From: Escherichia coli
Lineage (GTDB): Bacteria > Pseudomonadota > Gammaproteobacteria > Enterobacterales > Enterobacteriaceae
Strand: one strand, 5' to 3'
DNA: 64,000 nucleotides
Assembly (NCBI RefSeq): GCF_003334385.1
Contig: NZ_QOWN01000019.1
In this document: piece by piece, positions 1 through 64,000 of the stretch
Layout of the letters: each line of letters opens with the position of its first letter
How positions within the stretch are numbered: the stretch's first letter is position 1
Translations under genes and position numbers: made by a program
The notes under the pieces: generated by a model
What the model was told of the DNA's origin: nothing
Database searches by the model: none
What the model saw: the letters and a program-made list of their open reading frames with translations, nothing else

Positions 1-158
1 AGCAGGGGATTGACCGGATGGCCGGACGTCACTCCGCCGGGGCACACCGAACAGGCCACGCCGGTGGGGGCACCAATGCGCACCCCGGCTGAACCCTGAA
101 CAATGCTACCGCCATACTGCGTCATGTCGCCCTGACGCGCTGCCGGTTTTCCGCTCAT
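1..158 (-). CDS. rhsA: 5' end (about 52 codons) of an Rhs-family protein gene; continues beyond window start
   Basis: Minus-strand ATG at 156-158; translation MSGKPAARQGDMTQYGGSIVQGSAGVRIGAPTGVACSVCPGG... matches the Rhs N-terminus as I recall it. Confidence 0.8.
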   Translation of the reverse strand, partial: MSGKPAARQGDMTQYGGSIVQGSAGVRIGAPTGVACSVCPGGVTSGHPVNPL

Positions 159-385
159 TTCTCATCCTTGTTTTATCGGGTTATTTGTCTGCTGACAGGC
201 GAAACCCTACAGATTTATAAGAAAGCCTGAAGTGAGATATCCATCAGAGTGAAATAATTAGGAAAATATTTATATCACCATGATAAATATGTGATTTATT
301 TGGAAGTAACAAACCATCAACATTTTCTGCCCTTTTTCCCATCACCAGGCCATACTGATATTTTTCCTCGCACAAAGGACTCGGC

Positions 386-994
386 ATGAAACTCGTCGGT
401 AGCTACACCAGCCCGTTTGTACGCAAACTTTCTATTCTGTTGTTAGAAAAGGGCATAACTTTCGAATTTATTAATGAACTGCCCTATAACGCGGACAACG
501 GCGTGGCGCAATTTAACCCGTTAGGAAAAGTGCCGGTGCTGGTGACCGAAGAGGGCGAATGCTGGTTTGATTCGCCGATCATCGCTGAATATATTGAATT
601 AATGAATGTCGCTCCGGCGATGTTGCCGCGCGATCCGCTGGAGTCGTTGCGGGTGCGCAAAATTGAGGCACTGGCGGATGGCATTATGGATGCCGGGCTG
701 GTATCGGTGCGTGAACAGGCGCGTCCAGCGGCGCAGCAGTCTGAAGATGAATTGTTACGCCAGCGGGAGAAAATCAACCGCAGTCTGGATGTGCTGGAAG
801 GATATCTGGTCGATGGCACACTCAAAACCGATACGGTCAATCTGGCGACTATCGCCATTGCCTGTGCCGTCGGATATCTCAATTTCCGCCGCGTTGCGCC
901 AGGTTGGTGTGTCGACCGCCCACACTTAGTCAAACTGGTCGAAAACCTGTTTAGCCGCGAAAGTTTTGCTCGCACCGAACCGCCAAAGGCTTGA
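386..994 (+). CDS. yibF: glutathione S-transferase-like protein (202 aa)
   Basis: Track ORF 386..994; GST-like N-terminal thioredoxin-fold motif; position upstream of selA. Confidence 0.85.
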
Positions 995-1091
995 TGCGCG
1001 ATATGTCCTCCTGACCCATCTCACGTTACAATCCGTGGTTATGTTAAACGCCCTTCTCCGTGTGAGAGGGCCTTGATCAGCCAGGTTTCCT

Positions 1092-2483
1092 ATGACAACC
1101 GAAACGCGTTCCCTCTATAGTCAACTTCCGGCTATTGATCGCTTATTGCGCGATAGCTCCTTCCTTTCTTTGCGTGATACTTATGGTCACACCCGCGTGG
1201 TGGAATTGTTGCGTCAGATGCTCGACGAAGCGCGAGAAGTGATTCGTGGCAGCCAGACGCTGCCTGCGTGGTGTGAAAACTGGGCGCAAGAAGTCGATGC
1301 CCGGTTGACGAAAGAAGCGCAGAGCGCGCTGCGTCCGGTGATCAACCTGACGGGAACCGTGCTGCATACCAACCTTGGGCGAGCTTTACAGGCGGAAGCC
1401 GCGGTGGAAGCCGTTGCGCAGGCTATGCGTTCGCCAGTGACCCTCGAGTATGATCTGGACGACGCCGGACGCGGACATCGCGATCGGGCGCTGGCGCAGC
1501 TGCTGTGCCGTATTACGGGGGCGGAAGATGCCTGTATCGTCAATAACAATGCGGCGGCGGTGTTATTGATGTTGGCGGCCACTGCCAGCGGAAAAGAGGT
1601 GGTGGTATCTCGCGGCGAACTGGTGGAGATTGGCGGCGCGTTTCGTATTCCCGATGTTATGCGTCAGGCAGGCTGCACCCTACACGAAGTAGGGACCACC
1701 AACCGCACGCACGCGAATGATTATCGTCAGGCGGTGAATGAAAATACCGCACTGTTGATGAAAGTACATACCAGTAACTACAGCATTCAGGGGTTCACCA
1801 AAGCGATAGATGAAGCGGAACTGGTGGCGCTCGGCAAAGAGCTGGATGTTCCCGTAGTGACTGATTTAGGCAGTGGCTCGCTGGTCGATCTTAGCCAGTA
1901 CGGTTTGCCGAAAGAGCCAATGCCGCAGGAGTTGATTGCGGCGGGCGTCAGTCTGGTGAGTTTCTCCGGCGACAAGTTGTTAGGCGGGCCGCAGGCAGGA
2001 ATTATTGTTGGTAAAAAAGAGATGATCGCCCGCCTGCAAAGCCACCCGCTGAAGCGTGCATTACGCGCGGATAAAATGACCCTCGCGGCGCTGGAAGCCA
2101 CGTTGCGTCTTTATTTACACCCTGAAGCTCTGAGTGAAAAATTACCGACCCTGCGCCTGCTTACCCGCAGCGCAGAGGTCATTCAAATCCAGGCACAACG
2201 TTTACAGGCCCCCCTTGCCGCACATTACGGCGCGGAGTTTGCGGTACAGGTTATGCCATGTCTTTCGCAGATTGGCAGTGGTTCGCTGCCGGTTGATCGC
2301 CTGCCGAGCGCGGCATTAACGTTTACACCCCATGATGGACGCGGTAGCCACCTTGAGTCATTAGCCGCCCGCTGGCGTGAATTGCCAGTGCCGGTGATTG
2401 GTCGTATTTATGACGGACGATTGTGGCTGGATTTACGCTGCCTTGAAGATGAGCAACGGTTTTTGGAGATGTTGTTGAAATGA
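1092..2483 (+). CDS. selA: L-seryl-tRNA(Sec) selenium transferase (selenocysteine synthase), 463 aa
   Basis: Track ORF; recognised sequence and length; 4-nt overlap with selB. Confidence 0.95.
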
Positions 2484-4324
2484 TTATTGCGACTGCCGGA
2501 CACGTTGACCACGGCAAAACAACCTTATTGCAGGCGATTACTGGCGTAAATGCTGACCGTCTGCCGGAAGAAAAAAAGCGCGGCATGACCATCGATCTCG
2601 GCTATGCCTACTGGCCGCAGCCGGATGGTCGCGTGCCTGGTTTTATCGACGTTCCCGGTCATGAAAAGTTTCTTTCCAACATGCTGGCGGGCGTTGGTGG
2701 TATCGATCACGCGCTGTTGGTGGTGGCGTGCGATGACGGCGTGATGGCACAGACCCGTGAGCATCTGGCGATTTTGCAGCTGACCGGTAACCCGATGCTG
2801 ACAGTGGCGCTGACCAAAGCCGATCGCGTGGACGAAGCGCGTGTTGATGAGGTTGAACGCCAGGTAAAGGAGGTTCTGCGGGAATACGGTTTTGCTGAGG
2901 CAAAACTGTTTATCACCGCAGCAACCGAAGGTCGGGGAATGGATGCCCTGCGCGAGCATCTGCTTCAGTTGCCGGAACGCGAGCACGCCAGCCAACATAG
3001 TTTCCGCCTCGCGATTGACCGCGCATTTACCGTAAAAGGTGCCGGGCTGGTCGTCACCGGTACGGCGTTAAGCGGGGAAGTGAAGGTAGGCGATTCACTC
3101 TGGCTGACTGGTGTAAATAAACCGATGCGTGTACGTGCGCTGCATGCGCAAAACCAGCCAACAGAAACCGCCAATGCCGGGCAGCGTATCGCGCTTAACA
3201 TCGCGGGTGATGCGGAAAAAGAGCAGATTAACCGTGGCGACTGGCTGCTTGCCGATGTGCCGCCAGAGCCGTTCACACGGGTGATTGTCGAGCTTCAAAC
3301 CCATACACCGCTGACCCAGTGGCAGCCGCTGCATATTCACCACGCCGCCAGCCACGTCACGGGACGCGTTTCACTGCTGGAAGATAACCTTGCTGAACTG
3401 GTCTTCGACACCCCGTTATGGCTGGCAGATAACGACCGCCTGGTATTGCGCGATATCTCTGCCCGCAACACGCTGGCCGGAGCGCGCGTCGTGATGCTTA
3501 ACCCGCCGCGTCGCGGTAAACGTAAGCCGGAATATCTGCAATGGCTGGCGTCTCTTGCACGGGCGCAGAGCGATGCCGATGCGTTATCTGTTCATCTGGA
3601 ACGCGGCGCGGTTAACCTTGCGGATTTCGCCTGGGCGCGCCAGCTCAACGGCGAAGGGATGCGCGAATTGCTGCAACAGCCTGGTTATATTCAGGCTGGT
3701 TATAGCTTGTTGAATGCGCCGGTTGCCGCCCGCTGGCAGCGGAAAATTCTCGACACATTAGCGACTTATCATGAGCAACATCGCGATGAACCTGGCCCTG
3801 GGCGCGAACGTCTGCGACGTATGGCGTTGCCAATGGAAGATGAAGCGCTGGTACTGTTGCTGATTGAAAAGATGCGCGAAAGCGGCGACATCCACAGCCA
3901 TCACGGCTGGCTGCATCTGCCAGATCACAAAGCGGGCTTCAGCGAAGAGCAGCAGGCCATCTGGCAAAAAGCAGAGCCACTGTTTGGTGACGAACCGTGG
4001 TGGGTGCGTGACCTGGCAAAAGAGACGGGAACCGACGAGCAGGCAATGCGCCTGACTCTACGCCAGGCGGCGCAGCAAGGAATAATTACCGCGATCGTTA
4101 AAGATCGTTATTACCGTAACGATCGGATTGTCGAGTTTGCCAATATGATCCGCGATCTCGATCAGGAGTGTGGTTCAACCTGCGCGGCGGATTTCCGCGA
4201 TCGCTTAGGCGTAGGCCGAAAGCTGGCAATTCAGATTCTGGAATATTTTGACCGCATTGGCTTTACGCGTCGTCGTGGAAATGATCATTTATTGCGCGAC
4301 GCATTATTATTTCCGGAAAAATAA
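2480..4324 (+). CDS. selB: selenocysteine-specific elongation factor, 614 aa
   Basis: N-terminal GTPase motif [19 protein letters not shown]; length 614 aa. Confidence 0.95.
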
Positions 4325-4377
4325 GGAAATGATTAATTAAGTTTTAAAATAAATTAATACAAAATTCTTATGAATTT

Positions 4378-4420
4378 AAAAAAAGCACATTGTTTAATGA
4401 ATACAATGTGCTTTTTATTA
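4378..4420 (+). terminator. rho-independent terminator after selB
   Basis: Perfect hairpin aaaagcacattgt / ttaatgaat / acaatgtgctttt (4381-4415) followed by T-run. Confidence 0.7.
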
Positions 4421-4513
4421 GATTAATTTTGATAATCAATAATACTGATCATATTTTCGAATGAAAATCCTCAGTAAGCTGCCCGCCCTTTTTTACACTT
4501 TCAGGAGTGTGTT

Positions 4514-5665
4514 ATGGCAGCTTCAACGTTCTTTATTCCTTCTGTGAATGTCATCGGCGCTGATTCATTGACTGATGCAATGAATATGATGGCAGATTAT
4601 GGATTTACCCGTACCTTAATTGTCACTGACAATATGTTAACGAAATTAGGTATGGCGGGCGATGTGCAAAAAGCACTGGAAGAACGCAATATTTTTAGCG
4701 TTATTTATGATGGCACCCAACCTAACCCCACCACGGAAAACGTCGCCGCAGGTTTGAAATTACTTAAAGAGAATAATTGCGATAGCGTGATCTCCTTAGG
4801 CGGTGGTTCTCCACACGACTGCGCAAAAGGTATTGCGCTGGTGGCAGCCAATGGCGGCGATATTCGCGATTACGAAGGCGTTGACCGCTCTGCAAAACCG
4901 CAGCTGCCGATGATCGCCATCAATACCACGGCGGGTACGGCCTCTGAAATGACCCGTTTCTGCATCATCACTGACGAAGCGCGTCATATCAAAATGGCGA
5001 TTGTTGATAAACATGTCACTCCGCTGCTTTCTGTCAATGACTCCTCTCTGATGATTGGTATGCCGAAGTCACTGACCGCCGCAACGGGTATGGATGCCTT
5101 AACGCACGCTATCGAAGCATATGTTTCTATTGCCGCCACGCCGATCACTGACGCTTGTGCACTGAAAGCCGTGACCATGATTGCCGAAAACCTGCCGTTA
5201 GCCGTTGAAGATGGCAGTAATGCGAAAGCGCGTGAAGCAATGGCTTATGCCCAGTTCCTCGCCGGTATGGCGTTCAATAATGCTTCTCTGGGTTATGTTC
5301 ATGCGATGGCGCACCAGCTGGGCGGTTTCTACAACCTGCCACACGGTGTATGTAACGCCGTTTTGCTGCCGCACGTTCAGGTATTCAACAGCAAAGTCGC
5401 CGCTGCACGTCTGCGTGACTGTGCCGCTGCAATGGGCGTGAACGTGACAGGTAAAAACGACGCGGAAGGTGCTGAAGCCTGCATTAACGCCATCCGTGAA
5501 CTGGCGAAGAAAGTGGATATCCCGGCAGGCCTACGCGACCTGAACGTGAAAGAAGAAGATTTCGCGGTATTGGCGACTAATGCCCTGAAAGATGCCTGTG
5601 GCTTTACTAACCCGATCCAGGCAACTCACGAAGAAATTGTGGCGATTTATCGCGCAGCGATGTAA
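4514..5665 (+). CDS. yiaY: iron-containing (group III) alcohol dehydrogenase, 383 aa
   Basis: Track ORF; Fe-ADH family motifs (GGGSPHD, histidine cluster). Confidence 0.9.
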
Positions 5666-5829
5666 TCATCATTTCCACAACGGCTGGCAAATTGTCAGCC
5701 GCTTTTTCAACTATCTCTGTAACCCTTGCCCGTAAATTCGTGATAGCTGTCGTAAAGCTGTTACCGACTGGCGAAGATTTCGCCAGTCACGTCTACCCTT
5801 GTTATACCTCACACCGCAAGGAGACGATC

Positions 5830-7368
5830 ATGACCAATAATCCCCCTTCAGCACAGATTAAGCCCGGCGAGTATGGTTTCCCCCTCAAGTTAAAAGCCCG
5901 CTATGACAACTTTATTGGCGGCGAATGGGTAGCCCCTGCCGACGGCGAGTATTACCAGAATCTGACGCCGGTGACCGGGCAGCTGCTGTGCGAAGTGGCG
6001 TCTTCGGGCAAACGAGACATCGATCTGGCGCTGGATGCTGCGCACAAAGTGAAAGATAAATGGGCGCACACCTCGGTGCAGGATCGTGCGGCGATTCTGT
6101 TTAAGATTGCCGATCGAATGGAACAAAACCTCGAGCTGTTAGCGACAGCTGAAACCTGGGATAACGGCAAACCCATTCGCGAAACCAGTGCTGCGGATGT
6201 ACCGCTGGCGATTGACCATTTCCGCTATTTCGCCTCGTGTATTCGGGCGCAGGAAGGTGGGATCAGTGAAGTTGATAGCGAAACCGTGGCCTATCATTTC
6301 CATGAACCGTTAGGCGTGGTGGGGCAGATTATCCCGTGGAACTTCCCGCTGCTGATGGCGAGCTGGAAAATGGCTCCCGCGCTGGCGGCGGGCAACTGTG
6401 TGGTGCTGAAACCCGCACGTCTTACCCCGCTTTCTGTACTGCTGCTAATGGAAATTGTCGGTGATTTACTGCCGCCGGGCGTGGTGAACGTGGTCAATGG
6501 CGCAGGTGGGGTAATTGGCGAATATCTGGCGACCTCGAAACGCATCGCCAAAGTGGCGTTTACCGGCTCAACGGAAGTGGGCCAACAAATTATGCAATAC
6601 GCAACGCAAAACATTATTCCGGTGACGCTGGAGTTGGGCGGTAAGTCGCCAAATATCTTCTTTGCTGATGTGATGGATGAAGAAGATGCCTTTTTCGATA
6701 AAGCGCTGGAAGGCTTTGCACTGTTTGCCTTTAACCAGGGCGAAGTTTGCACCTGTCCGAGTCGTGCTTTAGTGCAGGAATCTATCTACGAACGCTTTAT
6801 GGAACGCGCCATCCGCCGTGTCGAAAGCATTCGTAGCGGTAACCCGCTCGACAGCGTGACGCAAATGGGCGCGCAGGTTTCTCACGGGCAACTGGAAACC
6901 ATCCTCAACTACATTGATATCGGTAAAAAAGAGGGCGCTGACGTGCTCACAGGCGGGCGGCGCAAGCTGCTGGAAGGTGAACTGAAAGACGGCTACTACC
7001 TCGAACCGACGATTCTGTTTGGTCAGAACAATATGCGGGTGTTCCAGGAGGAGATTTTTGGCCCGGTGCTGGCGGTGACCACCTTCAAAACGATGGAAGA
7101 AGCGCTGGAGCTGGCGAACGATACGCAATATGGCCTGGGCGCGGGCGTCTGGAGCCGCAACGGTAATCTGGCCTATAAGATGGGGCGCGGCATACAGGCT
7201 GGGCGCGTGTGGACCAACTGTTATCACGCTTACCCGGCACATGCGGCGTTTGGTGGCTACAAACAATCAGGTATCGGTCGCGAAACCCACAAGATGATGC
7301 TGGAGCATTACCAGCAAACCAAGTGCCTGCTGGTGAGCTACTCGGATAAACCGTTGGGGCTGTTCTGA
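5830..7368 (+). CDS. aldB: aldehyde dehydrogenase B, 512 aa
   Basis: Native start [17 protein letters not shown] at ATG 5830 (track ORF over-extended from 5692); ALDH motifs ELGGKSP and FNQGEVCTC. Confidence 0.93.
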
Positions 7369-7399
7369 TATAAGAAGCTGGTCGCATTGGGTATTCATT

Positions 7400-7490
7400 G
7401 CCTGATGCGACGCTTACGCGTCTTATCATGCCTACGGGAACCTGACCGTAGGCCGGATAAGGCGTACACGCCGCATCCGGCATAAACAAA
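7400..7490. repeat. REP/BIME cluster downstream of aldB
   Basis: Palindromic units gcctgatgcgacgcttacgcgtcttatcatgcctac and gtaggccggataaggcgt...cgccgcatccggc. Confidence 0.75.
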
Positions 7491-7912
7491 GCGCACGTTG
7501 TTACAATTTACGTTTTAAACCTACGTGCGCAATAACCCAGACTACGCCAACAGAAGTACGTTTCTGGGGCGTGTTTTGTCAGGAGTTTAATCTCGCGTTT
7601 CGATGGTGAGCGGGCGAACCAGGCCGTAAATCACCATTGGTGATCCGAGGCCAATCAGCAATAAACGGTAGATAATTGAAGGTTTAATACGCTTAATCTG
7701 TACTGTGGATGTTTTACTGGAGTTATTCATTAGTTTGGCCAATAGTTCCACTATTTCAATATGATAAACCTCGTCCTGTTGAAAAACCAGACAGCACATT
7801 TAAGAAAGTATATAAAAAACAATATGTCGTTATATAAATAAGGAAATTGCACTGCATCATGGCATTTCATAATATGCGTTAATTGTTCTTTTTTATATTC
7901 TTTGAGGGAAAT

Positions 7913-8236
7913 ATGTTCCTGGACTATTTTGCACTGGGAGTGCTTATTTTTGTATTTCTGGTGATCTTCTATGGGATCATTATTTTACATGATATTCCCT
8001 ACCTGATTGCCAAAAAACGTAATCATCCTCATGCCGACGCCATTCATGTTGCTGGTTGGGTGAGTCTTTTTACGTTACATGTTATCTGGCCGTTTTTGTG
8101 GATTTGGGCCACGCTTTACCGCCCGGAGCGGGGATGGGGAATGCAAAGCCATGATTCATCCGTTATGCAACTGCAACAGCGCATTGCCGGGCTGGAGAAA
8201 CAGCTCGCCGACATCAAATCCTCTTCTGCCGAGTAA
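7913..8236 (+). CDS. yiaW: small inner-membrane protein, DUF3302 family (107 aa)
   Basis: ATG 7913 preceded by GAGGGA; two hydrophobic helices; AT-rich. Confidence 0.85.
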
Positions 8237-8241
8237 TACTT

Positions 8242-9378
8242 ATGGATTTACTGATTATTTTGACCTATGTGGCTTTTGCATGGGCAATGTTTAAGATCTT
8301 CAAAATTCCCGTAAATAAATGGACCATTCCCACAGCGGCCCTGGGTGGAATATTTATTGTCAGCGGTCTAATTCTGTTAATGAACTATAACCATCCGTAT
8401 ACCTTTAAAGCGCAAAAAGCGGTTATTTCTATTCCTGTTGTCCCACAGGTGACTGGTGTGGTGATTGAAGTGACGGATAAGAAAAATACGCTGATTAAAA
8501 AAGGTGAGGTGCTATTTCGACTGGACCCGACGCGTTATCAGGCGCGGGTGGATCGGCTGATGGCGGATATCGTTACCGCAGAACATAAACAGCGGGCGTT
8601 GGGCGCAGAGTTAGATGAGATGGCGGCGAATACTCAGCAGGCAAAGGCCACGCGGGATAAATTCGCTAAAGAGTATCAGCGTTACGCACGTGGCAGCCAG
8701 GCGAAAGTAAACCCGTTTTCAGAACGCGATATCGATGTGGCGCGGCAAAATTATCTGGCGCAGGAAGCCTCCGTGAAGTCATCGGCGGCGGAACAAAAAC
8801 AGATCCAGAGCCAGCTGGATAGCCTGGTGTTGGGTGAACATTCTCAAATCGCCAGCCTGAAAGCACAGCTCGCGGAAGCAAAATATAACCTTGAGCAGAC
8901 GATAGTGCGTGCGCCGAGCGATGGTTATGTGACCCAGGTACTGATTCGTCCGGGTACCTATGCCGCGTCGCTGCCGCTACGTCCGGTGATGGTGTTTATA
9001 CCCGATCAGAAACGACAAATCGTGGCGCAGTTCCGTCAGAACTCCTTGCTGCGACTGGCTCCTGGCGACGATGCGGAAGTGGTGTTTAATGCTCTGCCAG
9101 GTAAGGTATTCAGCGGTAAGCTGGCAGCCATTAGTCCAGCCGTTCCCGGCGGAGCTTATCAGTCGACCGGCACCTTACAGACGTTAAACACAGCGCCGGG
9201 TTCAGATGGCGTTATCGCGACCATTGAACTGGATGAGCACACTGATTTGAGCGCTTTACCAGACGGTATTTACGCCCAGGTGGCGGTTTACTCTGATCAT
9301 TTCAGCCATGTCTCGGTGATGCGCAAAGTGCTATTACGCATGACCAGCTGGGTGCATTACCTTTATCTCGATCATTAA
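8242..9378 (+). CDS. yiaV: HlyD/EmrA-like membrane fusion protein (378 aa)
   Basis: N-terminal TM helix, coiled-coil region, 5 nt after yiaW stop. Confidence 0.88.
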
Positions 9379-10345
9379 TCTTCGCTTTCCGCCGCTTGTT
9401 CAGGCCGCAGTTGCTGCGACTGAGCAAGCTGGTGGCGAATTTCACGCAGCATTTCATCCAGCACATACTGGACCCGCCAGGGCTGGTATTCCCGTTTACG
9501 GAAGATAGCCACCAGATCCAGCCACCATTCATAGGGTTGCTGAAAGCAGGGCACCAGCGTGCCGTCTTGCAGGTCGCTCTGCACACTTTTGTCTGGCGCA
9601 AACACAATCCCCAGGTGATTTCGTGCCAGCTCCAGCGCAGATTGCGTGTTGTCGCAAACGTAATTTCCCTTCACGCGATAATCCCGCACCTCTTTACTCC
9701 CGGCGACGTTGAAGCGCCAGATATTCGCGTCGTCGATCATCATCGAGTCGATCAAAATACAGGAGTGATGTTCGAGTTCGTCAGGACGGCTAATGGGATG
9801 TTTCTCAAGATAGCGCTGGCTGGCATAAGCGGTTACGGCATATTGGGTAATAAAACTGGCAACCAGCGATTCATTGGTGGAGCGTAGCTGATTAAAACAT
9901 CACAATCATCAGGAAATTCGACGCCTTCATAAAAGGCATTACGCTCAAGATTGCAGGTTTTTAGCGATAAGGTGATATCACCGATATCTTTAATTTTATC
10001 GATTACATGTTTGGATAAATAGGTAATTATGCCGGTTGGGGCGTAGATGGTGACCCGACCACGTTTCTCATGTTTATAATCTGCAATAAAATTATTAAGT
10101 TGCTCGTTTCTGTCCAGCATGTCGTTGATGTACGGTAACAGCGCGGTGCCAAAAGGTGTGAGCATCAGCTGCCGGGTGGTTCGGTCAAAGACTTTTAAAC
10201 CCACTTTTGATTCAAAATCAGCAAGATATTTGCTGACGTTGGCCTGTGCGATGCCAAGTACAGTCGCGGCATGGCTGATATTTTCACTGGCAGCGATTAC
10301 CGAGATAATTTTTAACTCCCGGTACTTAAGTTGTAATTTTGTCAT
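9375..10345 (-). pseudogene. yiaU: LysR-family transcriptional regulator, apparently frameshifted (N-terminal 170-codon ORF 9833..10345 and C-terminal ORF ending 9375 are in different frames)
   Basis: HTH-containing ORF stops at TAA 9833-9835; remainder continues in the -1 frame, open from 9899 to stop 9375-9377. Confidence 0.7.
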
Positions 10346-10468
10346 CGCAACAGCCCAATTATATATAATTTTATATATTACTATATAAATATGAATCTTG
10401 CACCGGAGAAATTGTAAGCATTATTATGCCGACTCTTTTTTATCTTATTTTAAAATGGAATACCGGAC

Positions 10469-11209
10469 ATGTTAATTAATCGCAATATTGTGGCGTTATT
10501 TGCGTTGCCTTTTATGGCAAGCGCAACTGCTTCTGAATTATCCATTGGTGCTGGTGCGGCTTATAATGAATCGCCTTATCGCGGTTATAATGAAAATACG
10601 AAGGCAATTCCGCTGATTAGTTATGAAGGTGATACTTTTTATGTTCGTCAGACCACGTTAGGTTTTATTCTGTCGCAAAGTGAAAAAAATGAACTTAGCC
10701 TGACCGCATCCTGGATGCCGCTGGAATTTGACCCTACCGATAATGACGATTATGCCATGCAACAGCTTGATAAGCGTGATAGTACGGCTATGGCGGGGGT
10801 TGCCTGGTATCACCACGAGCGTTGGGGAACCGTGAAAGCCTCTGCAGCTGCGGACGTTCTGGATAACAGCAACGGCTGGGTGGGGGAGCTATCGGTATTC
10901 CACAAAATGCAGATAGGTCGTCTGTCGCTGACACCTGCGCTGGGCGTTCTCTATTATGACGAGAATTTCAGTGACTATTACTATGGCATTTCAGAGAGTG
11001 AGTCCCGTCGTAGCGGTCTGGCAAGTTATTCCGCGCAGGATGCCTGGGTGCCCTATGTCAGCCTGACGGCAAAATACCCGATAGGAGAGCACGTCGTATT
11101 GATGGCGAGCGCAGGATACAGCGAGCTGCCGGAAGAGATTACCGACAGCCCGATGATTGATCGTAATGAGAGTTTTACCTTTGTCACCGGGGTGAGCTGG
11201 CGTTTTTAA
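10469..11209 (+). CDS. yiaT: MipA/OmpV-family outer membrane protein (246 aa)
   Basis: Signal peptide, beta-barrel-like alternating pattern, C-terminal aromatic residue (…SWRF). Confidence 0.88.
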   Translation: MLINRNIVALFALPFMASATASELSIGAGAAYNESPYRGYNENTKAIPLISYEGDTFYVRQTTLGFILSQSEKNELSLTASWMPLEFDPTDNDDYAMQQLDKRDSTAMAGVAWYHHERWGTVKASAAADVLDNSNGWVGELSVFHKMQIGRLSLTPALGVLYYDENFSDYYYGISESESRRSGLASYSAQDAWVPYVSLTAKYPIGEHVVLMASAGYSELPEEITDSPMIDRNESFTFVTGVSWRF

Positions 11210-11555
11210 TTCACCGGTGGATGTCGGTGCGGCTGGTGCTCCGTCGTAATGCCACAAAGGTTGTTGCTCTGGATTGCTCTGTTCATACCGGGAACCTGGC
11301 GTCTGAATCAGGATCTTATGGCTGAACAATCCCTTGCCTTCAAATGTCGTAAATGGCGCATCGGCGGGCAGCAACAGGTTATGCAGTGACTCGACGTTGT
11401 CGGCCTGCTCCATGCAATACGGTTTAATGACGTTGGCTATTTCCGGCAGATTTTTCAGAAACATACTGGTTTAACGCCAGCAGCGTGGAAGCGGCGTTAC
11501 AGCAAGGAACATATCAATTCGTAGTGCCGGGGCGATGAAGCCCCGGCGTGAGGGA

Positions 11556-12251
11556 TTACTGCCCGTAATAGGCATTGGCCCCATGCTTACGCAGGTAGTG
11601 CTTATCCAGCAGTTCGTTTTGCATCGCAGGGAGCTGCGGCGCAAGCTGGCGCGAGAATAGACCCATATAGGCGCATTCTTCGAGTACTACGGCGTTATGC
11701 ACGGCATCGGCGGCGTTTTTACCCCATGCGAACGGGCCGTGAGAATGCACCAGCACCGCCGGGATTTGTGCCGGACTCCTGCCACGTTCTTCGAAGGTTT
11801 CAATGATCACTTCGCCGGTCTGATATTCATATTCGCCGTTAATCTCCTCTGCGGTCATCTGTCGCGTGCAGGGGATGGCACCGTAAAAATAATCGGCGTG
11901 GGTGGTGCCCCAGGCGGGGAGATCCAGCCCGGCCTGTGACCAGATGGTGGCGTGGCGCGAGTGGGTATGCACAATACCGCCAATTTCGGCATAGCGACGG
12001 TAGAGCGCCAGATGCGTTGGTGTATCGGAAGAGGGTTTTTTGCTGCCTTCCACCACCTTACCGCTGGCTATCTCAACCACCACCATATCGTCGGCGGTCA
12101 TCACGTCGTACTCGACGCCGGAAGGTTTGATTACCATCCATTGCCGCGTTTCGTCTACCGCGCTGACATTGCCCCAGGTGAACGTCACCAGATGGTGAGC
12201 GGGAAGCGCCAGATTCGCCGCCAGCACGTCGGCTTTCAGTTGCTCTAACAT
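11556..12251 (-). CDS. sgbE: L-ribulose-5-phosphate 4-epimerase (231 aa)
   Basis: Class II aldolase/AraD-like sequence; last gene of yiaK-S operon. Confidence 0.92.
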
Positions 12252-13105
12252 ATAAATCCAGCCTCCTGCATACGCGCTTCAATCCAACGCCGCGCCTGAA
12301 TAATCTCCAGCACCGGCTCTTTGGCTTTTTCGGTCCACATCTCAATCAGGAAAGAACCGCGATAGTTCAGTTTATGCAGCGTTTTGAAGATGCCAACGAA
12401 ATCGACGCAGCCTTCGCCAAACGGCACGTCGCGGAACTGTCCGGGACTTTGCCCGGTGACTGGCTGGGTGTCTTTCAGGTGGATCGCGGCGATACGGTCA
12501 ATGCCCAGTTTCAGTTCGGCGGGAACATCATTGCCCCAGGCGCTGAGGTTGCCGACGTCCGGGTAGACGGTGAACCACGGTGAGGCGAGCATCTCGTCCC
12601 ATTTTTTCCATTTGCTGATGGAGTTCATAAACGCGGTATCCATAATCTCCACCGCCAGCATTACTTGTGATGCCGCCGCCTGTTCGACTGCCCACGCCAG
12701 CCCTTCAGCAAAACGTTGCCGGGTGCCTTCGTCGTGGTCTTCGTAATAGACGTCATAACCTGCCAGCTGGATGGTGCGAATGCCGAGATCGCGCGCCAGG
12801 CGAATCGCTTTACTCATGATTTCCCGCGCCCGTTCGCGCACTGCCTCGTCACGGCTACCAAAGGGAAAGCGACGATGTGCGGACAGGCACATCGACGGGA
12901 TCCCAACACCTGTTTCGATCATCGCGGCAACCAGCGAAGTCCTTTGTGCGGCGCTCCAGTCAAGACGTGAGAGCCGTTCGTCGGTTTCATCCACCGACAT
13001 TTCGACAAAATCAAAACCGCAGCTTTTTGCCAGCACCAGCCGCTCCGGCCAGGAGAGATCTTTCGCCAGCGCTTTTTCATAAATCCCTAACGGATGATTA
13101 CGCAC
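12245..13105 (-). CDS. sgbU: L-xylulose-5-phosphate 3-epimerase (286 aa), GTG start
   Basis: Native N-terminus [13 protein letters not shown] at GTG 13103-13105; track ORF over-extended to 13195. Confidence 0.88.
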
Positions 13106-13760
13106 GCGCACCTCCCCAGATAGCGTCGATTTGCGCATGGAAATCGCCAGCCACTTGCGCCGGATTTGCCGCGCCTGCCAGTGCCCGCCCGGCAATAAAC
13201 GCTTTCACGCGGATATCTTTAAACAGCGGCAGGTCAGCAGGGGTAATCCCGCCAGTAATGGAAAGCTCAAGGCCGATATCTGAAAGCGCCTTCATGCGTG
13301 CCAGATCGGCTTCGCCCCACTGTTGCCCGCTGGCCTGTGCATCACGACCGCGATGATAAATGGCCTGCCGCACGCCAATACGATGCCAGTCGCGGGCGTC
13401 GTCCAGCGTCCAGTTACCGAACAGCTCTATCTGAATTTCACCCCCGCAGCGTTGTGCCATTGCGTGGCCTTTTTCTACCGTCGCGAGCGGCGCGGCGCAG
13501 ATGATGGTCATCCAGTTAGCGCCTGCGCCAAACGCCTGTTGCGCGAGCGTTTCACCAGCGTCGGCGACCTTCCAGTCAGCAACGATGATTTTGTCCGGGC
13601 ACTGTTCGCGCAAGGCTTTCACCGCGCCAAGCCCTTCGTTTAAACAGAGAATGGTGCCCGCTTCGACGATATCGACGCTGTCTTTTAACAGCGTCACGTC
13701 GCGCTGCGCGGCTTCAAGTGATGAGTGGTCGAGGGCCAGTTGCAGAAGTGGTCGGCTCAT
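13098..13760 (-). CDS. sgbH: 3-keto-L-gulonate-6-phosphate decarboxylase (220 aa)
   Basis: OMP-decarboxylase-like fold sequence; overlaps neighbours by 4-8 nt. Confidence 0.9.
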
Positions 13761-15253
13761 AATGTGTGCTCCTTAATGCGGGCGTGAAAGCCCTGAAGTG
13801 CGGCAATGAGATGCTGATAACGTTGATATTTTTTTTGGTAAAGCTGATGGGCGGTCATATCTGGCAGCAGGGTGCGCACCGGGTGTCGCAAGTCACGTTG
13901 GGCTTCGCTGAAGTTGTGATAAACCCCGGTGCCGACGCGGGCGGCAAGGGCCGCACCAAAGCAGCCGGTTTCTTCCACCTGCGGCAGCTCGATACGCAGA
14001 CCGCTGACGTCCGCCAGCATTTGCATCCAGACATCGGAGTGCGCCGGGCCGCCAGTGACGCGTAGGGTGTGAACATCAGTAAAACGTTCGCGCATTCGGT
14101 TGAGGTGGGTCATATGGCTGAACACCACCCCTTCATAGATGGCCTGCAACAGGTGCGCGCGGGTGTGAATGGCCTGCATCCCGTAGAAACCACTGGTCAT
14201 CTCGAGTCCGGCGTTGCTGCCGTACAGGAACGGCAGGAAAAAGAGATCGCCCCCAGCCTTCGGCAAGCTGGCAACGGCCTGATTGATCTCATCAAACGAG
14301 ATTTCTCCCCACTGTGCGGTAAACCATTCGAGGTTGCCGGAAGAGGTAGGGCTGGCTTCGTGAACGATAAATTCACCATCGTTAACGTAGCGACCATAGA
14401 CATACGGATGCGCTTCACCGTCACGTAAACCGCGGGTTATGCCGCTGGTCACCGCCCAGGTCCCCATCACCGCATTGAGGGTAAATTCGTCTTCGATCCC
14501 GGCGCAGAGTGCGGTGGAAACCACATCAAACAGGCCGCCAACAACGGGCGTACCCGCTTTCAGACCGGTCAGGGCGGCTGTCTGAGCGGTGATCTCCCCG
14601 TAGATTTCGGCAGATCCGACAACAGGCGGCAGGGCGTGATTGATTTCAGCGATCCCCAGCCAGTCGGTGAGGCACGGGTCATATTCCCCAAGACTCATGT
14701 TGTAGAGGTTGGACTCGGAAATATTGCTCTCTTCACAGCCTTTGACGCCAGTTAAACACCAGCGCAGGTAGTCGTGCGTCATCATCACGCAGCCAATTTG
14801 CGCGTAGCGTTCTGGTTCGTGCTCTTTCAGCCAGCGTAACAGCGACACCGGATGCCCGGTCCACAAGGTTTGTCGGGTCAGCGGGTAGAGTTTTTCCGGG
14901 ATGCCATCTTCCTGCCAGCGACGAACGATTTCCATCGCCCGGCGGTCCGAGGACAAAATAGCATTCCCGAGCGGTTTGTCGTTTTTATCCAGCAAAAACA
15001 AGCCCTTTCCCTGTGCGGAGATGCCGATACCGACAATTTGTTCCCCGCTAACACCAGAATGAGTAAGCAGGGCGCGAATGACAGCCATGCAGCATTGCCA
15101 CAGTTCTGCCATATCGCGCTCTGCCCAGCCTGGCTGCGGGCTTAATGCGCACAGCGGCAGGCGCTGCACGCCTGCCTCCCGGCCTTCGCGGTCATACAGC
15201 CCGGCTTTCAGCCAGCTACCGCCACAATCTAACCCCAGCCAGTATTGCGTCAT
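13757..15253 (-). CDS. lyxK: L-xylulose/3-keto-L-gulonate kinase (498 aa)
   Basis: FGGY carbohydrate kinase family; length and context. Confidence 0.92.
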   Translation of the reverse strand: MTQYWLGLDCGGSWLKAGLYDREGREAGVQRLPLCALSPQPGWAERDMAELWQCCMAVIRALLTHSGVSGEQIVGIGISAQGKGLFLLDKNDKPLGNAILSSDRRAMEIVRRWQEDGIPEKLYPLTRQTLWTGHPVSLLRWLKEHEPERYAQIGCVMMTHDYLRWCLTGVKGCEESNISESNLYNMSLGEYDPCLTDWLGIAEINHALPPVVGSAEIYGEITAQTAALTGLKAGTPVVGGLFDVVSTALCAGIEDEFTLNAVMGTWAVTSGITRGLRDGEAHPYVYGRYVNDGEFIVHEASPTSSGNLEWFTAQWGEISFDEINQAVASLPKAGGDLFFLPFLYGSNAGLEMTSGFYGMQAIHTRAHLLQAIYEGVVFSHMTHLNRMRERFTDVHTLRVTGGPAHSDVWMQMLADVSGLRIELPQVEETGCFGAALAARVGTGVYHNFSEAQRDLRHPVRTLLPDMTAHQLYQKKYQRYQHLIAALQGFHARIKEHTL

Positions 15254-15256
15254 GGT

Positions 15257-16243
15257 TTATTGCACCTCATCCACGGCTTTCAGCAGATCAGCTCCCTGCG
15301 GCACATCTTTAACAAACATGTCGCGAACCTGATTCCCCAGTGCGTCGCTAAAGGCTTTGCGGTCGAGATCGGTGATGACTTCCACGCCCGCTTCTTTCAT
15401 GCCGTCGATGATTTTTTGCTGATCTTCAGCAACCAGTTTGCGCTGATAGTTACCCGCTTCTTGTGCAGATGAAACTAGCGCCTGCTGGAACTCCGGACTT
15501 AAGCCATCAAACTTCGCTTTGTTGATCACCACCAGAAGCGGGGAATAGGCGTGGTGCGTCAGAGAAAGGAACTTCTGCACTTCGAAAAATTTTGCTGACC
15601 AGACGACGTTGATCGGGTGTTCCTGAGCGTCGATAGTGCGGGTTTCCAGCCCGGTATAGACTTCGGCAAACGGCATCGGGATCGGGTTAGCGCCAAAGAC
15701 TTTGAATGCGGCGATATTCATCGGGCTATTGTTGGTGCGGATTTTCAGCCCTTTCAGGTCGGCGGGGGTTTTAACCGGTGCGCGCGAGTTGGTGACATCG
15801 CGCCAGCCGTTTTCCCAGTAGGCCAGTACTTTCAGTCCTTTACCTTCAAGTGAGGCTTTCAGATCATCACCGACTTTGCCGTCGAGCGTTTTATGCGCGT
15901 GAGCGGTATCGCGGAACAGGAAAGGGACATCAAGCAAGTTCATCACTGGTGATAACCCGGCAAAGTTATTCGAGCCGGACATTTCCATATCGATGGTGCC
16001 GCCACGTACGCCGCTGATCATCGCCTGCGCGTTACCGAGAGTGCTGTCCGGGAACAGTTTTAATTTCAGCTCGCCTTTGGTTCTCTCCTGCAATAAATCA
16101 TTGAATTTTTTCGCCGCAATATGTTGCGAGTCGGTTTGTGATGTTTCATAACCGAAACGTAAAGATTGTGCCGCCAGAGAAGATGTGCTGAATGCAGCCA
16201 GGCCAGCAATGAATAATGCGTAGGTTACAGAGCGTAATTTCAT
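15257..16243 (-). CDS. yiaO: TRAP transporter periplasmic solute-binding protein (328 aa)
   Basis: Signal peptide plus DctP-family sequence. Confidence 0.92.
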   Translation of the reverse strand: MKLRSVTYALFIAGLAAFSTSSLAAQSLRFGYETSQTDSQHIAAKKFNDLLQERTKGELKLKLFPDSTLGNAQAMISGVRGGTIDMEMSGSNNFAGLSPVMNLLDVPFLFRDTAHAHKTLDGKVGDDLKASLEGKGLKVLAYWENGWRDVTNSRAPVKTPADLKGLKIRTNNSPMNIAAFKVFGANPIPMPFAEVYTGLETRTIDAQEHPINVVWSAKFFEVQKFLSLTHHAYSPLLVVINKAKFDGLSPEFQQALVSSAQEAGNYQRKLVAEDQQKIIDGMKEAGVEVITDLDRKAFSDALGNQVRDMFVKDVPQGADLLKAVDEVQ

Positions 16244-16255
16244 AATATTTTCCTT

Positions 16256-17533
16256 TTAATTAATCCATTTCAAAGGGAGGATGATGAGATCGGGAATAAA
16301 AACAAATACGACTAATAATGAATATAAAACCAGGACGTAAGGGAAAACGCCTCTGACTGCATCATCGAATTTGAGTTTTGCCACCCCTGAAATAACGTTA
16401 AGTACATTACCGATAGGCGGTGTAATTAAGCCGATTGAGCAGTTAATGATAAACATGACACCGAAATAAATCGGATCGATTCCTGCCTCTTTAACTAAAG
16501 GCATTAATACCGGGGTAAGAATTAATACCGTCGGCGTTAAATCCATGACCATGCCGACAATCAGGATAGCCACCATAATGACGATAAACAGCAGACGCGG
16601 TGAATCGACCAACGGTTGCAGTAAATCAGAAACCATCATCGGCAGTTCAGCAATGGTAATCAGCCAGGCGGAAACTTGTGCCGAGGCCACCAGAAACATA
16701 ACCACTGAGGTGGTTTTCGCCGCGCCAATGAGTACATGCCAAAGTGTGGCGAAGGTCATTTCACGGTAAATAACTGTGGCGACAAACAGCGCATAGAAAG
16801 CAGCAACGGCCCCGGCTTCGGTAGGGGTAAACAGACCGGAGCGAAACCCGCCAATAATGATGACTGGAAGAAACAGCGCCCAGATACCGGAGACAAAAGA
16901 GTGCCAGATTTCCTGCATCGTTGCTTTTTGCTGGCGGGGTAAATTAAGGCGACTGGCCTGCCACCACCAGGTAAGCATCAGCGTTGCGCCCATCATCATG
17001 CCAGGGGCAATGCCCGCCATAAACAGCTTACTGATGGATAATCCGCTGGAAACGCCGAAGATAATAAACGGAATGGAAGGGGGAATAATTGGCGCGATAA
17101 TGCCGCCAGAGGCAATCAGCCCCGCCGCCCGGTTGACCGGATAGTTGGCGCTGCGCATCATCGGCACCAGTAGAGCGGCAACGGCGGCGGTATCCGCAAC
17201 GGCAGAACCAGAAAGGCTCGCCATAATCATAGCTGCCAGCACGCCGACGTAGCCCAGCCCGCCTGGTTTATGCCCCACCAGTTTCATCGGCAGGTCAACA
17301 ATGCGTTTTGACAAGCCGCCCGCATTCATGATTTCACCCGCCAGCACAAAGAACGGAATCGCCAGCAGGGAGAAGCTATCGGCTCCGTTCACCAGCGTTT
17401 GTGCCATGATCTGGACATCAAACATGTCCAGCCAGAACATTAACGCCGCCCCGCACAACAACAGTGCCCAGGCAATAGGCAAACCGATAGCAATACCACC
17501 CAACAGACAGCCCAGAAAAATCAGCACAGCCAT
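16256..17533 (-). CDS. yiaN: TRAP transporter large permease (425 aa)
   Basis: DctM-family polytopic membrane protein. Confidence 0.92.
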   Translation of the reverse strand: MAVLIFLGCLLGGIAIGLPIAWALLLCGAALMFWLDMFDVQIMAQTLVNGADSFSLLAIPFFVLAGEIMNAGGLSKRIVDLPMKLVGHKPGGLGYVGVLAAMIMASLSGSAVADTAAVAALLVPMMRSANYPVNRAAGLIASGGIIAPIIPPSIPFIIFGVSSGLSISKLFMAGIAPGMMMGATLMLTWWWQASRLNLPRQQKATMQEIWHSFVSGIWALFLPVIIIGGFRSGLFTPTEAGAVAAFYALFVATVIYREMTFATLWHVLIGAAKTTSVVMFLVASAQVSAWLITIAELPMMVSDLLQPLVDSPRLLFIVIMVAILIVGMVMDLTPTVLILTPVLMPLVKEAGIDPIYFGVMFIINCSIGLITPPIGNVLNVISGVAKLKFDDAVRGVFPYVLVLYSLLVVFVFIPDLIILPLKWIN

Positions 17534-17535
17534 GA

Positions 17536-18039
17536 TTAAGCTCCTTGCGGTGGCGACGTTAGAGAATTGCTACGCGTGATGAGTTGATATAAATGACGCA
17601 GTTCAAAGAATGCGATAACGAGGCTGGTGGGCAGACAAGCGGCATACATCAGGCCGATGGGTAAACCGAGGATCGGTGAATAATCGCTCCAGTCCTGAAT
17701 TGTTTTTAGCGTTGCGCCCCAGGCCAGTGCGCCACAAATAAATAAGATTAAGGAATGGGTAACCAGAGCGACTCGTCGCTGCCATGCGGGGGAGAGTTTC
17801 TCCACCAGAAAGGTGACCTGAACGTGGGCGTTATCCATAAAAGCTACAATCGCGCCAATAAACGTTAACCAGACAAATAAATAACGTGACAATTCATCAA
17901 CAGATAAAATGCTTGTCTGAAAACCATATCTTAAAATAATGTTTATAAATACAATACAGGAAAGTACGGCGAGATTAATCGCCAGTATTGCTTCGAGTAT
18001 TTTTTTTTCATAGCTATTCCTTGAGGCTATGTCTGTCAT
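17536..18039 (-). CDS. yiaM: TRAP transporter small permease (start position somewhat uncertain)
   Basis: DctQ-family; ATG at 18037-18039. Confidence 0.85.
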
Positions 18040-18128
18040 AATTCAAGTCGCATGTGCAGCAACCTGAATTATTAATATAGTTAGAGCAATAACATTACCC
18101 AGGCGTTCTGGCGTAGACGATTATTCGA

Positions 18129-18599
<471 letters not shown>

Positions 18600-18607
18600 T
18601 TATCTCC

Positions 18608-19606
18608 TCATAACGCCTGGATTTTGGCCCACACGCTGTCATCAACAGTGATGCCGTTACGGCGGTTTTCGGCCAGCAGGGTAGTAAATTCATGGCCGGG
18701 TAAGCGAATGGCCTGATTTTCGTCAGCACGCTCGGCACTAGTAACGTAATCCATGATGCGTTGCAGCTTGGCATCGCGGGTGGGACCGTCGATAAGCTTG
18801 TCCACTTCAATGGCAATAAAAATTTGTGAAATGCCGTATTCGTCGCTGTTGTCCTGGGTGACTTCGGCAACGGATGCGCCGTCGGAAAGGAGAGTAGCGA
18901 TCATATCCAGCACAATCGACATGCCAGAACCTTTCCAGTAGCCCATCGGCAAAATGCGGCGATTCTTCTCGATAACGCCAGGTTCTTTGGTCAAATTGCC
19001 CTCATCATCAAAGCCACCATCGACCGGGAGCTGACGACCTGCCAGACGGTTAACTTCTAACATGCCGTAAGAGAACATCGACATCGACATATCGACCATG
19101 GTGATCGGCGTGGAAGGAATGGCGACGATCAGCGGGTTAGTGCCGATGCGACACTCTTTTGCGCCCCACGGCGGCATTACGGCGATGGAGTTGGTCCAGC
19201 AAATGCCAATATAGCCTTTTTCCGCCGCCTGCCAGCCGTAGCTGCCGCCGCGCATCCAGTGGTTGGCATTACGTAGTGCCACCAGACCAATACCGTGATC
19301 GGCAGCCAGTTCAATGGCGCGATCCATCATCTTTTTCGCTGTCAGGTTACCGATCGAACGCTGGGCGTCCCACTGTTCAATTGCGCCGAGGCTGGTTATA
19401 CGTTTGGGTTGGGCATCAGGAATGATATCGCCGTTTTCCAGTTGTTGAATGAAACGAGGGAAACGATTAACGCCGTGAGAATAAACGCCGGATTCGGTGG
19501 TGCGGGCGAACATCTCTGCACAGGCGTCAGCCGTTTCGCTGTCAACGCCGCGTGAAATTAAGACCCGATTAAAGGCTGCTTTTAACTGCTCAAATGTCAC
19601 TTTCAT
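18608..19606 (-). CDS. yiaK: 2,3-diketo-L-gulonate reductase (332 aa)
   Basis: Ldh_2/malate-L-lactate dehydrogenase-like family; first gene of operon. Confidence 0.92.
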
Positions 19607-19806
19607 CCCAGGCTTCCTTGTTTTTTTGATCGCTTTTTTGGCTTAAAATTTCAATATGCGAAACTTGATTTCAAATATATCGATCACTTTTTAACAAAGC
19701 AATCTGATTGATGAATTTCAAAAGACATAAAAATCAATTGGTTATAAATTATCTGTCGAGATCGTGAACTACGGCACACTTTGCGCTACCATCAGGACGC
19801 GACAAA
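19607..19806. promoter_or_regulatory. divergent yiaK-S / yiaJ promoter-operator region (AT-rich)
   Basis: 200-bp AT-rich gap between divergent starts; individual sites not resolved by eye. Confidence 0.5.
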
Positions 19807-20655
19807 ATGGGGAAAGAAGTGATGGGAAAAAAAGAGAACGAGATGGCGCAGGAAAAAGAGCGTCCAGCCGGAAGCCAGAGTCTGTTTCGCGGGTTGATGC
19901 TGATTGAGATTTTGAGCAACTATCCAAACGGTTGTCCGTTGGCGCATCTTTCGGAGCTGGCTGGTTTAAATAAGAGTACCGTCCATCGCTTATTGCAGGG
20001 ATTACAGTCCTGCGGCTATGTGACCACCGCGCCTGCCGCAGGGAGTTATCGCCTGACCACCAAATTTATTGCCGTCGGGCAGAAGGCGCTGTCTTCGCTG
20101 AATATCATTCATATCGCCGCTCCGCATCTTGAGGCACTGAACATCGCCACTGGTGAAACCATTAACTTCTCCAGCCGCGAAGACGATCACGCTATTTTGA
20201 TTTATAAGCTGGAACCCACAACCGGGATGCTGCGAACCCGTGCCTATATTGGCCAGCATATGCCGCTCTACTGTTCCGCAATGGGCAAGATCTACATGGC
20301 GTTTGGTCACCCGGACTACGTGAAGTCATACTGGGAAAGCCATCAGCATGAGATCCAGCCGTTAACCCGCAATACCATTACCGAGCTGCCCGCGATGTTC
20401 GACGAACTGGCGCACATTCGTGAAAGCGGAGCGGCGATGGACAGAGAAGAAAACGAACTCGGCGTCTCCTGTATTGCTGTTCCGGTGTTTGATATTCATG
20501 GGCGGGTGCCGTACGCCGTGTCGATTTCGCTTTCGACATCACGTCTGAAACAGGTGGGAGAGAAAAATCTCCTGAAACCACTGCGTGAAACCGCGCAGGC
20601 TATTTCTAATGAACTGGGATTTACTGTCAGGGATGACCTGGGCGCGATCACATAA
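19807..20655 (+). CDS. yiaJ: IclR-family transcriptional repressor of the yiaK-S operon (282 aa)
   Basis: IclR HTH and effector domain; divergent to yiaK. Confidence 0.9.
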   Translation: MGKEVMGKKENEMAQEKERPAGSQSLFRGLMLIEILSNYPNGCPLAHLSELAGLNKSTVHRLLQGLQSCGYVTTAPAAGSYRLTTKFIAVGQKALSSLNIIHIAAPHLEALNIATGETINFSSREDDHAILIYKLEPTTGMLRTRAYIGQHMPLYCSAMGKIYMAFGHPDYVKSYWESHQHEIQPLTRNTITELPAMFDELAHIRESGAAMDREENELGVSCIAVPVFDIHGRVPYAVSISLSTSRLKQVGEKNLLKPLRETAQAISNELGFTVRDDLGAIT

Positions 20656-20756
20656 CGCTTTGGACAAGTGCCAAAACTTTAACATTTCCTTCGTTGGATC
20701 AAAGCAGTAGGGACGCGCTCTCTGGCACTCTGCTGTTTTAGTGCAAAGGAGTGATC

Positions 20757-21230
20757 ATGAACCGGTTTATTATTGCGGATGCGACGAAATGTATCGGTTG
20801 CCGTACCTGTGAAGTGGCTTGCGCAGTGTCGCATCATGAGAATCAGGATTGCGCTGCGTTGTCACCAGACGAGTTTATTTCCCGTATTCGTGTCATTAAA
20901 GACCACTGCTGGACCACGGCAGTAGCCTGTCATCAGTGTGAAGATGCACCGTGCGCGAATGTCTGCCCTGTTGACGCGATAAGCCGCGAACATGGGCATA
21001 TTTTCGTTGAACAAACACGTTGCATTGGCTGTAAAAGCTGTATGCTGGCTTGCCCGTTTGGTGCGATGGAGGTCGTTTCTTCGCGCAAAAAGGCGAGGGC
21101 GATTAAGTGCGATCTGTGCTGGCATCGGGAGACGGGACCGGCCTGTGTTGAAGCCTGCCCGACAAAGGCGTTGCAGTGCATGGATGTCGAGAAAGTGCAG
21201 CGGCATCGGCTACGGCAGCAGCCTGTTTGA
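20757..21230 (+). CDS. ysaA: 4Fe-4S ferredoxin-type protein (HycB-like), 157 aa
   Basis: Four CxxCxxCxxxCP-type clusters; ATG 20757. Confidence 0.88.
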   Translation: MNRFIIADATKCIGCRTCEVACAVSHHENQDCAALSPDEFISRIRVIKDHCWTTAVACHQCEDAPCANVCPVDAISREHGHIFVEQTRCIGCKSCMLACPFGAMEVVSSRKKARAIKCDLCWHRETGPACVEACPTKALQCMDVEKVQRHRLRQQPV

Positions 21231-21277
21231 AACGTTTTCCGGCGTTTCTCAACGCCGGAACAGTGCGCTTTGTTTAT

Positions 21278-21375
21278 GCCAGATGCGGCGTAAACGCCTT
21301 ATCCGGCCTACAAATTCTTCCAAATTCAATATATTGCAGAAATCATGTAGGCCTGATAAGCGTAGCGCATCAGGC
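21278..21375. repeat. REP/BIME cluster between ysaA and avtA
   Basis: gccagatgcggcgtaaacgccttatccggcctac ... gtaggcctgataagcgtagcgcatcaggc. Confidence 0.75.
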
Positions 21376-21380
21376 AATTT

Positions 21381-22634
21381 TTAGTGACTTTCAGCCCAGG
21401 CTCTTTCTATCTCTTCCGCCAGAATCTTCACCCCCGCCTCAATTTTCTCCGGCTCTGGTACGTAGTTCATGCGCATACATTGATGCGTATGCGGCCACGG
21501 TTTATCCAGCCCTGGGAAGAAGTTGTGCCCCGGCACCATCAGCACGCCGCGTGCTTTCAGGCGCTGATAGAGCTGCTCGGTCGTAATGGGCAAATCCTTA
21601 AACCATAGCCAGAGGAAAATGGCTCCTTCCGGTTTATGAATCAGGCAGCGATTTTCCGGTAAATAGCGGCGAATGATGGCGATAGTTTCCTGAACACGCT
21701 GGTAGTAAAACGGTTTGATGACTGTTTCAGACAGGCGCAGCAGATCGTTACGCTTAATCATTTCACACATCATCGCCGGACCAATACCGCTAGGTGCCAG
21801 GCTGATAATGCCGTTCATATTGGTGATGGCGGTGATGATTTTTTCATTGGCGATGATAATGCCGCAGCGGGAGCCAGGTAGACCCAGCTTGGAAAGACTC
21901 ATGCACAGCACGATATTCGGATTCCATAGCGGGCGCGCTTCACTGAAGATGATACCCGGGAACGGGACGCCATAAGCGTTATCAATCACCAGCGGAATGC
22001 CGTGTTGATTCGCCAGCGCGTCAAGCTTCAGCAACTCTTCGTCAGTAATCACATTGCCTGTTGGATTCGTCGGCCGGGAGACGCAAATCATCCCGGTTTC
22101 TTCGCCAATATGCAGATGCTCAAAATCGACGTGGTATTTAAACTGGCCTTCCGGCAGCAGTTCAATATTCGGACGCGCAGAGACAAACAGATCTTCTTCC
22201 AGTCCGGCGTCAGCATAGCCAATGTATTCCGGTGCAAGCGGGAACAGCACTTTTTTGACCCGACCATCGGCACGGCGTCCGGCAAACAGGTTAAATAAGT
22301 AGAAAAACGCGCTCTGGCTGCCGTTTGTTAGTGCAATATTCTGTGGTTCGATATCCCAACCCAACTTCTCGCGCAGCATTCCGGCAAGCAGTGTGAGTAG
22401 CTCCGTTTTCCCCTGTGGACCGTCGTAGTTACACAGTGCATCAGTCGCTTTGCCACTTTCCAGCATGTCGGTCAGTAGCGTCTGGAAGTAGTCCTGCATT
22501 TCCGGGATCTGCGCCGGATTACCGCCGCCGAGCATAATCGCGCCAGGCGTGCGTAAACCGTCGTTCAGATCTTCCATCAACAGCGTAATGCCGGAGTGGC
22601 GGGTAAATTTGTCACCAAAAAGGGAGAATGTCAT
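21381..22634 (-). CDS. avtA: valine-pyruvate aminotransferase (417 aa)
   Basis: Native start MTFSLFGDKFTRHSG; track ORF extended 35 codons upstream. Confidence 0.92.
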   Translation of the reverse strand: MTFSLFGDKFTRHSGITLLMEDLNDGLRTPGAIMLGGGNPAQIPEMQDYFQTLLTDMLESGKATDALCNYDGPQGKTELLTLLAGMLREKLGWDIEPQNIALTNGSQSAFFYLFNLFAGRRADGRVKKVLFPLAPEYIGYADAGLEEDLFVSARPNIELLPEGQFKYHVDFEHLHIGEETGMICVSRPTNPTGNVITDEELLKLDALANQHGIPLVIDNAYGVPFPGIIFSEARPLWNPNIVLCMSLSKLGLPGSRCGIIIANEKIITAITNMNGIISLAPSGIGPAMMCEMIKRNDLLRLSETVIKPFYYQRVQETIAIIRRYLPENRCLIHKPEGAIFLWLWFKDLPITTEQLYQRLKARGVLMVPGHNFFPGLDKPWPHTHQCMRMNYVPEPEKIEAGVKILAEEIERAWAESH

Positions 22635-22811
22635 AGCGGGATATCTGTCGAACTCTGTAGCAAGGAAGGTAACAATAACGCTACATTTGCTGGGGTGCAA
22701 ATCGGTCTGTTGAAGAGTGAGCGGTGCTTTATCCTGCAACGCTGATTAGGGCTGACATTTTATCCTGGTTGGCGGCTTCCCGAGGTACTGACGAACGGGA
22801 AGCCGGAAAAG

Positions 22812-24842
22812 TTACTGTTGCCCTGCCCAGACGACCAGCACTTTATCGTCGCCATGCTCACGAACAAAGCCGTAGCCCTGCTTCAGCAAAAGTGTCGTTT
22901 GTTTGCCCGCGCCAATTGCGGGATGGCGGGCGCGGAACTGGCTGATTTTCTGCCAGTGCGCGACGCTGGCGGCAGATTTACCGCTAACATCCTGCCAGTT
23001 CATATCCGAACGTGTACCTTGCAGCGGATCAGAACCTGTAGGACCGAACGGACGCGAGGATTCATCACCATAAAAGATTTGTACCGCGCCTGGCGCTAAT
23101 AGTAATAACTCTGCTGCTTTGTCGCCCCCTTCACGGAACAGGCGGGTATCATGCGACGAGAGGTAGCTCAACACGTTGAAACCCTGCAATTTCTCCGCCA
23201 TTTGCTGCCAGGTCGTATCCATCTGCGCCAGACAGTCGACTGCTTTCGCCGCCTGCTCCTGATAATCGAAATTGATCATCGCATCGAAGCCGTGGCGATA
23301 GTAGTCACTTTGCATCACGCCGTGGCCCCAGGCTTCACCGGTCATCCAGAAAGGTTTGTCATCTAATGCTTTGTCGGGGTTAGCTTTTTTCCATTCGCGA
23401 AGCGCGGCGCTGGCTTCGGTTTTCAGTTGCTGCCAGGCGGGCAACTCAACATGTTTGGCGGTATCGACCCGAAAACCATCAATCCCATAGTCGCGGACCC
23501 ACTGACTTAACCAGTGGGTTAAGTAATCGCGCGGCGTATAGCCGTCAATGGCTTTGGCGTGGGTATCCATTTTGTTTTTATAGAACACCGGCAGACCAGA
23601 AGCGGTAGTTGATTCGGTTTTGATATCCGGCAAAAAGGCTAGCGACATAGTGAGATCGTCGAATCCAGGATTGTCGTAATCGCCGATATCCGTTCTGATC
23701 CAGTTTTTTCCCCACCATTTATCCCAGCCTGTTTTGTCGCTGAAATTAATGTAATCGTTAAAGCTATGCCAGGTTTGCCCGGCGGCAGGTTTCCAGTCGC
23801 TCCAGCGTTCACCCAGCGATTTTTTCACTTCGTCACCAGAAAGATATAACGCGCCAAACTGATACTCCTGCATATCCGCCAGCGTGGCATAGCCGGTGTG
23901 GTTCATCACGACATCAAAGAGAATACGAATACCGCGCTGATGTGCGCTATCAACCAGCGTCCGTAGATCGGCTTCGTTGCCCATATTGGCATCAAGATTC
24001 GTCCAGTCCTGTGTGTAATAACCGTGGTAGGCATAATGCGGGAAATCGCCTTTTGTACCGCCGCCGACCCAGCCGTGAATTTGCTCAAATGGGGCGCTTA
24101 TCCATAAAGCATTAACGCCCAACTGCTGGAGGTAATCCAGTTTGTTGGTCAGGCCGCGTAAATCGCCGCCGTGAAAAGTGCCAATTTCCGCCATACCGTC
24201 TTTATGACGTCCGTAACTCTGGTCATTACTGGGATCGCCGTTTTCGAAACGATCTGTCAGCACAAAGTAAACCGTGGCGTTATGCCAGTCGAAAGGGGCG
24301 GATGTGTCAGTTTCTGCCCGTTCCAGCAGGAGTAAACCGTTGCTGGTGGCAGCGGGTTGTAACATTATTTGACCGTTCTTCACTATCGCAATTTGCTGGC
24401 TGTAATAATCCCGTACGGCGGCTCCTTCCGGGAAAGTGGCGCTGACATCCACTGTGAGCGGTAATCCATCCCATTTCGGGCATTCACGGACCAGGCTTGC
24501 TACCGGTTCGGCGGCGTTCTGGATGGAAATCATCAATGTTGGCGTACCGGAGCGGGTGTCTATTTGCAGCGTATATTCGCCGTCCCTGAACAATCGCCAT
24601 TGAGGCGGCGTGTTGCTACAAGGTTGCAGGGAAAGCATCTGATTGAGTTTTATCGCATCCGCAGGCTGCCAGCACTGTTGGTCAAAATTTAGCGTTAGTG
24701 GACGCGTACCTTTGGGCAACTGCGCGTGGCTGACAAATGTTCCTGTCCCCTGTTCGCTAAAGGCGGGAAACCCCGGAGAAGTCCAGCTGGCGGCAACGGC
24801 GAAGCCAGGAAGGAGTGTCAGAAAACAGGCGGCGAGTTTCAT
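22812..24842 (-). CDS. malS: periplasmic alpha-amylase (676 aa)
   Basis: Signal peptide; GH13 motifs (GFRVDTAKH, etc.). Confidence 0.93.
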   Translation of the reverse strand: MKLAACFLTLLPGFAVAASWTSPGFPAFSEQGTGTFVSHAQLPKGTRPLTLNFDQQCWQPADAIKLNQMLSLQPCSNTPPQWRLFRDGEYTLQIDTRSGTPTLMISIQNAAEPVASLVRECPKWDGLPLTVDVSATFPEGAAVRDYYSQQIAIVKNGQIMLQPAATSNGLLLLERAETDTSAPFDWHNATVYFVLTDRFENGDPSNDQSYGRHKDGMAEIGTFHGGDLRGLTNKLDYLQQLGVNALWISAPFEQIHGWVGGGTKGDFPHYAYHGYYTQDWTNLDANMGNEADLRTLVDSAHQRGIRILFDVVMNHTGYATLADMQEYQFGALYLSGDEVKKSLGERWSDWKPAAGQTWHSFNDYINFSDKTGWDKWWGKNWIRTDIGDYDNPGFDDLTMSLAFLPDIKTESTTASGLPVFYKNKMDTHAKAIDGYTPRDYLTHWLSQWVRDYGIDGFRVDTAKHVELPAWQQLKTEASAALREWKKANPDKALDDKPFWMTGEAWGHGVMQSDYYRHGFDAMINFDYQEQAAKAVDCLAQMDTTWQQMAEKLQGFNVLSYLSSHDTRLFREGGDKAAELLLLAPGAVQIFYGDESSRPFGPTGSDPLQGTRSDMNWQDVSGKSAASVAHWQKISQFRARHPAIGAGKQTTLLLKQGYGFVREHGDDKVLVVWAGQQ

Positions 24843-24934
24843 GGCGGATGAGTCCTTATTGCTGCGATTTCAGACAGTTTGCCAGCGATAAGCCAAACAA
24901 AACTCATCCCTGAGCGGTAAGTCCACAGGATGAG
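24843..24934 (-). promoter_or_regulatory. malS upstream region with three copies of the MalT-box core GGATGAG
   Basis: GGATGAG at 24846-24852 and 24928-24934 (+) and its complement at 24903-24909. Confidence 0.4.
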
Positions 24935-25161
24935 AAGCAAGGGTGAGCGATCTCGCGCAAAAAACGGCTGAATTTTGCGATAACCCCCACATTTTCTGCG
25001 ATTTAGCGCCAATCTGAATCGTTAACACGTGACATAGTTTCAGATTTGGACTATTCCTTGGGGTGCTCTTGACAGCTATTTTTGATATGATTTGAGATTC
25101 AACTCTCAAATTTGTGAAAAATATAAGGTGTTGGAATGATTAAATCCGACCAGGAGACCTG

Positions 25162-25986
25162 ATGATTTTGACTCCCATACGACGATATGGGGCGATGATT
25201 CTTATGTTACTCACTCTGGTGTTTTCGAGTGAGGTGTTAGCGAAGACGCACACAACAACAGCGAGTCAAAAGTCCCACTTAACTAAAGCTAGTAATAAAC
25301 AGGTAAGCAGTAAACAAGAGTATTCTCGCAATAGTGCAAAGAGTAGTTCACTTCCTGATTTGCGAAAATACCCTTCCGGAACACCAAGGAAAAAGGCGTT
25401 TCTCCGGACCGTAATGCCTTACATTACCAGCCAAAATGCGGCCATTACTGCGGAACGTAACTGGCTCATTTCAAAACAGTATCAGGGCCAATGGTCACCT
25501 GCTGAGCGTGCGCGTCTGAAAGACATCGCCAAACGCTACAAGGTGAAGTGGTCCGGTAATACGCGAAAAATCCCGTGGAATACCTTGCTTGAACGCGTAG
25601 ACATTATCCCCACCAGTATGGTGGCGACGATGGCTGCAGCAGAAAGCGGTTGGGGAACGTCGAAGCTGGCGCGCAACAACAACAACCTGTTCGGCATGAA
25701 ATGCATGAAAGGACGTTGTACCAATGCGCCAGGTAAAGTGAAAGGGTACTCACAGTTTAGTTCTGTCAAAGAATCGGTGAGCGCCTATGTCACTAACCTG
25801 AATACGCACCCGGCTTACTCTTCGTTCCGTAAATCGCGTGCGCAGCTGCGTAAAGCGGATCAGGAAGTGACTGCCACAGCGATGATTCACAAGCTGAAGG
25901 GCTACTCGACCAAAGGGAAGAGTTATAACAACTACCTGTTCGCAATGTACCAGGATAACCAACGGTTAATCGCGGCGCATATGTAA
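25162..25986 (+). CDS. bax: Bax protein, glucosaminidase-domain family (274 aa)
   Basis: Track ORF; N-terminal signal/TM segment; context between malS and xylR. Confidence 0.85.
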   Translation: MILTPIRRYGAMILMLLTLVFSSEVLAKTHTTTASQKSHLTKASNKQVSSKQEYSRNSAKSSSLPDLRKYPSGTPRKKAFLRTVMPYITSQNAAITAERNWLISKQYQGQWSPAERARLKDIAKRYKVKWSGNTRKIPWNTLLERVDIIPTSMVATMAAAESGWGTSKLARNNNNLFGMKCMKGRCTNAPGKVKGYSQFSSVKESVSAYVTNLNTHPAYSSFRKSRAQLRKADQEVTATAMIHKLKGYSTKGKSYNNYLFAMYQDNQRLIAAHM

Positions 25987-26049
25987 TTGCATTTCCTTGA
26001 GCCTTATCCGACTTGTCAGTCGTACTTTGTCTCAGGCAGTTGAGCTACG

Positions 26050-26125
<76 letters not shown>

Positions 26126-26169
26126 CCACGCAGCGTTACCTGATGTGACGCCGACAATTCTCATCATCG

Positions 26170-27348
26170 CTACAACATGACCTCGCTATTTACATCGCGA
26201 TACTCTTTTGGCGTCGTGTCATATGCTTTTTTAAAAACAGAGTAGAAATATTGCAGCGATGGATAACCGCACATTTGCGATATCTCATTGATCGACAAGG
26301 TGGTTGAAATCAGCAGACTGCGCGCTTTCTCCAGCTTCTCGGCATGAATCATGGCATGGATGGTTTCACCCACCTCTTCTTTAAAACGCTTCTCAAGATT
26401 GGAGCGCGAGATCCCGACCGCATCCAGTACCTGATCCACTTTAATCCCTTTACAGGCGTGATTACGAATGTAATGCATGGCCTGAATAACGGCGGGATCG
26501 GTCAGCGAGCGATAATCTGTTGAGCGCCGTTCAATGACGCGAACTGGTGGGACCAAAATTCGCTGTAGCGGCATTTCTTCTTTATCTAATAATCGATGCA
26601 ACAGTTTTGCCGCCTGATAGCCCATTTGCCGCGCGCCCTGAGCGACCGAAGAAAGGGCGACACGCGACAGATAGCGGGTCAGTTCTTCGTTATCGATGCC
26701 AATCACGCATAATTTTTCCGGTACGGGAATATGTAGATGTTCACATACTTGCAGAATATGCCGCGCTCGGGCGTCAGTAACGGCAATAATCCCGGTTTGC
26801 GGTGGTAGCGTTTGTAGCCAGTCTGCCAGCCGATTTTGCGCGTGTTGCCAGTTCTCTGGCGCGGTTTCTAACCCCTGATAAACCACTCCGCGATACTTTT
26901 CTTCGGCGACAAGCTGACGAAATGCATATTCGCGCTCAGTGGCCCAACGTTTGCCGCTTGATTCCGGAAGACCATAAAAAGCAAAGCGGTTAACGCCTTT
27001 CTCTTTTAAATGCAAAAATGCGCTTTCAACCAGCGCATAGTTATCGGTGGCAATGTAATGAACGGGTGGGTAACTTTCTGCAAGGTGATACGAGCCGCCA
27101 ACCCCAACAATGGGGACGTCGACATCAGCCAGCGCTTGCTCGATCTGTTTGTCGTCGAAGTCGGCAATGACGCCATCTCCTAACCAGTCCTTGATTTTAT
27201 CAATGCGGGCGCGGAAATCTTCTTCAATGAAAATATCCCATTCCGATTGTGACGCCTGTAAATATTCCCCTACGCCTTCTACTACCTGCCGGTCATAGGC
27301 TTTATTGGCATTGAACAGTAATGTGATGCGGTGACGTTTAGTAAACAT
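26170..27348 (-). CDS. xylR: xylose operon activator, AraC family with periplasmic-binding-protein-like N-domain (392 aa)
   Basis: C-terminal AraC HTH; context. Confidence 0.93.
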   Translation of the reverse strand: MFTKRHRITLLFNANKAYDRQVVEGVGEYLQASQSEWDIFIEEDFRARIDKIKDWLGDGVIADFDDKQIEQALADVDVPIVGVGGSYHLAESYPPVHYIATDNYALVESAFLHLKEKGVNRFAFYGLPESSGKRWATEREYAFRQLVAEEKYRGVVYQGLETAPENWQHAQNRLADWLQTLPPQTGIIAVTDARARHILQVCEHLHIPVPEKLCVIGIDNEELTRYLSRVALSSVAQGARQMGYQAAKLLHRLLDKEEMPLQRILVPPVRVIERRSTDYRSLTDPAVIQAMHYIRNHACKGIKVDQVLDAVGISRSNLEKRFKEEVGETIHAMIHAEKLEKARSLLISTTLSINEISQMCGYPSLQYFYSVFKKAYDTTPKEYRDVNSEVML

Positions 27349-27425
27349 GGTTCTTTTCCTGCTGAATCATGCAAAAACTCAAAACCGGTAATACGTAACC
27401 GGCTTTGAGAAAATTTTTATCAAAA

Positions 27426-28607
27426 TCAAGAACGGCGTTTGGTTGCGGAGTCCATCCATACTGCCAGCAACAGAATCGCACCTTTAACGATATACTGCCA
27501 GAAGGTCGGTACATCCATCATACTCATGCCGTTATCCAGTGAAGCCATGATAAATGCCCCCATTACTGCTCCGGCAACGCTTCCCACACCGCCAGCCAGG
27601 CTGGTGCCGCCAATCACGCATGCTGCAATTGCGTCCAGTTCGGCGATATTTCCCGCAGAAGGTGAACCAGCGCCAAGTCGAGAACTAAGGATTAATCCGG
27701 CGATGGCTACCATTAATCCGTTAATCGCGAACACGGCAAGTTTGGTGCGTTCAACGTTAATCCCGGAGAGACGTGCTGCTTCCAGATTGCCGCCGATGGC
27801 ATAAATGCGTCGTCCAAATGCCGTCCGCGTTGCCATAAACATTCCGCCGAGTAACAGCAACGTCAGCAGCAGAACAGGAGTGGGAACGCCACGGTAATCA
27901 TTCAACAGCCAGATTGCGCCTAATACGATGATAGCGGTTAAAGCCTGGCGACCGACTACTGCGGTAGAGGCCGGAGACTGTAAACCCAAAGCCTGACGGC
28001 GCATTCTTCCGCGCCATTGCCAACCAACAAAAGCCATTAAGCCAAGCGCGCCAATGATGAAGCCGGTACTGGCGGGGAGATAGCTTTGCCCAATTTGTGA
28101 CATCGCGGCGCTGGTGGGGGATACAGTCGTGCCGTTGGTGATGCCAATGAGTATGCCGCGAAATGCCAACATGCCCGCGAGGGTGACAATAAATGAAGGG
28201 ACTTTACGGTACGCGACCCACCATCCGTTCCAGGCACCGAGAAGCAGTCCCAGAACCAGCGTCACAATGATGGTAAGTGGCAAAGGCCAGCCTAACCAGA
28301 CGTCACAAATCGCCGCGACGCCACCTAACAGCCCCATCATTGAGCCGACGGAAAGGTCGATTTCAGCAGAAATTATGACGAACACCATTCCTACCGCGAG
28401 GATGCCGGTAATCGCGGTCTGGCGTAACAGGTTGGAGACGTTACGGGCGCTTAAGTAGGCACCATCGGTGGTCCAGGTAAAGAACAGCATGATTGCGATG
28501 ATAGCTGCAATCATCACGAAGACCTGCAAATTCAGTGATTTCAGCCCGGAGAAGCCACCGGATGTCGGTACGGCCAATTTCACTTCAGACGGATTGCTTT
28601 TCGACAT
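27426..28607 (-). CDS. xylH: xylose ABC transporter permease (393 aa)
   Basis: Polytopic membrane protein, overlaps xylG 3' end. Confidence 0.93.
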
Positions 28608-30126
28608 GATGTTCGCTCCTCAATGCGGCTTCCATCACCTGCTCCTGAGTCAGGTTATGATTTATCAGGTTGGCTTTTAGTTTCCCTTCATGCATCACCA
28701 GTACACGATCGCTAAGGCCGAGCACTTCAGGTAATTCGGAAGAGATGACAATAACGGCAATACCCTGCTGGACGAGTTGGTTAATTAATTTGTAGATCTC
28801 GTATTTCGCGCCAATATCGATACCCCTGGTGGGTTCATCAAGAATGAGAATGCGCGGGTTAAGTAACAGACAGCGAGCGAGGATCGCTTTTTGCTGATTG
28901 CCGCCGCTCAAACGTCCAATAGCAAGGTCGGGGGACGACGTTTTAACTTTGAGTTGCTGGATTGATTCCAGAATACATTTTTGCTCTGCCGCGTCATCAA
29001 GCTGGCTAATGCCACCGGTAAATTTATTGAGTGCGGCGAGGGTAATATTTTTACCAACCGCCATTACCGGAACGATGCCGTCGCGCTTTCTGTCTTCGGG
29101 GACCATCGCAATCCCCTGGGCGATGGCTTGCTGACAGTTACGAATATCTACCTGTTTGCCATCAATATAAATTTTTCCTTCCCATTGTCCGGGCCACACA
29201 CCAAACAGGCACTGAATGGTCTCGGTACGTCCGGCACCAACGAGTCCGGCAATACCCAATATTTCGCCACGTTTCAGGGAAAACGAGACATCATTAACTC
29301 GTTTAATATGACGATTAACCGGATGCCATGCCGTCAGATGTTCAATACGTAATATTTCATCTCCGGTGGTATGTGGTTCATTAGGGTAAAGCGCGGTTAA
29401 CTCTCGCCCGACCATCATGGTGATAATATCGTCTTCACTCATTCCGGCAGCATCACGCGTACCAATGTGCTGTCCGTCGCGAATAACGCAAATCGTATCG
29501 GAAATCGCTTTGACTTCGTTGAGTTTGTGCGAAATATAAATACAGGCGATACCGTGCTGTTGTAGATCGCGAATAATATCCAGTAAAACCGACGTTTCCT
29601 GCTCAGTTAATGAGGCTGTCGGTTCATCGAGAATTAACAAGCGCACCTGTTTATTAAGTGCCTTGGCAATTTCAACCAGTTGTTGTTGCCCAAGCCCTAA
29701 ATCGCCAACGCGGGTATCAGGTGAAATGGATAAACTGACCTGTGCGAGCAGCTTCTGACAGCGTAGCGTCATCAGGTCATAATCCATAATGCCATTGTGA
29801 GTTATTTCGTTACCCAGGAAGATATTTTCCAGCACGGTCAATTCTTTCACCAGGGCCAATTCCTGATGAATGATGGCGATACCTTTGCGTTCGGTATCGC
29901 GGATGTGACTCGCCTGAATCTCTTCTCCCGCAAAAATAATTTCGCCTTCGTAGGAGCCATGGGGATAAATACCACACAGCACTTTCATCAGCGTTGATTT
30001 ACCAGACCCATTTTCCCCACAAAGTGAGACGATTTCGCCAGCATTCAACCGCAAGCAGACGTTATCAATCGCCTTCACACTGCCGAAGGTTTTGGTAATG
30101 TTCTTCATTTCAAGTAGATAAGGCAT
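28585..30126 (-). CDS. xylG: xylose ABC transporter ATP-binding protein, duplicated ABC domains (513 aa)
   Basis: Two Walker A (GENGSGKST / GLVGAGRTE) and signature motifs. Confidence 0.93.
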
Positions 30127-30203
30127 AACGACTCCACCTAAGCCAATTCATTCACGCGGCATGGAGAGAAATCACGCCCCCGCTCCGCGCTGGGGCGTAA
30201 CGC

Positions 30204-31196
30204 TTACAGCTCGCTCTCTTTGTGGAATCCGTCTTTAATTACCGTATCTTTGATGTTGTTTTTATTCACATCGATCGGTGTCAGGAGGCGGGAGGGGACA
30301 TCTTTCAGGCCATTATTCAGTGTGGTATCTGCTTTTGGTTCCTGACCATTGCCCAACTCAACGGCAATTTCTGCGGCAGTATTTGCCAACAACGTAATAG
30401 GTTTATACACCGTCATAGTTTGCGTACCGGCAGCAATACGTTTAATACCTGCGAGATCCGCATCCTGGCCGGAGATTGCTACTTTCCCTGATAAACCTTG
30501 CGCGCTTAATGCCTGAATTGCCCCACCTGCGGTGGCATCGTTTGAGGCAACTACAGCATCAATTTTGTTATTATTGGCGGTTAGCGCGTTTTCCATAATT
30601 TTCAATGCGTTTTCCGGTAACCAGCCATCAACCCATTGGTCACCAACGACTTTAATTTTTCCGGAATCAACGTAAGGTTTTAACACTTTCATTTGTCCGG
30701 CGCGGAACAGCTTGGCGTTGTTATCTACCGGCGAGCCGCCCATCAGGAAGTAATTACCTTGCGGAACAATATCGACCAGGGCTTTTGCCTGCAGTTCACC
30801 GACTTTTTCGTTATCGAAAGAAATATAAAAATCGATATCCGCATCGTTAATCATACGGTCGTAAGCTAATACTTTAATGCCTTCTTGTTTGGCTTCTTTT
30901 ACAACGTTACTTAATACCTGACCGTTATACGGAATAATGACAAGAACATCGACACCCCGGTTTATCATGTTTTCAATCTGCGACATTTGTGTTTCTTCAT
31001 TGCCATTTGCAGACTGTACAAATACTTTCGCGCCGAGAGATTCTGCCTTTTTCACAAAGATATCTCGATCTTTTTGCCAGCGTTCAAGACGGAGATCATC
31101 AATCGCCATACCTATTTTGACTTCTTTGGCGTGTGCAGCAACGTTGGTAAGCAGGAGTGAGGTGCAAAGGGTGAGTAGAATGTTCTTTATTTTCAT
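30204..31196 (-). CDS. xylF: xylose-binding periplasmic protein (330 aa)
   Basis: Native start MKIKNILLTLCTSLLLTNVAAHA (signal peptide); track ORF over-extended. Confidence 0.93.
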   Translation of the reverse strand: MKIKNILLTLCTSLLLTNVAAHAKEVKIGMAIDDLRLERWQKDRDIFVKKAESLGAKVFVQSANGNEETQMSQIENMINRGVDVLVIIPYNGQVLSNVVKEAKQEGIKVLAYDRMINDADIDFYISFDNEKVGELQAKALVDIVPQGNYFLMGGSPVDNNAKLFRAGQMKVLKPYVDSGKIKVVGDQWVDGWLPENALKIMENALTANNNKIDAVVASNDATAGGAIQALSAQGLSGKVAISGQDADLAGIKRIAAGTQTMTVYKPITLLANTAAEIAVELGNGQEPKADTTLNNGLKDVPSRLLTPIDVNKNNIKDTVIKDGFHKESEL

Positions 31197-31561
31197 GGTG
31201 TAGGGCCTTCTGTAGTTAGAGGACAGTTTTAATAAGTAACAATCACCGCGATAAACGTAACCAATTTTTAGCAACTAAACAGGGGAAAACAATTACAGAT
31301 TTTTATCTTTCGATTACGATTTTTGGTTTATTTCTTGATTTATGACCGAGATCTTACTTTTGTTGCGCAATTGTACTTATTGCATTTTTCTCTTCGAGGA
31401 ATTACCCAGTTTCATCATTCCATTTTATTTTGCGAGCGAGCGCACACTTGTGAATTATCTCAATAGCAGTGTGAAATAACATAATTGAGCAACTGAAAGG
31501 GAGTGCCCAATATTACGACATCATCCATCACCCGCGGCATTACCTGATTATGGAGTTCAAT
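31197..31561. promoter_or_regulatory. divergent xylF / xylA promoter region (expected XylR and CRP sites)
   Basis: 365-bp AT-rich intergenic region between divergent xylFGHR and xylAB; TGTGA-containing CRP-like half-sites present. Confidence 0.55.
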
Positions 31562-32884
31562 ATGCAAGCCTATTTTGACCAGCTCGATCGCGTTCGTTAT
31601 GAAGGCTCAAAATCCTCAAACCCGTTAGCATTCCGTCACTACAATCCCGACGAACTGGTGTTGGGTAAGCGTATGGAAGAGCACTTGCGTTTTGCCGCCT
31701 GCTACTGGCACACCTTCTGCTGGAACGGGGCGGATATGTTTGGTGTGGGGGCGTTTAATCGTCCGTGGCAGCAGCCTGGTGAGGCACTGGCGTTGGCGAA
31801 GCGTAAAGCAGATGTCGCATTTGAGTTTTTCCACAAGTTACATGTGCCATTTTATTGCTTCCACGATGTGGATGTTTCCCCTGAGGGCGCGTCGTTAAAA
31901 GAGTACATCAATAATTTTGCGCAAATGGTTGATGTCCTGGCAGGCAAGCAAGAAGAGAGCGGCGTGAAGCTGCTGTGGGGAACCGCCAACTGCTTTACAA
32001 ACCCTCGCTACGGCGCGGGTGCGGCGACGAACCCAGATCCTGAAGTCTTCAGCTGGGCGGCAACGCAAGTTGTTACAGCGATGGAAGCAACCCATAAATT
32101 GGGCGGTGAAAACTATGTCCTGTGGGGCGGTCGTGAAGGTTACGAAACGCTGTTAAATACCGACTTGCGTCAGGAGCGTGAACAACTGGGCCGCTTTATG
32201 CAGATGGTGGTTGAGCATAAACATAAAATCGGTTTCCAGGGCACGTTGCTTATCGAACCGAAACCGCAAGAACCGACCAAACATCAATATGATTACGATG
32301 CCGCGACGGTCTATGGCTTCCTGAAACAGTTTGGTCTGGAAAAAGAGATTAAACTGAACATTGAAGCTAACCACGCGACGCTGGCAGGTCACTCTTTCCA
32401 TCATGAAATAGCCACCGCCATTGCGCTTGGCCTGTTCGGTTCTGTCGACGCCAACCGTGGCGATGCGCAACTGGGCTGGGACACCGACCAGTTCCCGAAC
32501 AGTGTGGAAGAGAATGCGCTGGTGATGTATGAAATTCTCAAAGCAGGCGGTTTCACCACCGGTGGTCTGAACTTCGATGCCAAAGTACGTCGTCAAAGTA
32601 CTGATAAATATGATCTGTTTTACGGTCATATCGGCGCGATGGATACGATGGCACTGGCGCTGAAAATTGCAGCGCGCATGATTGAAGATGGCGAGCTGGA
32701 TAAACGCATCGCGCAGCGTTATTCCGGCTGGAATAGCGAATTGGGCCAGCAAATCCTGAAAGGCCAAATGTCACTGGCAGATTTAGCCAAATATGCTCAG
32801 GAACATCATTTGTCTCCGGTGCATCAGAGTGGTCGCCAGGAACAACTGGAAAATCTGGTAAACCATTATCTGTTCGACAAATAA
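31562..32884 (+). CDS. xylA: xylose isomerase (440 aa)
   Basis: Native start [16 protein letters not shown]; conserved FHD and WGGREG motifs. Confidence 0.95.
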
Positions 32885-32955
32885 CGGCTAACTGTGCAGT
32901 CCGTTGGCCCGGTTATCGGTAGCGATACCGGGCATTTTTTTAAGGAACGATCGAT

Positions 32956-34410
32956 ATGTATATCGGGATAGATCTTGGCACCTCGGGCGTAAAAGTTATT
33001 TTGCTCAACGAGCAGGGTGAGGTGGTTGCTGCGCAAACGGAAAAGCTGACCGTTTCGCGCCCGCATCCACTCTGGTCGGAACAAGACCCGGAACAGTGGT
33101 GGCAGGCAACTGATCGCGCAATGAAAGCTCTGGGCGATCAGCATTCTCTGCAGGACGTTAAAGCATTGGGTATTGCCGGCCAGATGCACGGAGCAACCTT
33201 GCTGGATGCTCAGCAACGGGTGTTACGCCCTGCCATTTTGTGGAACGACGGGCGCTGTGCGCAAGAGTGCACTTTGCTGGAAGCGCGAGTTCCGCAATCG
33301 CGGGTGATTACCGGCAACCTGATGATGCCCGGATTTACTGCGCCTAAATTGCTATGGGTTCAGCGGCATGAGCCGGAGATATTCCGTCAAATCGACAAAG
33401 TATTATTACCGAAAGATTACTTGCGTCTGCGTATGACGGGGGAGTTTGCCAGCGATATGTCTGACGCAGCTGGCACCATGTGGCTGGATGTCGCAAAGCG
33501 TGACTGGAGTGACGTCATGCTGCAGGCTTGCGACTTATCTCGTGACCAGATGCCCGCATTATACGAAGGCAGCGAAATTACTGGTGCTTTGTTACCTGAA
33601 GTTGCGAAAGCGTGGGGTATGGCGACGGTGCCAGTTGTCGCAGGCGGTGGCGACAATGCAGCTGGTGCAGTTGGTGTGGGAATGGTTGATGCTAATCAGG
33701 CAATGTTATCGCTGGGGACGTCGGGGGTCTATTTTGCTGTCAGCGAAGGGTTCTTAAGCAAGCCAGAAAGCGCCGTACATAGCTTTTGCCATGCGCTACC
33801 GCAACGTTGGCATTTAATGTCTGTGATGCTGAGTGCAGCGTCGTGTCTGGATTGGGCCGCGAAATTAACCGGCCTGAGCAATGTCCCAGCTTTAATCGCT
33901 GCAGCTCAACAGGCTGATGAAAGTGCCGAGCCAGTTTGGTTTCTGCCTTATCTTTCCGGCGAGCGTACGCCACACAATAATCCCCAGGCGAAGGGGGTTT
34001 TCTTTGGTTTGACTCATCAACATGGCCCCAATGAACTGGCGCGAGCAGTGCTGGAAGGCGTGGGTTATGCGCTGGCAGATGGCATGGATGTCGTGCATGC
34101 CTGCGGTATTAAACCGCAAAGTGTTACGTTGATTGGGGGCGGGGCGCGTAGTGAGTACTGGCGTCAGATGCTGGCGGATATCAGCGGTCAGCAGCTCGAT
34201 TACCGTACGGGGGGGGATGTGGGGCCAGCACTGGGCGCAGCAAGGCTGGCGCAGATCGCGGCGAATCCAGAGAAATCGCTCATTGAATTGTTGCCGCAAC
34301 TACCGTTAGAACAGTCGCATCTACCAGATGCGCAGCGTTATGCCGCTTATCAGCCACGACGAGAAACGTTCCGTCGCCTCTATCAGCAACTTCTGCCATT
34401 AATGGCGTAA
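32956..34410 (+). CDS. xylB: xylulokinase (484 aa)
   Basis: FGGY kinase; N-terminus MYIGIDLGTSGVK. Confidence 0.95.
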   Translation: MYIGIDLGTSGVKVILLNEQGEVVAAQTEKLTVSRPHPLWSEQDPEQWWQATDRAMKALGDQHSLQDVKALGIAGQMHGATLLDAQQRVLRPAILWNDGRCAQECTLLEARVPQSRVITGNLMMPGFTAPKLLWVQRHEPEIFRQIDKVLLPKDYLRLRMTGEFASDMSDAAGTMWLDVAKRDWSDVMLQACDLSRDQMPALYEGSEITGALLPEVAKAWGMATVPVVAGGGDNAAGAVGVGMVDANQAMLSLGTSGVYFAVSEGFLSKPESAVHSFCHALPQRWHLMSVMLSAASCLDWAAKLTGLSNVPALIAAAQQADESAEPVWFLPYLSGERTPHNNPQAKGVFFGLTHQHGPNELARAVLEGVGYALADGMDVVHACGIKPQSVTLIGGGARSEYWRQMLADISGQQLDYRTGGDVGPALGAARLAQIAANPEKSLIELLPQLPLEQSHLPDAQRYAAYQPRRETFRRLYQQLLPLMA

Positions 34411-34578
34411 ACGTTATCCCCTGCCTGACCGGGTGGGGGATAATTCACATCTATATATCTCAGTAATTAATTAATATTTAGTATGAATTTATTCTGAAAA
34501 TCATTTGTTAATGGCATTTTTCAGTTTTGTCTTTCGTTGGTTACTCGTAATGTATCGCTGGTAGATATGGAGATCGTT

Positions 34579-34920
34579 ATGAAAACCTCAAAGACTGTGG
34601 CAAAACTATTATTTGTTGTCGGGGCGCTGGTTTATCTGGTTGGGCTATGGATCTCATGCCCATTGTTAAGTGGAAAAGGCTATTTTCTTGGCGTGTTAAT
34701 GACAGCAACTTTTGGCAACTATGCATATCTTCGCGCAGAAAAACTCGGGCAACTGGATGATTTTTTTACCCATATCTGCCAGTTAGTTGCGTTAATCACT
34801 ATCGGTCTCTTGTTTATCGGTGTTTTAAACGCACCTATCAATACTTATGAAATGGTGATCTATCCCATCGCCTTTTTTGTCTGCTTGTTTGGTCAAATGC
34901 GTTTGTTTCGCTCGGCATGA
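34579..34920 (+). CDS. yiaB: YiaA/YiaB-family inner membrane protein (113 aa)
   Basis: ATG 34579; internal repeat of two-helix unit; paralog of next gene. Confidence 0.8.
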   Translation: MKTSKTVAKLLFVVGALVYLVGLWISCPLLSGKGYFLGVLMTATFGNYAYLRAEKLGQLDDFFTHICQLVALITIGLLFIGVLNAPINTYEMVIYPIAFFVCLFGQMRLFRSA

Positions 34921-34965
34921 GCAACATAAAGCTCTTACATATTCAGGAATGAAAGGAATACTGTG

Positions 34966-35403
34966 ATGGACAACAAAATATCAACCTATTCACCGGCCTT
35001 TAGTATTGTGTCATGGATAGCTCTCGTTGGTGGTATCGTTACCTATCTGTTAGGGCTATGGAATGCAGAGATGCAGTTAAATGAAAAAGGATATTATTTT
35101 GCCGTACTGGTATTAGGACTGTTTTCTGCGGCGTCTTATCAAAAGACCGTTCGGGACAAGTATGAAGGCATACCGACCACTTCCATTTATTATATGACCT
35201 GCCTGACTGTCTTTATTATCTCTGTTGCATTACTGATGGTAGGTCTGTGGAATGCGACATTATTACTCAGCGAAAAAGGTTTTTATGGACTGGCTTTCTT
35301 CTTAAGCTTGTTTGGTGCAGTAGCGGTGCAGAAAAATATTCGTGATGCCGGAATAAACCCACCAAAAGAAACACAGGTTACCCAGGAAGAATACAGCGAA
35401 TAA
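34966..35403 (+). CDS. yiaA: YiaA/YiaB-family inner membrane protein (145 aa)
   Basis: ATG 34966; shares LGLWNAxxxLxEKG(Y/F) repeat with yiaB. Confidence 0.8.
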
Positions 35404-35410
35404 CTCACGT

Positions 35411-35444
35411 AAGCCCGGTCAGTCCAATGTGACCGGGCTTTTAC
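35411..35444. terminator. bidirectional rho-independent terminator between convergent yiaA and wecH
   Basis: Stem gcccggtca / tgaccgggc with 8-nt loop, followed by TTTT. Confidence 0.7.
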
Positions 35445-36440
35445 TTAACTCACTAATCTGTTTCTGTCGATTCGTTGTACCAGCATAGAAAGTAACAAAC
35501 TCGCTGCCAACGTCGCGCAAAAGATCCAAATAATATCCAGTATTGGCCAATTTTTAAGCTCAATTCCCCGGGTGCGCAGCGCATGGATAATCAAGGCGTG
35601 GAATCCGTATATACCCAATGAATGGCGGGAGATTAAGCCAAGTCCGCGAATGGTACGCGTATCCAGCGTGTTTTTAACCAGAGTCAATAGCGCGATTGCG
35701 CAGATAAAAACCATCGGCCCACAGTAAAGATACCAGGTATCGGCAAAATTTCCGCGCCACTGCAATTCATATAATGTCCCGCGAGAGATAATAAAAACCC
35801 CCGTCGCAAACAGCGCGGCGCTCACCCACGACAGTGCTTTATGCTGTGTGTCCATCATCCCTATAGCGCGGCCCAACATGCCATACAGAATGTAGTAAAA
35901 AGTATCGCCATTGATATATAAGTTAATTGGCAGCCATTCAAAACCGTCAATTTTCTGCGGCACTGTGTTTGGGTTAGCGATAATGCCAATCACCGCCATT
36001 AGCACCAGCAACATTTTTCCGCCGACGTTCTTCACCTGAATCAGCGGTGAAACCAGATAAATCACCGCAATCGCGAAGAAAAACCACAAGTGGTAAAACA
36101 CTGGCTTTTGCAGCAGGTTTTTCAGCGCTAACTCCATATTGATGGAGGTAAACAGCGCAATGTAGAGCAGTGCGATTGCGCTATAAAAAATCAGACATAA
36201 GCCGATACGCAAGAAATGGCGCGGCTGGGCGCTGCGTTCGCCAAAAAAGAGATAGCCGGAAATCATGAAAAATAGCGGCACGCTGACACGAGAGGCAGAA
36301 TTCAGAACATTGGCGATATCCCATGTGACGGGGCTAACACTATGAGCATTGGTCACATACCAGGTAGTGGTGTGAATCATCACCACCATTAAACACGCTA
36401 TCCCTCGCAGGTTATCAATCCAGTAAATTTTGGGCTGCAT
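35445..36440 (-). CDS. wecH: membrane O-acetyltransferase, acyltransferase-3 family (331 aa)
   Basis: Polytopic membrane protein; length/context. Confidence 0.88.
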
Positions 36441-36614
36441 CTGTGTCTCTGTATCTGGTTAAAAAAAGTCTGACCGATAAATCATTTGGTTGGCGCACTG
36501 GAATAATCTGAGTTTTATCACTACAGCTTATAGAGGCTTAAGGAAATTCGTAAGATATCAGCCACTATACCGATATAAATAATAAGACTCACCTGCAAAC
36601 CAGACGGTAATTTA

Positions 36615-36914
36615 ATGATGATGAACGCTTTCTTTCCGGCAATGGCGCTTATGGTGCTAGTGGGTTGTTCTATACCGTCACCCGTGCAGAAAGCACAACG
36701 GGTAAAGGTTGATCCTCTGCGTTCGTTGAATATGGAAGCGTTATGCAAGGATCAGGCGGCAAAACGTTATAACACCGGCGAGCAAAAAATCGACGTCACC
36801 GCCTTCGAACAGTTCCAGGGAAGCTATGAAATGCGCGGTTATACCTTCCGTAAAGAGCAGTTTGTCTGTTCTTTTGACGCGGATGGCCATTTTTTGCATC
36901 TTTCCATGCGTTAA
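36615..36914 (+). CDS. ysaB: small lipoprotein (99 aa)
   Basis: Signal peptide with lipobox LVGC; context upstream of glyQ. Confidence 0.8.
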   Translation: MMMNAFFPAMALMVLVGCSIPSPVQKAQRVKVDPLRSLNMEALCKDQAAKRYNTGEQKIDVTAFEQFQGSYEMRGYTFRKEQFVCSFDADGHFLHLSMR

Positions 36915-37008
36915 GCCCTGCTTTTTCCCGTTTCGTACTGTATATCTTCCATCCAGCGGGTATACTGATCCCTTCCTTTAAATCCACACGTATCCAGCAC
37001 GAAATAAT

Positions 37009-37920
37009 ATGCAAAAGTTTGATACCAGGACCTTCCAGGGCTTGATCCTGACCTTACAGGATTACTGGGCTCGCCAGGGCTGCACCATTGTTCAACCATT
37101 GGACATGGAAGTCGGCGCGGGAACCTCTCACCCAATGACCTGTCTGCGCGCGCTGGGGCCAGAACCGATGGCGGCTGCTTATGTTCAGCCTTCTCGTCGC
37201 CCGACCGATGGTCGCTACGGCGAAAACCCCAACCGTTTACAGCACTACTATCAGTTCCAGGTGGTCATTAAGCCATCGCCGGACAATATTCAGGAGCTGT
37301 ACCTCGGTTCTCTGAAAGAGCTGGGCATGGACCCGACTATTCACGACATCCGTTTCGTGGAAGATAACTGGGAAAACCCGACGCTGGGTGCCTGGGGACT
37401 GGGCTGGGAAGTGTGGCTGAACGGCATGGAAGTGACGCAGTTCACTTACTTCCAGCAGGTTGGTGGTCTGGAGTGTAAACCGGTTACCGGCGAGATCACC
37501 TACGGTCTGGAACGTCTGGCCATGTACATTCAGGGCGTAGACAGCGTTTACGACCTGGTCTGGAGCGACGGCCCGCTGGGTAAAACCACCTACGGCGACG
37601 TGTTCCATCAGAACGAAGTGGAGCAGTCCACTTACAACTTCGAATACGCGGATGTGGACTTCCTGTTCACCTGCTTCGAGCAGTACGAGAAAGAAGCGCA
37701 GCAGCTGCTGGCGCTGGAAAATCCGCTGCCGCTGCCAGCCTACGAGCGTATTCTGAAAGCCGCCCACAGCTTCAACCTGCTGGATGCGCGTAAAGCCATC
37801 TCCGTCACCGAGCGTCAGCGCTACATTCTGCGCATTCGCACCCTGACCAAAGCAGTGGCAGAAGCATACTACGCTTCCCGTGAAGCCCTCGGCTTCCCGA
37901 TGTGCAACAAAGATAAGTAA
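37009..37920 (+). CDS. glyQ: glycine--tRNA ligase alpha subunit (303 aa)
   Basis: Recognised sequence; 9 nt before glyS. Confidence 0.96.
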
Positions 37921-37929
37921 GAGGCGGCT

Positions 37930-39999
37930 ATGTCTGAGAAAACTTTTCTGGTGGAAATCGGCACTGAAGAGCTGCCACCAAAAGCACTGCGCAGCCTGGC
38001 TGAGTCCTTTGCTGCGAACTTTACTGCGGAGCTGGATAACGCTGGCCTCGCACACGGCACCGTTCAATGGTTTGCTGCTCCGCGTCGTCTGGCGCTGAAA
38101 GTAGCTAACTTGGCGGAAGCGCAACCGGATCGTGAAATCGAAAAACGCGGCCCGGCGATTGCCCAGGCGTTCGACGCTGAAGGCAAACCGAGCAAAGCGG
38201 CAGAAGGTTGGGCGCGTGGTTGCGGTATTACCGTTGACCAGGCTGAGCGTCTGACTACCGATAAAGGCGAATGGCTGCTGTATCGCGCCCATGTGAAGGG
38301 CGAAAGCACCGAAGCACTGCTGCCGAATATGGTTGCGACTTCTCTGGCGAAACTGCCGATCCCGAAACTGATGCGTTGGGGCGCAAGCGACGTGCACTTC
38401 GTGCGTCCGGTGCACACCGTGACCCTGCTGCTGGGCGACAAAGTCATTCCGGCAACCATTCTGGGCATTCAGTCCGATCGCGTGATTCGCGGCCACCGCT
38501 TTATGGGCGAGCCGGAATTCACCATCGATAACGCCGATCAGTATCCGGAAATTCTGCGTGAGCGTGGGAAAGTCATCGCCGATTACGAAGAACGTAAGGC
38601 GAAGATTAAAGCCGATGCCGAAGAAGCAGCGCGTAAGATTGGCGGTAACGCTGACTTAAGCGAAAGCCTGCTGGAAGAAGTGGCTTCGCTGGTGGAGTGG
38701 CCGGTCGTTCTGACCGCAAAATTCGAAGAGAAATTCCTCGCGGTGCCGGCTGAAGCGCTGGTTTACACCATGAAAGGTGACCAGAAATACTTCCCGGTGT
38801 ATGCGAACGACGGCAAACTGCTGCCGAACTTTATCTTCGTTGCCAACATCGAATCGAAAGATCCGCAGCAGATTATCTCCGGTAACGAGAAAGTCGTTCG
38901 TCCGCGTCTGGCGGATGCCGAGTTCTTCTTCAACACCGACCGTAAAAAACGTCTTGAAGATAACCTGCCGCGCCTGCAAACCGTGTTGTTCCAGCAACAG
39001 TTGGGGACGCTGCGCGACAAAACTGACCGCATCCAGGCGCTGGCTGGCTGGATTGCTGAACAGATTGGCGCTGACGTTAACCACGCTACCCGTGCGGGTC
39101 TGCTGTCTAAGTGCGACCTGATGACCAACATGGTCTTCGAGTTCACCGACACCCAGGGCGTTATGGGGATGCACTATGCGCGTCACGATGGCGAAGCGGA
39201 AGATGTCGCGGTGGCGCTGAATGAGCAGTATCAGCCGCGTTTTGCTGGTGATGACCTGCCGTCCAACCCAGTAGCTTGTGCGCTGGCGATTGCTGACAAG
39301 ATGGATACCCTGGCGGGTATCTTCGGTATCGGTCAGCATCCGAAAGGCGACAAAGACCCGTTTGCGCTGCGTCGTGCCGCGCTTGGCGTGCTGCGAATTA
39401 TCGTTGAGAAGAACCTCAACCTTGATCTGCAAACGCTGACCGAAGAAGCGGTGCGTCTGTATGGCGATAAGCTGACTAATGCCAACGTAGTTGATGATGT
39501 TATCGACTTTATGCTCGGTCGCTTCCGCGCCTGGTATCAGGACGAAGGTTATACCGTTGACACCATCCAGGCGGTACTGGCGCGTCGTCCGACTCGTCCG
39601 GCTGATTTCGATGCCCGTATGAAAGCGGTATCGCATTTCCGTACCCTGGATGCAGCTGCTGCACTGGCGGCGGCGAACAAACGTGTATCTAACATTCTGG
39701 CGAAATCTGACGAAGTGCTGAGCGACCGCGTGAATGCCTCTACCCTGAAAGAGCCGGAAGAAATTAAACTGGCGATGCAGGTTGTGGTGCTACGTGACAA
39801 GCTGGAGCCGTACTTTACGGAAGGTCGTTACCAGGATGCGCTGGTCGAACTGGCTGAGCTGCGTGAACCGGTTGATGCTTTCTTCGATAAAGTGATGGTC
39901 ATGGTTGATGACAAAGAATTGCGTATCAACCGTCTGACCATGCTGGAGAAACTGCGCGAACTGTTCCTGCGCGTTGCGGATATTTCGCTGTTGCAATAA
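37930..39999 (+). CDS. glyS: glycine--tRNA ligase beta subunit (689 aa)
   Basis: Recognised sequence and length. Confidence 0.96.
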
Positions 40000-40016
40000 T
40001 AACGCCGTTATTAAAT

Positions 40017-40043
40017 AGCCTGCCATCTGGCAGGCTTTTTTTA
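40017..40043 (+). terminator. rho-independent terminator of glyQS
   Basis: agcctgcc atct ggcaggct followed by TTTTTTT. Confidence 0.8.
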
Positions 40044-40277
40044 TCGCTAAATAATACAGCAACCTTTAATAATCTTCTGCTGAATAAAGATTATCTCATA
40101 TATTAATTTTATGAGATTTTTTTAGGATTATATCAAGGAGAAGAAACAAACTTATTAAGCTAGAATAGCCACGGGTGCTTGAGACTGTTTGTCTCAGGTA
40201 TTCACCGAAAGGCAGACAGAGAAAAGCCCCACCTGACTATAAATCAAAGTTTGTACTGACCCCAAAAAGTTGGACAG

Positions 40278-41117
40278 TTAAACACGAGGCATATAGGTCT
40301 GATTCCGATATTCAATTGGAGTCAGACCTTTTAATTTCAGGCTAATTCTTCTGCTGTTGTAGTATTCAATATATTCCGTAACAGCATCCTTCAGTTCGCT
40401 TATATTACTGAACTCATCAAGATAAAAACACTCCGACTTTAAGGTTCCAAAGAAACACTCCACCACAGCATTATCCAGACAATTGCCTTTTCTGGACATG
40501 CTTTGTTTAATACCATGTTCTTTAAGGATATTTTGATATCTTCTCATACGATACTGCCATCCCTGGTCAGAGTGCAGAACAGGATGCTCGTGATTGAATG
40601 CCTGATCGAGCATATTCTCAACCATGTTCATCACTGGTCTTTCCGAAAGGCTGTAAGAAATAACTTCGTTGTTGAAGAGATCTATTACTGGAGACAAATA
40701 CAGCTTGCGCCCATTGACTGCAAATTCAGTAACATCGGTAACCCACTTCTCGTTTGGCCGCGTAGCCTTGAAATCTCTTTGGAGAACATTAGGGGCGGTT
40801 TGCCCTACCTCTCCTCTGTAAGAGCGGTATCGCTTGACCTTAATCGCTGCTTTAAGTGAGAGGGTTCCCATCAGGCGCTGAACAGCTTTATGGTTAATCT
40901 GTTTCCCTTCTCGATGAAGAGACAGCGTTACCCTACGGTATCCGTATCGGCCTCTATTCTCGTGATAAATCTCACTAATACGCTTTTTAACGTCCGCATA
41001 CTTGTCAGGCTTGCTGAGAGCCTTTAGATGATAATAAAACGTACTGCGCGGTATCTCCGCAGCCCTGAGAAGCTCATCAAGAGGATAAAACTGCCTTAGC
41101 TCGTTGAGTACTTTCAC
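40278..41117 (-). CDS. insK: IS150 transposase OrfB (DDE integrase domain); native start may lie a few codons upstream / be reached by -1 frameshift from OrfA
   Basis: Track ORF 279 aa; rve-type catalytic domain. Confidence 0.88.
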
Positions 41118-41635
41118 TTTTTCGTGGGATGAGCTAAGGCTTTCAGCTTTTTTAGATACATAAGCCGCGTTTCAAGAAATCGAACTTGCCTTTCAAGATC
41201 CTCAATGCGTCGGTCTTTTGACAGCTCCAATGCTGATGCCGCTTTTTCTGGATCAACTGATATTGCAATGTTTCTTTTGGTGCCAATCTTGAGCGCGCGT
41301 AAACCAGCTTCTCCGCGCTCTTCATAGACCTTCAGCCACCTGGCTACAGAACCACTACCAGCAAGCATAAAGTGAGCAGCAGCCTGATTAAGGGACATGT
41401 GCTGCTCGATCACAGCTTTCACGACCTTAATACGCAACTCTGGATCAGCACTAACGCCTTTAGGTTTGGGAATTAAACCTTTTTCTCCATGTTTTTCATA
41501 GAGGGCAACCCATGTCCTGACCTGGGTTCGGGGGACACCAAAACGTGCCGAGATGATCCTGTAACCATCATCAGTTGTGAAGTAGTGATTCACGACTTCA
41601 AGGCGCTTTTCAAAAGGGTATTTTGGCTTTGACAT
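41114..41635 (-). CDS. insJ: IS150 transposase OrfA (HTH), 173 aa
   Basis: Track ORF; A-rich slippery-like stretch near its 3' end. Confidence 0.88.
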   Translation of the reverse strand: MSKPKYPFEKRLEVVNHYFTTDDGYRIISARFGVPRTQVRTWVALYEKHGEKGLIPKPKGVSADPELRIKVVKAVIEQHMSLNQAAAHFMLAGSGSVARWLKVYEERGEAGLRALKIGTKRNIAISVDPEKAASALELSKDRRIEDLERQVRFLETRLMYLKKLKALAHPTKK

Positions 41636-41714
41636 ATTAGGGGCTATTCCATTTCATCGTCCAACAAAATGGGTGCAGTACATACTCGTTGGAAATCAAC
41701 ACAGGAGGCTGGGA

Positions 41715-41867
41715 ATGCCGCAGAAATATAGATTACTTTCTTTAATAGTGATTTGTTTCACGCTTTTATTTTTCACCTGGATGATAAGAGATTCACTGTG
41801 TGAATTGCATATTAAACAGGAAAGTTATGAGCTGGCGGCGTTTTTAGCCTGCAAATTGAAAGAGTAA
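41715..41867 (+). CDS. hokA: Hok-family type I toxin (50 aa)
   Basis: MPQKYRLLSLIVICFTLLFFTWMIRDSLCELHIKQESYELAAFLACKLKE; SD AGGAGG 8 nt upstream; IS150 end lies 32 bp upstream of ATG. Confidence 0.85.
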   Translation: MPQKYRLLSLIVICFTLLFFTWMIRDSLCELHIKQESYELAAFLACKLKE

Positions 41868-42000
41868 GAGTCTTCGGCGGGAAATTATTCCCGCCTTACT
41901 TACGGCGTTGCGCATTCTCATTGCACCCAAATTTATTCTTCACAAAAATAATAATAGATTTTATTACGCGATCGATTATTTATTTCCTGAAAACAAATAA

Positions 42001-42030
42001 AAAAATCCCCGCCAAATGGCAGGGATCTTA
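42001..42030 (-). terminator. rho-independent terminator of cspA
   Basis: Minus-strand hairpin (atccctgcc/ggcggggat, one mismatch) followed by TTTTTT. Confidence 0.7.
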
Positions 42031-42053
42031 GATTCTGTGCTTTTAAGCAGAGA

Positions 42054-42266
42054 TTACAGGCTGGTTACGTTACCAGCTGCCGGGCCTTTAGCGCCGCTTT
42101 CGATGGTGAAGGACACTTTCTGACCTTCGTCCAGAGATTTGTAACCATCGTTCTGGATAGCAGAGAAGTGTACGAACACATCTTTAGAGCCATCGTCAGG
42201 AGTGATGAAGCCGAAGCCTTTGTCAGCGTTGAACCATTTTACGATACCAGTCATTTTACCGGACAT
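42054..42266 (-). CDS. cspA: major cold-shock protein CspA (70 aa)
   Basis: [21 protein letters not shown]... RNP1/RNP2 motifs. Confidence 0.97.
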
Positions 42267-42408
42267 AGTGTATTACCTTTAATAATTAAGTGTGCCTTTC
42301 GGCGATATGGCGTGCTTTACAGATTTTGAAGCGTTAAAGGAATGTGCACTACGAGGGGTATCAACGATAACTCTTGAAGGGACTTGCCTTACTACACTGC
42401 TTTAATGG

Positions 42409-42462
42409 TCTGTACGTCAAACCGTTGATGTGCATTAAGCCACGCATTGGCGGGTGATGCAA
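42409..42462 (-). promoter_or_regulatory. cspA promoter (-35 TTGCAT, 17-bp spacer, -10 CTTAAT) and cold-box at start of the long 5' UTR
   Basis: Minus-strand TTGCAT (42457-42462) and CTTAAT (42434-42439); cold box TGACGTACAGA (42409-42419); AT-rich UP-like region upstream. Confidence 0.8.
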
Positions 42463-42546
42463 CAATTATTTTTCATATTTATGATTAATCGGTTGGAAAA
42501 CGGTCCTGTCATCAGGACCGTAAACAGCAATAAAGTGGATAAAAGT

Positions 42547-42837
42547 CTATTCCATCAACTGCTTACTTAATGCCGGGTTGGCTTGAATCAAACGCATCAA
42601 TTTTAGTTCGGCACTTGAAGGCTTCACGCGTCTGGATTCCCATTCCTTTACCATGGCGACTGATACGCCCAAAACCCGGGCGAAATCATCGATTTTTAAT
42701 CCTGTCCCTTTTCGTAACTGCTCAATTTCGGTACAGGACGTTGTTCTGTGCGTCAGGGTAATTTTCTGCGTTTCATCTTTAAAAACAATCTGTTCCAGGC
42801 TGCTCAACAGCTCATGCATTGGATCTTTATATTCCAT
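42547..42837 (-). CDS. yiaG: XRE-family HTH protein (96 aa)
   Basis: Track ORF; C-terminal HTH_XRE (DFARVLGVSVAMVKEWE). Confidence 0.85.
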   Translation of the reverse strand: MEYKDPMHELLSSLEQIVFKDETQKITLTHRTTSCTEIEQLRKGTGLKIDDFARVLGVSVAMVKEWESRRVKPSSAELKLMRLIQANPALSKQLME

Positions 42838-43270
42838 TGAAAACTCCTCAAATCACACTGCGGGATCGTGAATTGCATCGAAGCTCATTAAGAATAGTCG
42901 GGAAAAGCAGACACAGCGGGGTGAAGTCAGGGCATGCTCTGGCTATGATTCGATTCAGCCTGTCATTTAGCGTGACTTATAGCCACCTAACGATCTGATA
43001 AATGCCGATATATCTCTTACCACTCCTGTTTTGTAAAGATTTCGAAAATCTAACCTTCTGCGAAGGCGTAAATCTCTGGCTACAAAAAAGGCAACGGCAC
43101 TATCATTTTTTAACAATGAAACAACAAATTAACCTTGTTTCATTTTCTCCATGATTTTACCAGGAAGATTACGTAGAAAGGGTATCCTGCAAGCCTGTCC
43201 TGGACTATCCTTGTCACGTCAGACACGCGTGTGTCGTTGTGCGCTTTTTTTGGGTGAAAGGAGTAAGAAA

Positions 43271-43981
43271 ATGGCGACAGGAAAGTCCTGCTCTCGCTGG
43301 TTTGCGCCTCTTGCGGCGTTATTAATGGTAGTTAGCCTGAGTGGGTGTTTTGATAAAGAAGGCGATCAGCGTAAAGCGTTTATCGACTTCCTGCAGAATA
43401 CAGTGATGCGTAGCGGTGAACGTCTACCAACCCTGACTGCCGATCAGAAAAAACAGTTTGGTCCTTTTGTCTCTGATTACGCGATTCTGTATGGTTATTC
43501 TCAGCAGGTGAATCAGGCGATGGATTCCGGTCTGCGCCCGGTTGTAGACAGCGTTAACGCAATTCGCGTACCGCAGGATTACGTTACGCAAAGCGGTCCG
43601 CTGCGTGAAATGAACGGTTCGCTGGGTGTGCTGGCGCAACAACTGCAAAATGCGAAGTTGCAGGCCGATGCTGCGCACTCTGCGCTAAAACAGAGCGATG
43701 ATTTGAAACCGGTCTTTGATCAGGCATTCACCAAAGTGGTAACGACGCCAGCTGATGCATTGCAACCGTTGATTCCGGCGGCACAAACTTTCACGCAACA
43801 ACTGGTGATGGTTGGAGACTACATTGCTCAGCAAGGTACTCAGGTGAGCTTTGTCGCAAATGGCATCCAGTTCCCGACTTCACAGCAGGCAAGTGAATAT
43901 AACAAACTGATTGCGCCATTACCGGCACAGCATCAGGCGTTTAATCAGGCCTGGACTACAGCAGTTACTGCAACCCAATAA
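43271..43981 (+). CDS. yiaF: DUF3053 lipoprotein (236 aa)
   Basis: Native start MATGKSCSRWFAPLAALLMVVSLSGC (lipobox); track ORF over-extended. Confidence 0.85.
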   Translation: MATGKSCSRWFAPLAALLMVVSLSGCFDKEGDQRKAFIDFLQNTVMRSGERLPTLTADQKKQFGPFVSDYAILYGYSQQVNQAMDSGLRPVVDSVNAIRVPQDYVTQSGPLREMNGSLGVLAQQLQNAKLQADAAHSALKQSDDLKPVFDQAFTKVVTTPADALQPLIPAAQTFTQQLVMVGDYIAQQGTQVSFVANGIQFPTSQQASEYNKLIAPLPAQHQAFNQAWTTAVTATQ

Positions 43982-43986
43982 AGAGT

Positions 43987-44013
43987 AAAAGCCCGAGCGA
44001 TTATCGGGCTTTA
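43987..44013. terminator. hairpin terminator between convergent yiaF and ghrB
   Basis: aaagcccga gcgattat cgggcttt; T-run on minus strand side. Confidence 0.6.
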
Positions 44014-44030
44014 CTCTACGCAGTCGCGGC

Positions 44031-45005
44031 TTAGTCCGCGACGTGCGGATTCACACAGTTCTTCTCAACCTTTCCTTGTAACGCATCAATCAAATTATCC
44101 ACGGCACAGGCGGCCATGCCATAACGCGTCTCATGGGTGGCAGATCCAATATGCGGTACTGCGACGACGTTGGCCATTGAGAGCAACGGCGAATCTACGG
44201 ACAGTGGCTCTTGTTCGAAGACATCCAGCCCGGCAGCGTGAATTTCGCCTTTCTGCAATGCTGCGATCAGTGCATTTTCGTCAACCACCGGGCCACGTCC
44301 GGCATTAATGAAAATGGCGGAGGATTTCATTTTGGCGAATTGTTCTGCGCCAAACAGATGATGCGTCTCATCAGTTAACGGCAGGATCAGGCAAACGAAA
44401 TCTGACTCTTGTAACAGAGTATCCAAATCGCAGTAGCGGGCGTTGAAGCGTTCTTCTGCTTCTTTATGGTGGCGGCGCGCGTTATAGAGGATGGGCATGT
44501 TGAAGCCAAAGTGCGCACGTTGTGCCAGCGCCATGCCGATCCGTCCCATCCCGACAATGCCCAGTGTTTTATGGTGAACGTCAGTGCCGTACCAGTCCGG
44601 GCCTATGCTCGCGGTCCATTCGCCTGCTTTTACCCGTTCTGCTACCTCCACAACCCGACGAGCGGTAGACAACACCAGCGCCATCAGCGTATCGGCGACG
44701 GTTTCTGTTAATACGGTTGGCGTGTGCATCAGCAGAATTTTTCGGGCGGTAAGCGCATCGACATCAAAATTGTCATAGCCGACGGAGATCGTTGATGTGG
44801 CACGCAGTTTCGGCATTTTTTCCAGCAATGCGGCATTTACATTCTCGTTTGAACCCAGTAAACCTTCAGCTTCGGCAAAAATTGCTGCATTTTGTTCGAC
44901 GGTTTGTGGGCTGAGGTTTGCCACCTGGTGAACGGTGAAATGCTCTTGCAGGCGTTGCAGTAAATCATCAGGTAAGGCTTTGTAGAGGATAACGGACGGC
45001 TTCAT
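44031..45005 (-). CDS. ghrB: glyoxylate/hydroxypyruvate reductase B (324 aa)
   Basis: D-2-hydroxyacid dehydrogenase NAD-binding motif GIVGMGRIG; native start MKPSVILYK. Confidence 0.92.
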
Positions 45006-45070
45006 GCTTCTCTCCATTCACTGATAAGGCGATCACCTTAGCCTGAAATATGATGAAGGAAAACTGAAGA

Positions 45071-45100
45071 ATGCCAGGTGATTTCTGCATCACCTGGCAT
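45071..45100 (-). terminator. perfect 12-bp hairpin downstream of yiaD
   Basis: atgccaggtgat ttctgc atcacctggcat. Confidence 0.5.
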
Positions 45101-45108
45101 GAAAGGGA

Positions 45109-45768
45109 TTACAGCGGGCTTAAGGTAATTTCTACACGGCGGTTTTGCGCCTTACCTTCTGCGGTGCTGTTGCTGGCGATTGGGTTAGCCGGGCCAAGGC
45201 CCTGAGTACGGATGCGGCTGGCGTCCACGCCCTGGGTGATCAACGCGCTGGCAACGGAATCCGCACGTTGCTGGGAGAGACGCATGTTCAGGTCGTGACC
45301 ACCCGTGCTGTCGGTATAACCAATCACGTTAACCGCCGTTTTCGGATACTCTTTCAGTACCATTGCCACGCCGGTCAGGGTGTTAGCGCCCGCCGGTTTC
45401 AGGGTCGCGCTGCTGCTGTCGAAGGTCACATTGTTCGGCATATTGAGGATAATGTTATCCCCGCTGCGGGTTACGCTAACACCAGTGCCGCGCATTTTGT
45501 CGCGCAGCTTCGCTTCCTGCACATCCATGTAATAACCAACGCCGCCGCCCAGAGCTGCGCCTGCTGCTGCGCCAATCAGCGCGCCTTTACCGCGATCTTT
45601 CTTCGAAGAAGAGAGCGCACCAATACCCGCGCCCACGAGAGAGCCCAGACCTGCGCCGATAGCAGATTTACCTGCTTCGCGTTCGCCGGTGTAAGGGTTA
45701 GTTGTGCAGCCAGATACCGCCAGAGCACCACTCACTACGGCGGCAATAAGATAAACACGTTTCTTCAT
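45109..45768 (-). CDS. yiaD: OmpA-domain outer-membrane lipoprotein (219 aa)
   Basis: Lipobox (VSGC), glycine-zipper region, C-terminal OmpA-like peptidoglycan-binding domain. Confidence 0.88.
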   Translation of the reverse strand: MKKRVYLIAAVVSGALAVSGCTTNPYTGEREAGKSAIGAGLGSLVGAGIGALSSSKKDRGKGALIGAAAGAALGGGVGYYMDVQEAKLRDKMRGTGVSVTRSGDNIILNMPNNVTFDSSSATLKPAGANTLTGVAMVLKEYPKTAVNVIGYTDSTGGHDLNMRLSQQRADSVASALITQGVDASRIRTQGLGPANPIASNSTAEGKAQNRRVEITLSPL

Positions 45769-45920
45769 TGTTAATCCTTAATAACCTTTTTATTCTTTGC
45801 CACGGGTTCCGTGGCGGGAGATTATGCCGCGTGAACATGAAGATTATTCCTGGGAATACTCGGAAATTTGTAAGTAATATTTAACTGCTCAATACATCTA
45901 ACCTTTCAGGAGTCTTCGGT

Positions 45921-48254
45921 TTGGCCAACTCATCCTCACGATATTCCGTTCTGACTGCCGCCCATTGGGGGCCCATGCTGGTTGAAACCGACGGCGAAAC
46001 CGTGTTTAGCTCGCGTGGCGCGTTAGCCACAGGAATGGAAAACTCCTTGCAGAGCGCGGTTCGCGACCAGGTTCACAGCAATACGCGGGTACGATTTCCA
46101 ATGGTGCGAAAAGGCTTTCTTGCGTCACCGGAAAACCCGCAAGGCATTCGTGGGCAGGATGAATTTGTTCGCGTGAGTTGGGATGAGGCGCTGGATCTTA
46201 TTCACCAACAACATAAACGCATTCGTGAGGCTTATGGTCCGGCATCGATTTTTGCTGGTTCCTACGGCTGGCGTTCAAACGGCGTGCTGCATAAGGCCTC
46301 GACATTATTACAACGCTATATGGCGCTGGCAGGCGGTTATACCGGGCATCTGGGGGATTATTCGACCGGCGCGGCACAGGCGATCATGCCGTATGTCGTG
46401 GGTGGTAGTGAAGTTTATCAACAGCAGACCAGTTGGCCGCTGGTGCTGGAACATAGCGATGTCGTGGTGCTGTGGAGTGCTAACCCACTCAATACGCTGA
46501 AAATTGCGTGGAATGCATCCGATGAGCAGGGGCTTTCTTACTTTTCTGCACTGCGTGACAGCGGGAAAAAGCTGATCTGCATTGATCCAATGCGATCGGA
46601 AACCGTCGATTTCTTTGGCGATAAAATGGAGTGGGTGGCACCGCACATGGGCACCGATGTTGCGCTGATGCTGGGGATCGCCCATACGCTGGTGGAAAAT
46701 GGTTGGCACGACGAAGCGTTTCTGGCGCGTTGCACCACAGGTTATGCCGTCTTCGCCTCTTATTTGCTGGGCGAGAGTGACGGAATAGCGAAAACCGCCG
46801 AATGGGCAGCAGAGATTTGTGGTGTTGGCGCAGCGAAAATCCGCGAGCTGGCGGCTATTTTCCACCAAAATACCACCATGCTGATGGCAGGCTGGGGAAT
46901 GCAGCGCCAACAGTTTGGTGAGCAAAAACACTGGATGATCGTCACGCTGGCAGCAATGTTGGGGCAAATCGGCACACCCGGCGGCGGTTTTGGTCTTTCT
47001 TACCATTTTGCCAATGGTGGTAACCCCACGCGGCGTTCTGCGGTGCTCTCTTCCATGCAGGGCAGCTTGCCGGGTGGCTGCGATGCGGTGGATAAAATCC
47101 CTGTTGCCCGCATTGTTGAAGCACTGGAAAACCCTGGTGGCGCATATCAACACAACGGTATGAACCGACATTTCCCGGATATTCGTTTTATCTGGTGGGC
47201 GGGCGGTGCCAACTTTACTCATCATCAGGATACCAATCGCCTGATCCGTGCCTGGCAAAAACCGGAGCTGGTGGTGATCTCTGAATGCTTCTGGACGGCG
47301 GCGGCAAAACACGCGGATATCGTTCTGCCTGCGACTACCTCTTTTGAGCGTAATGATCTCACCATGACCGGTGATTACAGTAATCAGCATCTGGTGCCGA
47401 TGAAGCAAGTGGTGCCGCCACGCTATGAAGCGCGTAATGATTTTGATGTTTTTGCCGAGTTAAGTGAACGCTGGGAGAAGGGCGGTTATGCACGTTTTAC
47501 GGAAGGAAAAAGTGAGCTGCAATGGCTGGAAACGTTTTATAACGTTGCCCGACAGCGCGGGGCAAGCCAGCAGGTTGAATTGCCGCCATTTGCTGAGTTC
47601 TGGCAAGCCAACCAGTTAATTGAGATGCCGGAAAACCCGGACAGCGAGCGGTTTATTCGCTTCGCTGATTTTTGCCGCGATCCGCTGGCGCATCCGTTAA
47701 AAACCGCCAGCGGCAAGATTGAAATCTTCTCACAGCGTATTGCCGATTACGGTTACCCGGATTGCCCTGGGCATCCAATGTGGCTGGAGCCGGACGAATG
47801 GCAGGGCAATGCCGAACCAGAACAGTTGCAGGTACTTTCTGCCCATCCGGCGCACCGCCTGCACAGCCAGCTGAATTACAGTTCTCTGCGCGAATTGTAC
47901 GCGGTGGCAAATCGTGAGCCTGTCACCATTCATCCTGACGATGCCCAGGAGCGCGGCATACAAGATGGCGATACTGTTCGGTTGTGGAACGCACGCGGGC
48001 AAATTCTTGCCGGAGCGGTCATTAGCGAGGGAATTAAACCTGGCGTGATTTGCATTCACGAAGGGGCATGGCCGGATCTGGATTTAACCGCTGACGGTAT
48101 TTGTAAAAACGGCGCAGTGAACGTGCTGACCAAAGATCTCCCCAGCTCGCGGCTGGGGAATGGCTGTGCGGGTAATACGGCGCTGGCATGGCTGGAAAAA
48201 TACAACGGTCCGGAACTGACACTTACAGCGTTTGAACCACCGGCCAGCTCATAA
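45921..48254 (+). CDS. bisC: biotin sulfoxide reductase, molybdopterin oxidoreductase (777 aa)
   Basis: DMSO-reductase-family sequence; length. Confidence 0.93.
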
Positions 48255-48663
48255 TCCATGTGGGTAGTTGGGTTTCATCCTGCCATGCGCAATCGACAAT
48301 GTGAAAACCCTGTGCCTGGTAAAAATTTATCGCCGGTTGATTTTTTTGATAAACCTCCAGCATCAGGTGGGGATGGCGCTGCTGCACATACTGCATCAGC
48401 GCCTTACCAATACCGCGCCTGACGGCCTTCGGTGCGACAAACATCGCTGCCAGAAATCGGCCTTCCATAATGCTGACAAAACCGAGAAGCTTACCGTCTT
48501 CTTCCCAGACCCAGTTTTGCGCGTTGGCAAGATAGGCATCCCGCACCAGCGGAATGCAGTCACGCCAGTAATTCGCTTTTATAAAGGGATGCCCCCAGGT
48601 TGTACTTTCCAGCCACAGTTCGAGGATCGCGGGGAGTTCTGAACGTTGCGCTTCCCGAATCAT
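48223..48663 (-). CDS. yiaC: GNAT-family N-acetyltransferase (146 aa)
   Basis: GNAT motif (RRGIGKALM); 3' end overlaps bisC 3' end by 32 nt. Confidence 0.88.
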
Positions 48664-49223
48664 GGTTTATTTCCCGGATAGCAACAGCAGCCAACCACAT
48701 GATCATTCACCAGCCCACATGCCTGCATAAAGGAGTAACAGATTGTGGTGCCGACAAACTTAAAACCACGTTTTTTCAGTGCCTTAGATAGGGCGTCGGA
48801 GGCGGACGTAGATGTGGGAATTTCGCTCAACGTTGTGGCTTGTGTCACCTGTGGCTGATGATTTACAAACGACCAGACAAAGTCGACAAACGGTTCGCCG
48901 TTCTGTTCCATTTGCAGGTACGCCCGCGCATTACCAATAATTGCCTGAATTTTCCCTCGATGGCGGATAATCCCGGCGTCCTGTACCAGTCTTTCGACAT
49001 CCTCTTCCTGCATTGCTGCGACCTTCACCGGATCGAACTGATGAAAGCAGGCGCGATAGTTTTCGCGTTTTTTGAGGACGGTGATCCACGATAATCCAGC
49101 CTGCTGCCCTTCAAGGCAGATCATTTCGAACAGTTTTTTACTGTCAGTTTCAGGCACGCCCCACTCATTATCATGGTAGGCAATATAAAGCGGGTCCTGA
49201 CTCACCCAGCCGCAACGTTCCAT
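48660..49223 (-). CDS. tag: DNA-3-methyladenine glycosylase I (187 aa)
   Basis: Native start MERCGWVSQDPLYIAYHDNEWGVP; Zn-binding C-terminus; track ORF over-extended. Confidence 0.92.
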   Translation of the reverse strand: MERCGWVSQDPLYIAYHDNEWGVPETDSKKLFEMICLEGQQAGLSWITVLKKRENYRACFHQFDPVKVAAMQEEDVERLVQDAGIIRHRGKIQAIIGNARAYLQMEQNGEPFVDFVWSFVNHQPQVTQATTLSEIPTSTSASDALSKALKKRGFKFVGTTICYSFMQACGLVNDHVVGCCCYPGNKP

Positions 49224-49380
49224 ACTTTCCCTCGCTATGTACCCGATCGTAAAAATTTCAGCCGCTTTTCTTGACGCATCGGTGAAAAAGTCAATATTTA
49301 ATACAGGGCTACTATGCCCGATATCCTTCATACAATGACAATAATATTGCCGAATTCGGCTCTTCCCTGGAGTCGTGTTA

Positions 49381-50079
49381 ATGATCATAAAAAAAAGCGG
49401 TGGTCGCTGGCAGCTAAGCCTGCTGGCGAGCGTGGTAATCAGTGCCTTTTTTCTCAACACAGCTTACGCCTGGCAACAAGAATATATCGTTGATACGCAA
49501 CCCGGACTTTCCACAGAGCGTTACACCTGGGATAGTGATCATCAACCTGATTACAACGATATTTTGTCGCAACGTATTCAAAGTAGCCAAAGGGCGCTGG
49601 GACTGGAAGTCAATCTGGCGGAAGAAACCCCTGTGGATGTGACCAGCAGTATGAGTATGGGCTGGAATTTTCCTTTATATGAACAGGTTACAACCGGCCC
49701 GGTCGCGGCATTACATTACGATGGCACAACCACCTCGATGTATAACGAGTTTGGCGACAGTACTACCACGCTGACCGATCCGTTATGGCATGCCAGCGTG
49801 AGTACCTTAGGCTGGCGTGTTGACTCCCGGCTTGGCGATCTCCGACCCTGGGCGCAAATCAGCTATAACCAGCAATTTGGCGAGAATATCTGGAAGGCGC
49901 AATCAGGCCTGAGCCGGATGACGGCGACAAACCAGAACGGCAACTGGCTGGATGTCACCGTAGGCGCTGATATGTTGCTCAATCAAAATATTGCCGCCTA
50001 TGCCGCGCTAACTCAGGCAGAAAATACCACTAATAATAGCGACTATCTGTATACGATGGGGGTTAGCGCCAGATTTTAA
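49381..50079 (+). CDS. yhjY: outer-membrane beta-barrel (autotransporter-domain-like) protein, 232 aa
   Basis: ATG 49381 (track starts at GTG 49375); signal peptide; C-terminal aromatic residue. Confidence 0.82.
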   Translation: MIIKKSGGRWQLSLLASVVISAFFLNTAYAWQQEYIVDTQPGLSTERYTWDSDHQPDYNDILSQRIQSSQRALGLEVNLAEETPVDVTSSMSMGWNFPLYEQVTTGPVAALHYDGTTTSMYNEFGDSTTTLTDPLWHASVSTLGWRVDSRLGDLRPWAQISYNQQFGENIWKAQSGLSRMTATNQNGNWLDVTVGADMLLNQNIAAYAALTQAENTTNNSDYLYTMGVSARF

Positions 50080-50193
50080 CGTAACAGTCACAATTGAAAC
50101 CATTAAATAACAATAGTTGTGGCGATAGTGGGTGCTAACTTACCAAATAATAAATTTGGTGAATAATTGTCGCGTCATTCATTCCTGAACTAA

Positions 50194-50224
50194 GGCATTT
50201 CATTCCGTTCTGATGGCATTTCAT
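50194..50224 (+). promoter_or_regulatory. direct repeat GGCATTTCAT-N11-GGCATTTCAT upstream of yhjX (candidate LytTR/YpdB response-regulator binding site)
   Basis: Exact 10-bp direct repeat at 50194-50203 and 50215-50224, about 85 bp upstream of yhjX ATG. Confidence 0.7.
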
Positions 50225-50307
50225 GCCGTTTTTCCCCAGGCATAAAGTGCACTTCGTTATGGTTGTCGGCAGAGATTTTTCCTTTTTATTACTGCAGGAA
50301 TACTGCC

Positions 50308-51516
50308 ATGACACCTTCAAATTATCAGCGTACCCGCTGGCTGACACTCATCGGTACTATCATTACCCAGTTTGCGCTGGGGTCGGTTTATACCTGGAGC
50401 CTGTTTAATGGCGCGCTTTCCGCCAAGCTGGATGCGCCGGTAAGCCAGGTCGCTTTCTCTTTCGGCTTGTTAAGTCTGGGGCTGGCAATTTCGTCTTCTG
50501 TTGCGGGCAAATTACAGGAACGTTTTGGCGTTAAACGCGTCACCATGGCTTCCGGCATTTTGCTGGGATTAGGCTTCTTCCTGACAGCGCATTCTGACAA
50601 CCTGATGATGCTGTGGTTAAGCGCCGGTGTGCTGGTGGGACTGGCAGATGGCGCGGGTTATCTGCTGACGCTCTCTAACTGTGTGAAGTGGTTCCCGGAG
50701 CGTAAAGGTCTGATCTCCGCGTTCGCTATCGGTTCTTATGGTCTGGGTAGCCTGGGTTTCAAATTTATCGACACGCAGCTGCTGGAAACGGTCGGTCTGG
50801 AAAAAACCTTTGTGATTTGGGGAGCGATTGCGCTGTTGATGATTGTTTTCGGCGCAACGTTAATGAAAGACGCACCAAAACAGGAAGTGAAAACCAGCAA
50901 TGGTGTGGTGGAGAAAGATTACACGCTGGCAGAGTCGATGCGTAAACCGCAGTACTGGATGTTAGCGGTAATGTTCCTGACCGCCTGCATGAGCGGCCTG
51001 TACGTGATTGGGGTAGCGAAAGATATCGCCCAAAGTCTGGCACACCTTGATGTGGTTTCCGCAGCCAATGCAGTCACTGTTATTTCCATCGCCAACCTTT
51101 CAGGTCGTCTGGTGCTGGGTATTCTGTCTGACAAAATCGCCCGTATCCGTGTTATTACCATTGGTCAGGTGATATCGCTGGTGGGTATGGCGGCCCTGCT
51201 GTTTGCACCATTGAATGCAGTGACGTTCTTTGCAGCGATTGCCTGCGTGGCATTTAACTTTGGCGGCACTATTACCGTCTTTCCGTCACTGGTCAGTGAG
51301 TTCTTTGGCCTCAATAACCTGGCGAAAAACTACGGTGTGATTTATCTCGGTTTCGGTATCGGTAGCATTTGTGGTTCGATTATCGCCTCACTGTTTGGCG
51401 GCTTCTATGTGACCTTCTACGTGATTTTCGCCCTGCTGATTCTGTCATTGGCGCTTTCTACGACGATTCGTCAGCCAGAGCAGAAAATGTTGCGTGAGGC
51501 GCATGGCTCCCTTTAA
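50308..51516 (+). CDS. yhjX: MFS transporter (oxalate/formate antiporter-like), 402 aa
   Basis: Native start MTPSNYQRTRWLTLIG; 12-TM MFS pattern. Confidence 0.9.
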   Translation: MTPSNYQRTRWLTLIGTIITQFALGSVYTWSLFNGALSAKLDAPVSQVAFSFGLLSLGLAISSSVAGKLQERFGVKRVTMASGILLGLGFFLTAHSDNLMMLWLSAGVLVGLADGAGYLLTLSNCVKWFPERKGLISAFAIGSYGLGSLGFKFIDTQLLETVGLEKTFVIWGAIALLMIVFGATLMKDAPKQEVKTSNGVVEKDYTLAESMRKPQYWMLAVMFLTACMSGLYVIGVAKDIAQSLAHLDVVSAANAVTVISIANLSGRLVLGILSDKIARIRVITIGQVISLVGMAALLFAPLNAVTFFAAIACVAFNFGGTITVFPSLVSEFFGLNNLAKNYGVIYLGFGIGSICGSIIASLFGGFYVTFYVIFALLILSLALSTTIRQPEQKMLREAHGSL

Positions 51517-51839
51517 TGCTCAGCCGCGAGCTACTGGGCTTCAGCTTCCGTGTGCATCAAACGCATCAACGAAATGTATAAACAATGACTCGTAAAATTT
51601 GGGCCAATTAACTGGCCCTTTTTACTGCTTTTTGTAACGCTAAAGTCTCTTTTCAAACTTGCATTTTTGTAAATTTGTGCTTCATGCACACTCTTTCCCC
51701 ACACTTTTTCCCTTTGCTGTGGTCTACTTATTCGCGCGTGTAGATTTTACTTATCTGACTACCTCCGCACTTTTTCCCTGCCGGGCCTGAAAAGCCACTA
51801 AGCAGGGTGTTATCACCTGTTTGTCCAGGGTTTGTTTGC

Positions 51840-53531
51840 ATGAGATACATCAAATCGATTACACAGCAGAAGCTGAGCTTTTTGCTTGCAATCTATATTG
51901 GCCTTTTTATGAATGGCGCGGTTTTTTACCGCCGCTTCGGCAGCTATGCGCACGATTTTACCGTCTGGAAAGGCATTTCTGCTGTTGTTGAACTGGCCGC
52001 CACCGTACTGGTGACCTTCTTTTTACTACGTCTTCTTTCGCTGTTTGGCCGCCGCAGCTGGCGTATTCTGGCATCGCTGGTGGTGCTCTTTTCCGCAGGT
52101 GCCAGCTATTACATGACCTTCCTTAATGTGGTCATTGGTTATGGCATCATCGCTTCCGTCATGACCACCGATATCGACCTGTCAAAAGAAGTTGTTGGTC
52201 TGAACTTTATTCTCTGGTTAATCGCCGTTAGTGCATTGCCTCTTATCCTTATCTGGAATAACCGCTGTCGCTACACCTTGCTCCGACAACTGCGAACCCC
52301 AGGGCAGCGTATTCGCAGCCTGGCGGTCGTCGTACTGGCGGGTATTATGGTTTGGGCACCGATTCGTTTGCTGGATATCCAGCAGAAGAAAGTGGAGAGG
52401 GCGACCGGCGTTGATTTGCCGAGTTATGGCGGTGTCGTAGCGAACTCTTATCTGCCATCAAACTGGCTTTCTGCGTTGGGGCTGTATGCCTGGGCGCGGG
52501 TCGATGAATCTTCCGATAATAATTCATTGCTTAATCCGGCGAAGAAATTCACTTATCAGGCACCGCAAAACGTTGATGACACTTATGTCGTGTTTATCAT
52601 CGGTGAAACCACGCGTTGGGACCATATGGGTATTTTCGGCTATGAGCGTAATACCACGCCGAAACTGGCCCAGGAGAAAAATCTGGCGGCGTTCCGTGGT
52701 TACTCCTGTGATACCGCAACCAAACTCTCACTGCGTTGCATGTTTGTACGTCAGGGGGGCGCGGAAGATAATCCGCAGCGCACATTAAAAGAACAGAACA
52801 TTTTCGCGGTTCTGAAGCAGTTAGGATTCAGTTCTGACCTCTACGCTATGCAGAGCGAAATGTGGTTCTACAGCAACACGATGGCGGACAACATTGCTTA
52901 TCGTGAGCAGATTGGTGCGGAGCCACGTAATCGTGGCAAGCCGGTAGATGATATGTTGCTGGTAGACGAAATGCAGCAATCGCTAGGGCGCAACCCGGAT
53001 GGTAAGCATCTGATCATTCTGCATACCAAAGGTTCGCATTTTAACTACACCCAGCGTTATCCGCGTAGCTTCGCGCAGTGGAAGCCGGAATGTATTGGTG
53101 TTGATAGCGGCTGTACCAAAGCGCAGATGATCAACTCCTATGACAACTCGGTGACCTATGTGGATCACTTTATCTCCAGCGTGATTGATCAGGTTCGCGA
53201 TAAGAAAGCGATTGTGTTCTACGCAGCTGACCACGGTGAGTCAATTAATGAACGCGAGCACCTGCACGGCACGCCGCGTGAACTGGCACCGCCGGAGCAG
53301 TTCCGCGTACCGATGATGGTCTGGATGTCAGATAAATATCTGGAAAATCCGGCCAATGCGCAGGCGTTTGCGCAGCTGAAAAAAGAAGCCGACATGAAAG
53401 TGCCACGCCGTCACGTAGAGCTGTACGATACCATCATGGGTTGTCTTGGCTATACTTCACCGGATGGTGGAATTAACGAAAACAACAACTGGTGTCACAT
53501 CCCGCAGGCAAAAGAGGCAGCGGCTAACTAA
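51840..53531 (+). CDS. eptB: Kdo2-lipid A phosphoethanolamine transferase (563 aa)
   Basis: Native start [14 protein letters not shown]; N-terminal TM domain plus sulfatase-like domain. Confidence 0.9.
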
Positions 53532-53581
53532 GCGGCCTGCTGACTTTCTCGCCGATCAAAAGGCATTTTGCTATTAAGGGA

Positions 53582-53610
53582 TTGACGAGGGCGTATCTGC
53601 GCAGTAAGAT
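53582..53610 (+). promoter_or_regulatory. proK promoter (-35 TTGACG, 17-bp spacer, -10 TAAGAT)
   Basis: TTGACG 53582-53587, TAAGAT 53605-53610, about 12 nt before the mature tRNA 5' end. Confidence 0.75.
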
Positions 53611-53622
53611 GCGCCCCGCATT

Positions 53623-53699
<77 letters not shown>

Positions 53700-53706
53700 A
53701 ATTCGA

Positions 53707-53735
53707 AAAGCCTGCTCAACGAGCAGGCTTTTTTG
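53707..53735 (+). terminator. rho-independent terminator of proK
   Basis: Perfect 11-bp stem aaagcctgctc / gagcaggcttt, loop aacg, T-run. Confidence 0.9.
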
Positions 53736-53789
53736 CATCTGCAGCTCATGAGGATGAGAACCTCCGGGGGCAGGGAGGTTCGACTCGAC

Positions 53790-53875
53790 GTAGGCCTGAT
53801 AAGACGCGTCAGCGTCGCATCAGGCAAATGTGCCGGCCATTGTCGGATGCGGCGCGACCGCCTTATTCGACCTAC
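53790..53875. repeat. REP/BIME cluster upstream of dppA
   Basis: gtaggcctgataagacgcgtcagcgtcgcatcaggc ... gccggccattgtcggatgcggcgcgaccgccttattcgacctac. Confidence 0.75.
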
Positions 53876-54441
53876 ACGACACACATTTCCCTGCCAAATT
53901 TGCGCCCCATATCTCACTATCCATTAACGGATTTGTGACAGAAACCATTGTCTTTTTTTATATTTGCTTAAATCTTTTTTTGCGTTACTTATGGCTGGCC
54001 CTGGCATTTTCCGCTGTGCGTTTTAGCGTTCATGGTATTAATCGCTCAGATATCCACCTTTTCCTCAGATTTTTTTCATTAAATGCATAAAACTTAATCA
54101 CCAAATGTTGCTAAATATTAAGCTGATTGTTCTGGTCATGTTGGAGTAGCACAAATTTCTCTGCTGCAAATAGCTGTTTGAAGTTTTTTTAATCTTTGTT
54201 TGTGGATTCTCACCGTTGGTGTAAATCCCGGTTGGCTGTATTGACGTTTTCACATTCTGTTGACAGATTGTAGGTCACGAGGGGCATTTTATGGAGGATC
54301 CGCACTGTTACACTGATGTTAATTAGTACGGCATCCCCACCTCATAACGTTGACCCGACCGGGCAAAAAACAAAAAAGGTCAGGCAGCGACAACCCACTG
54401 CAAAGGGTTAAAACAACAAACATCACAATTGGAGCAGAATA

Positions 54442-56049
54442 ATGCGTATTTCCTTGAAAAAGTCAGGGATGCTGAAGCTTGGTCTCAGCCTGGTGGCTAT
54501 GACCGTCGCAGCAAGTGTTCAGGCTAAAACTCTGGTTTATTGCTCAGAAGGATCTCCGGAAGGGTTTAACCCGCAGCTGTTTACCTCCGGCACCACCTAT
54601 GACGCCTCTTCCGTCCCGCTTTATAACCGTCTGGTTGAATTTAAAATCGGCACCACCGAAGTGATCCCGGGCCTCGCTGAAAAGTGGGAAGTCAGCGAAG
54701 ACGGTAAAACCTATACCTTCCATCTGCGTAAAGGTGTGAAGTGGCACGACAATAAAGAATTCAAACCGACGCGTGAACTGAACGCCGATGATGTGGTGTT
54801 CTCGTTCGATCGTCAGAAAAACGCGCAAAACCCGTACCATAAAGTTTCTGGCGGCAGCTACGAATACTTCGAAGGCATGGGCTTGCCAGAGCTGATCAGT
54901 GAAGTGAAAAAGGTGGACGACAACACCGTTCAGTTTGTGCTGACTCGCCCGGAAGCGCCGTTCCTCGCTGACCTGGCAATGGACTTCGCCTCTATTCTGT
55001 CAAAAGAATATGCTGATGCGATGATGAAAGCCGGTACACCGGAAAAACTGGACCTCAACCCAATCGGAACCGGTCCGTTCCAGTTACAGCAGTATCAAAA
55101 AGATTCCCGTATCCGCTACAAAGCGTTTGATGGCTACTGGGGCACCAAACCGCAGATCGATACGCTGGTTTTCTCTATTACCCCTGACGCTTCCGTGCGT
55201 TACGCGAAATTGCAGAAGAATGAATGCCAGGTGATGCCGTACCCGAACCCGGCAGATATCGCTCGCATGAAGCAGGATAAATCCATCAATCTGATGGAAA
55301 TGCCGGGGCTGAACGTCGGTTATCTCTCGTATAACGTGCAGAAAAAACCACTCGATGACGTGAAAGTTCGCCAGGCTCTGACCTACGCGGTGAACAAAGA
55401 CGCGATCATCAAAGCGGTTTATCAGGGCGCGGGCGTATCAGCGAAAAACCTGATCCCGCCAACCATGTGGGGCTATAACGACGACGTTCAGGACTACACC
55501 TACGATCCTGAAAAAGCGAAAGCCTTGCTGAAAGAAGCGGGTCTGGAAAAAGGTTTCTCCATCGACCTGTGGGCGATGCCGGTACAACGTCCGTATAACC
55601 CGAACGCTCGCCGCATGGCGGAGATGATTCAGGCAGACTGGGCGAAAGTCGGCGTGCAGGCCAAAATTGTCACCTACGAATGGGGTGAGTACCTCAAGCG
55701 TGCGAAAGATGGCGAGCACCAGACGGTAATGATGGGCTGGACTGGCGATAACGGGGATCCGGATAACTTCTTCGCCACCCTGTTCAGCTGCGCCGCCTCT
55801 GAACAAGGCTCCAACTACTCAAAATGGTGCTACAAACCGTTTGAAGATCTGATTCAACCGGCGCGTGCTACCGACGACCACAATAAACGCGTTGAACTGT
55901 ACAAACAAGCGCAGGTGGTGATGCACGATCAGGCTCCGGCACTGATCATCGCTCACTCCACCGTGTTTGAACCGGTACGTAAAGAAGTTAAAGGCTATGT
56001 GGTTGATCCATTAGGCAAACATCACTTCGAAAACGTCTCTATCGAATAA
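54442..56049 (+). CDS. dppA: dipeptide ABC transporter periplasmic binding protein (535 aa)
   Basis: Signal peptide; SBP family 5 sequence. Confidence 0.95.
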   Translation: MRISLKKSGMLKLGLSLVAMTVAASVQAKTLVYCSEGSPEGFNPQLFTSGTTYDASSVPLYNRLVEFKIGTTEVIPGLAEKWEVSEDGKTYTFHLRKGVKWHDNKEFKPTRELNADDVVFSFDRQKNAQNPYHKVSGGSYEYFEGMGLPELISEVKKVDDNTVQFVLTRPEAPFLADLAMDFASILSKEYADAMMKAGTPEKLDLNPIGTGPFQLQQYQKDSRIRYKAFDGYWGTKPQIDTLVFSITPDASVRYAKLQKNECQVMPYPNPADIARMKQDKSINLMEMPGLNVGYLSYNVQKKPLDDVKVRQALTYAVNKDAIIKAVYQGAGVSAKNLIPPTMWGYNDDVQDYTYDPEKAKALLKEAGLEKGFSIDLWAMPVQRPYNPNARRMAEMIQADWAKVGVQAKIVTYEWGEYLKRAKDGEHQTVMMGWTGDNGDPDNFFATLFSCAASEQGSNYSKWCYKPFEDLIQPARATDDHNKRVELYKQAQVVMHDQAPALIIAHSTVFEPVRKEVKGYVVDPLGKHHFENVSIE

Positions 56050-56085
56050 TTAAAAGCCATACAAGACTGATGGCAAAGGCAAAAA

Positions 56086-56190
56086 TGCCTGATGCGCTCC
56101 TCTTATCAGGCCTACGAAAATTCTGCAATGTATTGAATTTGCACGATTTTGTAGGCCGGATAAGGCGTTAACGCCGCATCCGGCATAAAC
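56086..56190. repeat. REP/BIME cluster between dppA and dppB
   Basis: gcctgatgcgctcctcttatcaggcctac ... gtaggccggataaggcgttaacgccgcatccggc. Confidence 0.8.
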
Positions 56191-56356
56191 AAAGCGCACT
56201 TTGTCAACAATCTGTATACCCGGTGGCGCTGTGCCTCTGCGTGCAGCGCCATCCGGCAGCAATACTTCATTCCCTGTCCGATAAGGGCGGGAATTGATTT
56301 GTGAGCAATACAGACACGCAGTTCCAGGCTGCGGGTCACTATAGAGAATCCGGGTT

Positions 56357-57376
56357 ATGTTGCAGTTTATTCTCCGACGTTTGGGACTCGTCATCCCCAC
56401 GTTTATCGGTATTACCCTTCTCACATTTGCCTTTGTCCACATGATCCCGGGCGATCCGGTGATGATCATGGCGGGCGAACGTGGGATCTCCCCAGAGCGT
56501 CACGCGCAGCTGCTGGCTGAACTCGGCTTAGATAAACCGATGTGGCAGCAGTATCTCCATTACATTTGGGGCGTTATGCATGGCGATCTAGGCATTTCAA
56601 TGAAAAGCCGCATCCCGGTTTGGGAAGAGTTCGTGCCGCGCTTCCAGGCCACGCTGGAACTTGGCGTCTGCGCGATGATTTTTGCTACGGCAGTCGGTAT
56701 TCCGGTCGGCGTGCTGGCTGCGGTTAAACGCGGTTCCATTTTCGATCACACAGCGGTTGGCCTGGCGCTGACAGGTTATTCAATGCCTATCTTCTGGTGG
56801 GGCATGATGCTGATCATGCTGGTTTCGGTGCACTGGAACCTGACGCCCGTCTCCGGTCGCGTGAGCGATATGGTGTTCCTCGATGACTCCAATCCGTTAA
56901 CCGGTTTTATGCTAATCGACACCGCCATCTGGGGTGAAGACGGCAACTTTATCGATGCCGTCGCCCATATGATCTTGCCTGCCATTGTGCTGGGTACTAT
57001 TCCGCTGGCGGTCATTGTGCGTATGACACGCTCCTCGATGCTGGAAGTGCTGGGCGAGGATTACATCCGCACCGCGCGCGCCAAAGGGCTAACCCGCATG
57101 CGGGTGATTATCGTCCATGCGCTGCGTAACGCGATGCTGCCGGTGGTGACCGTTATCGGCCTGCAGGTGGGAACATTGCTGGCGGGGGCGATTCTGACCG
57201 AAACCATCTTCTCGTGGCCCGGTCTGGGACGCTGGTTGATTGACGCACTGCAACGCCGCGACTATCCGGTAGTGCAGGGCGGCGTATTGCTGGTGGCGAC
57301 GATGATTATCCTCGTCAACTTGCTGGTCGATCTGCTGTACGGCGTGGTGAACCCGCGTATTCGTCATAAGAAGTAA
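56357..57376 (+). CDS. dppB: dipeptide ABC transporter permease (339 aa)
   Basis: Track ORF, BPD-transport membrane domain. Confidence 0.94.
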   Translation: MLQFILRRLGLVIPTFIGITLLTFAFVHMIPGDPVMIMAGERGISPERHAQLLAELGLDKPMWQQYLHYIWGVMHGDLGISMKSRIPVWEEFVPRFQATLELGVCAMIFATAVGIPVGVLAAVKRGSIFDHTAVGLALTGYSMPIFWWGMMLIMLVSVHWNLTPVSGRVSDMVFLDDSNPLTGFMLIDTAIWGEDGNFIDAVAHMILPAIVLGTIPLAVIVRMTRSSMLEVLGEDYIRTARAKGLTRMRVIIVHALRNAMLPVVTVIGLQVGTLLAGAILTETIFSWPGLGRWLIDALQRRDYPVVQGGVLLVATMIILVNLLVDLLYGVVNPRIRHKK

Positions 57377-57385
57377 GGGGACATC

Positions 57386-58288
57386 ATGTCACAGGTTACT
57401 GAAAATAAAGTGATTAGCGCACCGGTGCCGATGACCCCGTTACAGGAGTTCTGGCACTATTTTAAACGCAACAAAGGCGCGGTCGTCGGGCTGGTTTACG
57501 TCGTCATCGTGCTGTTCATCGCGATCTTTGCCAACTGGATTGCACCCTATAACCCGGCGGAACAGTTCCGCGATGCACTGCTCGCCCCGCCAGCCTGGCA
57601 GGAAGGCGGCAGCATGGCGCACTTGCTGGGCACCGATGACGTAGGCCGTGATGTGCTGTCGCGCCTGATGTACGGTGCGCGCCTGTCGCTGCTGGTTGGC
57701 TGTCTGGTAGTTGTGTTATCGCTGATTATGGGCGTTATTCTCGGCCTGATCGCCGGTTACTTTGGCGGCCTGGTCGATAACATCATTATGCGCGTGGTCG
57801 ATATCATGCTGGCGCTGCCAAGTCTGCTGCTGGCGCTGGTGCTGGTGGCAATTTTCGGCCCGTCGATTGGTAACGCCGCGCTGGCACTGACCTTCGTTGC
57901 CTTGCCGCACTATGTGCGCTTAACCCGCGCCGCCGTGCTGGTGGAAGTTAACCGCGATTACGTCACCGCGTCTCGCGTGGCGGGTGCCGGGGCGATGCGT
58001 CAGATGTTTATTAACATCTTCCCGAACTGCCTTGCGCCGCTGATTGTTCAGGCGTCGCTCGGTTTCTCTAACGCCATTCTCGATATGGCTGCTCTTGGTT
58101 TCCTCGGCATGGGGGCACAGCCGCCAACGCCTGAGTGGGGCACCATGCTCTCCGACGTGTTGCAGTTCGCGCAAAGCGCCTGGTGGGTCGTGACCTTCCC
58201 GGGTCTGGCGATCCTGCTGACGGTGCTGGCATTTAACCTGATGGGTGACGGTCTGCGTGACGCGCTCGATCCCAAACTGAAGCAGTAA
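57386..58288 (+). CDS. dppC: dipeptide ABC transporter permease (300 aa)
   Basis: Track ORF. Confidence 0.94.
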
Positions 58289-58298
58289 GAGGTTCGAG

Positions 58299-59282
58299 AT
58301 GGCGTTATTAAATGTAGATAAATTATCGGTGCATTTCGGCGACGAAAGCGCGCCGTTCCGCGCCGTAGACCGCATCAGCTACAGCGTAAAACAGGGCGAA
58401 GTGGTCGGGATTGTGGGTGAGTCCGGCTCCGGTAAGTCGGTCAGTTCACTGGCGATTATGGGGCTGATTGATTATCCGGGCCGCGTAATGGCAGAAAAAC
58501 TGGAGTTTAACGGCCAGGATTTGCAGCGTATCTCAGAAAAAGAGCGCCGCAACCTGGTGGGTGCCGAAGTGGCGATGATCTTCCAGGACCCGATGACCAG
58601 CCTTAACCCGTGCTACACCGTGGGTTTCCAGATTATGGAAGCGATTAAGGTGCATCAGGGCGGCAACAAAAGTACCCGCCGTCAGCGAGCGATTGACCTG
58701 CTGAATCAGGTCGGTATTCCCGATCCGGCATCGCGTCTGGATGTTTACCCGCATCAGCTTTCCGGCGGCATGAGCCAGCGCGTGATGATCGCCATGGCGA
58801 TTGCCTGTCGGCCAAAACTGCTGATTGCCGATGAACCGACCACCGCGCTGGACGTGACCATTCAGGCGCAAATCATCGAACTACTGCTGGAGCTACAGCA
58901 GAAAGAGAACATGGCGCTGGTGTTAATTACCCATGACCTGGCGCTGGTGGCGGAAGCGGCACATAAAATCATCGTGATGTATGCAGGCCAGGTGGTGGAA
59001 ACCGGTGATGCGCACGCCATCTTCCATGCGCCGCGTCACCCGTATACTCAGGCATTGCTGCGTGCGCTGCCAGAATTTGCTCAGGACAAAGAACGTCTGG
59101 CGTCGTTGCCAGGTGTCGTTCCCGGCAAGTACGACCGCCCGAACGGCTGCCTGCTTAACCCGCGCTGCCCCTATGCCACTGACAGATGTCGCGCTGAAGA
59201 ACCGGCGCTGAATATGCTCGCTGACGGGCGTCAGTCCAAATGCCATTACCCACTTGATGATGCCGGGAGGCCGACACTATGA
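58299..59282 (+). CDS. dppD: dipeptide ABC transporter ATP-binding protein (327 aa)
   Basis: Walker A GESGSGKS, signature LSGGMSQR. Confidence 0.94.
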
Positions 59283-60283
59283 GTACGCAAGAGGCCACCC
59301 TGCAACAACCGCTGTTGCAGGCTATCGACCTGAAAAAACATTATCCGGTGAAGAAAGGCATGTTCGCGCCGGAACGTCTGGTTAAAGCGCTGGATGGCGT
59401 TTCGTTTAACCTTGAACGTGGCAAAACGCTGGCAGTAGTGGGCGAATCTGGCTGCGGTAAATCGACCCTCGGTCGGTTGCTGACGATGATTGAAATGCCC
59501 ACCGGTGGCGAGCTGTATTACCAGGGGCAGGATCTGCTTAAGCACGATCCGCAGGCGCAGAAGCTGCGTCGGCAGAAAATCCAGATCGTCTTCCAGAACC
59601 CTTACGGTTCGCTGAATCCGCGTAAAAAAGTCGGGCAAATTCTTGAAGAGCCGCTGCTGATCAACACCAGCTTAAGCAAAGAACAGCGTCGGGAAAAAGC
59701 CCTGTCGATGATGGCGAAAGTCGGCCTGAAAACCGAGCACTATGACCGCTATCCGCATATGTTCTCCGGCGGTCAGCGTCAGCGTATCGCCATCGCCCGT
59801 GGTCTGATGCTCGACCCGGATGTGGTGATTGCCGATGAACCGGTTTCCGCGCTGGATGTTTCAGTGCGCGCGCAGGTGCTGAATCTGATGATGGATTTGC
59901 AGCAGGAGTTGGGGCTGTCTTATGTCTTTATCTCCCACGACCTGTCGGTGGTGGAGCACATTGCTGATGAAGTGATGGTGATGTACCTGGGCCGCTGCGT
60001 GGAGAAGGGAACGAAAGACCAAATCTTCAATAACCCGCGCCATCCGTACACTCAGGCGCTACTTTCCGCGACGCCGCGCCTGAACCCGGACGATCGCCGC
60101 GAGCGCATCAAGCTCAGCGGTGAACTACCAAGCCCACTGAATCCACCGCCGGGTTGCGCCTTCAACGCCCGCTGTCGTCGGCGCTTCGGCCCCTGCACCC
60201 AGTTGCAGCCGCAGCTAAAAGACTACGGCGGTCAACTGGTAGCTTGTTTTGCTGTTGATCAGGATGAAAATCCGCAGCGTTAA
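59279..60283 (+). CDS. dppF: dipeptide ABC transporter ATP-binding protein (334 aa)
   Basis: Walker [10 protein letters not shown], signature FSGGQRQR; 4-nt overlap with dppD. Confidence 0.94.
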
Positions 60284-60287
60284 CTCA

Positions 60288-60317
60288 CAAAACCGGGGCC
60301 ATGCGCTCCGGTTTACT
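60288..60317. terminator. hairpin between convergent dppF and yhjV
   Basis: aaaccgg ggccatgcgct ccggttt overlapping yhjV stop codon. Confidence 0.45.
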
Positions 60318-61584
60318 CAATCAGCTTCAACAGTGGCGACAAGCATAGCAAAATGCCGTACAGCAGAATCAGCCAGGCTTTAAATCCGCGAAGTTTTTCC
60401 AGTTGTGCGACTTTATAGATCAGGAAAAACGGAATGAGGCACGACACAATACCATATAACGGGCTTCCCAACTGAAAGAACACCAGCACCGATACACGAA
60501 ACGAAACCCAAATCGTCAACGTAATGACGATAAAAGCGCAGATCGCCAGAGTCAGCACGCGTGAGTTAATTTTCTTGGTATCAATAATTCGGCTTAACAG
60601 ATTGAGAATAATGCCTTTAATGGCCTCGTGGAAACCGAGATAAATGCCAAAGAATGCGGTCAGTACGGCAAAGATATTAAGCACCGTAGAGGTGATATGA
60701 ATGATATGCCCAGGGATCACCTGCGCGGCCAGCGCCAGTGCTGAGATATTTTGTTCAAAGGCAGAAACGGCTTCTTCGTGGCTAATTGAGAAGGTAAACG
60801 AAAAGGCAAAAAACAGGATCACCGCGATGAGCGTGATATAACTAATTCGGTGGGTACGCAGCGCGAGCCGGGTTGCCAGTACTTTATCCGCTTCCCGTTT
60901 ACGATAGGCAATATTCATTGGGTTAAGTACCTGAATAAATACTGCAGAAAAGAAGCAAAATGGAATGGTAAGCAAGACATCGCGGAAAAAGACGGAGGCT
61001 TGCGGGAAGGCGGTTATATTGGCGAAATTCCAGTGCGGGATCATCGCAAAACCGAACACGACAATAATCCCTACTTTGACCACCACCATTGGCCCGGAAA
61101 TCTTAAACAGTAATCGTTCACCACCAGACGCAATCGCCACCAGTACGGCGAAAATAGCGACTTTATAAAGTAGAGATTGTGAAAGATCGGCATCGGTTAA
61201 ACCGAAGGTTTTCAGGTACGAGGCGCTGTCGAAAACCACGGAGAGAGAGTAGATAAAAATCCCGTGGATAATCATCAAAAAGTAGATAACCCCGAGGAAA
61301 ATTCCCCAGTTCTTCCCCAGGTAATGACTGATAATATCGGTGTAGTCATTACAGGAATCGCTTTCAGAAAGGGTTTTTAAATAAATGTCCTGCACTACCC
61401 AGGTGGCAGGATAAGCAATGATCGCTGCGGTAATAAATACCCAAATTCCCTTCAAGCCAATTTGTACTGGCATCAGCACGGTTCCGGCACCAATCGCCAT
61501 GCCTATGCATAATAAAACCCAGCCGAAGTCGTAGCGTGTAAACGGCAATTTCTGATTGTGTTTCGATAGTGTGTTGTGCTGCAT
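60313..61584 (-). CDS. yhjV: amino-acid (Ser/Thr/Trp-type, HAAAP family) transporter-like membrane protein (423 aa)
   Basis: Native start [28 protein letters not shown]; polytopic. Confidence 0.85.
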
Positions 61585-61942
61585 AAAGTCCTGTCCAGAA
61601 AGAAGTCGGCCTCGCAAAAATGAATAAACCCAGTTTCTCTTGCGCAACAGGTGGAGAAGTCGAATACGCAGTATGTAAAAAATGAGGCAACAGATTCACT
61701 GGGGAGGTCGCGAGGAGGCGCAATTCTACAAAATTGCGCATTTCACTACCAGTCTGGAGTCAGCCCGGATATGAACTGCAACTATTGCAAATAAAGAAAT
61801 TAAGCTGGAAGGCATCGCGCAATGAGGAAGATTGCCGGGTGCTGACAGTAAAAAGCAATCGTAGAATCAGCGGCAAGCCGGAAAGGTTCCGGTGAGGCGC
61901 AATGTTGCGGGGGCTTTATCCCTGGTGGCATTGGTTGCTGGA

Positions 61943-62011
61943 GAGAGAAAACCCCCGCACGTTGCAGGTATGCACCTGACAACACCACGGGGGCTAATCT
62001 TGACTCTAGAC
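61943..62011 (-). ncRNA. rdlD: Rdl antisense RNA (antitoxin of ldrD), about 66 nt
   Basis: Minus-strand sequence gtctagagtcaagattagcccccgtggtgttgtcaggtgcatacctgcaacgtgcgggggttttctctc with terminal GC-rich hairpin plus U-run, as I recall Rdl RNAs; ends approximate. Confidence 0.65.
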
Positions 62012-62059
62012 CACTCAAGAATAGCCGCGAAACGTTGTCATTACAACACAGGCGGCTAT

Positions 62060-62167
62060 ATGACGTTCGCAGAGCTGGGCATGGCCTTCTGGCATGATTT
62101 AGCGGCTCCGGTCATTGCTGGCATTCTTGCCAGTATGATCGTGAACTGGCTGAACAAGCGGAAGTAA
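62060..62167 (+). CDS. ldrD: Ldr-family type I toxin (35 aa)
   Basis: MTFAELGMAFWHDLAAPVIAGILASMIVNWLNKRK; track ORF 61892..62167 is an upstream in-frame extension. Confidence 0.85.
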   Translation: MTFAELGMAFWHDLAAPVIAGILASMIVNWLNKRK

Positions 62168-62217
62168 CGTGTCATGCGGGCGTCAGGCTGCCGTAATGGC
62201 AATTTGCGCCCGGACCA

Positions 62218-62248
62218 GGCCGCAGGGGGGAAACTCTGCGGCCTTTTT
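62218..62248 (+). terminator. rho-independent terminator after ldrD
   Basis: ggccgcag ...loop... ctgcggcc followed by TTTTT. Confidence 0.7.
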
Positions 62249-62253
62249 CGTTC

Positions 62254-63933
62254 TTACTGCGGGTAAGGCACCCAGTCGCCGCCGTTCAGGCGAACGTACG
62301 GTTTATCCTGGTATTGAATAACTACTGCATTTGAGTTCTCGGAGACCGGTGCTGTTTGTGGCAACCCACTGGTGAGTTTTTTCCAGTCAACATTGTCTTC
62401 GGTGAAAATCTTGCCATCGAGAACGCGAACCACCAGATCGGAGATAGCCAGGAAGCTGCTCGGTTGTTCGATGACAATCGGTGCCCCCTGATGCGGTGCC
62501 TTCATGCCGAAGAATTTCACCCCAACGGGGACGTCGGTGATAGACGGGCTAGGGATATCACGTAGGCCAGATACCTGCATTCTGTCGCCCTTCAGCGCGC
62601 CGCCGTGTTCCGGCACCACGACCACCATCACTTTACGACCCGATTTCTCAAGTTCAGTAAAGAAGGCGTCCAGTTCATCAAAGAATTTCTGCGCCCGCGC
62701 TTTGTAATCCGCTGTTTTGCTGACCCCCGGATAATGGTTGCCGTCATGCAGTGGAAGCGTGTTGTAGAACGTGGCACTACGGCTGTTTTTATCTTTTTCG
62801 GTAACGTCCAGCCAGCGGTTAAGCACAGCGGTATCGTCATAAACCGGCGAACCATCAAAGCCCAGCAAAATAACCGGCAGATTTGTTTGATCCATCAATT
62901 CGCTCTGCATGCCGCCATTTTCGCGAACTTCTTTCAAAAAACCGCCGAACTGGCCGTTATGTCCCATCATCAGGTGCTGGGTAAAGCCCAGTTTCGAAAG
63001 GTTATCAAACAGATAGCAGTCGTTATTTGCCGGTTGATACAGATTAGTGTGCGAAGTCTGCCCGCAGCTGGCGCGCAGTAAACGGATCGCCGCCGGGCCA
63101 CTGTAGGAGGTGGCGGAGTTAAAGTTCTTGAACTCAATATCGAAATGCGACCACAGTGGATGCGACATCAACCCGGCGGCTTCTATATCCGACCAGGAAA
63201 GCGAACAGATGTTAATCACCAGTAGTTCAAATGGCTGAGCATCAGCGGGCAGCGAAGACGGGAAGGTCGATTTACGTTTCGCCTCCGCGTTATAGAAATT
63301 ATTCAGCCAGGCGTTAAGGTTCGCCGTTGTTGGCGGTGCAGTTTGTGCGGGCATATCACCCACTACCGGTGCGCCACCCGTCGCCGCAACGGTTGCCGCT
63401 GCGTTACCACCCGTCGTTGTTACAGTGGTCGTCGGTTGTCCGGCTGGCCACAAGGAGAAACTTGGTCCCGCCAGGGTAAGTACGTTCAGCCATAGCAGTA
63501 TGGCAACCACAAAAACGGTAATGCGAATCCATTGTGACAGGAATAACCAGGCCACTAATAAAACAAAAATGGCCCCAATCATCTGCCAGTTAATAAAGCG
63601 TGTGACAAGGTCGATTAAATAATCGGTACTGAACCCCGCCACCTGCGAACCCTGGCTCATTATGCTTTCCGGGCCAGGCAACCAGGTGTCATGCCAGAAC
63701 AAAGCAAAGCCGATCGGCAGGGCAATCCAGTGGCGCAAGCGATGCAGGCTGTAGCGCGGAAGGGGCATCAGCAGAAACGCGGCAAACACCAAATTGAGGA
63801 GCGGATGGAAGTTAAGATATCCCGCCCACAACAGGCCGAACTTAACCAGAAAATAGAAGTTCCAGCCGGAAAGGCCGCGCCAGTATTGCCAGAGGGAAGA
63901 AGGCATGGCGGTATTTTGCGTAAATTGAGTCAT
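62254..63933 (-). CDS. bcsG: cellulose phosphoethanolamine transferase BcsG (559 aa)
   Basis: N-terminal multi-TM region plus periplasmic alkaline-phosphatase-like domain; start ATGACTCAATTTACGCAAAAT. Confidence 0.9.
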   Translation of the reverse strand: MTQFTQNTAMPSSLWQYWRGLSGWNFYFLVKFGLLWAGYLNFHPLLNLVFAAFLLMPLPRYSLHRLRHWIALPIGFALFWHDTWLPGPESIMSQGSQVAGFSTDYLIDLVTRFINWQMIGAIFVLLVAWLFLSQWIRITVFVVAILLWLNVLTLAGPSFSLWPAGQPTTTVTTTGGNAAATVAATGGAPVVGDMPAQTAPPTTANLNAWLNNFYNAEAKRKSTFPSSLPADAQPFELLVINICSLSWSDIEAAGLMSHPLWSHFDIEFKNFNSATSYSGPAAIRLLRASCGQTSHTNLYQPANNDCYLFDNLSKLGFTQHLMMGHNGQFGGFLKEVRENGGMQSELMDQTNLPVILLGFDGSPVYDDTAVLNRWLDVTEKDKNSRSATFYNTLPLHDGNHYPGVSKTADYKARAQKFFDELDAFFTELEKSGRKVMVVVVPEHGGALKGDRMQVSGLRDIPSPSITDVPVGVKFFGMKAPHQGAPIVIEQPSSFLAISDLVVRVLDGKIFTEDNVDWKKLTSGLPQTAPVSENSNAVVIQYQDKPYVRLNGGDWVPYPQ

Positions 63934-64000
63934 TTTTTGGTTGCCCTGGCTTTTTCCGTGCGGCGTAACGTCCCGGCCGGTTTAACATAACGAGGTTTAG
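63930..64000 (-). CDS. bcsF: 3' end of small membrane protein gene bcsF (partial; continues beyond window end)
   Basis: Minus-strand frame ...PRYVKPAGTLRRTEKARATKK* with stop overlapping bcsG start (ATGA). Confidence 0.7.
   Translation of the reverse strand, partial: KPRYVKPAGTLRRTEKARATKK

Follow-up and report, generated by a model that had tools for sequence, protein, structure and literature searches.

The left edge of the window, by which is meant the whole 64,000-nucleotide stretch of Escherichia coli DNA analysed here (contig NZ_QOWN01000019.1 of assembly GCF_003334385.1), cuts through an Rhs gene that is transcribed leftward, out of the window, and that stands divergent from the rightward gene yibF. 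It is very probable that the Rhs polymorphic toxin RhsA has its first 52 residues encoded in bases 1-158, and that bases 1-348 form the right-hand end of the strain-variable RhsA element lying between yibH and yibF. The features on which this account is built are the following, in order of position.

1-158, minus strand: codons 1-52 of rhsA plus 2 nt, an Rhs core open reading frame that leaves the window at the left edge.
15-20, minus strand: codons for H47 and P48, between which N-terminal autoproteolysis is predicted and where the N-terminal plug of the cage starts, placed by alignment with Tse5-Shell.
72-155, minus strand: a single PAAR-like repeat, residues 2-29, with a literal P-A-A-R at residues 5-8, recognised by alignment to the last repeat of PAAR proteins.
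159-348, no strand assigned: right-hand end of the RhsA element, rich in AT (34.7% GC) and holding the 5' untranslated and promoter region of rhsA, delimited by a break in homology at 349 and by empty-site alignment.
165-169, minus strand: AAGGA of Shine-Dalgarno type, lying 6 nt upstream of the rhsA ATG, from reading of the sequence.
349-385, plus strand: core-genome sequence just upstream of yibF, found in genomes with and without the element by homology and empty-site alignment.
386-994, plus strand: yibF (glutathione S-transferase), an open reading frame of 202 amino acids annotated as yibF in all matched genomes.

The frame assigned to rhsA opens with the ATG at 158-156 on the minus strand and continues without a stop to base 1, giving 52 codons and 2 nt with the translation MSGKPAARQGDMTQYGGSIVQGSAGVRIGAPTGVACSVCPGGVTSGHPVNPL. 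An in-frame stop is located two codons upstream of this ATG, and there is therefore no N-terminal extension of RhsA. The open frame alone proves nothing, because 23% of the 52-codon frames in the window are stop-free, and it is homology that is decisive. The 52-residue peptide matches positions 1-52 of the NCBIfam model NF041261 (RHS_core) with E = 8.2e-28 and carries the conserved N-terminus of the Rhs core as that model defines it, the whole-protein cut-off of 2000 bits being out of reach for a fragment of 52 residues. Over bases 1-1000 the window is 100% identical to E. coli K-12 MG1655, whose annotation calls the gene RhsA, and the rhsA start is matched with 100% identity in many other genomes as well, many of them of phylogroup A, under the annotation rhsA or RHS element core protein. 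A frame left open by chance, or the start of some gene other than Rhs, is an explanation that the frequency of stop-free frames might have favoured, but it is refuted by the profile match and by the thousands of genomes in which an annotated rhsA is completely identical. The first 50 nt of the window occur once in it, against an expectation of 0 by chance. The divergent genes rhsA and yibF are separated by a spacer of 227 bp, and yibF, the conserved flanking gene, shows that the Rhs copy at hand is the one of the rhsA locus. An earlier note on this DNA had proposed a minus-strand Rhs gene start at the window edge, divergent from yibF, and both the RHS_core match and the identity to K-12 rhsA bear this out.

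The base composition changes abruptly at the gene start, from 66.5% GC in 1-158 to 34.7% GC in 159-348. A GC-rich Rhs core with AT-rich flanks is the classic Rhs contrast (Jackson et al., 2009; PMC2935791), and here it goes along with a chromosomal site that is fixed but occupied in only some strains. Presence and absence were counted in 5,426 complete E. coli genomes. A match to yibF is found in all of them (5,426/5,426), and the Rhs start lies beside yibF in 3,741 (69%); in the other 31% homology begins at window position 349 (344 or 386 in a few), and the genomes without Rhs at yibF have no further copy of this Rhs start. The end of yibH and the start of yibF are only 70 bp apart in UPEC129 and RM9872-C1, both of which are without the element. 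Alignment of the UPEC129 empty site with K-12 and with the window sets the right boundary at 348|349 and the left boundary 1 bp past the yibH stop, and in K-12 an element of 8,249 bp stands in place of 32 bp of the empty site. The 190-bp stretch 159-348 is complete in 3,740 genomes, which practically equals the 3,741 with the yibF-Rhs junction, and part of it recurs in many genomes at a second place, which is taken to be upstream of another Rhs copy. Loss of homology at 349, together with the empty-site alignment, means therefore that window 1-348 is accessory, beyond 1-158 alone. The earlier description of the left flank as an accessory region thus stands as to its nature, the Rhs start being present in part of the species and the remaining genomes showing an empty yibH-yibF site, and is amended as to its extent, the boundary falling at 348 instead of 158. 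Among the 11 positions at which Jackson et al. (2009; PMC2935791) catalogue Rhs in E. coli, the interval from yibF to yibH is 'position 10'.

Within the untranslated part of the element, a promoter and terminator scan of bases 1-500 returned no sites, a simple scan found no sigma-70 consensus, and no rhsA promoter is placed; an Rfam search of bases 1-420 at permissive thresholds gave only a match at chance level (E = 0.99). A separate observation concerns the neighbourhood. Both Rhs-less genomes examined carry a Fic family gene between yiaY and aldB (12448-13743 in L004 and 12446-13741 in L005), and its absence from the window and from K-12 marks a second strain-variable site a few kb away.

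The toxin tip and the immunity gene do lie beyond the window, as the earlier note supposed, since the frame leaves the window after codon 52. The same note held that nothing can be said about them from the window, which is too strict a view, for the 52 codons hold essentially the whole N-terminal PAAR-like module of the protein and close relatives show its likeliest continuation. Residues 2-29 align only with the last repeat of PAAR proteins (positions 68-94 of 94 in NF033420, E = 0.003), and the structures matched are likewise those of PAAR repeats (PDB 9rce_c residues 71-98, 4jiv_D 67-93 and 4jiw_D 67-92). A complete PAAR domain (PF05488 or NF033420; ~90-100 residues in three repeats) is not present in RhsA, which has one repeat scoring 17.6 bits against a cut-off of 124 bits; a longer N-terminus that might supply the others is excluded because of the upstream stop. 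A Pfam search of RhsA likewise gave no PAAR domain, the first Pfam domain being DUF6531 at residues 46-123.

It is at the start of that domain that the comparison with the Tse5 toxin of Pseudomonas aeruginosa becomes informative. In an alignment with the Tse5-Shell chain 8cp6_B (PVNPMLGSKLLP; PVNPMLGSKLLPEEVDFALAAP), the RhsA segment P48-VNPLLGAKVLP (PVNPLLGAKVLPGETDIALPGP) begins opposite residue 1 (E = 6e-18), and the arrangement typical of Tse5, in which the DUF6531 plug begins with a conserved PVNPxLG motif after ~47 residues, is found in RhsA. Tse5 is cleaved between K47 and P48 (PMC10684867). Read in this way, the 52 codons comprise essentially the whole pre-cage N-terminal module, made up of the PAAR-like repeat and a Cys-rich linker to H47, followed by five residues of the plug. 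The equivalence of the N-terminal fragments of Tse5 and RhsA is drawn from the shell alignment and the published residue numbers, and cleavage of RhsA at H47|P48, as well as loading onto the spike in E. coli, is accordingly a prediction. The point is a modest one, that the visible codons probably make up a complete N-terminal delivery module, up to the site equivalent to K47|P48 of Tse5. A protein search with RhsA residues 1-145 adds little, the best 120 of 557 matches being enterobacterial or without a name and mostly fragments at contig ends.

What continues to the left of base 1 can be approached through relatives. The rhsA gene of K-12 MG1655 is 4,134 bp long, and its product scores 2647 bits against RHS_core, compared with the curated cut-off of 2000. 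The protein has ~13 matches to RHS_repeat together with YD_repeat_2x, the Rhs-associated core TIGR03696 at 1170-1247, a DPLGL motif, and a tip recognised as Ntox34 (E = 3e-43). In K-12, rhsA is followed in order by yibA (which encodes a HEAT-repeat protein), an orphan fragment of Rhs, yibG, a further fragment, an Imm57 pseudogene and finally yibH. This layout, with a 4,134-bp rhsA, an Ntox34 tip, yibA, orphan fragments, yibG and the Imm57 pseudogene, recurs in LR-33 and VG48B2, two of the three genomes that best match the window's first 25 kb. The third, CP8-3_Sichuan (L003, positions 888-2969), which is the top-listed of the three, has an in-frame deletion of 2,052 nt (684 codons) in rhsA, from ~nt 198 to nt 2248. 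This deletion starts 40 nt past the window edge, is flanked by short CTG microhomologies, and fuses the N-terminal module straight onto the back portion of the cage; the gene is annotated as a pseudogene, and the Ntox34 end and yibA are kept. The exact deletion is unique among the 5,426 genomes, and 23 genomes match any junction of that type. It was considered as the common state of the locus and is ruled out as such, being confined to one genome.

The CP8-3_Sichuan gene nevertheless raises the question of whether the source strain of the window carries a mere Rhs remnant, in which only the 5' end is left, broken off by an internal deletion, a frameshift or an IS insertion, and no functional toxin is made. 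Besides this deletion and the pseudogene annotation that goes with it, ~20 other genomes have other short-range internal Rhs deletions, IS1 sits in the tip region of one genome (H121), and several private small indels occur elsewhere in the window, all of which would fit such a reading. Set against the 3,741 genomes with the junction, however, the 23 with a deletion-type junction are few, and only one of them has the exact deletion, while no mutation is seen in the 158 nt of rhsA that the window shows, so that a remnant is judged highly improbable.

Somewhat more weight, although still little, is given to a gene whose start is intact and whose tip is other than that of K-12, through C-terminal displacement or exchange with rhsB or rhsC, with yibA left as an orphan immunity gene or absent. 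The K-12 tip and yibA occur together in only 1,757 genomes, compared with the 3,741 that have Rhs at yibF, which is fewer than half, and in ~1,300 further genomes yibA is found with another tip upstream. These ~1,300 match only yibA and the last few bases of the toxin region, without the K-12 tip; the junction genes are variously annotated as rhsB, DUF8616-containing and so on; and exchange among positions 9, 10 and 5 is documented (PMC2935791). A different tip is nonetheless unlikely in this strain, as Ntox34 and yibA are found in LR-33 and VG48B2, both of the relatives checked that have an intact gene, and in K-12, and even CP8-3_Sichuan retains the Ntox34 end and yibA. The tip of the source strain is thus most plausibly Ntox34, as in its closest relatives, a conclusion that is reached by inference because the K-12 tip is present in fewer than half of the Rhs-bearing genomes and a deletion affects the gene in the best 25-kb match. 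Over its whole length the window is 99.9% identical to MG1655, with ~18 SNPs and several private indels, so there could be differences in the part of the element that is not visible. The start of the gene, the boundary of the element, its presence or absence among strains and the architecture in relatives are, by comparison, matters of direct observation.

With an Ntox34-tipped RhsA as the preferred reading, a working architecture can be proposed. The PAAR-like module at the N-terminus would attach the protein to the VgrG spike of a type VI secretion system; the N-terminal fragment would be cut just before the conserved PVNP motif and yet remain anchored to the cage, as in Tse5; the DUF6531 plug and the YD-repeat cage would enclose the toxin; and a C-terminal DPxGL aspartyl-protease plug would free the variable C-terminal toxin. 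The producer would be protected by an immunity protein from the next gene, and in the closest relatives it is the yibA product that would neutralise Ntox34. That RhsA's C-terminal region blocks recovery from stationary phase and that yibA neutralises it is attributed to Vlazny and Hill (1995) in the work that cites them (PMC3150448). Linkage to type VI secretion or vgrG genes is not seen at the locus, and the K-12 annotation of the window stretch and of the RhsA element lists no type VI gene. K-12 is not known to have a type VI secretion system, and delivery may therefore not occur in such strains. Whether RhsA is ever delivered where type VI secretion is lacking has long been asked of E. coli Rhs proteins, and the window adds nothing to it. 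One speculative answer, to which we attach a low probability, is that RhsA with its one-repeat PAAR-like module might act independently of type VI secretion, either in an internal control of stationary-phase recovery resembling a toxin/antitoxin system or in a role at the cell envelope; it is suggested because the start, at 100% identity, and the whole 4.1-kb open reading frame are intact in many genomes, including K-12. Internal toxin/antitoxin-like control of stationary-phase recovery has been reported for Salmonella Rhs orphans (PMC7043789), and control of this kind by RhsA itself is hinted at by Vlazny and Hill (1995).

Several other features of the window were recorded along the way. Private small indels relative to K-12 are located at 9873, 18000-18001, 26022 and 40593, the first two being absent also from the best 25-kb matches, and they may be real mutations, assembly errors or edits. 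With 4 bp deleted after 9873, the LysR-type gene yiaU is broken in two, leaving an open reading frame (9833-10345) of only 170 amino acids, and the TT insertion at 18000-18001 falls in a T-run at the start of yiaM. A 12-bp deletion after 26022 takes out the 3' arm and the T-run of a hairpin downstream of bax; it is found in no complete E. coli genome searched, the best full-length match being 93%. The deletion after 40593, also of 12 bp, is in frame and inside the IS150 transposase. This IS150 stands beside the hokA/sok type I toxin-antitoxin locus (~40170-41700, with sok RNA at 40173-40312), and the IS150/hokA junction is common to 1,618 complete genomes, which indicates an old insertion that is not specific to K-12. 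At ~53680-53800 one copy of ~168 bp is missing from the repeat that follows tRNA-Pro (proK), where MG1655 annotates the RtT sRNA; Rfam places a tRNA at 53623-53696 and naRNA4 at 53793-53872, and did not find RtT. Rfam matches at gathering level at 61946-62011 and 41999-42426, to the rdlD antitoxin RNA of the ldrD locus and to the cspA thermoregulator 5' UTR, are as expected for the region.

It is clear that an rhsA start at yibF is correctly identified here, and equally that it is already known and ordinary, rhsA being a textbook E. coli locus described since 1984. The practical value of the result is in annotation, where window 1-348 should be treated as accessory DNA. The rhsA gene is also a likely break point in assemblies and a site of recA-dependent rearrangement, because its start is common to two or more paralogues per genome.

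The parallels with characterised proteins are instructive in their differences as well as in their likenesses. Residues 1-47 (5 kDa) form the N-terminal fragment of Tse5, on which loading onto the VgrG spike depends. It is described as PAAR-like and as required for secretion, its last 18 residues being anchored in the cage by the DUF6531 plug (PMC10684867; PMC9637101). As in Tse5 (PA2684, PDB 8cp6), 47 residues are followed in RhsA by a PVNPxLG motif that opens the DUF6531 plug, and in both proteins the N-terminal fragment is short and without transmembrane segments. The literal P-A-A-R at residues 5-8 sets RhsA apart, the N-terminal fragment of Tse5 being reported to be without such a motif (PMC9637101), and Tse5 has Lys immediately ahead of its cleavage site, whereas His takes that place at the predicted site in E. 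coli RhsA, as in P. protegens RhsA (PMC10684867). The tips are unlike, Tse5 being a pore-forming toxin and K-12 RhsA ending in Ntox34. VgrG-dependent type VI export and N-terminal autoproteolysis are established for Tse5 (PMC10684867), and for E. coli RhsA they are predicted by homology. Stand-alone PAAR proteins, such as those of V. cholerae (4JIV) and E. coli c1882 (4JIW), offer a second comparison: their third repeat, GKPAARxGDxxxxGGxxxxGsxxVxIG, resembles RhsA residues 2-29, but they have three repeats where RhsA has one. The closest counterpart is the RhsA element of K-12 (rhsA-yibA-yibJ-yibG, from yibF to yibH), described by Hill and co-workers and placed at 'position 10' and in clade I by Jackson et al. 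(2009). The visible part of the element does not differ from that of K-12, with which it shares the flanking gene, the orientation, the spacer and the contrast in GC content.

Follow-up and report, generated by a model that had tools for sequence, protein, structure and literature searches.

The window analysed here, a 64,000-nt stretch of an Escherichia coli contig (NZ_QOWN01000019.1), covers the yiaY-aldB-yiaW-yiaV-yiaU region of E. coli K-12. The 544-nt gap between aldB and yiaW holds a cluster of REP/BIME palindromic repeats, a 3′ remnant of hicB, the published promoter of yiaWV and a minus-strand open reading frame (ORF), which is the subject of this analysis (Table 1). An earlier note, made from the letters alone, had described the ORF as an unannotated frame of 70 codons at 7587-7799 with an internal ATG at 7730 (47 codons), encoding a hydrophobic helix flanked by basic residues, with no convincing Shine-Dalgarno before either ATG. 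Apart from the word "unannotated", this description holds. The ORF listing contains the minus-strand frame exactly as claimed (7587..7799, 70 codons, translation MCCLVFQQDEVYHIEIVELLAKLMNNSSKTSTVQIKRIKPSIIYRLLLIGLGSPMVIYGLVRPLTIETRD), with the internal ATG at 7728-7730 opening the 47-codon version, and a Shine-Dalgarno sequence was absent upstream of both ATG 7799 and ATG 7730. The 47-aa form reaches a Kyte-Doolittle 19-residue maximum of 1.71 at residues 19-37, with KRIK before it; the hydrophobic stretch is genuine, though modest. The Rfam scan of 6800-8600 returned no RNA family across the ORF, just sub-threshold matches to the REP-derived naRNA4. On the aldB side, the mechanical ORF begins at a TTG start at 5692 (5692-7368 on the plus strand, 558 codons), and annotated AldB comprises 512 residues from 5830; the 46 codons upstream of the annotated start are probably noncoding.

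Table 1. Features of the aldB-yiaW interval and its flanking genes in the window
Feature	Position	Strand	Basis or remark
aldB, convergent neighbour	5830..7368	(+)	keeps its synteny with the full-length gene in other genera
REP/BIME palindromic repeats downstream of aldB	~7380..7500	(.)	sub-threshold Rfam naRNA4 (REP-derived) matches; alignment
hicB 3′ remnant, last 23 codons, TYVRNNPDYANRSTFLGRVLSGV and stop	7519..7590	(+)	alignment; 12-nt deletion near 7567/7568
47-codon ORF + stop	7587..7730	(-)	matches codons 1-38 and 96-104 of the ancestral 104-codon membrane-protein gene
Deletion junction, codons 38-39 (GTT CGC)	~7614..7619	(-)	alignments; coordinates of the deleted segment
In-frame upstream extension, 23 codons from ATG 7799	7731..7799	(-)	outside the ancestral protein
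yiaWV sigma-70 promoter (CAGACA-17-TATAAA)	7788..7816	(+)	PMC3946193; located in the window
yiaW (DUF3302), divergent neighbour	7913..8236	(+)	

As for annotation, the ORF is indeed left out of the curated MG1655 record (NC_000913.3), in which the 47 codons lie at 3754611-3754754 on the plus strand. In RefSeq, however, the frame is annotated: K-12 derivatives, like thousands of other E. coli genomes, have it as hypothetical protein WP_001066080.1, which PGAP calls at 7587-7730(-). The start chosen by PGAP varies by strain, giving products of 47, 51 or 67 aa, and O157:H7 gets no call.

The gap sequence was compared by BLAST with 5426 complete E. coli genomes, and some strains, including E600003 and 6409, were found to carry a longer ORF at the same place. 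The E600003 frame encodes 104 residues (MNNPSKTSTVQIKRIKPSIIYRLLLIGLGTPMVIYGLVCGVLGMFGYDQVRWNDTVIHGLLALPAGLLAGLSVSVFLTVVIGTIACFGLWLYSLVRPLTIETRD; accession of the E. coli full-length protein, WP_001064340.1). Short and full-length alleles have in common the start codon, the stop overlapping the end of hicB and the orientation between aldB and yiaW. The 47 codons retained in the short allele are 96% identical to codons 1-38 plus 96-104 of the full-length E. coli allele, and three-way and five-way alignments place the difference between them precisely: codons 39-95 (57 codons, exactly 171 nt) are missing from K-12 and O157, and the frame is kept. The deleted segment is bounded by the imperfect 15-nt direct repeats GCGGACCAGGCTGTA and GCAAACCAGACCGTA, whose translations end alike, in ..YGLVC and ..YSLVRP. 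Only 28 of the 5426 complete genomes contain the 171-nt segment, and the deleted form is found in 3806 of them at a coverage of at least 80%; the flanks were matched in about 4300 genomes, the rest having a different arrangement. About 70% of E. coli, K-12 included, carry the deleted allele.

Searched exhaustively with HMMER, the long form retrieved 164 cluster representatives at E<=1e-3, of which 26 reach E<=1e-10; almost all have 95-125 residues and align over their whole length. The near-invariant positions of the family are G27, G46, G59, G88, L89 and W90, and its conserved motifs are an FGxDxVxWN..HG loop and GLW(L/I)YSxxRP. For the long form, AlphaFold2 (AF2) gives a model (pLDDT 84.7) that consists, in order, of a strand (residues 7-10), a helix (17-44), the WN-loop hairpin, a long helix (59-95) and a strand (100-103). 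In this model the N- and C-terminal strands are on the same side of both helices, an arrangement that the deletion breaks. Pfam, NCBIfam, PADLOC and PHROGs searches with the long form, the short form and the orthologs gave nothing significant, Foldseek with the long-form model found no solved structure in the PDB at E<1, and the 15 matches from a profile search of a 5.8-billion-protein set with the family alignment included none with a Pfam label.

A resemblance in fold was found to DUF3566/CofA (PF12089). According to PMC7205459, CofA (DUF3566) is a two-transmembrane cofactor binding the transmembrane domain of the class A PBP1a in Corynebacterineae. The AF2 long form superposes at TM 0.8-0.9 on many AFDB proteins of about 100 residues that are named 'DUF3566 domain-containing' (Foldseek; UniProt names), one Franconibacter ortholog bears that name in UniRef, and both proteins are small and consist almost wholly of two transmembrane helices, as far as the full-length form is concerned, the K-12 relic having one helix. 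However, the PF12089 profile did not match the E. coli long form or the Franconibacter ortholog P0040 at E<=10, and it matched 0 of 63 family members at E<=0.1; the gene context also differs, in that the gene adjoins aldB here and DUF3566/CofA is downstream of gyrA in Actinobacteria. Because the profile matches no member tested and the context differs, the ancestral protein is filed as fold-similar to DUF3566/CofA and not as a member. The intact family is a widespread, unnamed one of two-helix membrane proteins with a predicted DUF3566/CofA-like fold, and purely by analogy the ancestral protein may have been a small accessory subunit binding another membrane protein via its helices.

Measured against this family, the K-12 form keeps G27 alone among the near-invariant residues. 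With codons 39-95 it has lost the FGxDxVxWN..HG loop, the whole second helix, the GLW(L/I)YS motif and five of the six near-invariant positions. In sequence terms it is a truncated derivative of the 104-aa family and does not count as an intact member. In its predicted product, helix 1 would be joined straight to the last nine residues, which would put the C-terminal strand on the wrong side of the membrane. Because codons 39-95 are missing, the two-helix fold predicted for the family is out of reach for the K-12 product, which cannot serve as its functional equivalent.

To find the gene outside E. coli, one genome per species was scanned with a 10-sequence alignment. Full-length orthologs of 103-105 codons were found in Escherichia whittamii and Escherichia sp. 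E1V33, in Citrobacter amalonaticus (several lineages), C. sedlakii and Citrobacter sp. R56, in Kluyvera (three species), Pseudocitrobacter (two) and Franconibacter (two), and in Enterobacter sp. kpr-6 and the Enterobacteriaceae MAG UBA5654. At 13 of the 16 species loci the gene and aldB are convergent and no more than about 1 kb apart, with nothing between them or only hicAB or what is left of hicB, and at the remaining three it is still linked to yiaWV-aldB. The gene is syntenic across eight genera. None of these 16 loci outside E. coli holds a 47-codon form. Since the outgroup orthologs are all 103-105 codons long and occupy the same aldB-linked locus, the long form is the ancestral one, passed on vertically, and a deletion in it produced the K-12 form. 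The opposite course, in which the long form would have arisen by insertion into a short one, was rejected, as it is contradicted by the 16 outgroup species.

These comparisons also bear on the suspicion in the earlier note that the ORF may be a chance frame, that is, a product of AT-rich intergenic DNA with no coding history. On the one hand, ORF length by itself is not beyond chance: in 2000 dinucleotide shuffles of the gap, an ATG-initiated ORF of at least 47 codons occurred in 56% and one of at least 70 codons in 16%, and a chance ORF would also be expected to lack a Shine-Dalgarno and to be passed over in the curated MG1655 annotation. On the other hand, chance would hardly give 47 codons nearly identical to the two ends of a syntenic gene that is under purifying selection. 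What exceeds chance, as judged from the alignments, is the homology to this conserved, syntenic 104-codon gene, which refutes the chance frame and leaves it with next to no probability. The ORF is almost certainly of relic origin, namely the in-frame-deleted stump of a 104-residue membrane-protein gene.

The comparison also points to one of the two candidate starts. The homologs align from their own residues 1-10 to the MNN start, that is, to the internal ATG 7730, and E. coli TOE51 has a stop codon within the 23-codon extension; both speak for the internal ATG. A 70-residue protein from ATG 7799 would have in its favour that this is the longest ATG-initiated frame and that the extension is open in some other Escherichia, in which gene callers gave 127-aa or 70-aa versions. 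However, the family, including the Citrobacter and Franconibacter orthologs, starts at the MNN position, and in most orthologs the frame closes 3-13 codons upstream of it. The published sigma-70 promoter of yiaWV lies in an H-NS-bound spacer (PMC3946193), and ATG 7799 falls between the two hexamers of that promoter, without a Shine-Dalgarno. A 70-residue product is very unlikely; the homologs put the true start at ATG 7730, and the 70-codon reading can be dropped. A second sigma-70-like site, TGGCCA-18-TATGAT (7736-7765, plus strand), lies on the yiaW strand inside the upstream extension of the ORF.

The surroundings of the ORF have changed along with it, and four states of the locus could be told apart. 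In Escherichia sp. E1V33 and strain E600003 the order is aldB, hicA, hicB, the convergent 104-codon gene and yiaW, with the stops of hicB and the gene overlapping in TTAA. In strain 6409 and E. whittamii, hicAB has given way to REP elements, the last hicB codons and the intact 104-codon gene being kept. K-12 and O157 share this REP/hicB junction and have two deletions besides, 12 nt in the hicB stump and 171 nt in the gene; their REP/BIME cluster occupies the exact place of hicA-hicB in E600003 and E1V33. The K-12 hicB remnant corresponds to the end of intact HicB (..TYVRNNPDYANRSAFLAEAARRVLPGV and stop), and its stop overlaps the ORF stop (TTAA, 7587-7590), as in strains with intact hicB. In AR13438 and JNEC-KY174, finally, hicAB is kept, and a GH127 hydrolase and an MFS transporter replace the gene and yiaWV; AR13438 has in addition a type I restriction endonuclease gene between aldB and hicA-hicB. 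The last ~10 codons of the gene alone remain in these two strains, cut almost at the GAGCGGGC site of the K-12 deletion, and cuts at nearly the same site suggest a recombination-prone spot. The hicB remnant and the REP replacement are signs of a general decay of the locus.

Taken in sequence, these states fit a two-step decay. The ancestor of Escherichia and its relatives had a gene for a membrane protein of ~104 residues, convergent with aldB. In the Escherichia lineage the adjoining hicA-hicB was then most likely deleted, with REP elements in its stead and 23-27 hicB codons left, and slippage or illegitimate recombination between the imperfect 15-nt repeats most likely removed the 171 nt in frame thereafter. 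The outcome would be a peptide of 47 residues, if any is made, with one hydrophobic segment and without most of the near-invariant residues.

Selection was compared between long and short alleles. The full-length gene has a dN/dS of 0.02-0.14 across 11 species pairs, and the full-length alleles of E. coli and E1V33 differ by 16 synonymous and 7 nonsynonymous changes (dN/dS 0.13). Judging from these ratios, the full-length gene is clearly protein-coding and under strong purifying selection. Among nine diverse short alleles sampled, the segregating changes are 12 nonsynonymous and 8 synonymous; in the same 47 codons of four long alleles, they are 5 nonsynonymous and 13 synonymous (Fisher p=0.058 for the difference). 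This corresponds to a pN/pS of about 0.5 in the short alleles versus about 0.13 in the long ones, on small numbers, and pairwise omega ranges from 0.2 to 1.6 on very few changes. In the O157 lineage the short allele has lost the family-invariant glycine to G27V and carries T30M/I within the helix that remains. The changes in the short alleles point towards relaxed constraint, with numbers too small to decide, and some residual constraint may persist in them, the ratio being near 0.5 and not 1.

Conservation of the frame in relatives, which the earlier note had proposed as a check, gave a divided result: no interruption of the 47-codon frame was found in the nine short alleles, but amino-acid changes are relatively more frequent there than in full-length alleles, and one of them falls on the invariant glycine. 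An intact 144-nt frame at a divergence of at most 6% is expected even under neutrality; by our own estimate, about 0.3 stop-creating changes would be expected at the divergence of the short alleles. A deletion has, moreover, a prior chance of one in three of being in frame.

The promoter and terminator scan found neither a minus-strand promoter-like site upstream of the ORF nor a terminator relevant to it. A Shine-Dalgarno is absent in all Escherichia copies, full-length ones included, and the orthologs of Kluyvera, C. sedlakii and Franconibacter have GAGGA, AAGGAG or AGGAG 6-10 nt upstream of the start. The missing Shine-Dalgarno taken singly says little, since the full-length Escherichia alleles are also without one. 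The smORFer and sORF-proteomics supplements have no entry for the MG1655 interval of the ORF, the peptide, WP_001066080 and WP_001064340 were mentioned nowhere in the literature searched, and aldB, yiaW and remnants go unmentioned in the main text of 'The Cryptic Bacterial Microproteome' (PMC11188072). With no Shine-Dalgarno, no minus-strand promoter-like site and an AT-rich spacer bound by H-NS, we infer that the relic would be translated weakly or not at all.

The main competing explanation is that the 47-residue product is still made and is kept as a functional single-pass small membrane protein with a new function or a subset of the old one, for example partner binding via helix 1. The deletion was in frame, the frame has stayed open in every short allele sampled, the allele type is that of 3806 of the 5426 genomes, pN/pS is below 1, and most of helix 1 and of the KRIK motif is shared by the alleles. 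However, the second helix and five of the six near-invariant residues are gone, the changes inside the remaining helix in the O157 lineage (G27V, T30M/I) are nonconservative, and the ORF has neither a Shine-Dalgarno nor an upstream minus-strand promoter-like site in its H-NS-bound spacer. The 47-codon form does not occur outside E. coli, where orthologs have 103-105 codons, and a 144-nt frame of this divergence needs no selection to remain intact. On balance a functional 47-residue protein is unlikely. Nor is it probable that the in-frame deletion made a new translated single-pass peptide, in effect helix 1 of a CofA-like protein, retained in about 70% of E. coli and perhaps acting as a dominant or altered binder of the ancestral partner; if this were so, truncation of a larger protein would have given birth to a small one. 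The reading as a missed small membrane protein is refuted for the most part, the ORF being what remains after a 171-nt deletion of a conserved core, with no 47-codon form elsewhere. Loss of function by the relic is what we infer, and the combined reading, a relic that is no longer functional, is likely.

The distinction can also be drawn by comparison with known kinds of features. Validated small membrane proteins of E. coli of at most 50 residues include AcrZ, YohP and the Y-genes derived from ribosome profiling, and validated small proteins of this species are defined by detected translation or tagging, often with conservation of the short ORF itself. The ORF resembles them in having 47 codons, one hydrophobic helix after basic residues and an intergenic position, but differs in having no Shine-Dalgarno, in being a recent deletion derivative confined to E. 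coli and in being known here from sequence alone. It is also like K-12 deletion pseudogenes and degraded toxin-antitoxin loci, in that an intact homolog exists elsewhere and the core was lost between short direct repeats. From ordinary K-12 gene remnants it differs in that the deletion is in frame, so that a start-to-stop ORF survives and is auto-annotated as 'hypothetical protein'.

The ORF belongs to an ordinary kind of feature, a gene remnant called a hypothetical protein, and holds little biological surprise; its interest lies mainly in annotation. Thousands of E. coli genomes carry it under the PGAP label 'hypothetical protein', with starts that do not agree; it would be better described as what an internal deletion has left of a 104-aa membrane-protein gene, next to a hicB fragment. 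For the discovery of small proteins it is a caution: even where a short ORF encodes a convincing transmembrane helix, it can be left over from a larger gene. The part worth studying is not the K-12 relic but the intact family, on which purifying selection is strong in Citrobacter, Kluyvera, Franconibacter and others.

Two further observations concern the locus at large. In Escherichia sp. E1V33, Pseudocitrobacter faecalis and Enterobacter sp. kpr-6, hicA-hicB separates the 104-codon gene from aldB (or from yiaV), and it is absent from the gene locus in Citrobacter, Kluyvera and Franconibacter; given its patchy presence in three distant lineages, it must either have inserted more than once at one spot or have been lost more than once. 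A tripartite module of the ORF with hicAB was considered and rejected, as most species have the gene without hicAB. IS1 has inserted between aldB and the ORF in strain GD33 and inside yiaW in strain HS-02, and these insertions are further evidence that the region tolerates disruption.

What the first reader, a model, noticed from the sequence alone, without database searches (positions are those of the whole stretch)
7913..11209. Under-characterised envelope module: yiaW (DUF3302) + yiaV (HlyD-like MFP) + LysR yiaU + outer-membrane yiaT
yiaV has the architecture of a membrane fusion protein (N-terminal TM helix, long coiled coil, barrel-type domains) but has no ABC, MFS or RND pump gene next to it. 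Its only operon partner is a 107-aa two-helix DUF3302 protein starting 5 nt upstream. A LysR regulator and a MipA/OmpV-like outer membrane protein lie immediately adjacent and divergent. yiaW is visibly AT-richer than its neighbours. An MFP-like protein paired with a tiny membrane protein instead of a transporter is not explained by known efflux or secretion paradigms; I recall a paralogous yibH/yibI pair elsewhere in E. coli. This is the most plausible place in the window for unassigned biology.
Basis: partly seen in the sequence, partly recalled or inferred. Interest (0 to 1): 0.5.

Follow-up and report, generated by a model that had tools for sequence, protein, structure and literature searches.

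The report
Pump-less DUF3302–adaptor envelope system (yiaWV)
yiaW and yiaV are a conserved two-gene unit, a tiny membrane protein plus an EmrA-like periplasmic adaptor, that in other phyla sits next to its own TolC-like channel gene but never next to a pump. This suggests an uncharacterised kind of envelope-spanning conduit; the neighbouring yiaU and yiaT are a separate, already described regulator–target pair.

Summary
In this window yiaU is split by a rare 4-bp deletion. The real unit is the yiaW-yiaV pair. In about 100 loci from Gamma-, Alpha- and Betaproteobacteria and Bacteroidota, a DUF3302 gene is followed within -4 to +21 nt by a dedicated adaptor. This holds in unrelated contexts, and no ABC, RND, MFS or FUSC pump is adjacent. 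In eight clusters a TolC/NodT-type outer-membrane factor gene directly flanks the pair. These adaptors share traits missing from the one AaeA-like adaptor compared here: two N-terminal TM helices, an [11 protein letters not shown] loop and a conserved C-terminal helix. N-terminal extensions in homologues place the invariant His-Pro loop of DUF3302 in the cytoplasm. Best reading: a transporter-less tripartite assembly (OMF/TolC, YiaV, YiaW) with DUF3302 as the inner-membrane subunit. Substrate and energy source are unknown. yiaU-yiaT is a separate module (YiaU = LpsR, published) and lies next to yiaWV only in Escherichia, Citrobacter and Pseudocitrobacter. yibIH is the core paralogue (5407 of 5426 E. 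coli genomes); yiaWV is accessory (70%). No paper in the library gives a mechanism. W-V contact is inferred, not shown.

The parts
7913..8236 (+). yiaW: 107-aa DUF3302 protein. Predicted TM hairpin whose inter-helix loop carries the invariant His38-Pro39, followed by a C-terminal amphipathic helix (residues ~83-101).
   Evidence: ORF; Pfam PF11742 E 2.7e-43; invariant columns; AF2 secondary structure; topology inferred from N-terminal extensions of homologues.
8242..9378 (+). yiaV: 378-aa EmrA-like periplasmic adaptor (MFP). Two N-terminal TM helices (residues 1-19 and 28-50) joined by the loop FKIPVNKW, a ~122-residue alpha-hairpin, lipoyl and beta-barrel domains, and a conserved C-terminal helix (355-371).
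   Evidence: Pfam; NCBIfam best hits MdtN and EmrA/EmrK at 112 bits, far below their cut-offs; Foldseek best match EmrA in EmrAB-TolC 8zal/8zar, E 3.5e-20; AF2; conservation.
7731..7912 (.). AT-rich region upstream of yiaW (about 33-35% GC); presumed promoter region of the yiaWV operon, not mapped.
   Evidence: Composition. The only promoter-like match here is weak: 7736-7765, 9 of 12, no better than the shuffled expectation.
9375..10345 (-). yiaU (lpsR), LysR-type regulator. It is a separate module, and in this window it is frameshifted by a 4-bp deletion after 9873. It converges on yiaV and overlaps it by 4 nt.
   Evidence: PMC9068703; listed as a yiaU-yiaV excludon candidate in PMC12288877.
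10469..11209 (+). yiaT, a MipA/OmpV-family outer-membrane protein and the divergent target of YiaU. Not part of the conserved DUF3302-adaptor unit.
   Evidence: Pfam MipA E 4.9e-52; NCBIfam OmpV 94.6 bits, below cut-off; yiaT rises 2.8 log2 in a yiaU mutant (PMC9068703); linkage pattern.

Best explanation
YiaW and YiaV are the inner-membrane and periplasmic parts of a self-contained tripartite envelope assembly that has no transporter. YiaV is an EmrA-type adaptor that, by analogy with EmrA, would form a periplasmic tube and dock onto TolC in E. coli, or onto a cluster-encoded NodT/TolC-type channel in other phyla. Where a pump would normally sit, the membrane base would be built from the adaptor's own N-terminal TM hairpin together with the two-helix DUF3302 protein. 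The strongly conserved loops of both proteins (RNHPH in YiaW, FKIPVNKW in YiaV) would face the cytoplasm. The most likely activity is export or release of a small solute, without ATP, through the adaptor tube and the outer-membrane channel; the substrate is unknown. SHOWN: domain identities, the EmrA-like predicted fold, near-absolute gene coupling, OMF genes in eight clusters, absence of pump genes, and adaptor features specific to this subfamily. INFERRED: physical W-V contact, stoichiometry, TolC docking in E. coli, membrane topology, and any transport activity.
For: (1) Coupling. 74 of 77 enterobacterial DUF3302 ORFs have a ~378-aa adaptor gene 2-21 nt downstream. Two exceptions are contig ends; in the third (L041) the adaptor ORF is present but overlaps the DUF3302 ORF call. 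The same pair, with gaps of -4 to +12 nt, occurs in Vibrio, Photobacterium, Pseudoalteromonas, Aeromonas, Phyllobacterium, Rhizobium, Microvirga, Eleftheria, Persicobacter, Reichenbachiella and several metagenomic lineages, in unrelated contexts. (2) Reverse test. Every plasmid-collection YiaV hit listed at 37% identity or more whose DUF3302 hit or annotation is also listed lies beside it. (3) An OMF gene directly flanks the pair in L082, L098, L101, L102, L103, L104, L105 and L107 (PF02321 or a TolC annotation; TIGR01845 at 209 and 176 bits for the two tested). (4) No ABC, RND, MFS or FUSC gene is co-oriented next to any pair. L102 carries a complete FUSC-OEP-DUF1656-adaptor cluster 2 kb away with its own adaptor. 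(5) The paired adaptors share a two-helix N-terminus, the [11 protein letters not shown] loop, an NYNHPY motif and the C-terminal helix RKvLlRMxSW. The AaeA-like adaptor of L102 has none of these. (6) The fold matches EmrA from the EmrAB-TolC complex, which has six EmrA chains per entry. (7) The DUF3302 core is very strongly conserved (H38, P39, W59, P60 and W65 are invariant) across 881 clusters at 50% identity. (8) All named hosts are diderm bacteria.
Against: There is no direct evidence of W-V binding or of TolC docking. AF2 of the membrane-core mini-construct gave pTM 0.33 and mean pLDDT 61.5, so it does not support a 1:1 bundle, and no coordinates or PAE were available for the full fusion. 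A two-helix protein plus adaptor TM helices has no known energy-coupling fold. In L102 and L104 a Na+/H+-exchanger-family gene follows the OMF gene, and in Rhizobium a SulP gene follows the pair; these could be lineage-specific partners. Published phenotypes are mild and non-specific. yiaWV is missing from 30% of E. coli genomes. The OMF-linked sample is small (8 clusters) and most of it comes from one clade.
Confidence: 0.5

Rival explanations
1. YiaV is an ordinary adaptor that serves a pump encoded elsewhere in the genome (MFS, ABC or FUSC type). YiaW is a small accessory subunit, comparable to AcrZ or AaeX, and not a stand-in for the pump.
For: YiaV's nearest curated families and its best structural match are pump adaptors: MdtN and EmrA/EmrK at 112 bits, and EmrA by Foldseek. 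Small accessory proteins of efflux pumps are known (AcrZ appears in the AcrABZ-TolC entries). A Na+/H+-exchanger-family gene or a SulP gene follows some clusters. The nearest outgroup adaptors pair with DUF2955/FUSC_2-like membrane proteins.
Against: No pump gene is adjacent in about 100 loci, including eight clusters that do bring their own OMF. The pair moves as an autonomous unit through unrelated contexts. The adaptor has its own conserved extra TM helix and cytoplasmic loop, conserved together with DUF3302. Where a FUSC pump lies nearby (L102) it has its own adaptor and its own small protein.
Confidence: 0.2
2. The pair is not a transport system. It is an envelope tether, a sensor, or a modulator of TolC occupancy: a membrane-anchored adaptor that spans the periplasm, with YiaW as its anchor or signal-receiving subunit.
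For: No energy-coupling module is present. The reported phenotypes relate to the envelope but not to efflux. A yiaW deletion raises transformation efficiency (cited in PMC12844161). A yibI deletion lowers fitness in urine and adhesion (PMC5404293). A Klebsiella yibH deletion lowers plaquing by evolved phages (PMC11796411). Lipid- and envelope-related genes recur nearby: patatin, Mla-type, LolA-like DUF2092 and YSC84.
Against: The cluster-encoded partners are efflux-type OMFs (TIGR01845), as in export systems. The adaptor keeps the full hairpin, lipoyl and barrel architecture of channel-forming adaptors. Hairpin length falls into discrete classes (60, 88 and about 122 residues), as expected for a docking duct.
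Confidence: 0.2
3. One reading: yiaW, yiaV, yiaU and yiaT form one functional envelope module, with YiaU regulating yiaWV and YiaT as the outer-membrane partner.
For: In E. coli the four genes are present or absent as one block. All true yiaWV orthologues (Escherichia, Citrobacter, Pseudocitrobacter) keep yiaU-yiaT next door. The yiaU and yiaV transcripts overlap (PMC12288877). A MipA/OmpV gene lies 700 nt downstream of an outgroup adaptor-DUF2955 cluster in Caballeronia.
Against: The core paralogue yibIH and every non-enterobacterial pair lack a LysR/MipA neighbour pair. aldB-yiaU adjacency without yiaWV in L058 and L073 shows that yiaU predates the insertion or is independent of it. ChIP-exo and RNA-seq of YiaU report yiaT and waa as targets, not yiaVW. 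Where an outer-membrane partner is encoded, it is a TolC/NodT-type OMF, not MipA.
Confidence: 0.07

Closest known systems
EmrAB-TolC (MFS-type tripartite efflux pump; PDB 8zal/8zar)
   Same: YiaV's predicted fold matches EmrA best (Foldseek E 3.5e-20, TM 0.71; sequence E 7.5e-12). Both are TM-anchored adaptors with a long alpha-hairpin and lipoyl and beta-barrel domains. OMF genes occur in related clusters.
   Different: There is no EmrB-like MFS pump. YiaV scores 112 bits against the EmrA/EmrK cut-off of 390.8. It has a second N-terminal TM helix and a conserved C-terminal helix, and its obligate partner is a 2-TM DUF3302 protein.
AaeXAB / FUSC-type systems (small DUF1656 protein + adaptor + FUSC pump; an example with an OMF is in L102)
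   Same: The gene order is the same: a small two-TM protein gene sits immediately upstream of an AaeA/EmrA-branch adaptor gene, sometimes with an OMF gene.
   Different: DUF3302 shows no detectable relation to DUF1656 (hhalign probability 0.6%). There is no FUSC protein. The AaeA model scores 63 bits against a cut-off of 400. The L102 AaeA-like adaptor has one TM helix and no conserved C-terminal helix.
Adaptor + DUF2955 (FUSC_2-like) pairs in Agrobacterium and Caballeronia
   Same: They are among the nearest outgroup of YiaV by sequence (25-32% identity over about 90% of its length), and are two-gene adaptor-plus-membrane-protein units.
   Different: The partner is a ~340-aa multi-TM protein encoded downstream (DUF2955 with a weak FUSC_2 match), not a 2-TM protein encoded upstream. 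These adaptors lack the YiaV-type N-terminal hairpin.
YiaU (LpsR)-yiaT divergent regulator-target pair
   Same: These are the same genes as in the window.
   Different: They are a separate module from yiaWV, and in this window yiaU is frameshifted.

Membership tests
Membrane fusion protein / periplasmic adaptor (TC 8.A.1) - YiaV | Lipoyl (barrel-sandwich) domain interrupted by an alpha-helical hairpin, plus a beta-barrel domain | tested here: met
   Pfam CusB_dom_1 and HlyD_D23; AF2 secondary structure; Foldseek to EmrA, MacA, AcrA and MexA at probability 1.00. TCDB lists yiaV as 8.A.1.1.4, uncharacterized (PMC10971958).
Membrane fusion protein / periplasmic adaptor (TC 8.A.1) - YiaV | Encoded with, and working with, an inner-membrane transporter (ABC, MFS, RND or FUSC) | tested here: not met
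   No such gene lies next to the pair in about 100 loci. A partner acting in trans cannot be excluded.
Membrane fusion protein / periplasmic adaptor (TC 8.A.1) - YiaV | Docks an outer-membrane factor (TolC family) | tested here: inconclusive
   OMF genes flank the pair in 8 clusters. Physical docking, and TolC use in E. coli, cannot be tested with these tools.
EmrA/EmrK subfamily (TIGR00998) and MdtN (NF007785) | Score above the curated NCBIfam cut-off | tested here: not met
   112 bits against 390.8, and 112.2 against 376.
DUF3302 (PF11742) - YiaW | Match to the Pfam model over its full length | tested here: met
   E 2.7e-43, model positions 1-76 of 77.
AaeXAB-type (DUF1656 + AaeA + FUSC) | Small subunit homologous to DUF1656; FUSC pump present; adaptor is an AaeA equivalog | tested here: not met
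   hhalign probability 0.6%; no FUSC gene nearby; AaeA model 63.4 bits against a cut-off of 400.
Known anti-phage defence systems (PADLOC) | Match to any PADLOC protein model | tested here: not met
   No families matched YiaW, YiaV or YiaT.
MipA/OmpV family - YiaT | Match to Pfam MipA | tested here: met
   PF06629, E 4.9e-52, full length.
LysR-type regulator with a divergent target - YiaU/yiaT | Intact HTH plus LysR substrate-binding domain; regulates the divergent gene | tested here: inconclusive
   Regulation of yiaT is published. In this window the reading frame is broken after the N-terminal 170 aa, so the regulator is probably non-functional here.

The most novel reading that the evidence does not exclude
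DUF3302 together with the adaptor's own TM hairpin forms a previously unrecognised class of inner-membrane translocator. This would be an oligomeric ring (perhaps 6 + 6 subunits, about 24 TM helices) that is gated or energised through the invariant cytoplasmic His-Pro loop. With an OMF it would make the simplest known tripartite exporter, widespread in diderm bacteria and present in E. coli in two copies (yibIH core, yiaWV accessory).
Probability: 0.25. Interest if true: 0.8.

Novelty: new variant of a known kind. Interest (0 to 1): 0.6.

Why it matters
Tripartite efflux and secretion systems are understood as pump + adaptor + outer-membrane channel. A widespread family in which the pump position is held by a 2-TM protein and the adaptor's own TM helices would either define a new minimal translocator or reveal a non-transport role for adaptor-OMF assemblies. 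It involves two y-gene pairs in E. coli K-12, so it can be tested directly with standard genetics and cryo-EM. The core paralogue yibIH already has reported links to fitness in urine and to phage plaquing. The analysis also explains why single knock-outs look silent: the two paralogous pairs are 76-77% identical, and nearly identical in the N-terminal membrane region and C-terminal helix of the adaptor.

Tried and rejected
(1) Genome-contig scan with a DUF3302 alignment. It returned only Enterobacterales, because the best 80 are ranked by similarity. It was useful for the coupling statistics but not for diversity, which came from contig look-ups and the plasmid collection.

(2) AF2 of the fused YiaW-linker-YiaV. 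It gave secondary structure and an EmrA-like fold, but no coordinates or PAE are exposed, so W-V contacts could not be read.

(3) AF2 of a membrane-core mini-construct. pTM 0.33 is inconclusive for a 1:1 bundle. The YiaW hairpin pLDDT was unchanged (77-83). The YiaV C-terminal helix fell from about 85 to about 50 without its periplasmic domain, which suggests it packs on YiaV itself in the full model.

(4) Paralogue-concordance test of W against V. It was uninformative, because W scores are dominated by the variable tail. It did show that the single-copy pairs in Serratia, Pantoea, Buttiauxella and others are not clean yiaWV orthologues.

(5) Homology of DUF3302 to DUF1656/AaeX: rejected.

(6) A recurrent MipA link. 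The Ruegeria upstream protein is not MipA-like, and only the Caballeronia neighbour is. I treat this as an unproven coincidence.

(7) Anti-phage defence: no PADLOC match.

(8) Foreign origin suggested by AT-richness: rejected.

(9) The profile hits of DUF3302 to rhodopsin chloride pumps in the PDB (E 0.0024) are judged spurious TM similarity.

(10) Promoter and terminator scans were no better than shuffles for promoters.

(11) The metagenome-wide scan was not run, on cost grounds.
Full report
WHAT IS THERE. The window stretch 7600-11400 is 99.9% identical to E. coli K-12 MG1655. RefSeq annotates it there as yiaW (DUF3302), yiaV (HlyD family), yiaU (LysR family) and yiaT (MipA/OmpV), flanked by aldB and araD/sgbE. 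Pfam confirms DUF3302 for YiaW (E 2.7e-43), MFP domains for YiaV and MipA for YiaT.

There is one difference from K-12. The window lacks 4 bp after position 9873 and carries one SNP at 10073. The deletion splits yiaU into a 170-aa N-terminal ORF and a 126-aa C-terminal ORF. Full-length matches to a 140-bp probe across the site in other complete E. coli genomes are 97.2% identical, as expected if they carry the 4 bp, and only 3 of 3775 matches reach 99%. So this is strain-specific or a sequencing error.

yiaW has 46.6% GC, against 50.7% for yiaV. The TM-coding first 150 nt of yiaV are 38% GC. The AT bias therefore comes from hydrophobic codons and is not a sign of foreign DNA.

THE CONSERVED UNIT IS THE PAIR, NOT THE FOUR GENES. 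DUF3302 is a large family, with 881 clusters at 50% identity at E <= 1e-3. Its core is very strongly conserved, roughly [42 protein letters not shown]..YrPxRGWG.

In 76 enterobacterial loci, 74 of 77 DUF3302 ORFs are followed within 2-21 nt by a ~378-aa YiaV homologue. Two exceptions are contig ends. In the third (L041) the adaptor ORF is present but overlaps the DUF3302 ORF call. The same pair, often overlapping by 1-4 nt, occurs in these organisms:
- Pseudoalteromonas, Aeromonas, Vibrio and Photobacterium
- Phyllobacterium, Rhizobium and Microvirga
- Eleftheria
- Persicobacter and Reichenbachiella
- several metagenomic lineages

The surrounding genes are unrelated from one lineage to the next. 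Four copies are decayed by IS insertion or loss of the adaptor gene (L091, L095, L098, L099).

The reverse also holds. Among the plasmid/chromid YiaV hits listed at 37% identity or more, every one whose DUF3302 hit or annotation is also listed lies beside it.

By contrast, yiaU and yiaT lie next to the pair only in Escherichia, Citrobacter and Pseudocitrobacter. In Enterobacter and Lelliottia, aldB abuts yiaU with no yiaWV in between (L058, L073). YiaU has been published as LpsR. It regulates the divergent yiaT (yiaT rises 2.8 log2 in the yiaU mutant) and is reported to activate the waa operon. That paper does not mention yiaV or yiaW (PMC9068703).

Within E. coli the four genes do behave as one indel block. 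yiaWV is in 3801 of 5426 complete genomes. Genomes that lack it have aldB next to araD, or next to a GH127 gene with or without hicAB. The paralogous pair yibI-yibH (76% and 77% aa identity) is core, present in 5407 of 5426 genomes. In strains without the rhs insertion it lies only a few kb away, in the order mtlA | yibI-yibH-yibF-selA-selB-yiaY. yiaWV is therefore a young local duplicate.

NO PUMP, BUT AN OUTER-MEMBRANE FACTOR. No locus has an ABC, RND, MFS or FUSC gene co-oriented next to the pair. Eight clusters instead have a TolC/NodT-type OMF gene directly flanking it:
- OEP-DUF3302-MFP in L082, L101 and L105
- DUF3302-MFP-OEP in L098, L102, L103, L104 and L107

The evidence is, and the two OMFs tested scored 209 and 176 bits on TIGR01845. 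These clusters span Bacteroidota, a Betaproteobacterium and unnamed lineages.

L102 provides an internal control. A complete FUSC-OEP-DUF1656-adaptor cluster lies 2 kb from the DUF3302-adaptor-OEP cluster. Its AaeA-like adaptor has a single TM helix and no conserved C-terminal helix.

Some lineages have a different gene immediately downstream: a Na+/H+-exchanger-family gene in L102 and L104, and SulP in the Rhizobium loci L096 and L097. These are lineage-specific.

ANATOMY. YiaV belongs to the EmrA/MdtN branch of adaptors but falls far below every curated cut-off (112 bits against 376-391). An AF2 model of YiaW-(G4S)6-YiaV built from 26 paired sequences has mean pLDDT 76.7. It matches EmrA from the EmrAB-TolC cryo-EM structures best (E 3.5e-20, TM 0.71), and those entries contain six EmrA chains.

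Three features are shared by all DUF3302-partnered adaptors:
- two N-terminal hydrophobic helices (residues 1-19 and 28-50) joined by [11 protein letters not shown], with Pro, Asn and Trp nearly invariant
- an NYNHPY motif at the periplasmic end of the second helix
- a C-terminal helix with the consensus RKvLlRMxSW, containing two invariant Arg

Hairpin length falls into classes: about 120-127 residues in Enterobacterales, Vibrio, Pseudoalteromonas and Rhizobium; 88 in Aeromonas; and 60-66 in the four OMF-linked adaptors in alignment A2 and in four others without an OMF neighbour. The OMF-linked Eleftheria adaptor is long (389 aa).

YiaW is predicted as follows: a long helix 2-35, a turn at RNHPH (residues 36-40; H38 and P39 invariant), a kinked Trp-rich second helix 41-68, and an amphipathic C-terminal helix 83-101.

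Topology is inferred. One set of homologues carries an extra N-terminal TM helix preceded by an Arg/Lys-rich segment. Others carry signal-peptide-like leaders (L098; L107). Each of these additions places the N-terminus of the DUF3302 domain in the periplasm. That puts the His-Pro loop in the cytoplasm and the C-terminal helix in the periplasm. The positive-inside count alone is ambiguous.

MECHANISM. I commit to the following reading. YiaV forms an EmrA-like periplasmic tube that docks TolC, or a cluster-encoded OMF in other phyla. The membrane base, where a pump would normally sit, consists of the adaptor's TM hairpin and the DUF3302 hairpin, with their conserved loops facing the cytoplasm. 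The system exports or releases a small solute without ATP.

Shown: coupling, OMF linkage, absence of pump genes, fold, and subfamily-specific membrane elements. Inferred: contact, stoichiometry, TolC use, topology and transport.

AF2 on a membrane-core mini-construct gave pTM 0.33, which neither supports nor excludes an oligomeric assembly. Recurrent neighbours fall into two loose groups. One is lipid- or envelope-related: patatin-like phospholipase in L080 and L107, Mla-type genes in L080 and L103, LolA-like DUF2092 in L102 and L104, and YSC84 in L106 and L107. The other is ion transport: K+ channel, MscS, Na+/H+ exchanger and SulP genes. These are leads only, because I could not compute a background expectation.

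COMPARISON AND NOVELTY. In operating principle the closest known system is EmrAB-TolC. In gene order it is the AaeX-AaeA-AaeB (FUSC) type. However, DUF3302 is unrelated to DUF1656 (hhalign probability 0.6%), and there is no pump. Among the nearest sequence outgroup of adaptors are those in Agrobacterium and Caballeronia, which pair with DUF2955, a FUSC_2-like membrane protein.

The searchable literature holds no mechanism. What it holds is this:
- IS1 insertions in yiaW arose in macrophage-evolved E. coli, with no phenotype of their own in the assay used (PMC5495878).
- A yiaW deletion gives higher transformation efficiency (cited in PMC12844161).
- yibI is induced in urine, and its deletion gives a competitive index of 0.33 in urine and lower adhesion (PMC5404293).
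- Deleting yibH in Klebsiella lowers plaquing by evolved phages (PMC11796411).
- A GWAS in V. vulnificus flags yiaV (PMC10485832).
- yiaV is listed as TC 8.A.1.1.4, 'uncharacterized' (PMC10971958).

I rate this a new variant of a known kind: a tripartite, efflux-type assembly with a novel minimal inner-membrane component.

VERDICT. Interest 0.6. The architectural explanation has confidence 0.5, and the transport activity itself is less certain.

Noticed in passing
window 9873 (yiaU, minus strand): A 4-bp deletion (TCTT on the + strand of MG1655) and a SNP at 10073 split yiaU/lpsR into two ORFs. Full-length matches to a 140-bp probe in other complete E. coli genomes are 97.2% identical; only 3 of 3775 matches reach 99%. 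If the deletion is real, this strain lacks LpsR and should de-repress yiaT.
   Followed up: partly
window 7358-7531: A cluster of REP/BIME-type repeats downstream of aldB. It gives three sub-threshold matches to Rfam naRNA4 (33-40 bits against a gathering score of 59.5) and matches at many places per genome. It lies at the left edge of the yiaWVUT indel block.
   Followed up: partly
window 7587-7730 (minus strand): RefSeq annotates a 47-aa hypothetical protein with one hydrophobic segment, divergent from yiaW (WP_001066080.1). It is conserved upstream of yiaW only in Escherichia and C. amalonaticus, at 87% and 61% identity.
   Followed up: partly
window ~11231-11524: Two pseudogene remnants lie between yiaT and sgbE/araD; one is a fragment of an AraC-family regulator (RefSeq annotation). 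They mark the right edge of the variable block.
   Followed up: no
window 7369-11555 (aldB to sgbE interval): The whole yiaW-yiaV-yiaU-yiaT block is a presence/absence polymorphism in E. coli. About 30% of complete genomes have aldB next to araD, or next to a GH127 gene with or without hicAB, instead. Some strains carry IS1 or IS903B insertions inside the block (H1, H2, H88).
   Followed up: partly
L080, L103, L102, L104, L106, L107: Lipid- and envelope-related genes recur within a few kb of DUF3302-adaptor pairs in unrelated lineages: patatin-like phospholipase (L080, L107), Mla-type ABC/MlaD (L080, L103), LolA-like DUF2092 (L102, L104) and YSC84-related (L106, L107). No background expectation was computed.
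   Followed up: no
L109 6759-7562; L106 3153-3884: A MipA/OmpV gene (E 8e-6 to YiaT) lies 700 nt downstream of an outgroup adaptor-DUF2955 cluster in Caballeronia. In Ruegeria, a signal-peptide-bearing protein that looks like a beta-barrel but is not MipA-like sits just upstream of a YiaV-like adaptor that has no DUF3302 partner.
   Followed up: partly
L102 8716-9933; L104 8757-9980; L096/L097 ~7586-9320: A Na+/H+-exchanger-family gene directly follows the OMF gene in two related clusters. A SulP-PPK2-AI-2E transporter run follows the pair in Rhizobium. These may be lineage-specific functional partners.
   Followed up: no
L090 7254-9887; L092 6730-9019: In Rhizobium sullae and Microvirga, a short DUF3302 (about 80 aa, with no C-terminal helix) plus a short adaptor is followed by DUF1254/DUF1214 genes, on plasmids among IS elements.
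   Followed up: no
L053 (433-bp contig in a Myxococcus assembly): This contig encodes a DUF3302 protein 71% identical to YiaW, which is typical of Enterobacterales. It is probably contamination of that assembly.
   Followed up: no
window 9375-9378: yiaV and yiaU converge and their coding regions overlap by 4 nt. The pair is listed among the RNA-seq-defined excludon candidates (PMC12288877).
   Followed up: partly

Follow-up and report, generated by a model that had tools for sequence, protein, structure and literature searches.

The K-12 regulator YiaU/LpsR and the locus in the window

The closest described counterpart of the locus studied here is the LysR-type transcriptional regulator (LTTR) YiaU of Escherichia coli K-12 (b3585, WP_000164036.1), which has been renamed LpsR and binds at waaP in ChIP-exo (PMC9068703). 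Knockout of yiaU in K-12 lowers expression of waaPSBOJYZU, a distant LPS-core operon that forms the main target set, raises yiaT by 2.8 log2 and confers oxacillin sensitivity in microaerobic growth, a regulon that comes from one systems study under a single growth condition (PMC9068703). The genes yiaV and yiaW lie outside the data given in that study (PMC9068703). The literature that we searched yielded no regulatory link from YiaU to yiaV or yiaW and no functional study of YiaU besides PMC9068703.

We analysed 64,000 nt of E. coli DNA (hereafter the window), corresponding to positions 1–64000 of the draft whole-genome shotgun (WGS) contig QOWN01000019.1 (GCA_003334385.1). The window is phylogroup-A and K-12-like, being 99.9% identical to K-12 over 64 kb, and an IS150 element adjoining hokA is common to the two. 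Its yiaU locus (lpsR, b3585 orthologue; 9375–10345, minus strand) displays the same synteny as K-12. On one side, yiaW–yiaV (encoding a DUF3302 protein and an HlyD-family protein; 7913–9378, plus strand) is convergent with yiaU, the stop regions overlapping by 4 nt (9375–9378); on the other, yiaT (encoding a MipA/OmpV-family outer-membrane protein; 10469–11209, plus strand) is divergent. All three neighbouring genes are intact, and their proteins are identical to those of K-12. The 123-bp control region shared by yiaU and yiaT (10346–10468) shows no differences from K-12 and contains AT-rich palindromes at 10360–10391 together with promoter-like hexamers; the palindromes could represent candidate LysR-type operator sites. 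The original prediction for this DNA had named yiaVW and yiaT as the genes that YiaU is best placed to control; for yiaT, this view is backed by its derepression in the K-12 knockout (PMC9068703). Where the window departs from K-12 is within yiaU itself, which lacks AAAG at codons 158–159 and encodes a 170-amino-acid product rather than a 324-amino-acid regulator.

A 4-nt deletion divides yiaU between two reading frames

In the window, yiaU occupies two frames of the minus strand and measures 971 nt, compared with 975 nt in intact alleles. The N-terminal open reading frame (9833–10345) comprises 170 codons from an ATG at 10345 to a TAA at 9833–9835, specifying 157 native residues followed by 13 out-of-frame residues (MNRWLPVLLPNMP). 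The C-terminal frame (9375–9899) comprises 174 open codons, has its nearest upstream stop at a TGA at 9900–9902 and closes with a TAA at 9375–9377; it encodes native residues 160–324, the remainder of the LysR_substrate domain. The two are offset by 2 nt ((10345 − 9377) mod 3 = 2) and are open together only across the 64 nt between 9836 and 9899. These coordinates match exactly those of the original prediction, which had described yiaU as an LTTR gene frameshifted by an indel within that interval, and alignment places a 4-nt gap there. In the C-terminal frame no start codon lies upstream of 9755/9743 and the first ATG is at 9743/9740, from which a product of 121–122 amino acids without a DNA-binding domain would be read. 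Logan gene calls assign PF00126 to the 170-amino-acid product and PF03466 to a 121-amino-acid product; in the NCBI gene lists compared (L013 and L019), no gene is called at the position of the deleted yiaU.

Alignment of the window to K-12 MG1655, ET734, CP8-3_Sichuan, CP099192.1 and loci L020–L024 reveals a single 4-nt gap, CCACCA[AAAG]ATGAATC on the coding strand, at 9873–9875 (plus-strand junction 9873/9874). Its placement is ambiguous by 1 nt, the bases lost being either AAAG or AAGA in the coding strand (TCTT or CTTT in the plus strand). Intact yiaU reads CCAAAAGATGAAT over the deletion site, with CCAAAAGATG / CCACCAAAAGATGAATC at the site itself, and the deletion allele reads CCACCA/ATGAATC, the slash marking the junction. 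Chance is not at issue here because the deletion is based on alignment and not on statistics. The comparison with K-12, which the original prediction had proposed, returned one gap of exactly these 4 nt. Loss of the bases takes out Lys158, disrupts Asp159 and shifts the frame at codon 158, after which translation would run through 13 out-of-frame codons into the stop. When AAAG is put back, the translation is 324 amino acids long with zero differences from K-12 YiaU (WP_000164036.1), as anticipated from the sequence alone on the assumption of 4 added nucleotides. A SNP near the deletion, at 10073, is synonymous, since the repaired protein is without differences from K-12 YiaU. Overall, the yiaU of the window shares 99.6–99.7% nucleotide identity with annotated yiaU in complete genomes and combines an indel whose length is not a multiple of three with a premature stop, the two marks of a frameshift pseudogene.

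We also considered how the deletion originated. Slippage at an 'aatgaat' heptamer had been proposed as the cause; this heptamer is missing from intact yiaU and arises only where the deletion has joined its flanks. The missing AAAG lies outside any tandem repeat or homopolymer, and the flanking microhomology amounts to just 1 nt. Slippage at this heptamer was rejected as the origin.

Domain content of the truncated product

LTTRs require a complete two-subdomain effector domain for oligomerization and for response to ligand. Pfam analysis of the repaired YiaU identifies HTH_1 at residues 9–66 (E = 1.1e-12) and LysR_substrate at residues 95–302, and the repaired protein aligns to solved LTTRs, including structure 3mz1 over residues 19–280. 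The 170-amino-acid product retains HTH_1, the linker helix and the first ~63 of ~208 effector-domain residues, with ~70% of the effector domain gone. Set against the hallmarks of the family, the N-terminal winged helix-turn-helix (HTH_1, PF00126) lies wholly inside the 170-codon frame, orthology to K-12 yiaU is evident from position, neighbours, 99.6% nucleotide identity and 100% identity of the repaired protein, and yiaT supplies a divergently transcribed target that has its control region in common with yiaU, its regulation being known from K-12. The contiguous PF03466 domain that should follow on the same polypeptide is absent, as the domain is split at residue 158 between the two frames. 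By these features the yiaU of the window reads as an orthologue by descent that is incomplete as an LTTR, and the lack of a contiguous effector domain argues that it is not a functional member of the family.

Judged by domain architecture alone, the allele is most likely null, because LTTR function needs an effector fold that the fragment cannot form. Without the two-subdomain fold, the fragment would assemble no tetramers and would give no response to ligand. The K-12 knockout sets the expectation for such a strain, in which the divergent yiaT would be derepressed and the waaPSBOJYZU LPS-core operon would be less active.

A real deletion could alternatively have left an altered-function variant rather than a null, with the HTH–linker fragment keeping some activity, for example as a ligand-blind dimer on the yiaT operator or by interfering with other LTTRs. 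DNA-binding-domain–linker fragments of LTTRs can dimerize through the linker helix, HTH_1 (residues 9–66) is complete in the fragment with the linker kept up to the start of the effector domain at residue 95, and the promoter/operator region is unchanged relative to K-12. However, the fragment ends in an incomplete Rossmann-like subdomain (~63 residues) and 13 foreign residues, for which misfolding and degradation would be expected, and LTTR regulation normally proceeds through tetramers built by the effector domains. We give residual activity only a slim chance and favour the null allele.

The deletion is confined to a recent clone

We examined the distribution of the allele in 5,426 complete E. 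coli genomes by a megablast search with the yiaU region. The gene is present in 3,776–3,779 of these and missing in ~30%; at least 80% of the query is covered in 3,739 of 3,776 matches, and every full-length match spans 1,155 nt, compared with 1,151 nt in the window. An intact 975-nt yiaU was found in 59 of 60 evenly sampled records. Full-length matches to a 121-nt junction probe centred on the deletion came from 3,767 complete genomes, each aligning at 96.8% over 125 nt, as the 4-nt gap dictates, and none carrying the deletion.

Most genomes with the lineage marker of the window, LyxK C218Y, have an intact yiaU (324 amino acids). The nearest relative of the window, GCA_021440825.1, also has an intact yiaU and differs from it across 21.5 kb in no more than three SNPs, the yiaU deletion and two T residues in the yiaM homopolymer. 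Since the nearest relatives keep the intact gene, the deletion is derived, recent and limited to a small clone, having arisen in one phylogroup-A, K-12-like E. coli lineage. The gene is dispensable and now and then lost, and its loss is tolerated, given that ~30% of complete E. coli genomes lack it. The simplest reading of the loss is neutral or mildly selected decay in one clone. We regard as unlikely a stronger proposal in which the loss was selected in the clone because YiaT derepression and lower waa expression generated an envelope phenotype that aided its spread; if that were true, phage or antibiotic susceptibility might be altered, in a lineage that has been sampled in several data sets.

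The deletion recurs in separate assemblies

The window is drawn from a draft WGS assembly and no complete genome carries its yiaU allele, both of which would fit a sequencing or assembly artefact masking a true genome with an intact gene. Against this, a second NCBI draft with a different WGS prefix, GCA_002190145.1, holds a contig in the opposite orientation (LYBI01000335.1) that is 100% identical to window positions 3757–25253 (21.5 kb) and carries the deletion. An exact-sequence look-up further placed the 170-amino-acid product on five Logan contigs from public read sets. One of these, ERR1948963_107, assembled from raw reads by a different assembler, is 100.000% identical to window positions 199–20345 (20,147 nt); nucleotide comparison covers this contig, and the other four, from four other read sets, were matched by the exact 170-amino-acid product. 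The allele has thus been seen in three submission sources and with at least two assemblers, although the sources may partly share isolates or DNA, and the lesion is placed in the DNA beyond one assembly at the level of assemblies (two NCBI drafts and Logan). The site also lies outside homopolymers and tandem repeats, the contexts in which short- or long-read indel errors concentrate, and the other K-12 coding sequences mapped in the window are all full length, which indicates that the assembly is not indel-ridden overall. Assembly error, which the original prediction had named as a finding that would overturn it, is very unlikely as the source of the deletion on the evidence of these recurrences. 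A literature search on the assembly and run accessions (including GCA_003334385, GCF_003334385, QOWN00000000, QOWN01000000 and ERR1948963) found no paper.

Programmed −1 ribosomal frameshifting or transcriptional slippage in the 64-nt overlap, by which full-length YiaU would still be made, has a practically negligible probability and was ruled out by the absence of a slippery site together with the lack of conservation: a −1 shift anywhere in 9836–9899 would join both frames, but no XXXYYYZ slippery heptamer occurs in any frame across 9833–9902, the homopolymers there are two T4 runs only, the split is found in 0 of 3,767 complete genomes and 59 of 60 sampled records have the uninterrupted gene, and the junction sequence is a fresh product of the deletion. 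Taken as a whole, the evidence is best explained by a genuine, recent, clonal 4-nt deletion that most likely leaves yiaU null, with the expected regulatory consequences being those of the K-12 knockout, a reading in which we have high confidence.

Other sequence variants in the window

The split yiaU had been put forward as the one clear lesion in the window. This stands insofar as all K-12 coding sequences mapped there, yiaU and yiaM aside, translate at full length; it leaves out a 2-nt gain in an A-run of yiaM and an in-frame 12-nt deletion in IS150.

The yiaM gene (encoding a TRAP small permease; open reading frame 17536–18039, minus strand) contains an A-run (plus-strand T-run at 18000–18008) of nine residues in the window versus seven in K-12 and the closest relatives. 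With A9, the upstream ATG at 18039 is in frame and the product has 167 amino acids; with A7, an inner ATG is used and the product has 157 amino acids (MKKILE...), the core protein being common to both forms. The 167-amino-acid form is found in several genomic backgrounds, with 452 blocks listed in the public collection. We rejected the 2-nt gain as a second lesion, as it brings the upstream ATG into frame and the product is a common natural allele. In one low-coverage metagenome contig (L020), the run is A8, neither start is in frame and a 100-amino-acid call is all that is made. The A-run could be mutable and act as a switch, either between start codons or between the on and off states of the TRAP small-permease gene.

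Compared with the IS150 elements of K-12 and CP8-3, the copy next to hokA has its in-frame 12-nt deletion at 40593/40594; this deletion costs the transposase four residues (QAFKKLNPHEHP to QAFNHEHP) and was seen in the window assembly. In the bax–xylR intergenic region, a further 12-nt deletion (GATAAGGCTTTT) at 26022/26023 distinguishes the window from K-12, CP8-3 and CP099192.1, within a spacer that varies by lineage (about 107, 183 or 195 nt among the loci compared). The 12-mer lost there loosely resembles that lost from IS150 (GGATTAAGCTTT), a likeness that is probably coincidence. After tRNA-Pro in the eptB–dppA interval (~53681–53788), the repeat region of K-12, where K-12 annotates the RtT sRNA, is ~168 nt longer. 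The yhjY–yhjX intergenic region has an extra 21-nt tandem copy (GGCATTTCATTCCGTTCTGAT) in CP8-3, at the position equivalent to 50193, that is found in neither the window nor K-12.

Seven transitions set the window apart from K-12 and CP8-3 alike, and all are G:C>A:T (10073, 14601, 21791, 29800, 38110, 41822 and 45727). Those at 21791 (avtA, G282S) and 38110 (glyS, synonymous) affect the inner cytosine of a Dcm site (CCWGG), a classic hotspot of 5-methylcytosine deamination. At least 14601 (LyxK C218Y) and 10073 are also present in other isolates, which argues that the G:C>A:T changes are polymorphisms of the lineage rather than private damage. A mutagenized or decayed genome, suggested by several indels and mostly G:C>A:T substitutions relative to K-12 and CP8-3, was rejected: the other mapped K-12 coding sequences are intact, and several seemingly private variants, including LyxK C218Y and yiaM A9, are widespread natural alleles.

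In K-12-like genomes, the RefSeq annotation of the interval from yiaT to sgbE/araD (11210–11555) shows two gene remnants, one from the AraC family and one hypothetical. In other E. coli lineages (L009, L012, L015 and L016), sgbE is immediately followed by genes for an AraC regulator, here intact, for an MFS_2 transporter and for a GH127 protein. The yiaT–sgbE junction is thus an old site of indel or replacement, which may be the reason for the absence of yiaTUVW from ~30% of genomes.

Comparison with known inactivated regulators

The allele described here is an ordinary strain-specific frameshift pseudogene of a known, partly characterized regulator, with nothing mechanistically new. The split yiaU of this draft genome is confirmed as a true pseudogene, to be flagged as such and neither repaired nor merged. 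The deletion is a marker for a small K-12-like E. coli clone, and its importance beyond annotation is slight. Isolates of the clone, as putative natural yiaU/lpsR nulls, could serve to check the regulon proposed for K-12, in which yiaT would be raised, waa lowered and oxacillin sensitivity acquired.

Other disrupted yiaU alleles among complete E. coli genomes include an IS1A insertion in strain G6/7, an IS903B insertion in GD33 and an HTH-only remnant in CUWW06, for which NCBI annotates separate HTH and substrate-binding fragments. The window resembles them in the sporadic, strain-specific inactivation of the same dispensable regulator; whereas they result from IS insertions or larger deletions, the allele in the window is a clean 4-nt deletion that does not occur in complete genomes. 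It also resembles the generic frameshift pseudogenes of regulators in E. coli and Shigella, in which a single small indel introduces a premature stop into an accessory gene with intact surroundings in a recent clone. From these pseudogenes nothing notable sets it apart, and the window shows no broad genome decay.

Follow-up and report, generated by a model that had tools for sequence, protein, structure and literature searches.

yiaB and yiaA of Escherichia coli, a tandem pair of two-helix-repeat membrane protein genes long resident on enteric chromosomes

The two genes that follow xylB in the 64,000-nucleotide stretch of Escherichia coli DNA analysed here (contig NZ_QOWN01000019.1, hereafter the window) are the already annotated yiaB and yiaA, which encode small inner-membrane proteins, are stable on the chromosome and are dispensable. 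They are old residents of enteric chromosomes, not a recently acquired cassette. The account that best covers the whole of the evidence, and to which we assign a probability of roughly 0.6, combines these known genes and their duplicated hairpins with a YiaA that would be ancestral, a YiaB that would be derived, and a membrane bundle whose expression is conditional. YiaA would be the ancestral and strongly constrained member of the pair and YiaB a tandem paralogue derived from it in Enterobacteriaceae only. The genes, the family and its internal duplication are already known from RefSeq, Pfam, NCBIfam and TCDB. Coordinates of the features discussed are collected in Table 1.

Table 1. Features of the xylB-wecH interval, in window coordinates
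Feature	Coordinates	Strand	Description
Stem-loop, 14 base pairs	34413..34444	+	directly after the xylB stop; separates xylAB from yiaB; no U-tract
ATTTATTCTGAA	34487..34498	+	best-conserved block of the xylB-yiaB spacer
yiaB CDS	34579..34920	+	113 aa plus stop; RefSeq b3563; four predicted transmembrane helices
YiaB two-helix unit 1	34594..34731	+	aa 6-51; PF05360 E = 3.6e-9; motif VGLWISCPLLSGKGYF (VGLWI...GKGYF)
YiaB two-helix unit 2	34768..34893	+	aa 64-105; PF05360 E = 0.31 only; degenerate motif IGVLNAPINTYEMVIY (IGVLN...YEMVIY)
yiaA CDS	34966..35403	+	145 aa plus stop; RefSeq b3562; four-helix inner-membrane protein
YiaA two-helix unit 1	34999..35157	+	aa 12-64; PF05360 E = 1.1e-20; motif ...YQKTVRDK
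YiaA two-helix unit 2	35188..35346	+	aa 75-127; PF05360 E = 1.7e-18; motif ...VQKNIRDA
GC-rich hairpin	35409..35444		between convergent yiaA and wecH

Two paralogous proteins built from a repeated hairpin

Positions of both open reading frames are those of yiaB (b3563) and yiaA (b3562) in E. coli K-12 MG1655, the window being the reverse complement of the corresponding MG1655 region, and nothing distinguishes the genes found here from their K-12 counterparts (PF05360, NF008482/NF008492, TCDB 9.B.44). At the whole-protein level YiaB scores 171.6 bits against NCBIfam NF008492 (curated cutoff 130) and YiaA 197.8 bits against NF008482 (curated cutoff 150); both belong to Pfam PF05360, the 53-residue YiaAB two-helix domain (TCDB 9.B.44), with two domains per protein. 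The original prediction of a tandem paralogous yiaB/yiaA pair was correct, as the two frames are adjacent on the same strand and BLASTP aligns YiaB to YiaA with 31% identity over 110 residues (E = 2e-12). The yiaB start that it gave, 34537, has to be moved: that position is the first TTG of the longest open reading frame (127 aa), while RefSeq begins the gene at the ATG at 34579 (113 aa), which has a GGAG 8 nt upstream.

A repeated two-helix unit had also been read from the sequence, and PF05360 is indeed found twice in each protein, an internal duplication already described for the YiaAB family (TCDB family 9.B.44, PMC3061005). The repeat is detectable even at the DNA level, with spacings of 411 and 189 nt. 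Unit 2 of YiaB, for which the PF05360 match is weak, rests mainly on the full-length alignment of YiaB to YiaA. The motif LGLWN...EKG(Y/F)(Y/F), proposed as shared by the two proteins, is exact in both YiaA units but not in YiaB, whose first unit departs from it and whose second is degenerate (Table 1).

Each protein is predicted to consist of two copies of a two-transmembrane-helix hairpin, giving four helices with both termini in the cytoplasm. The AlphaFold2 model of YiaA (pLDDT 92.6, pTM 0.84) places helices at residues 10-33, 38-66, 73-96 and 101-130. Lysine and arginine counts are those expected from the positive-inside rule, with 7 in the N-terminus, middle loop and C-terminus taken together vs 2 in the short loops of YiaA, and 7 vs 1 in YiaB. 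Conserved residues of YiaA were placed from sequence periodicity and DSSP helix limits. They recur in an i, i+3/4, i+7 pattern, and many are small (S, A, G) and lie on one face per helix, consistent with tight packing of the bundle. The YiaA helices contain no charged residue, and the conserved polar residues are found at the boundaries of the membrane instead of within it. Within each YiaA hairpin, W-N-A...L-N/S-E-K-G-Y/F is predicted to face the periplasm and Q-K-x-V/I-R-D the cytoplasm. A PDB sequence search with YiaA returned no match at E <= 1, PHROGs gave none either, and the best 50 Foldseek matches listed against AFDB50 were all YiaAB family members. An AlphaFold2 run on a YiaB-(GGGGS)6-YiaA fusion gave a low-confidence model, with pLDDT 59 and pTM 0.46, from a shallow alignment of seven paired Enterobacteriaceae sequences.

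Loci with YiaA homologues were gathered by searching genome contigs with a nine-sequence alignment. Across 81 sequences from eight phyla, 57 of the 120 core columns reach 90% identity or more. Identity between phyla is 57-72%, about as high as within phyla, a figure based on 80 of at least 579 loci, those closest to E. coli YiaA, so that it overstates family-wide conservation. Among these most similar loci, identity between Proteobacteria, Bacteroidota, Chloroflexota, Acidobacteriota, Bacillota and Desulfobacterota is about 60-70%. Some loci in Acidobacteria and Chloroflexi carried apparent long fusion frames; these are ORF-calling read-through artefacts, and domain fusions of YiaA in the two groups were rejected for that reason.

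YiaB has only 141 relatives in the database, and every one with a named organism comes from Escherichia, Citrobacter or Klebsiella. It is confined to Enterobacteriaceae, evolves about three times faster than YiaA (dN 0.33 vs 0.11) and lacks both cytoplasmic QKxxRD motifs and the second EKG motif. Values of pN/pS, computed against a divergent Escherichia genome, are 0.10 for yiaB, 0.085 for yiaA, 0.07 for xylB and 0.08 for wecH, and they point to purifying selection on both yiaA and yiaB. When YiaB was scored by BLAST against YiaA of different clades, Enterobacterales were among the top matches, a result that is not decisive. Judged from these comparisons, yiaB looks like a duplicate born within Enterobacteriaceae and not a gene co-acquired with yiaA, and duplication in place is a plausible origin for it.

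An oligomer of YiaA, possibly with YiaB, could be imagined as a small channel or transporter with its pore mouth lined by the conserved N/E/K loops. TCDB places the family among putative transport proteins (9.B.44), and several channel families are likewise built from duplicated two-helix units (PMC3061005); the very high conservation of transmembrane residues would fit tight oligomeric packing. We nevertheless regard this as unlikely, because there is no conserved charged or strongly polar residue within the helices, no channel emerged as a specific structural match, the gene context is not transport-related and a full-text literature search gave no functional data. The F-ATPase c subunit and VIC-type channels arose, like YiaA, by duplication of a two-TMS hairpin (PMC3061005). 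The c subunit, however, has an essential intramembrane carboxylate that is absent from YiaA, and YiaA shows neither a pore-loop signature nor any structural or sequence match to proteins of either kind. YccF (PF03733) and HdeD (DUF308 repeats) are further small inner-membrane proteins with a duplicated two-helix unit and an unknown or stress-related role. They share with YiaA and YiaB the tandem hairpins, the small size and the non-essential character, but the resemblance is one of form only: Pfam gives no sequence relationship, PF05360 being the only significant match.

Hairpins, spacer and separation from xylAB

Downstream of xylB, the hairpin at 34413-34444 folds with -21.5 kcal/mol (z = -3.2; matched by 2 of 200 shuffles), and the alignment places a hairpin at the equivalent position in Salmonella, Citrobacter and Klebsiella. 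The spacer between xylB and yiaB is 168 nt long and AT-rich. Within it ATTTATTCTGAA is invariant at 11 of 12 positions in E. coli, Salmonella, Citrobacter, Klebsiella and Superficieibacter, the exception being the T at 34495, which is C in Klebsiella; the remaining spacer diverges. Such conservation makes the block a candidate promoter or operator element for yiaB. A promoter scan returned no strong sigma-70-like site upstream of yiaB or yiaA on the + strand, and Rfam gave no match over 31000-37200 at E <= 1.

The hairpin beyond yiaA, at 35409-35444, folds with -21.2 and -22.0 kcal/mol on the two strands (z = -5.2 and -4.4), and none of 200 shuffles does as well. On its 3' side the + strand carries a U-tract, UUUUACUU, whereas the - strand reads UUACGUGAG and has none, so the structure is a good predicted intrinsic terminator for yiaA and a mere hairpin for wecH. 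The strong bidirectional terminator originally proposed is thus right as to a strong hairpin on both strands and a U-tract for yiaA, but on the wecH side there is a hairpin only. On the upstream side the pair is bounded by another hairpin, the one after xylB. A consensus terminator scan made no call at this site; hairpins of different sequence occupy the same place in Salmonella and Citrobacter, and none is significant in Klebsiella. A hairpin and a conserved AT-rich spacer lie between xylAB and yiaBA, and transcription of the pair would end before wecH.

This arrangement bears on the idea that yiaBA is co-transcribed with xylAB and aids xylose or xylulose transport or its regulation. In five Enterobacteriaceae genera xylB is indeed followed immediately by the pair, in the same orientation, and the hairpin after xylB, having no U-tract, could permit read-through. 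Against it stand the long spacer with its own conserved element and the treatment of yiaB and yiaA as separate transcription units (PMC10127797). Linkage to the xyl genes, and with it any place next to a xylAB operon, was found in Enterobacteriaceae only: Yersinia, Hafnia, Pantoea, Serratia and Cedecea, which carry yiaA alone at unrelated loci, have no xyl neighbours, nor do roughly 70 loci of other phyla, and in Phytobacter unrelated genes are inserted between xylB and yiaA. No polar residues lie inside the membrane to line a sugar path. We consider a xylose role quite improbable.

Composition and residence on enteric chromosomes

The region had been singled out as AT-richer than its flanks, and it is: GC is 0.41 for yiaB and yiaA vs 0.55 for xylB and 0.47 for wecH. 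GC3s values of the yiaA/yiaB pair are 0.377 and 0.407 vs amino-acid-matched expectations of 0.561 and 0.573, which makes yiaA the lowest of 50 genes (z = -4.5) and places yiaB at z = -3.7. The local GC and codon check thus finds a composition that deviates from the host, but the deviation is as great in xylF (z = -4.6) and yiaM (z = -4.2), so low GC3 is not diagnostic of transfer. Ortholog GC tracks the host, rising from 0.41 (E. coli) to 0.535 (Klebsiella), always below the flanking genes; since the low GC3 lasts in every host examined, it is no mark of recent transfer. It may instead reflect weak codon bias, as in a gene expressed at a low level or only conditionally, and horizontal acquisition should not be concluded from low GC3 alone.

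Each of the 5,426 complete E. coli genomes searched matches the region, with at least 80% of the query covered in 5,299, and the presence/absence polymorphism expected of an island does not occur among them. Salmonella, Klebsiella, Citrobacter and Superficieibacter share with E. coli the order xylA-xylB-yiaB-yiaA-wecH-ysaB-glyQS, a distribution across Enterobacteriaceae that speaks against the acquired cassette of the original prediction. Comparison between genera was made by dN only, as synonymous sites are saturated (pS 0.7-0.8); between E. coli and Salmonella the value for yiaA (0.11) equals that of its neighbours xylB (0.10) and wecH (0.12), with yiaB at 0.33. There is no tRNA gene in 28000-42000, no flanking direct repeats were found bounding yiaB-yiaA, and no integrase lies near the pair, whose neighbours are xylB and wecH. 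No copy occurs in 50,697 phage records, and in the plasmid collection copies are confined to 15 very large, non-mobilizable records.

A cassette recently acquired by horizontal transfer and still compositionally foreign is therefore very improbable, given the matches in every genome, the synteny across at least five genera, the dN of yiaA and a GC that follows the host. What can be said for it is the depressed GC3, the hairpins that bound the unit and IS1 insertions here in some strains. One such IS1 interrupts yiaA in an E. coli strain, which is the reason for calling the gene dispensable. On a deeper timescale the suggestion of acquisition retains some merit, as yiaA sits at unrelated loci in other Enterobacterales (in Hafnia within a low-GC block) and the YiaAB family is patchy across phyla; a rough NJ tree shows some cross-phylum mixing, with the Enterobacterales YiaA sequences grouped together.

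Immunity proteins against membrane-targeting effectors are often small proteins that cross the inner membrane several times, and homologues of YiaA do occur amid type VI secretion genes in Cedecea neteri, between tssK-tssL-(OmpA-like) and clpV/tssH, and in Pantoea, between tssB and vgrG/vasL fragments. Even with the reported up-regulation of yiaB in Klebsiella under a membrane-active peptide (PMC12210888), a protective or immunity-type protein tied to type VI secretion or another membrane attack is hardly credible: the link is seen in two related genera only and is probably a single event, no such context exists in E. coli or at other loci, PADLOC gave no match, and YiaA is extremely conserved, unlike immunity proteins in general, which tend to evolve fast.

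Expression clues and a possible role for YiaA

The statement that the function of these genes is unknown stands, as a full-text literature search found no paper assigning a function to YiaA, YiaB or PF05360. Many literature matches to "yiaA" proved to be the misspelt phylotyping marker yjaA or the YIAA mutant of a YIDD motif, and a silver screen, an AlaE screen and an acid-evolution study name yiaA or yiaB as list entries only. The two are true orphan "y-genes", belonging to a family that is named and has no function assigned.

Clues to regulation come from context and from other species. In 16 of 79 loci a gene for a dedicated cNMP-binding Crp-type regulator immediately precedes yiaA in the same orientation, a linkage that spans several Bacteroidota families whose other neighbours differ; outside Bacteroidota no partner gene conserved next to yiaA was found. 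A YiaAB-domain protein is induced 26-fold in a Variovorax biofilm (PMC7494200), and SoxS ChIP in Salmonella shows a peak at yiaB (PMC10268841). On the strength of the Bacteroidota regulator, the Variovorax induction and the Salmonella peak, expression of yiaA would be conditional, occurring only under some conditions.

Within our preferred account we tentatively suggest, as a possibility that may well prove wrong, that YiaA does not by itself form a pore or carrier but is a conditionally expressed accessory or stress-related membrane protein, a compact helical bundle acting via two conserved interfacial surfaces. Its four helices would pack tightly and work through conserved surfaces at the two membrane faces; the binding target would be widespread among bacteria, for instance a lipid head-group or some conserved partner in the envelope or membrane. 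YiaB, in turn, would be derived from YiaA and either specialised or modulatory.

More speculatively still, YiaA may be among the most sequence-constrained small bacterial membrane proteins while being dispensable and patchy, a combination that would point to an interaction with a near-universal component of the membrane or envelope that has so far gone unrecognised. Its expression would be under a dedicated Crp-type switch in Bacteroidota, and in Enterobacteriaceae YiaB, a degenerate tandem copy, would have been retained as its modulatory partner. The cross-phylum conservation of YiaA, the motif loss and faster evolution of YiaB, the Crp-type regulator of Bacteroidota and the enteric upstream element would provide handles on the function of PF05360.

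Identity and architecture of the yiaB/yiaA locus

The window matches the reverse complement of MG1655 at ~3.72-3.73 Mb and is E. coli K-12-like. Within it, the flagged interval consists of two already known genes, yiaB (b3563) and yiaA (b3562), same-strand ORFs that coincide with RefSeq and pass the curated NCBIfam cutoffs (YiaA, NF008482, 197.8 bits against 150; YiaB, NF008492, 171.6 bits against 130). They are preceded by xylA and xylB and followed by the convergent wecH, ysaB and glyQS. The original prediction was correct in its observation apart from the start coordinate, the reach of its motif and a terminator called bidirectional: the two adjacent genes are there, but the start given as 34537 is a TTG, the first in the longest ORF, whereas the annotated ATG, with GGAG 8 nt upstream, lies at 34579. 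RefSeq places the XylZ small RNA at the xylA 3′ end and xylA-xylB spacer in MG1655; an Rfam scan of window positions 31000-37200 matched no family at E ≤ 1. Downstream of glyS an IS150 copy (insJ/insK) adjoins hokA/mokA/sokA, as it does in MG1655.

The tandem paralogy of a repeated two-helix unit is borne out by a full-length BLASTP alignment of YiaB and YiaA (31% identity, E = 2e-12) and by two matches to the YiaAB domain PF05360 in each protein (1e-20 and 2e-18 in YiaA, 4e-9 and a weak second at 0.31 in YiaB). In the DNA, LGLW and EKG codon blocks recur at 411 nt from yiaB to yiaA and at 189 nt inside yiaA. The motif proposed as common to both proteins, LGLWN...EKG(Y/F)(Y/F), is exact in both YiaA units but approximate in the first YiaB unit (VGLWI...GKGYF) and lost from the second (IGVLN...YEMVIY). 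The family (PF05360, TC 9.B.44) and its duplication from two to four TMS have been described before (PMC3061005).

The hairpin between yiaA and wecH, for which no shuffle folds equally well, is strong on both strands, but only on the yiaA side does a U-tract follow it. In Salmonella and Citrobacter the equivalent spot has hairpins of different sequence, and no significant hairpin follows yiaA in Klebsiella. The xylB stop is followed directly by a GC-rich stem-loop without a U-tract, which may stabilise the RNA or partly terminate transcription where xylAB ends. In the xylB-yiaB spacer, ATTTATTCTGAA is near-invariant in E. coli, Salmonella, Citrobacter, Klebsiella and Superficieibacter, in contrast to the diverging remainder of the spacer, and it may be a promoter or operator element; a sigma-70 scan gave no match to it.

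Features of the window around yiaB/yiaA, and loci of other genomes with a Crp-like regulator gene upstream of the yiaA homologue
Feature	Position or loci	Strand or location	Detail
yiaM	17536-18039		GC3 deviation z = -4.2
xylF	30204-31196		GC3 deviation z = -4.6
XylZ	~32782-32941	xylA 3′ end and xylA-xylB spacer	small RNA
Stem-loop	34413-34444	directly after xylB stop	14 bp
ATTTATTCTGAA	34487-34498	xylB-yiaB spacer	11/12 positions invariant across five genera
yiaB CDS	34579-34920	same strand as yiaA	113 aa
yiaA CDS	34966-35403	same strand as yiaB	145 aa
Hairpin	35409-35444	yiaA-wecH, both strands	-21 and -22 kcal/mol
IS150 copy	~40250-41880	downstream of glyS	insJ/insK
Crp-like regulator	L022, L029, L032, L033, L036, L049, L051, L055	~100-700 nt upstream of match
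Crp-like regulator	L056, L061, L064, L065, L067, L074, L078, L082	~100-700 nt upstream of match

Base composition and history of the locus

The pair is indeed AT-richer than its flanks, with a GC of 0.41 in both genes against 0.55 in xylB and 0.47 in wecH. When synonymous codons are resampled from the remaining 48 window genes and the amino acids of each gene are kept fixed, GC3s is still low (yiaA, 0.377 against 0.561 expected, z = -4.5, the lowest among 50 genes; yiaB, 0.407 against 0.573, z = -3.7), so the AT-richness is real and not an effect of hydrophobic amino acids. Since xylF and yiaM deviate equally in the same amino-acid-matched comparison, low GC3 does not single out yiaB/yiaA; it is common in their neighbourhood. 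Ortholog GC tracks the host (E. coli 0.41, Salmonella 0.445, Pantoea 0.52, Klebsiella 0.535) and stays a few points under the flanking genes in every host examined, which makes low GC3 a persistent property of the gene. We infer that it reflects the weak codon bias of a gene of low expression.

An acquired cassette, as originally suggested, is unsupported for any recent event. Each of the 5,426 complete E. coli genomes searched has a match to the region, always on the chromosome, and the order xylA-xylB-yiaB-yiaA-wecH-ysaB-glyQS is the same in Salmonella, Klebsiella, two Citrobacter species and Superficieibacter. In the E. coli-Salmonella comparison, yiaA (dN 0.11) evolves at the rate of xylB (0.10) and wecH (0.12). 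GC follows the host, and marks of mobility are missing: no tRNA gene or bounding direct repeats were found around the pair, no homologue among 50,697 phage records, and a homologue in only 15 of 72,556 records of the plasmid collection, all >240 kb and typed non-mobilizable, several of them chromosome-sized. In other E. coli strains IS1 has inserted independently, splitting yiaA in one case and entering the xylB-yiaB spacer in another (L088, NZ_CP016404.1; L089, NZ_CM129878.1); IS1 lies within this 1.2-kb stretch in all eight top-ranked E. coli genomes, a ranking that partly reflects summed bit scores.

On a deeper timescale there is evidence that the family has moved. Relatives are encoded at no fewer than 579 loci among genomes of ~100,000 species, in at least eight phyla, and yiaA stands alone at unrelated loci in Yersinia (between metJ and rpmE), Hafnia, Pantoea, Serratia and Cedecea. 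In a rough NJ tree, Enterobacterales sequences group with one another, but some phyla are intermingled. In Phytobacter massiliensis (L013, 3438-4891) yiaB is absent, its place between xylB and yiaA being taken by genes for an isochorismatase-like hydrolase and a GlxA/FtrA-type AraC-family regulator. Hymenobacter sp. YC55 (L057) carries two YiaA-family genes, at 5001 and 6169, ~1.2 kb apart with one gene between, an independent duplication outside Enterobacteriaceae.

Divergence of YiaA and YiaB

YiaA is unusually constrained. In 81 sequences, drawn from the best-matching 80 of at least 579 loci, median identity between phyla (57-72%) is about equal to that within phyla (67-72%), and 57 of 120 core columns are ≥90% identical. 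The family is small, with 524 cluster representatives in 1.84 billion proteins at E ≤ 1e-3, and its proteins, 130-190 aa long, practically always stand alone; apparent domain fusions proved to be ORF-calling artefacts.

YiaB, by comparison, is limited in range and evolves fast. Its database relatives number only 141 and, wherever the source names an organism, come from Escherichia, Citrobacter or Klebsiella; compared with E. coli YiaB, identity falls to 58% in Salmonella and 45% in Klebsiella (YiaA, 82% in both pairs). Its QKxxRD motifs on the cytoplasmic side have both been lost, as has the second EKG motif; Superficieibacter YiaB is less degenerate, an intermediate state. Selection on yiaB nevertheless remains purifying, with pN/pS against a divergent Escherichia genome of 0.10 (yiaA 0.085, xylB 0.07, wecH 0.08). 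One genome labelled E. coli (L009, NZ_JAATUR010000010.1) looks like a divergent Escherichia lineage: in xylA, xylB, yiaB, yiaA and wecH, 19-37% of its synonymous sites do not agree with the window. The simplest origin for yiaB would be in-place duplication in the Enterobacteriaceae ancestor, on which similarity scores are indecisive.

Predicted structure, context and possible function

The AlphaFold2 model of YiaA (pLDDT 92.6) has four long helices (10-33, 38-66, 73-96, 101-130). Lysines and arginines concentrate in the N-terminus, middle loop and C-terminus (7 against 2 in the two short loops of YiaA, 7 against 1 in YiaB), so both termini of each protein are predicted to be cytoplasmic. Conserved helix positions recur at i, i+3/4, i+7 intervals, with S, A and G frequent among them, as is typical of a face that packs tightly. 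At the predicted membrane boundaries lie the conserved polar residues, W-N-A...L-N/S-E-K-G-Y/F on the periplasmic and Q-K-x-V/I-R-D on the cytoplasmic side of each hairpin, and the membrane helices hold no charged residue conserved across the 81 sequences. An oligomeric channel, in keeping with the placement of the family in TCDB among putative transporters (9.B.44, PMC3061005), is one reading of YiaA, though an unlikely one. Structure searches with YiaA (PDB by sequence, AFDB50 by Foldseek) added nothing beyond the YiaAB family among the matches listed, and a fused YiaB-YiaA AlphaFold2 model, built on a seven-sequence alignment only, had low confidence, with pLDDT 59 and pTM 0.46.

Immediately upstream of the yiaA homologue, 16 of 79 loci carry a same-strand gene of ~187 aa whose product combines a cNMP-binding domain with a Crp-like helix-turn-helix; these loci, from several Bacteroidota families, have otherwise different neighbours. 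In Variovorax biofilm a YiaAB-domain protein ranks with the most strongly induced genes (26-fold, PMC7494200), Salmonella has a SoxS ChIP peak at yiaB (PMC10268841), and an Lrp variant activates yiaB and yiaA, there treated as separate transcription units (PMC10127797). An accessory role in xylose use, suggested by position next to xylAB, is improbable for a family found at so many other loci. In type VI secretion clusters, a YiaA homologue lies between tssB and vgrG/vasL fragments in Pantoea (L008, 2194-5653), and Cedecea neteri (L014, 641-8284) has the order tssK, tssL, OmpA-like gene, yiaA, clpV/tssH. A protective role linked to type VI secretion is very improbable.

Full-text literature searches yielded no function assigned to YiaA, YiaB or PF05360, in agreement with the original prediction. 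Our tentative preference, at a probability of about 0.3, is that YiaA would be a compact bundle without a pore, an accessory or stress-related membrane protein that is expressed conditionally and acts by way of its two conserved surfaces at the membrane interface; YiaB may be a specialised or modulatory derivative of it.

Follow-up and report, generated by a model that had tools for sequence, protein, structure and literature searches.

The 280-nt gap between the stop codon of yiaG (ORF 42547..42837) and the gene downstream of it, on the minus strand of the analyzed DNA (a 64,000-nt stretch of an Escherichia coli contig, hereafter the window), almost certainly holds the native promoter and untranslated leader of cspA, the major cold-shock gene of E. 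coli, with RNA folds that would be chosen co-transcriptionally. The minus-strand sequence from 42000 to 42600 was found to be base-for-base that of E. coli K-12 MG1655, in which the matching gene is annotated as cspA (b3556). The ORF at 42054..42266 on this strand encodes the 70-aa CspA; its ATG at 42266 corresponds to K-12 coordinate 3,720,049, and the product scored 172.2 bits with the NCBIfam model NF007679 CspA (cutoff 130). The order of the neighboring genes, yiaG-cspA-ysaE/hokA-IS150-glyS, is that of K-12, and a 651-nt query around the locus matched 5423 of 5426 complete E. coli genomes. A search of Rfam identified a match to RF01766, ‘cspA thermoregulator’, at 41999..42426 on the minus strand, covering model positions 1–428 of 428 (500.8 bits, E = 1e-142; curated gathering threshold 78). 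This match takes in the whole cspA mRNA, that is, the leader together with the coding gene for a cspA-family cold-shock protein. No other RNA family in Rfam reached its threshold in the leader region, and no evidence against the cspA identification was found. The promoter and leader are an element already known, and nothing found here alters the existing picture. Among mRNA switches activated by cold, the cspA leader is the standard example, and cold-inducible expression vectors make wide use of it.

Many of the E. coli genomes in RefSeq that were annotated with PGAP give this exact cspA locus the label ‘cspE: transcription antiterminator/RNA stability regulator CspE’. The equivalog model for CspE, NF049933, also accepts CspA (124 bits, cutoff 120), and we infer that the mislabel probably arises from the precedence given to equivalog models in naming.

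Compared with K-12 MG1655, PcspA and the 5′ UTR have the same sequence, hexamers, TGn motif, UTR length and cold box as published, and the differences lie only outside the cspA element. The window is without the 12 nt GGATTAAGCTTT (window orientation; K-12 3,721,722..3,721,733) at 40593/40594. This deletion is in-frame inside insK of IS150 (ORF 40278..41117, minus strand) and results in a 279-aa ORF, by our own arithmetic four codons shorter than that of MG1655. The variant is rare: of the 3395 E. coli records that contain this IS150 segment, only 13 matched it at 99% or more; among the matches listed, SCU-104 matched it at 100%. Single-base differences were localized to 41822 (hokA, plus strand) and 45727 (yiaD), where the window has A and MG1655 has G (3,720,493 and 3,716,588, respectively); the window is therefore K-12-like and not MG1655 itself. 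The cspA terminator is closely followed, on the minus strand as well, by the small annotated ORF ysaE (24 codons including the stop, approximately 41844..41915, position mapped from MG1655), which overlaps the 3′ end of hokA in antisense. An Rfam ‘sok antitoxin’ match at 40173..40312 (plus strand) shares its strand with hokA and is separated from that gene by IS150, into whose end it apparently extends for about 60 nt; the sokA pseudogene of MG1655 is annotated on the opposite strand, at approximately 40216..40250. The match looks like a strand or extent oddity of the model, or of the match, at the IS150-disrupted hokA/sokA locus.

The promoter displayed the following features on the minus strand: (i) an AT-rich upstream (UP) region at 42463..42495, with an A+T content of 79–91% across 42495..42463 against 49% in the whole window, and with a proximal A-tract, GAAAAATAATTG, at 42474..42463; (ii) a −35 hexamer, TTGCAT, at 42462..42457; (iii) a 17-bp spacer whose final three bases are TGG, placing the TG of an extended −10 (TGgCTTAAT) at 42442..42441; and (iv) a −10 hexamer, CTTAAT, at 42439..42434. 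The arrangement TTGCAT-N17-CTTAAT occurs once in the window, against 0.02 occurrences expected from shuffles. Both hexamers are those published for PcspA, of which the −10 is described as non-consensus at positions −12 and −11 in PMC2613000, which quotes Tanabe 1992 and Phadtare and Severinov 2005. The original prediction had read the same hexamers and spacer on this strand together with an AT-rich upstream element, and all of these are present, the last as evidenced by its A+T content. It had overlooked the TGn motif, which PMC2613000, where it cites Phadtare and Severinov 2005, gives as required for cspA transcription. The AT-rich UP element is likewise reported to be required, to judge by the title of Mitta 1997 as it appears in PMC6386945.

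A generic sigma-70 scan did not call this promoter because the hexamers are weak (3/6 and 4/6, giving 7/12) and the −10 is without A at its second position. The missed call is a limit of the generic scan and no evidence against the promoter. Since the hexamers are weak, activity would depend on the UP and TGn elements, which is also the published view. With hexamers 17 bp apart, a TG one base before the −10 and an A+T-rich tract adjoining the −35, the promoter is, judged by its sequence features, one of the sigma-70 −35/TGn (extended −10) class with a UP element. On its far side, the AT-rich region is abutted by a GC-rich 9-bp hairpin, ACGGTCCTG-ATGA-CAGGACCGT followed by TTT (42521..42500, minus strand; predicted −15.5 kcal/mol), which starts 25 nt past the yiaG stop. 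It is probably the yiaG terminator, and our terminator scan missed it because the T-run is short.

Transcription from this promoter is placed at A42425 or A42426 (42425..42426, minus strand) by the published lengths of the cspA 5′ UTR, 159 nt (PMC6719143) and 160 nt (PMC6386945), and by the RF01766 match, which begins at 42426. Counted from the ATG at 42266, A42425 gives a 159-nt leader and A42426 a 160-nt leader; the two positions correspond to K-12 3,719,890 and 3,719,889, respectively. Read from the sequence, A42426 and A42425 are the 8th and 9th nucleotides after the −10 hexamer. A literature search for a published genome coordinate of the cspA start site gave no relevant match. The earlier expectation of a cspA ORF behind a leader of about 160 nt, starting near 42425, agrees with the published lengths, and the MG1655 identity and RF01766 bear out the ORF and its leader as well. 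Comparison with the published cspA leader, which had been proposed as a check, gave agreement in the hexamers, the UTR length and the T7 and primer sequences; the cspA mRNA primers of PMC2948425 match 42423..42407 and, for the reverse primer, 42024..42002 exactly. At the other end of the transcript, the terminator scan identified an intrinsic terminator at 42002..42029 (minus strand), which coincides with the end of the RF01766 match and marks the 3′ end of the 428-nt mRNA. A transcript length of 428 nt is given in the literature.

The cspA 5′ untranslated leader (42267..42426, minus strand; 159/160 nt), delimited from the sequence, RF01766 and folding, begins at 42426 with AACGGTTTGACGTACAGACC. 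A long leader of this kind, with a cold box close to its 5′ start, is described in PMC6719143. The cold box, TGACGTACAGA, lies at 42419..42409, positions +8 to +18, and is the exact copy that the original prediction had placed near the 5′ end. It is held within a 5′ hairpin at 42407..42423, GGUUUG-ACGUA-CAGACC, which has a 6-bp stem in both the 37 °C fold and the Rfam consensus. Further down, UCUGUA at 42318..42323 is the long-range partner of the cold-box UACAGA in the open fold predicted by folding and RNAalifold, and GCCGAAAGGCACA at 42291..42303 forms a small GCC-GAAA-GGC hairpin in both predicted folds. The latter is called the ‘upstream box’; the name and a proposed role as a translation enhancer reportedly go back to Yamanaka in 1999. 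The Shine-Dalgarno (SD) core AAGG is at 42276..42279. The UCUGUA element, the GCCGAAAGGC box and the SD are leader elements additional to those named in the original prediction, which had also left out the part that the coding region takes in the folds. The later parts of the coding sequence (42054..42266) join the leader folds, as does the ‘downstream box’ ATGACTGGTATCGT at 42254..42241, within the first cspA codons (PMC6386945), and the Rfam consensus pairs UTR nucleotides 26–72 with coding nucleotides. The predicted extent, 42267–42470, therefore needs correction at both ends, although the elements are at or next to the places given for them: the lower bound omits the coding nucleotides of the regulatory RNA folds, the Rfam match running over 41999..42426, and the upper bound cuts the A-tract, the AT-rich region reaching approximately 42495. 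Other ORFs in the leader region, namely a 34-aa frame from TTG 42465, which is upstream of the start site, and antisense frames at 42168..42329 and 42292..42405, are unsupported.

The exact cold box is present in a single copy in the window, where by our own arithmetic approximately 0.03 exact matches to an 11-mer would be expected by chance in 128 kb. Matches with up to two mismatches were not enriched in shuffle comparisons (15 found against 10.7 expected); therefore, only the exact copy in its context is meaningful. A one-mismatch copy, TGACGCACAGA, was observed at 42745..42755 (minus strand) inside yiaG, 326 nt upstream on the same strand, and a second one-mismatch match at 52743..52753. 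About one is expected by chance in the window, and the yiaG copy is consistent with chance.

Within E. coli, a 234-nt segment containing the promoter and leader showed an identity of at least 99% in 5402 of the 5423 genomes, with no difference at all in most of the matches listed. A collection of species-representative genomes was scanned with a DNA pattern, resulting in 56 loci. Among these, 33 distinct sequences were orthologues of cspA, from Escherichia, Citrobacter, Salmonella, Klebsiella, Kluyvera, Enterobacter, Buttiauxella, Superficieibacter and Intestinirhabdus, and the alignment used here (A2) contained 34 sequences. The orthologue loci scored 334–436 bits with RF01766. Among the 34 sequences, mean identity to the window base was 0.44 upstream of the A-tract, where there is no conservation, and 0.72 in the A-tract itself, the sole part of the UP region conserved across genera, with AAAATAA nearly invariant. 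Identity was 0.91 for the −35 hexamer (TTG invariant, C nearly invariant), 1.00 for the TG of the extended −10 against 0.47 for the whole spacer, and 0.86 for the −10 hexamer (TTAAT invariant). In the leader, the cold box had an identity of 0.96, with GGTTTG and most of the remainder invariant or nearly so, and UCUGUA had an identity of 1.00, with TCTGT invariant; the SD region AAAGGTAAT was also invariant. The search pattern contained the GCCGAAAGGC box and the first codons, so that their invariance in alignment A2 is built in.

The gap between the −10 and GGTTTG (alignment A2 columns 82–90; window 42433..42427) varied by 1–3 nt, being longest in E. coli and shortest in Klebsiella, and species probably differ in how many unpaired nucleotides precede the cold-box hairpin at the 5′ end. 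Three loci had a csp frame that was broken or frameshifted after 12–28 codons behind a normal leader: L037 (Citrobacter koseri NCTC10786), L041 (Enterobacter sp. kpr-6) and L046 (Escherichia sp. MOD1-EC7003). These could be assembly errors or pseudogenized copies.

The K-12 paralogues cspB, cspG and cspI share with cspA the A-tract, a TTGC −35, a TGnNTTAAT extended −10 and a long UTR (145–160 nt). The GGTTTGA..ACAGAC cold box and TCTGT are shared by cspB and cspG, as is the GCCGAAAGGC box, in place of which cspI has GCCCAAGGGC. In contrast to these shared features, the middle of the paralogue leaders is divergent from that of cspA, the cold-box loop bases differ (TGAAGAACAGA, TGAAAGACAGA) and the box-to-ATG spacing is 6–8 nt shorter; the alignment lacks the part of the cspI cold box that follows GGTTTG. 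Loci of the cspB/cspG type in other genera reached RF01766 at 122–200 bits.

At 37 °C, ViennaRNA predicts a fold in which a 5′ hairpin of 6 bp encloses the cold box and the SD and AUG are buried in long helices, with a probability of 0.02 for the SD to be unpaired; the Rfam consensus structure has the same features. For a 187-nt RNA at 10 °C, the minimum free energy fold pairs UACAGA with UCUGUA approximately 90 nt downstream, and at 10–15 °C the SD is partly open (P(unpaired) 0.32). In the same RNA, the local hairpin had a predicted probability of 0.95 at 37 °C, and that of the long-range pairing was 0.85–0.89 at or below 15 °C. Such temperature dependence of the predicted fold was a property of RNAs of 163–187 nt. 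In RNAs of 120–150 nt, the long-range pairing was predicted to be dominant at every temperature (P approximately 0.9), and in RNAs of at least 200 nt the equilibrium prediction had no long-range pairing and kept the AUG paired at every temperature. The SD was buried from 220 nt onward and partly open at 200 nt at or below 25 °C (0.26–0.31). The local cold-box hairpin was dominant at most lengths of at least 200 nt; at 247 nt it was replaced by other pairings at or below 25 °C. Equilibrium folding of the full-length RNA from 37 to 10 °C gave no structure switch and an SD accessibility near zero. Folding at 10 and 37 °C, which the original prediction had put forward as a check, thus yielded a switch in the 163–187-nt RNA but none in the full-length RNA at equilibrium. 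For the full-length RNA, the basis of the switch is published probing together with a kinetic argument. The predicted pattern of length and temperature fits a kinetically chosen co-transcriptional switch and agrees with the published model (PMC9947658; PMC9411577; PMC4496569).

Both folds were also compared with the orthologues. The 5′ hairpin was paired in 99% of cells, both of its arms being almost invariant. The two folds, which were derived from the window sequence itself, were compatible with the orthologues, with 91.5% and 87.6% of cells paired, against 35–47% with slid partners. Covariation was negligible: double changes occurred in two to four pairs, about as many as in the shuffled and slid controls; it is uninformative here because the paired arms hardly vary. 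An RNAalifold consensus of the orthologues, which is independent of the window sequence, recovered the long-range cold-box pairing as well as two small hairpins, GCC-GAAA-GGC and one within the first codons, and contained no compensatory pairs. The comparative data are evidence of strong constraint but no proof of either fold, and covariation neither supports nor refutes them.

Taken with published work, these data are consistent with the following mechanism, for which the start site, the UP and TGn requirements, the two probed structures, the change in stability and the CspA feedback come from the literature; sequence identity, element positions, Rfam membership, conservation and fold compatibility with orthologues come from the present analysis. 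A sigma-70 promoter composed of the UP region, TTGCAT, a 17-bp spacer ending in TGn and a weak CTTAAT would drive transcription from A42425/A42426, and two folds could be adopted by the resulting leader jointly with the first part of the coding region. The closed fold would have the local 6-bp cold-box hairpin at the 5′ end and the SD and AUG in long helices; in the open fold, UACAGA would pair with UCUGUA about 90 nt downstream, leaving the SD more exposed. The cold box has been reported to lie within a stem-loop of 6 bp at 37 °C and to pair with a distant downstream sequence at 10 °C (PMC9411577). The choice between the folds would be made as the RNA leaves the polymerase. In the cold, the long-range pairing formed early would persist and the mRNA would be well translated, and at 37 °C the closed fold would take over and the mRNA would also be rapidly degraded. 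It has been reported that transcription at low temperature gives the open, translatable form and that transcripts synthesized at 37 °C remain in the closed form on cold shock (PMC9947658). CspA protein, which binds the cold box on the RNA of its own leader (PMC4496569), is reported to feed back on that leader later. Leader-dependent cold induction of CspA has been reported for exactly this sequence (PMC6386945; PMC9947658; bioRxiv 10.1101/289264).

The description of the region as a textbook RNA thermosensor context is supported, RF01766 matching at full length, but the behavior is not one of simple melting; a choice between two folds would be made during transcription, a point that the original prediction did not contain. 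ROSE and fourU elements, like cspA, couple access to the SD to temperature through mRNA structure, and the SD and AUG of cspA are indeed paired in the predicted 37 °C fold. It is nevertheless highly improbable that the leader is an equilibrium ‘zipper’ thermometer of this kind, in which one SD hairpin reversibly opens and closes. Zipper thermometers open on warming, whereas cspA has the opposite polarity, being open and expressed in the cold; and ROSE and fourU consist of one melting hairpin, whereas cspA would rearrange between two exclusive folds with long-range partners about 90 nt apart, chosen during transcription. The predicted SD accessibility of the full-length RNA, which at equilibrium stays near zero between 37 and 10 °C, also argues against a reversible opening, as does the report that cspA RNA made at 37 °C keeps its closed form after cold shock (PMC9947658). 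No Rfam match to the ROSE or fourU families was obtained in the cspA region. A DNA-level role for the cold box, as the operator of a repressor protein and not as an RNA element, might be suggested by its near invariance and by its location at +8 to +18, a common operator position. We regard this as extremely improbable, since the distant UCUGUA is conserved along with the two arms of the hairpin in the RNA, the cold box has no operator-type dyad symmetry beyond the RNA stem, and the reported binding of CspA to it is on RNA (PMC4496569).

A rather different question is whether the leader acts mainly as a determinant of mRNA stability, giving fast decay at 37 °C and a stable message in the cold, with translational sensing being secondary. 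The far longer half-life reported for cspA mRNA at low temperature (PMC9411577; bioRxiv 10.1101/289264) favors this reading, which is compatible with the switch, so that only dominance is at issue. We consider it rather unlikely, given that the major RNase E site of cspA is in the 3′ UTR and not in the leader (PMC2948425) and that in vitro translation with purified components revealed an effect of structure independent of decay (PMC9947658).

A terminator-like hairpin, a well-characterized promoter and a well-characterized regulatory leader account for the whole of the 280-nt interval that separates yiaG from cspA. From the transcript-length window in which, in silico, temperature decides the fold, we tentatively propose a refinement that may well prove wrong: the temperature decision would be taken only within a short co-transcriptional window, the long-range fold being the default that is displaced at 37 °C as nucleotides 160–190 emerge. 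This idea extends a published one and is not a new kind of element. If it is true, CspA output would depend less on the final thermodynamics than on how fast the polymerase moves, whether it pauses or when the first ribosome arrives in that window, and the near invariance of both 6-nt partners across genera would reflect their kinetic role.
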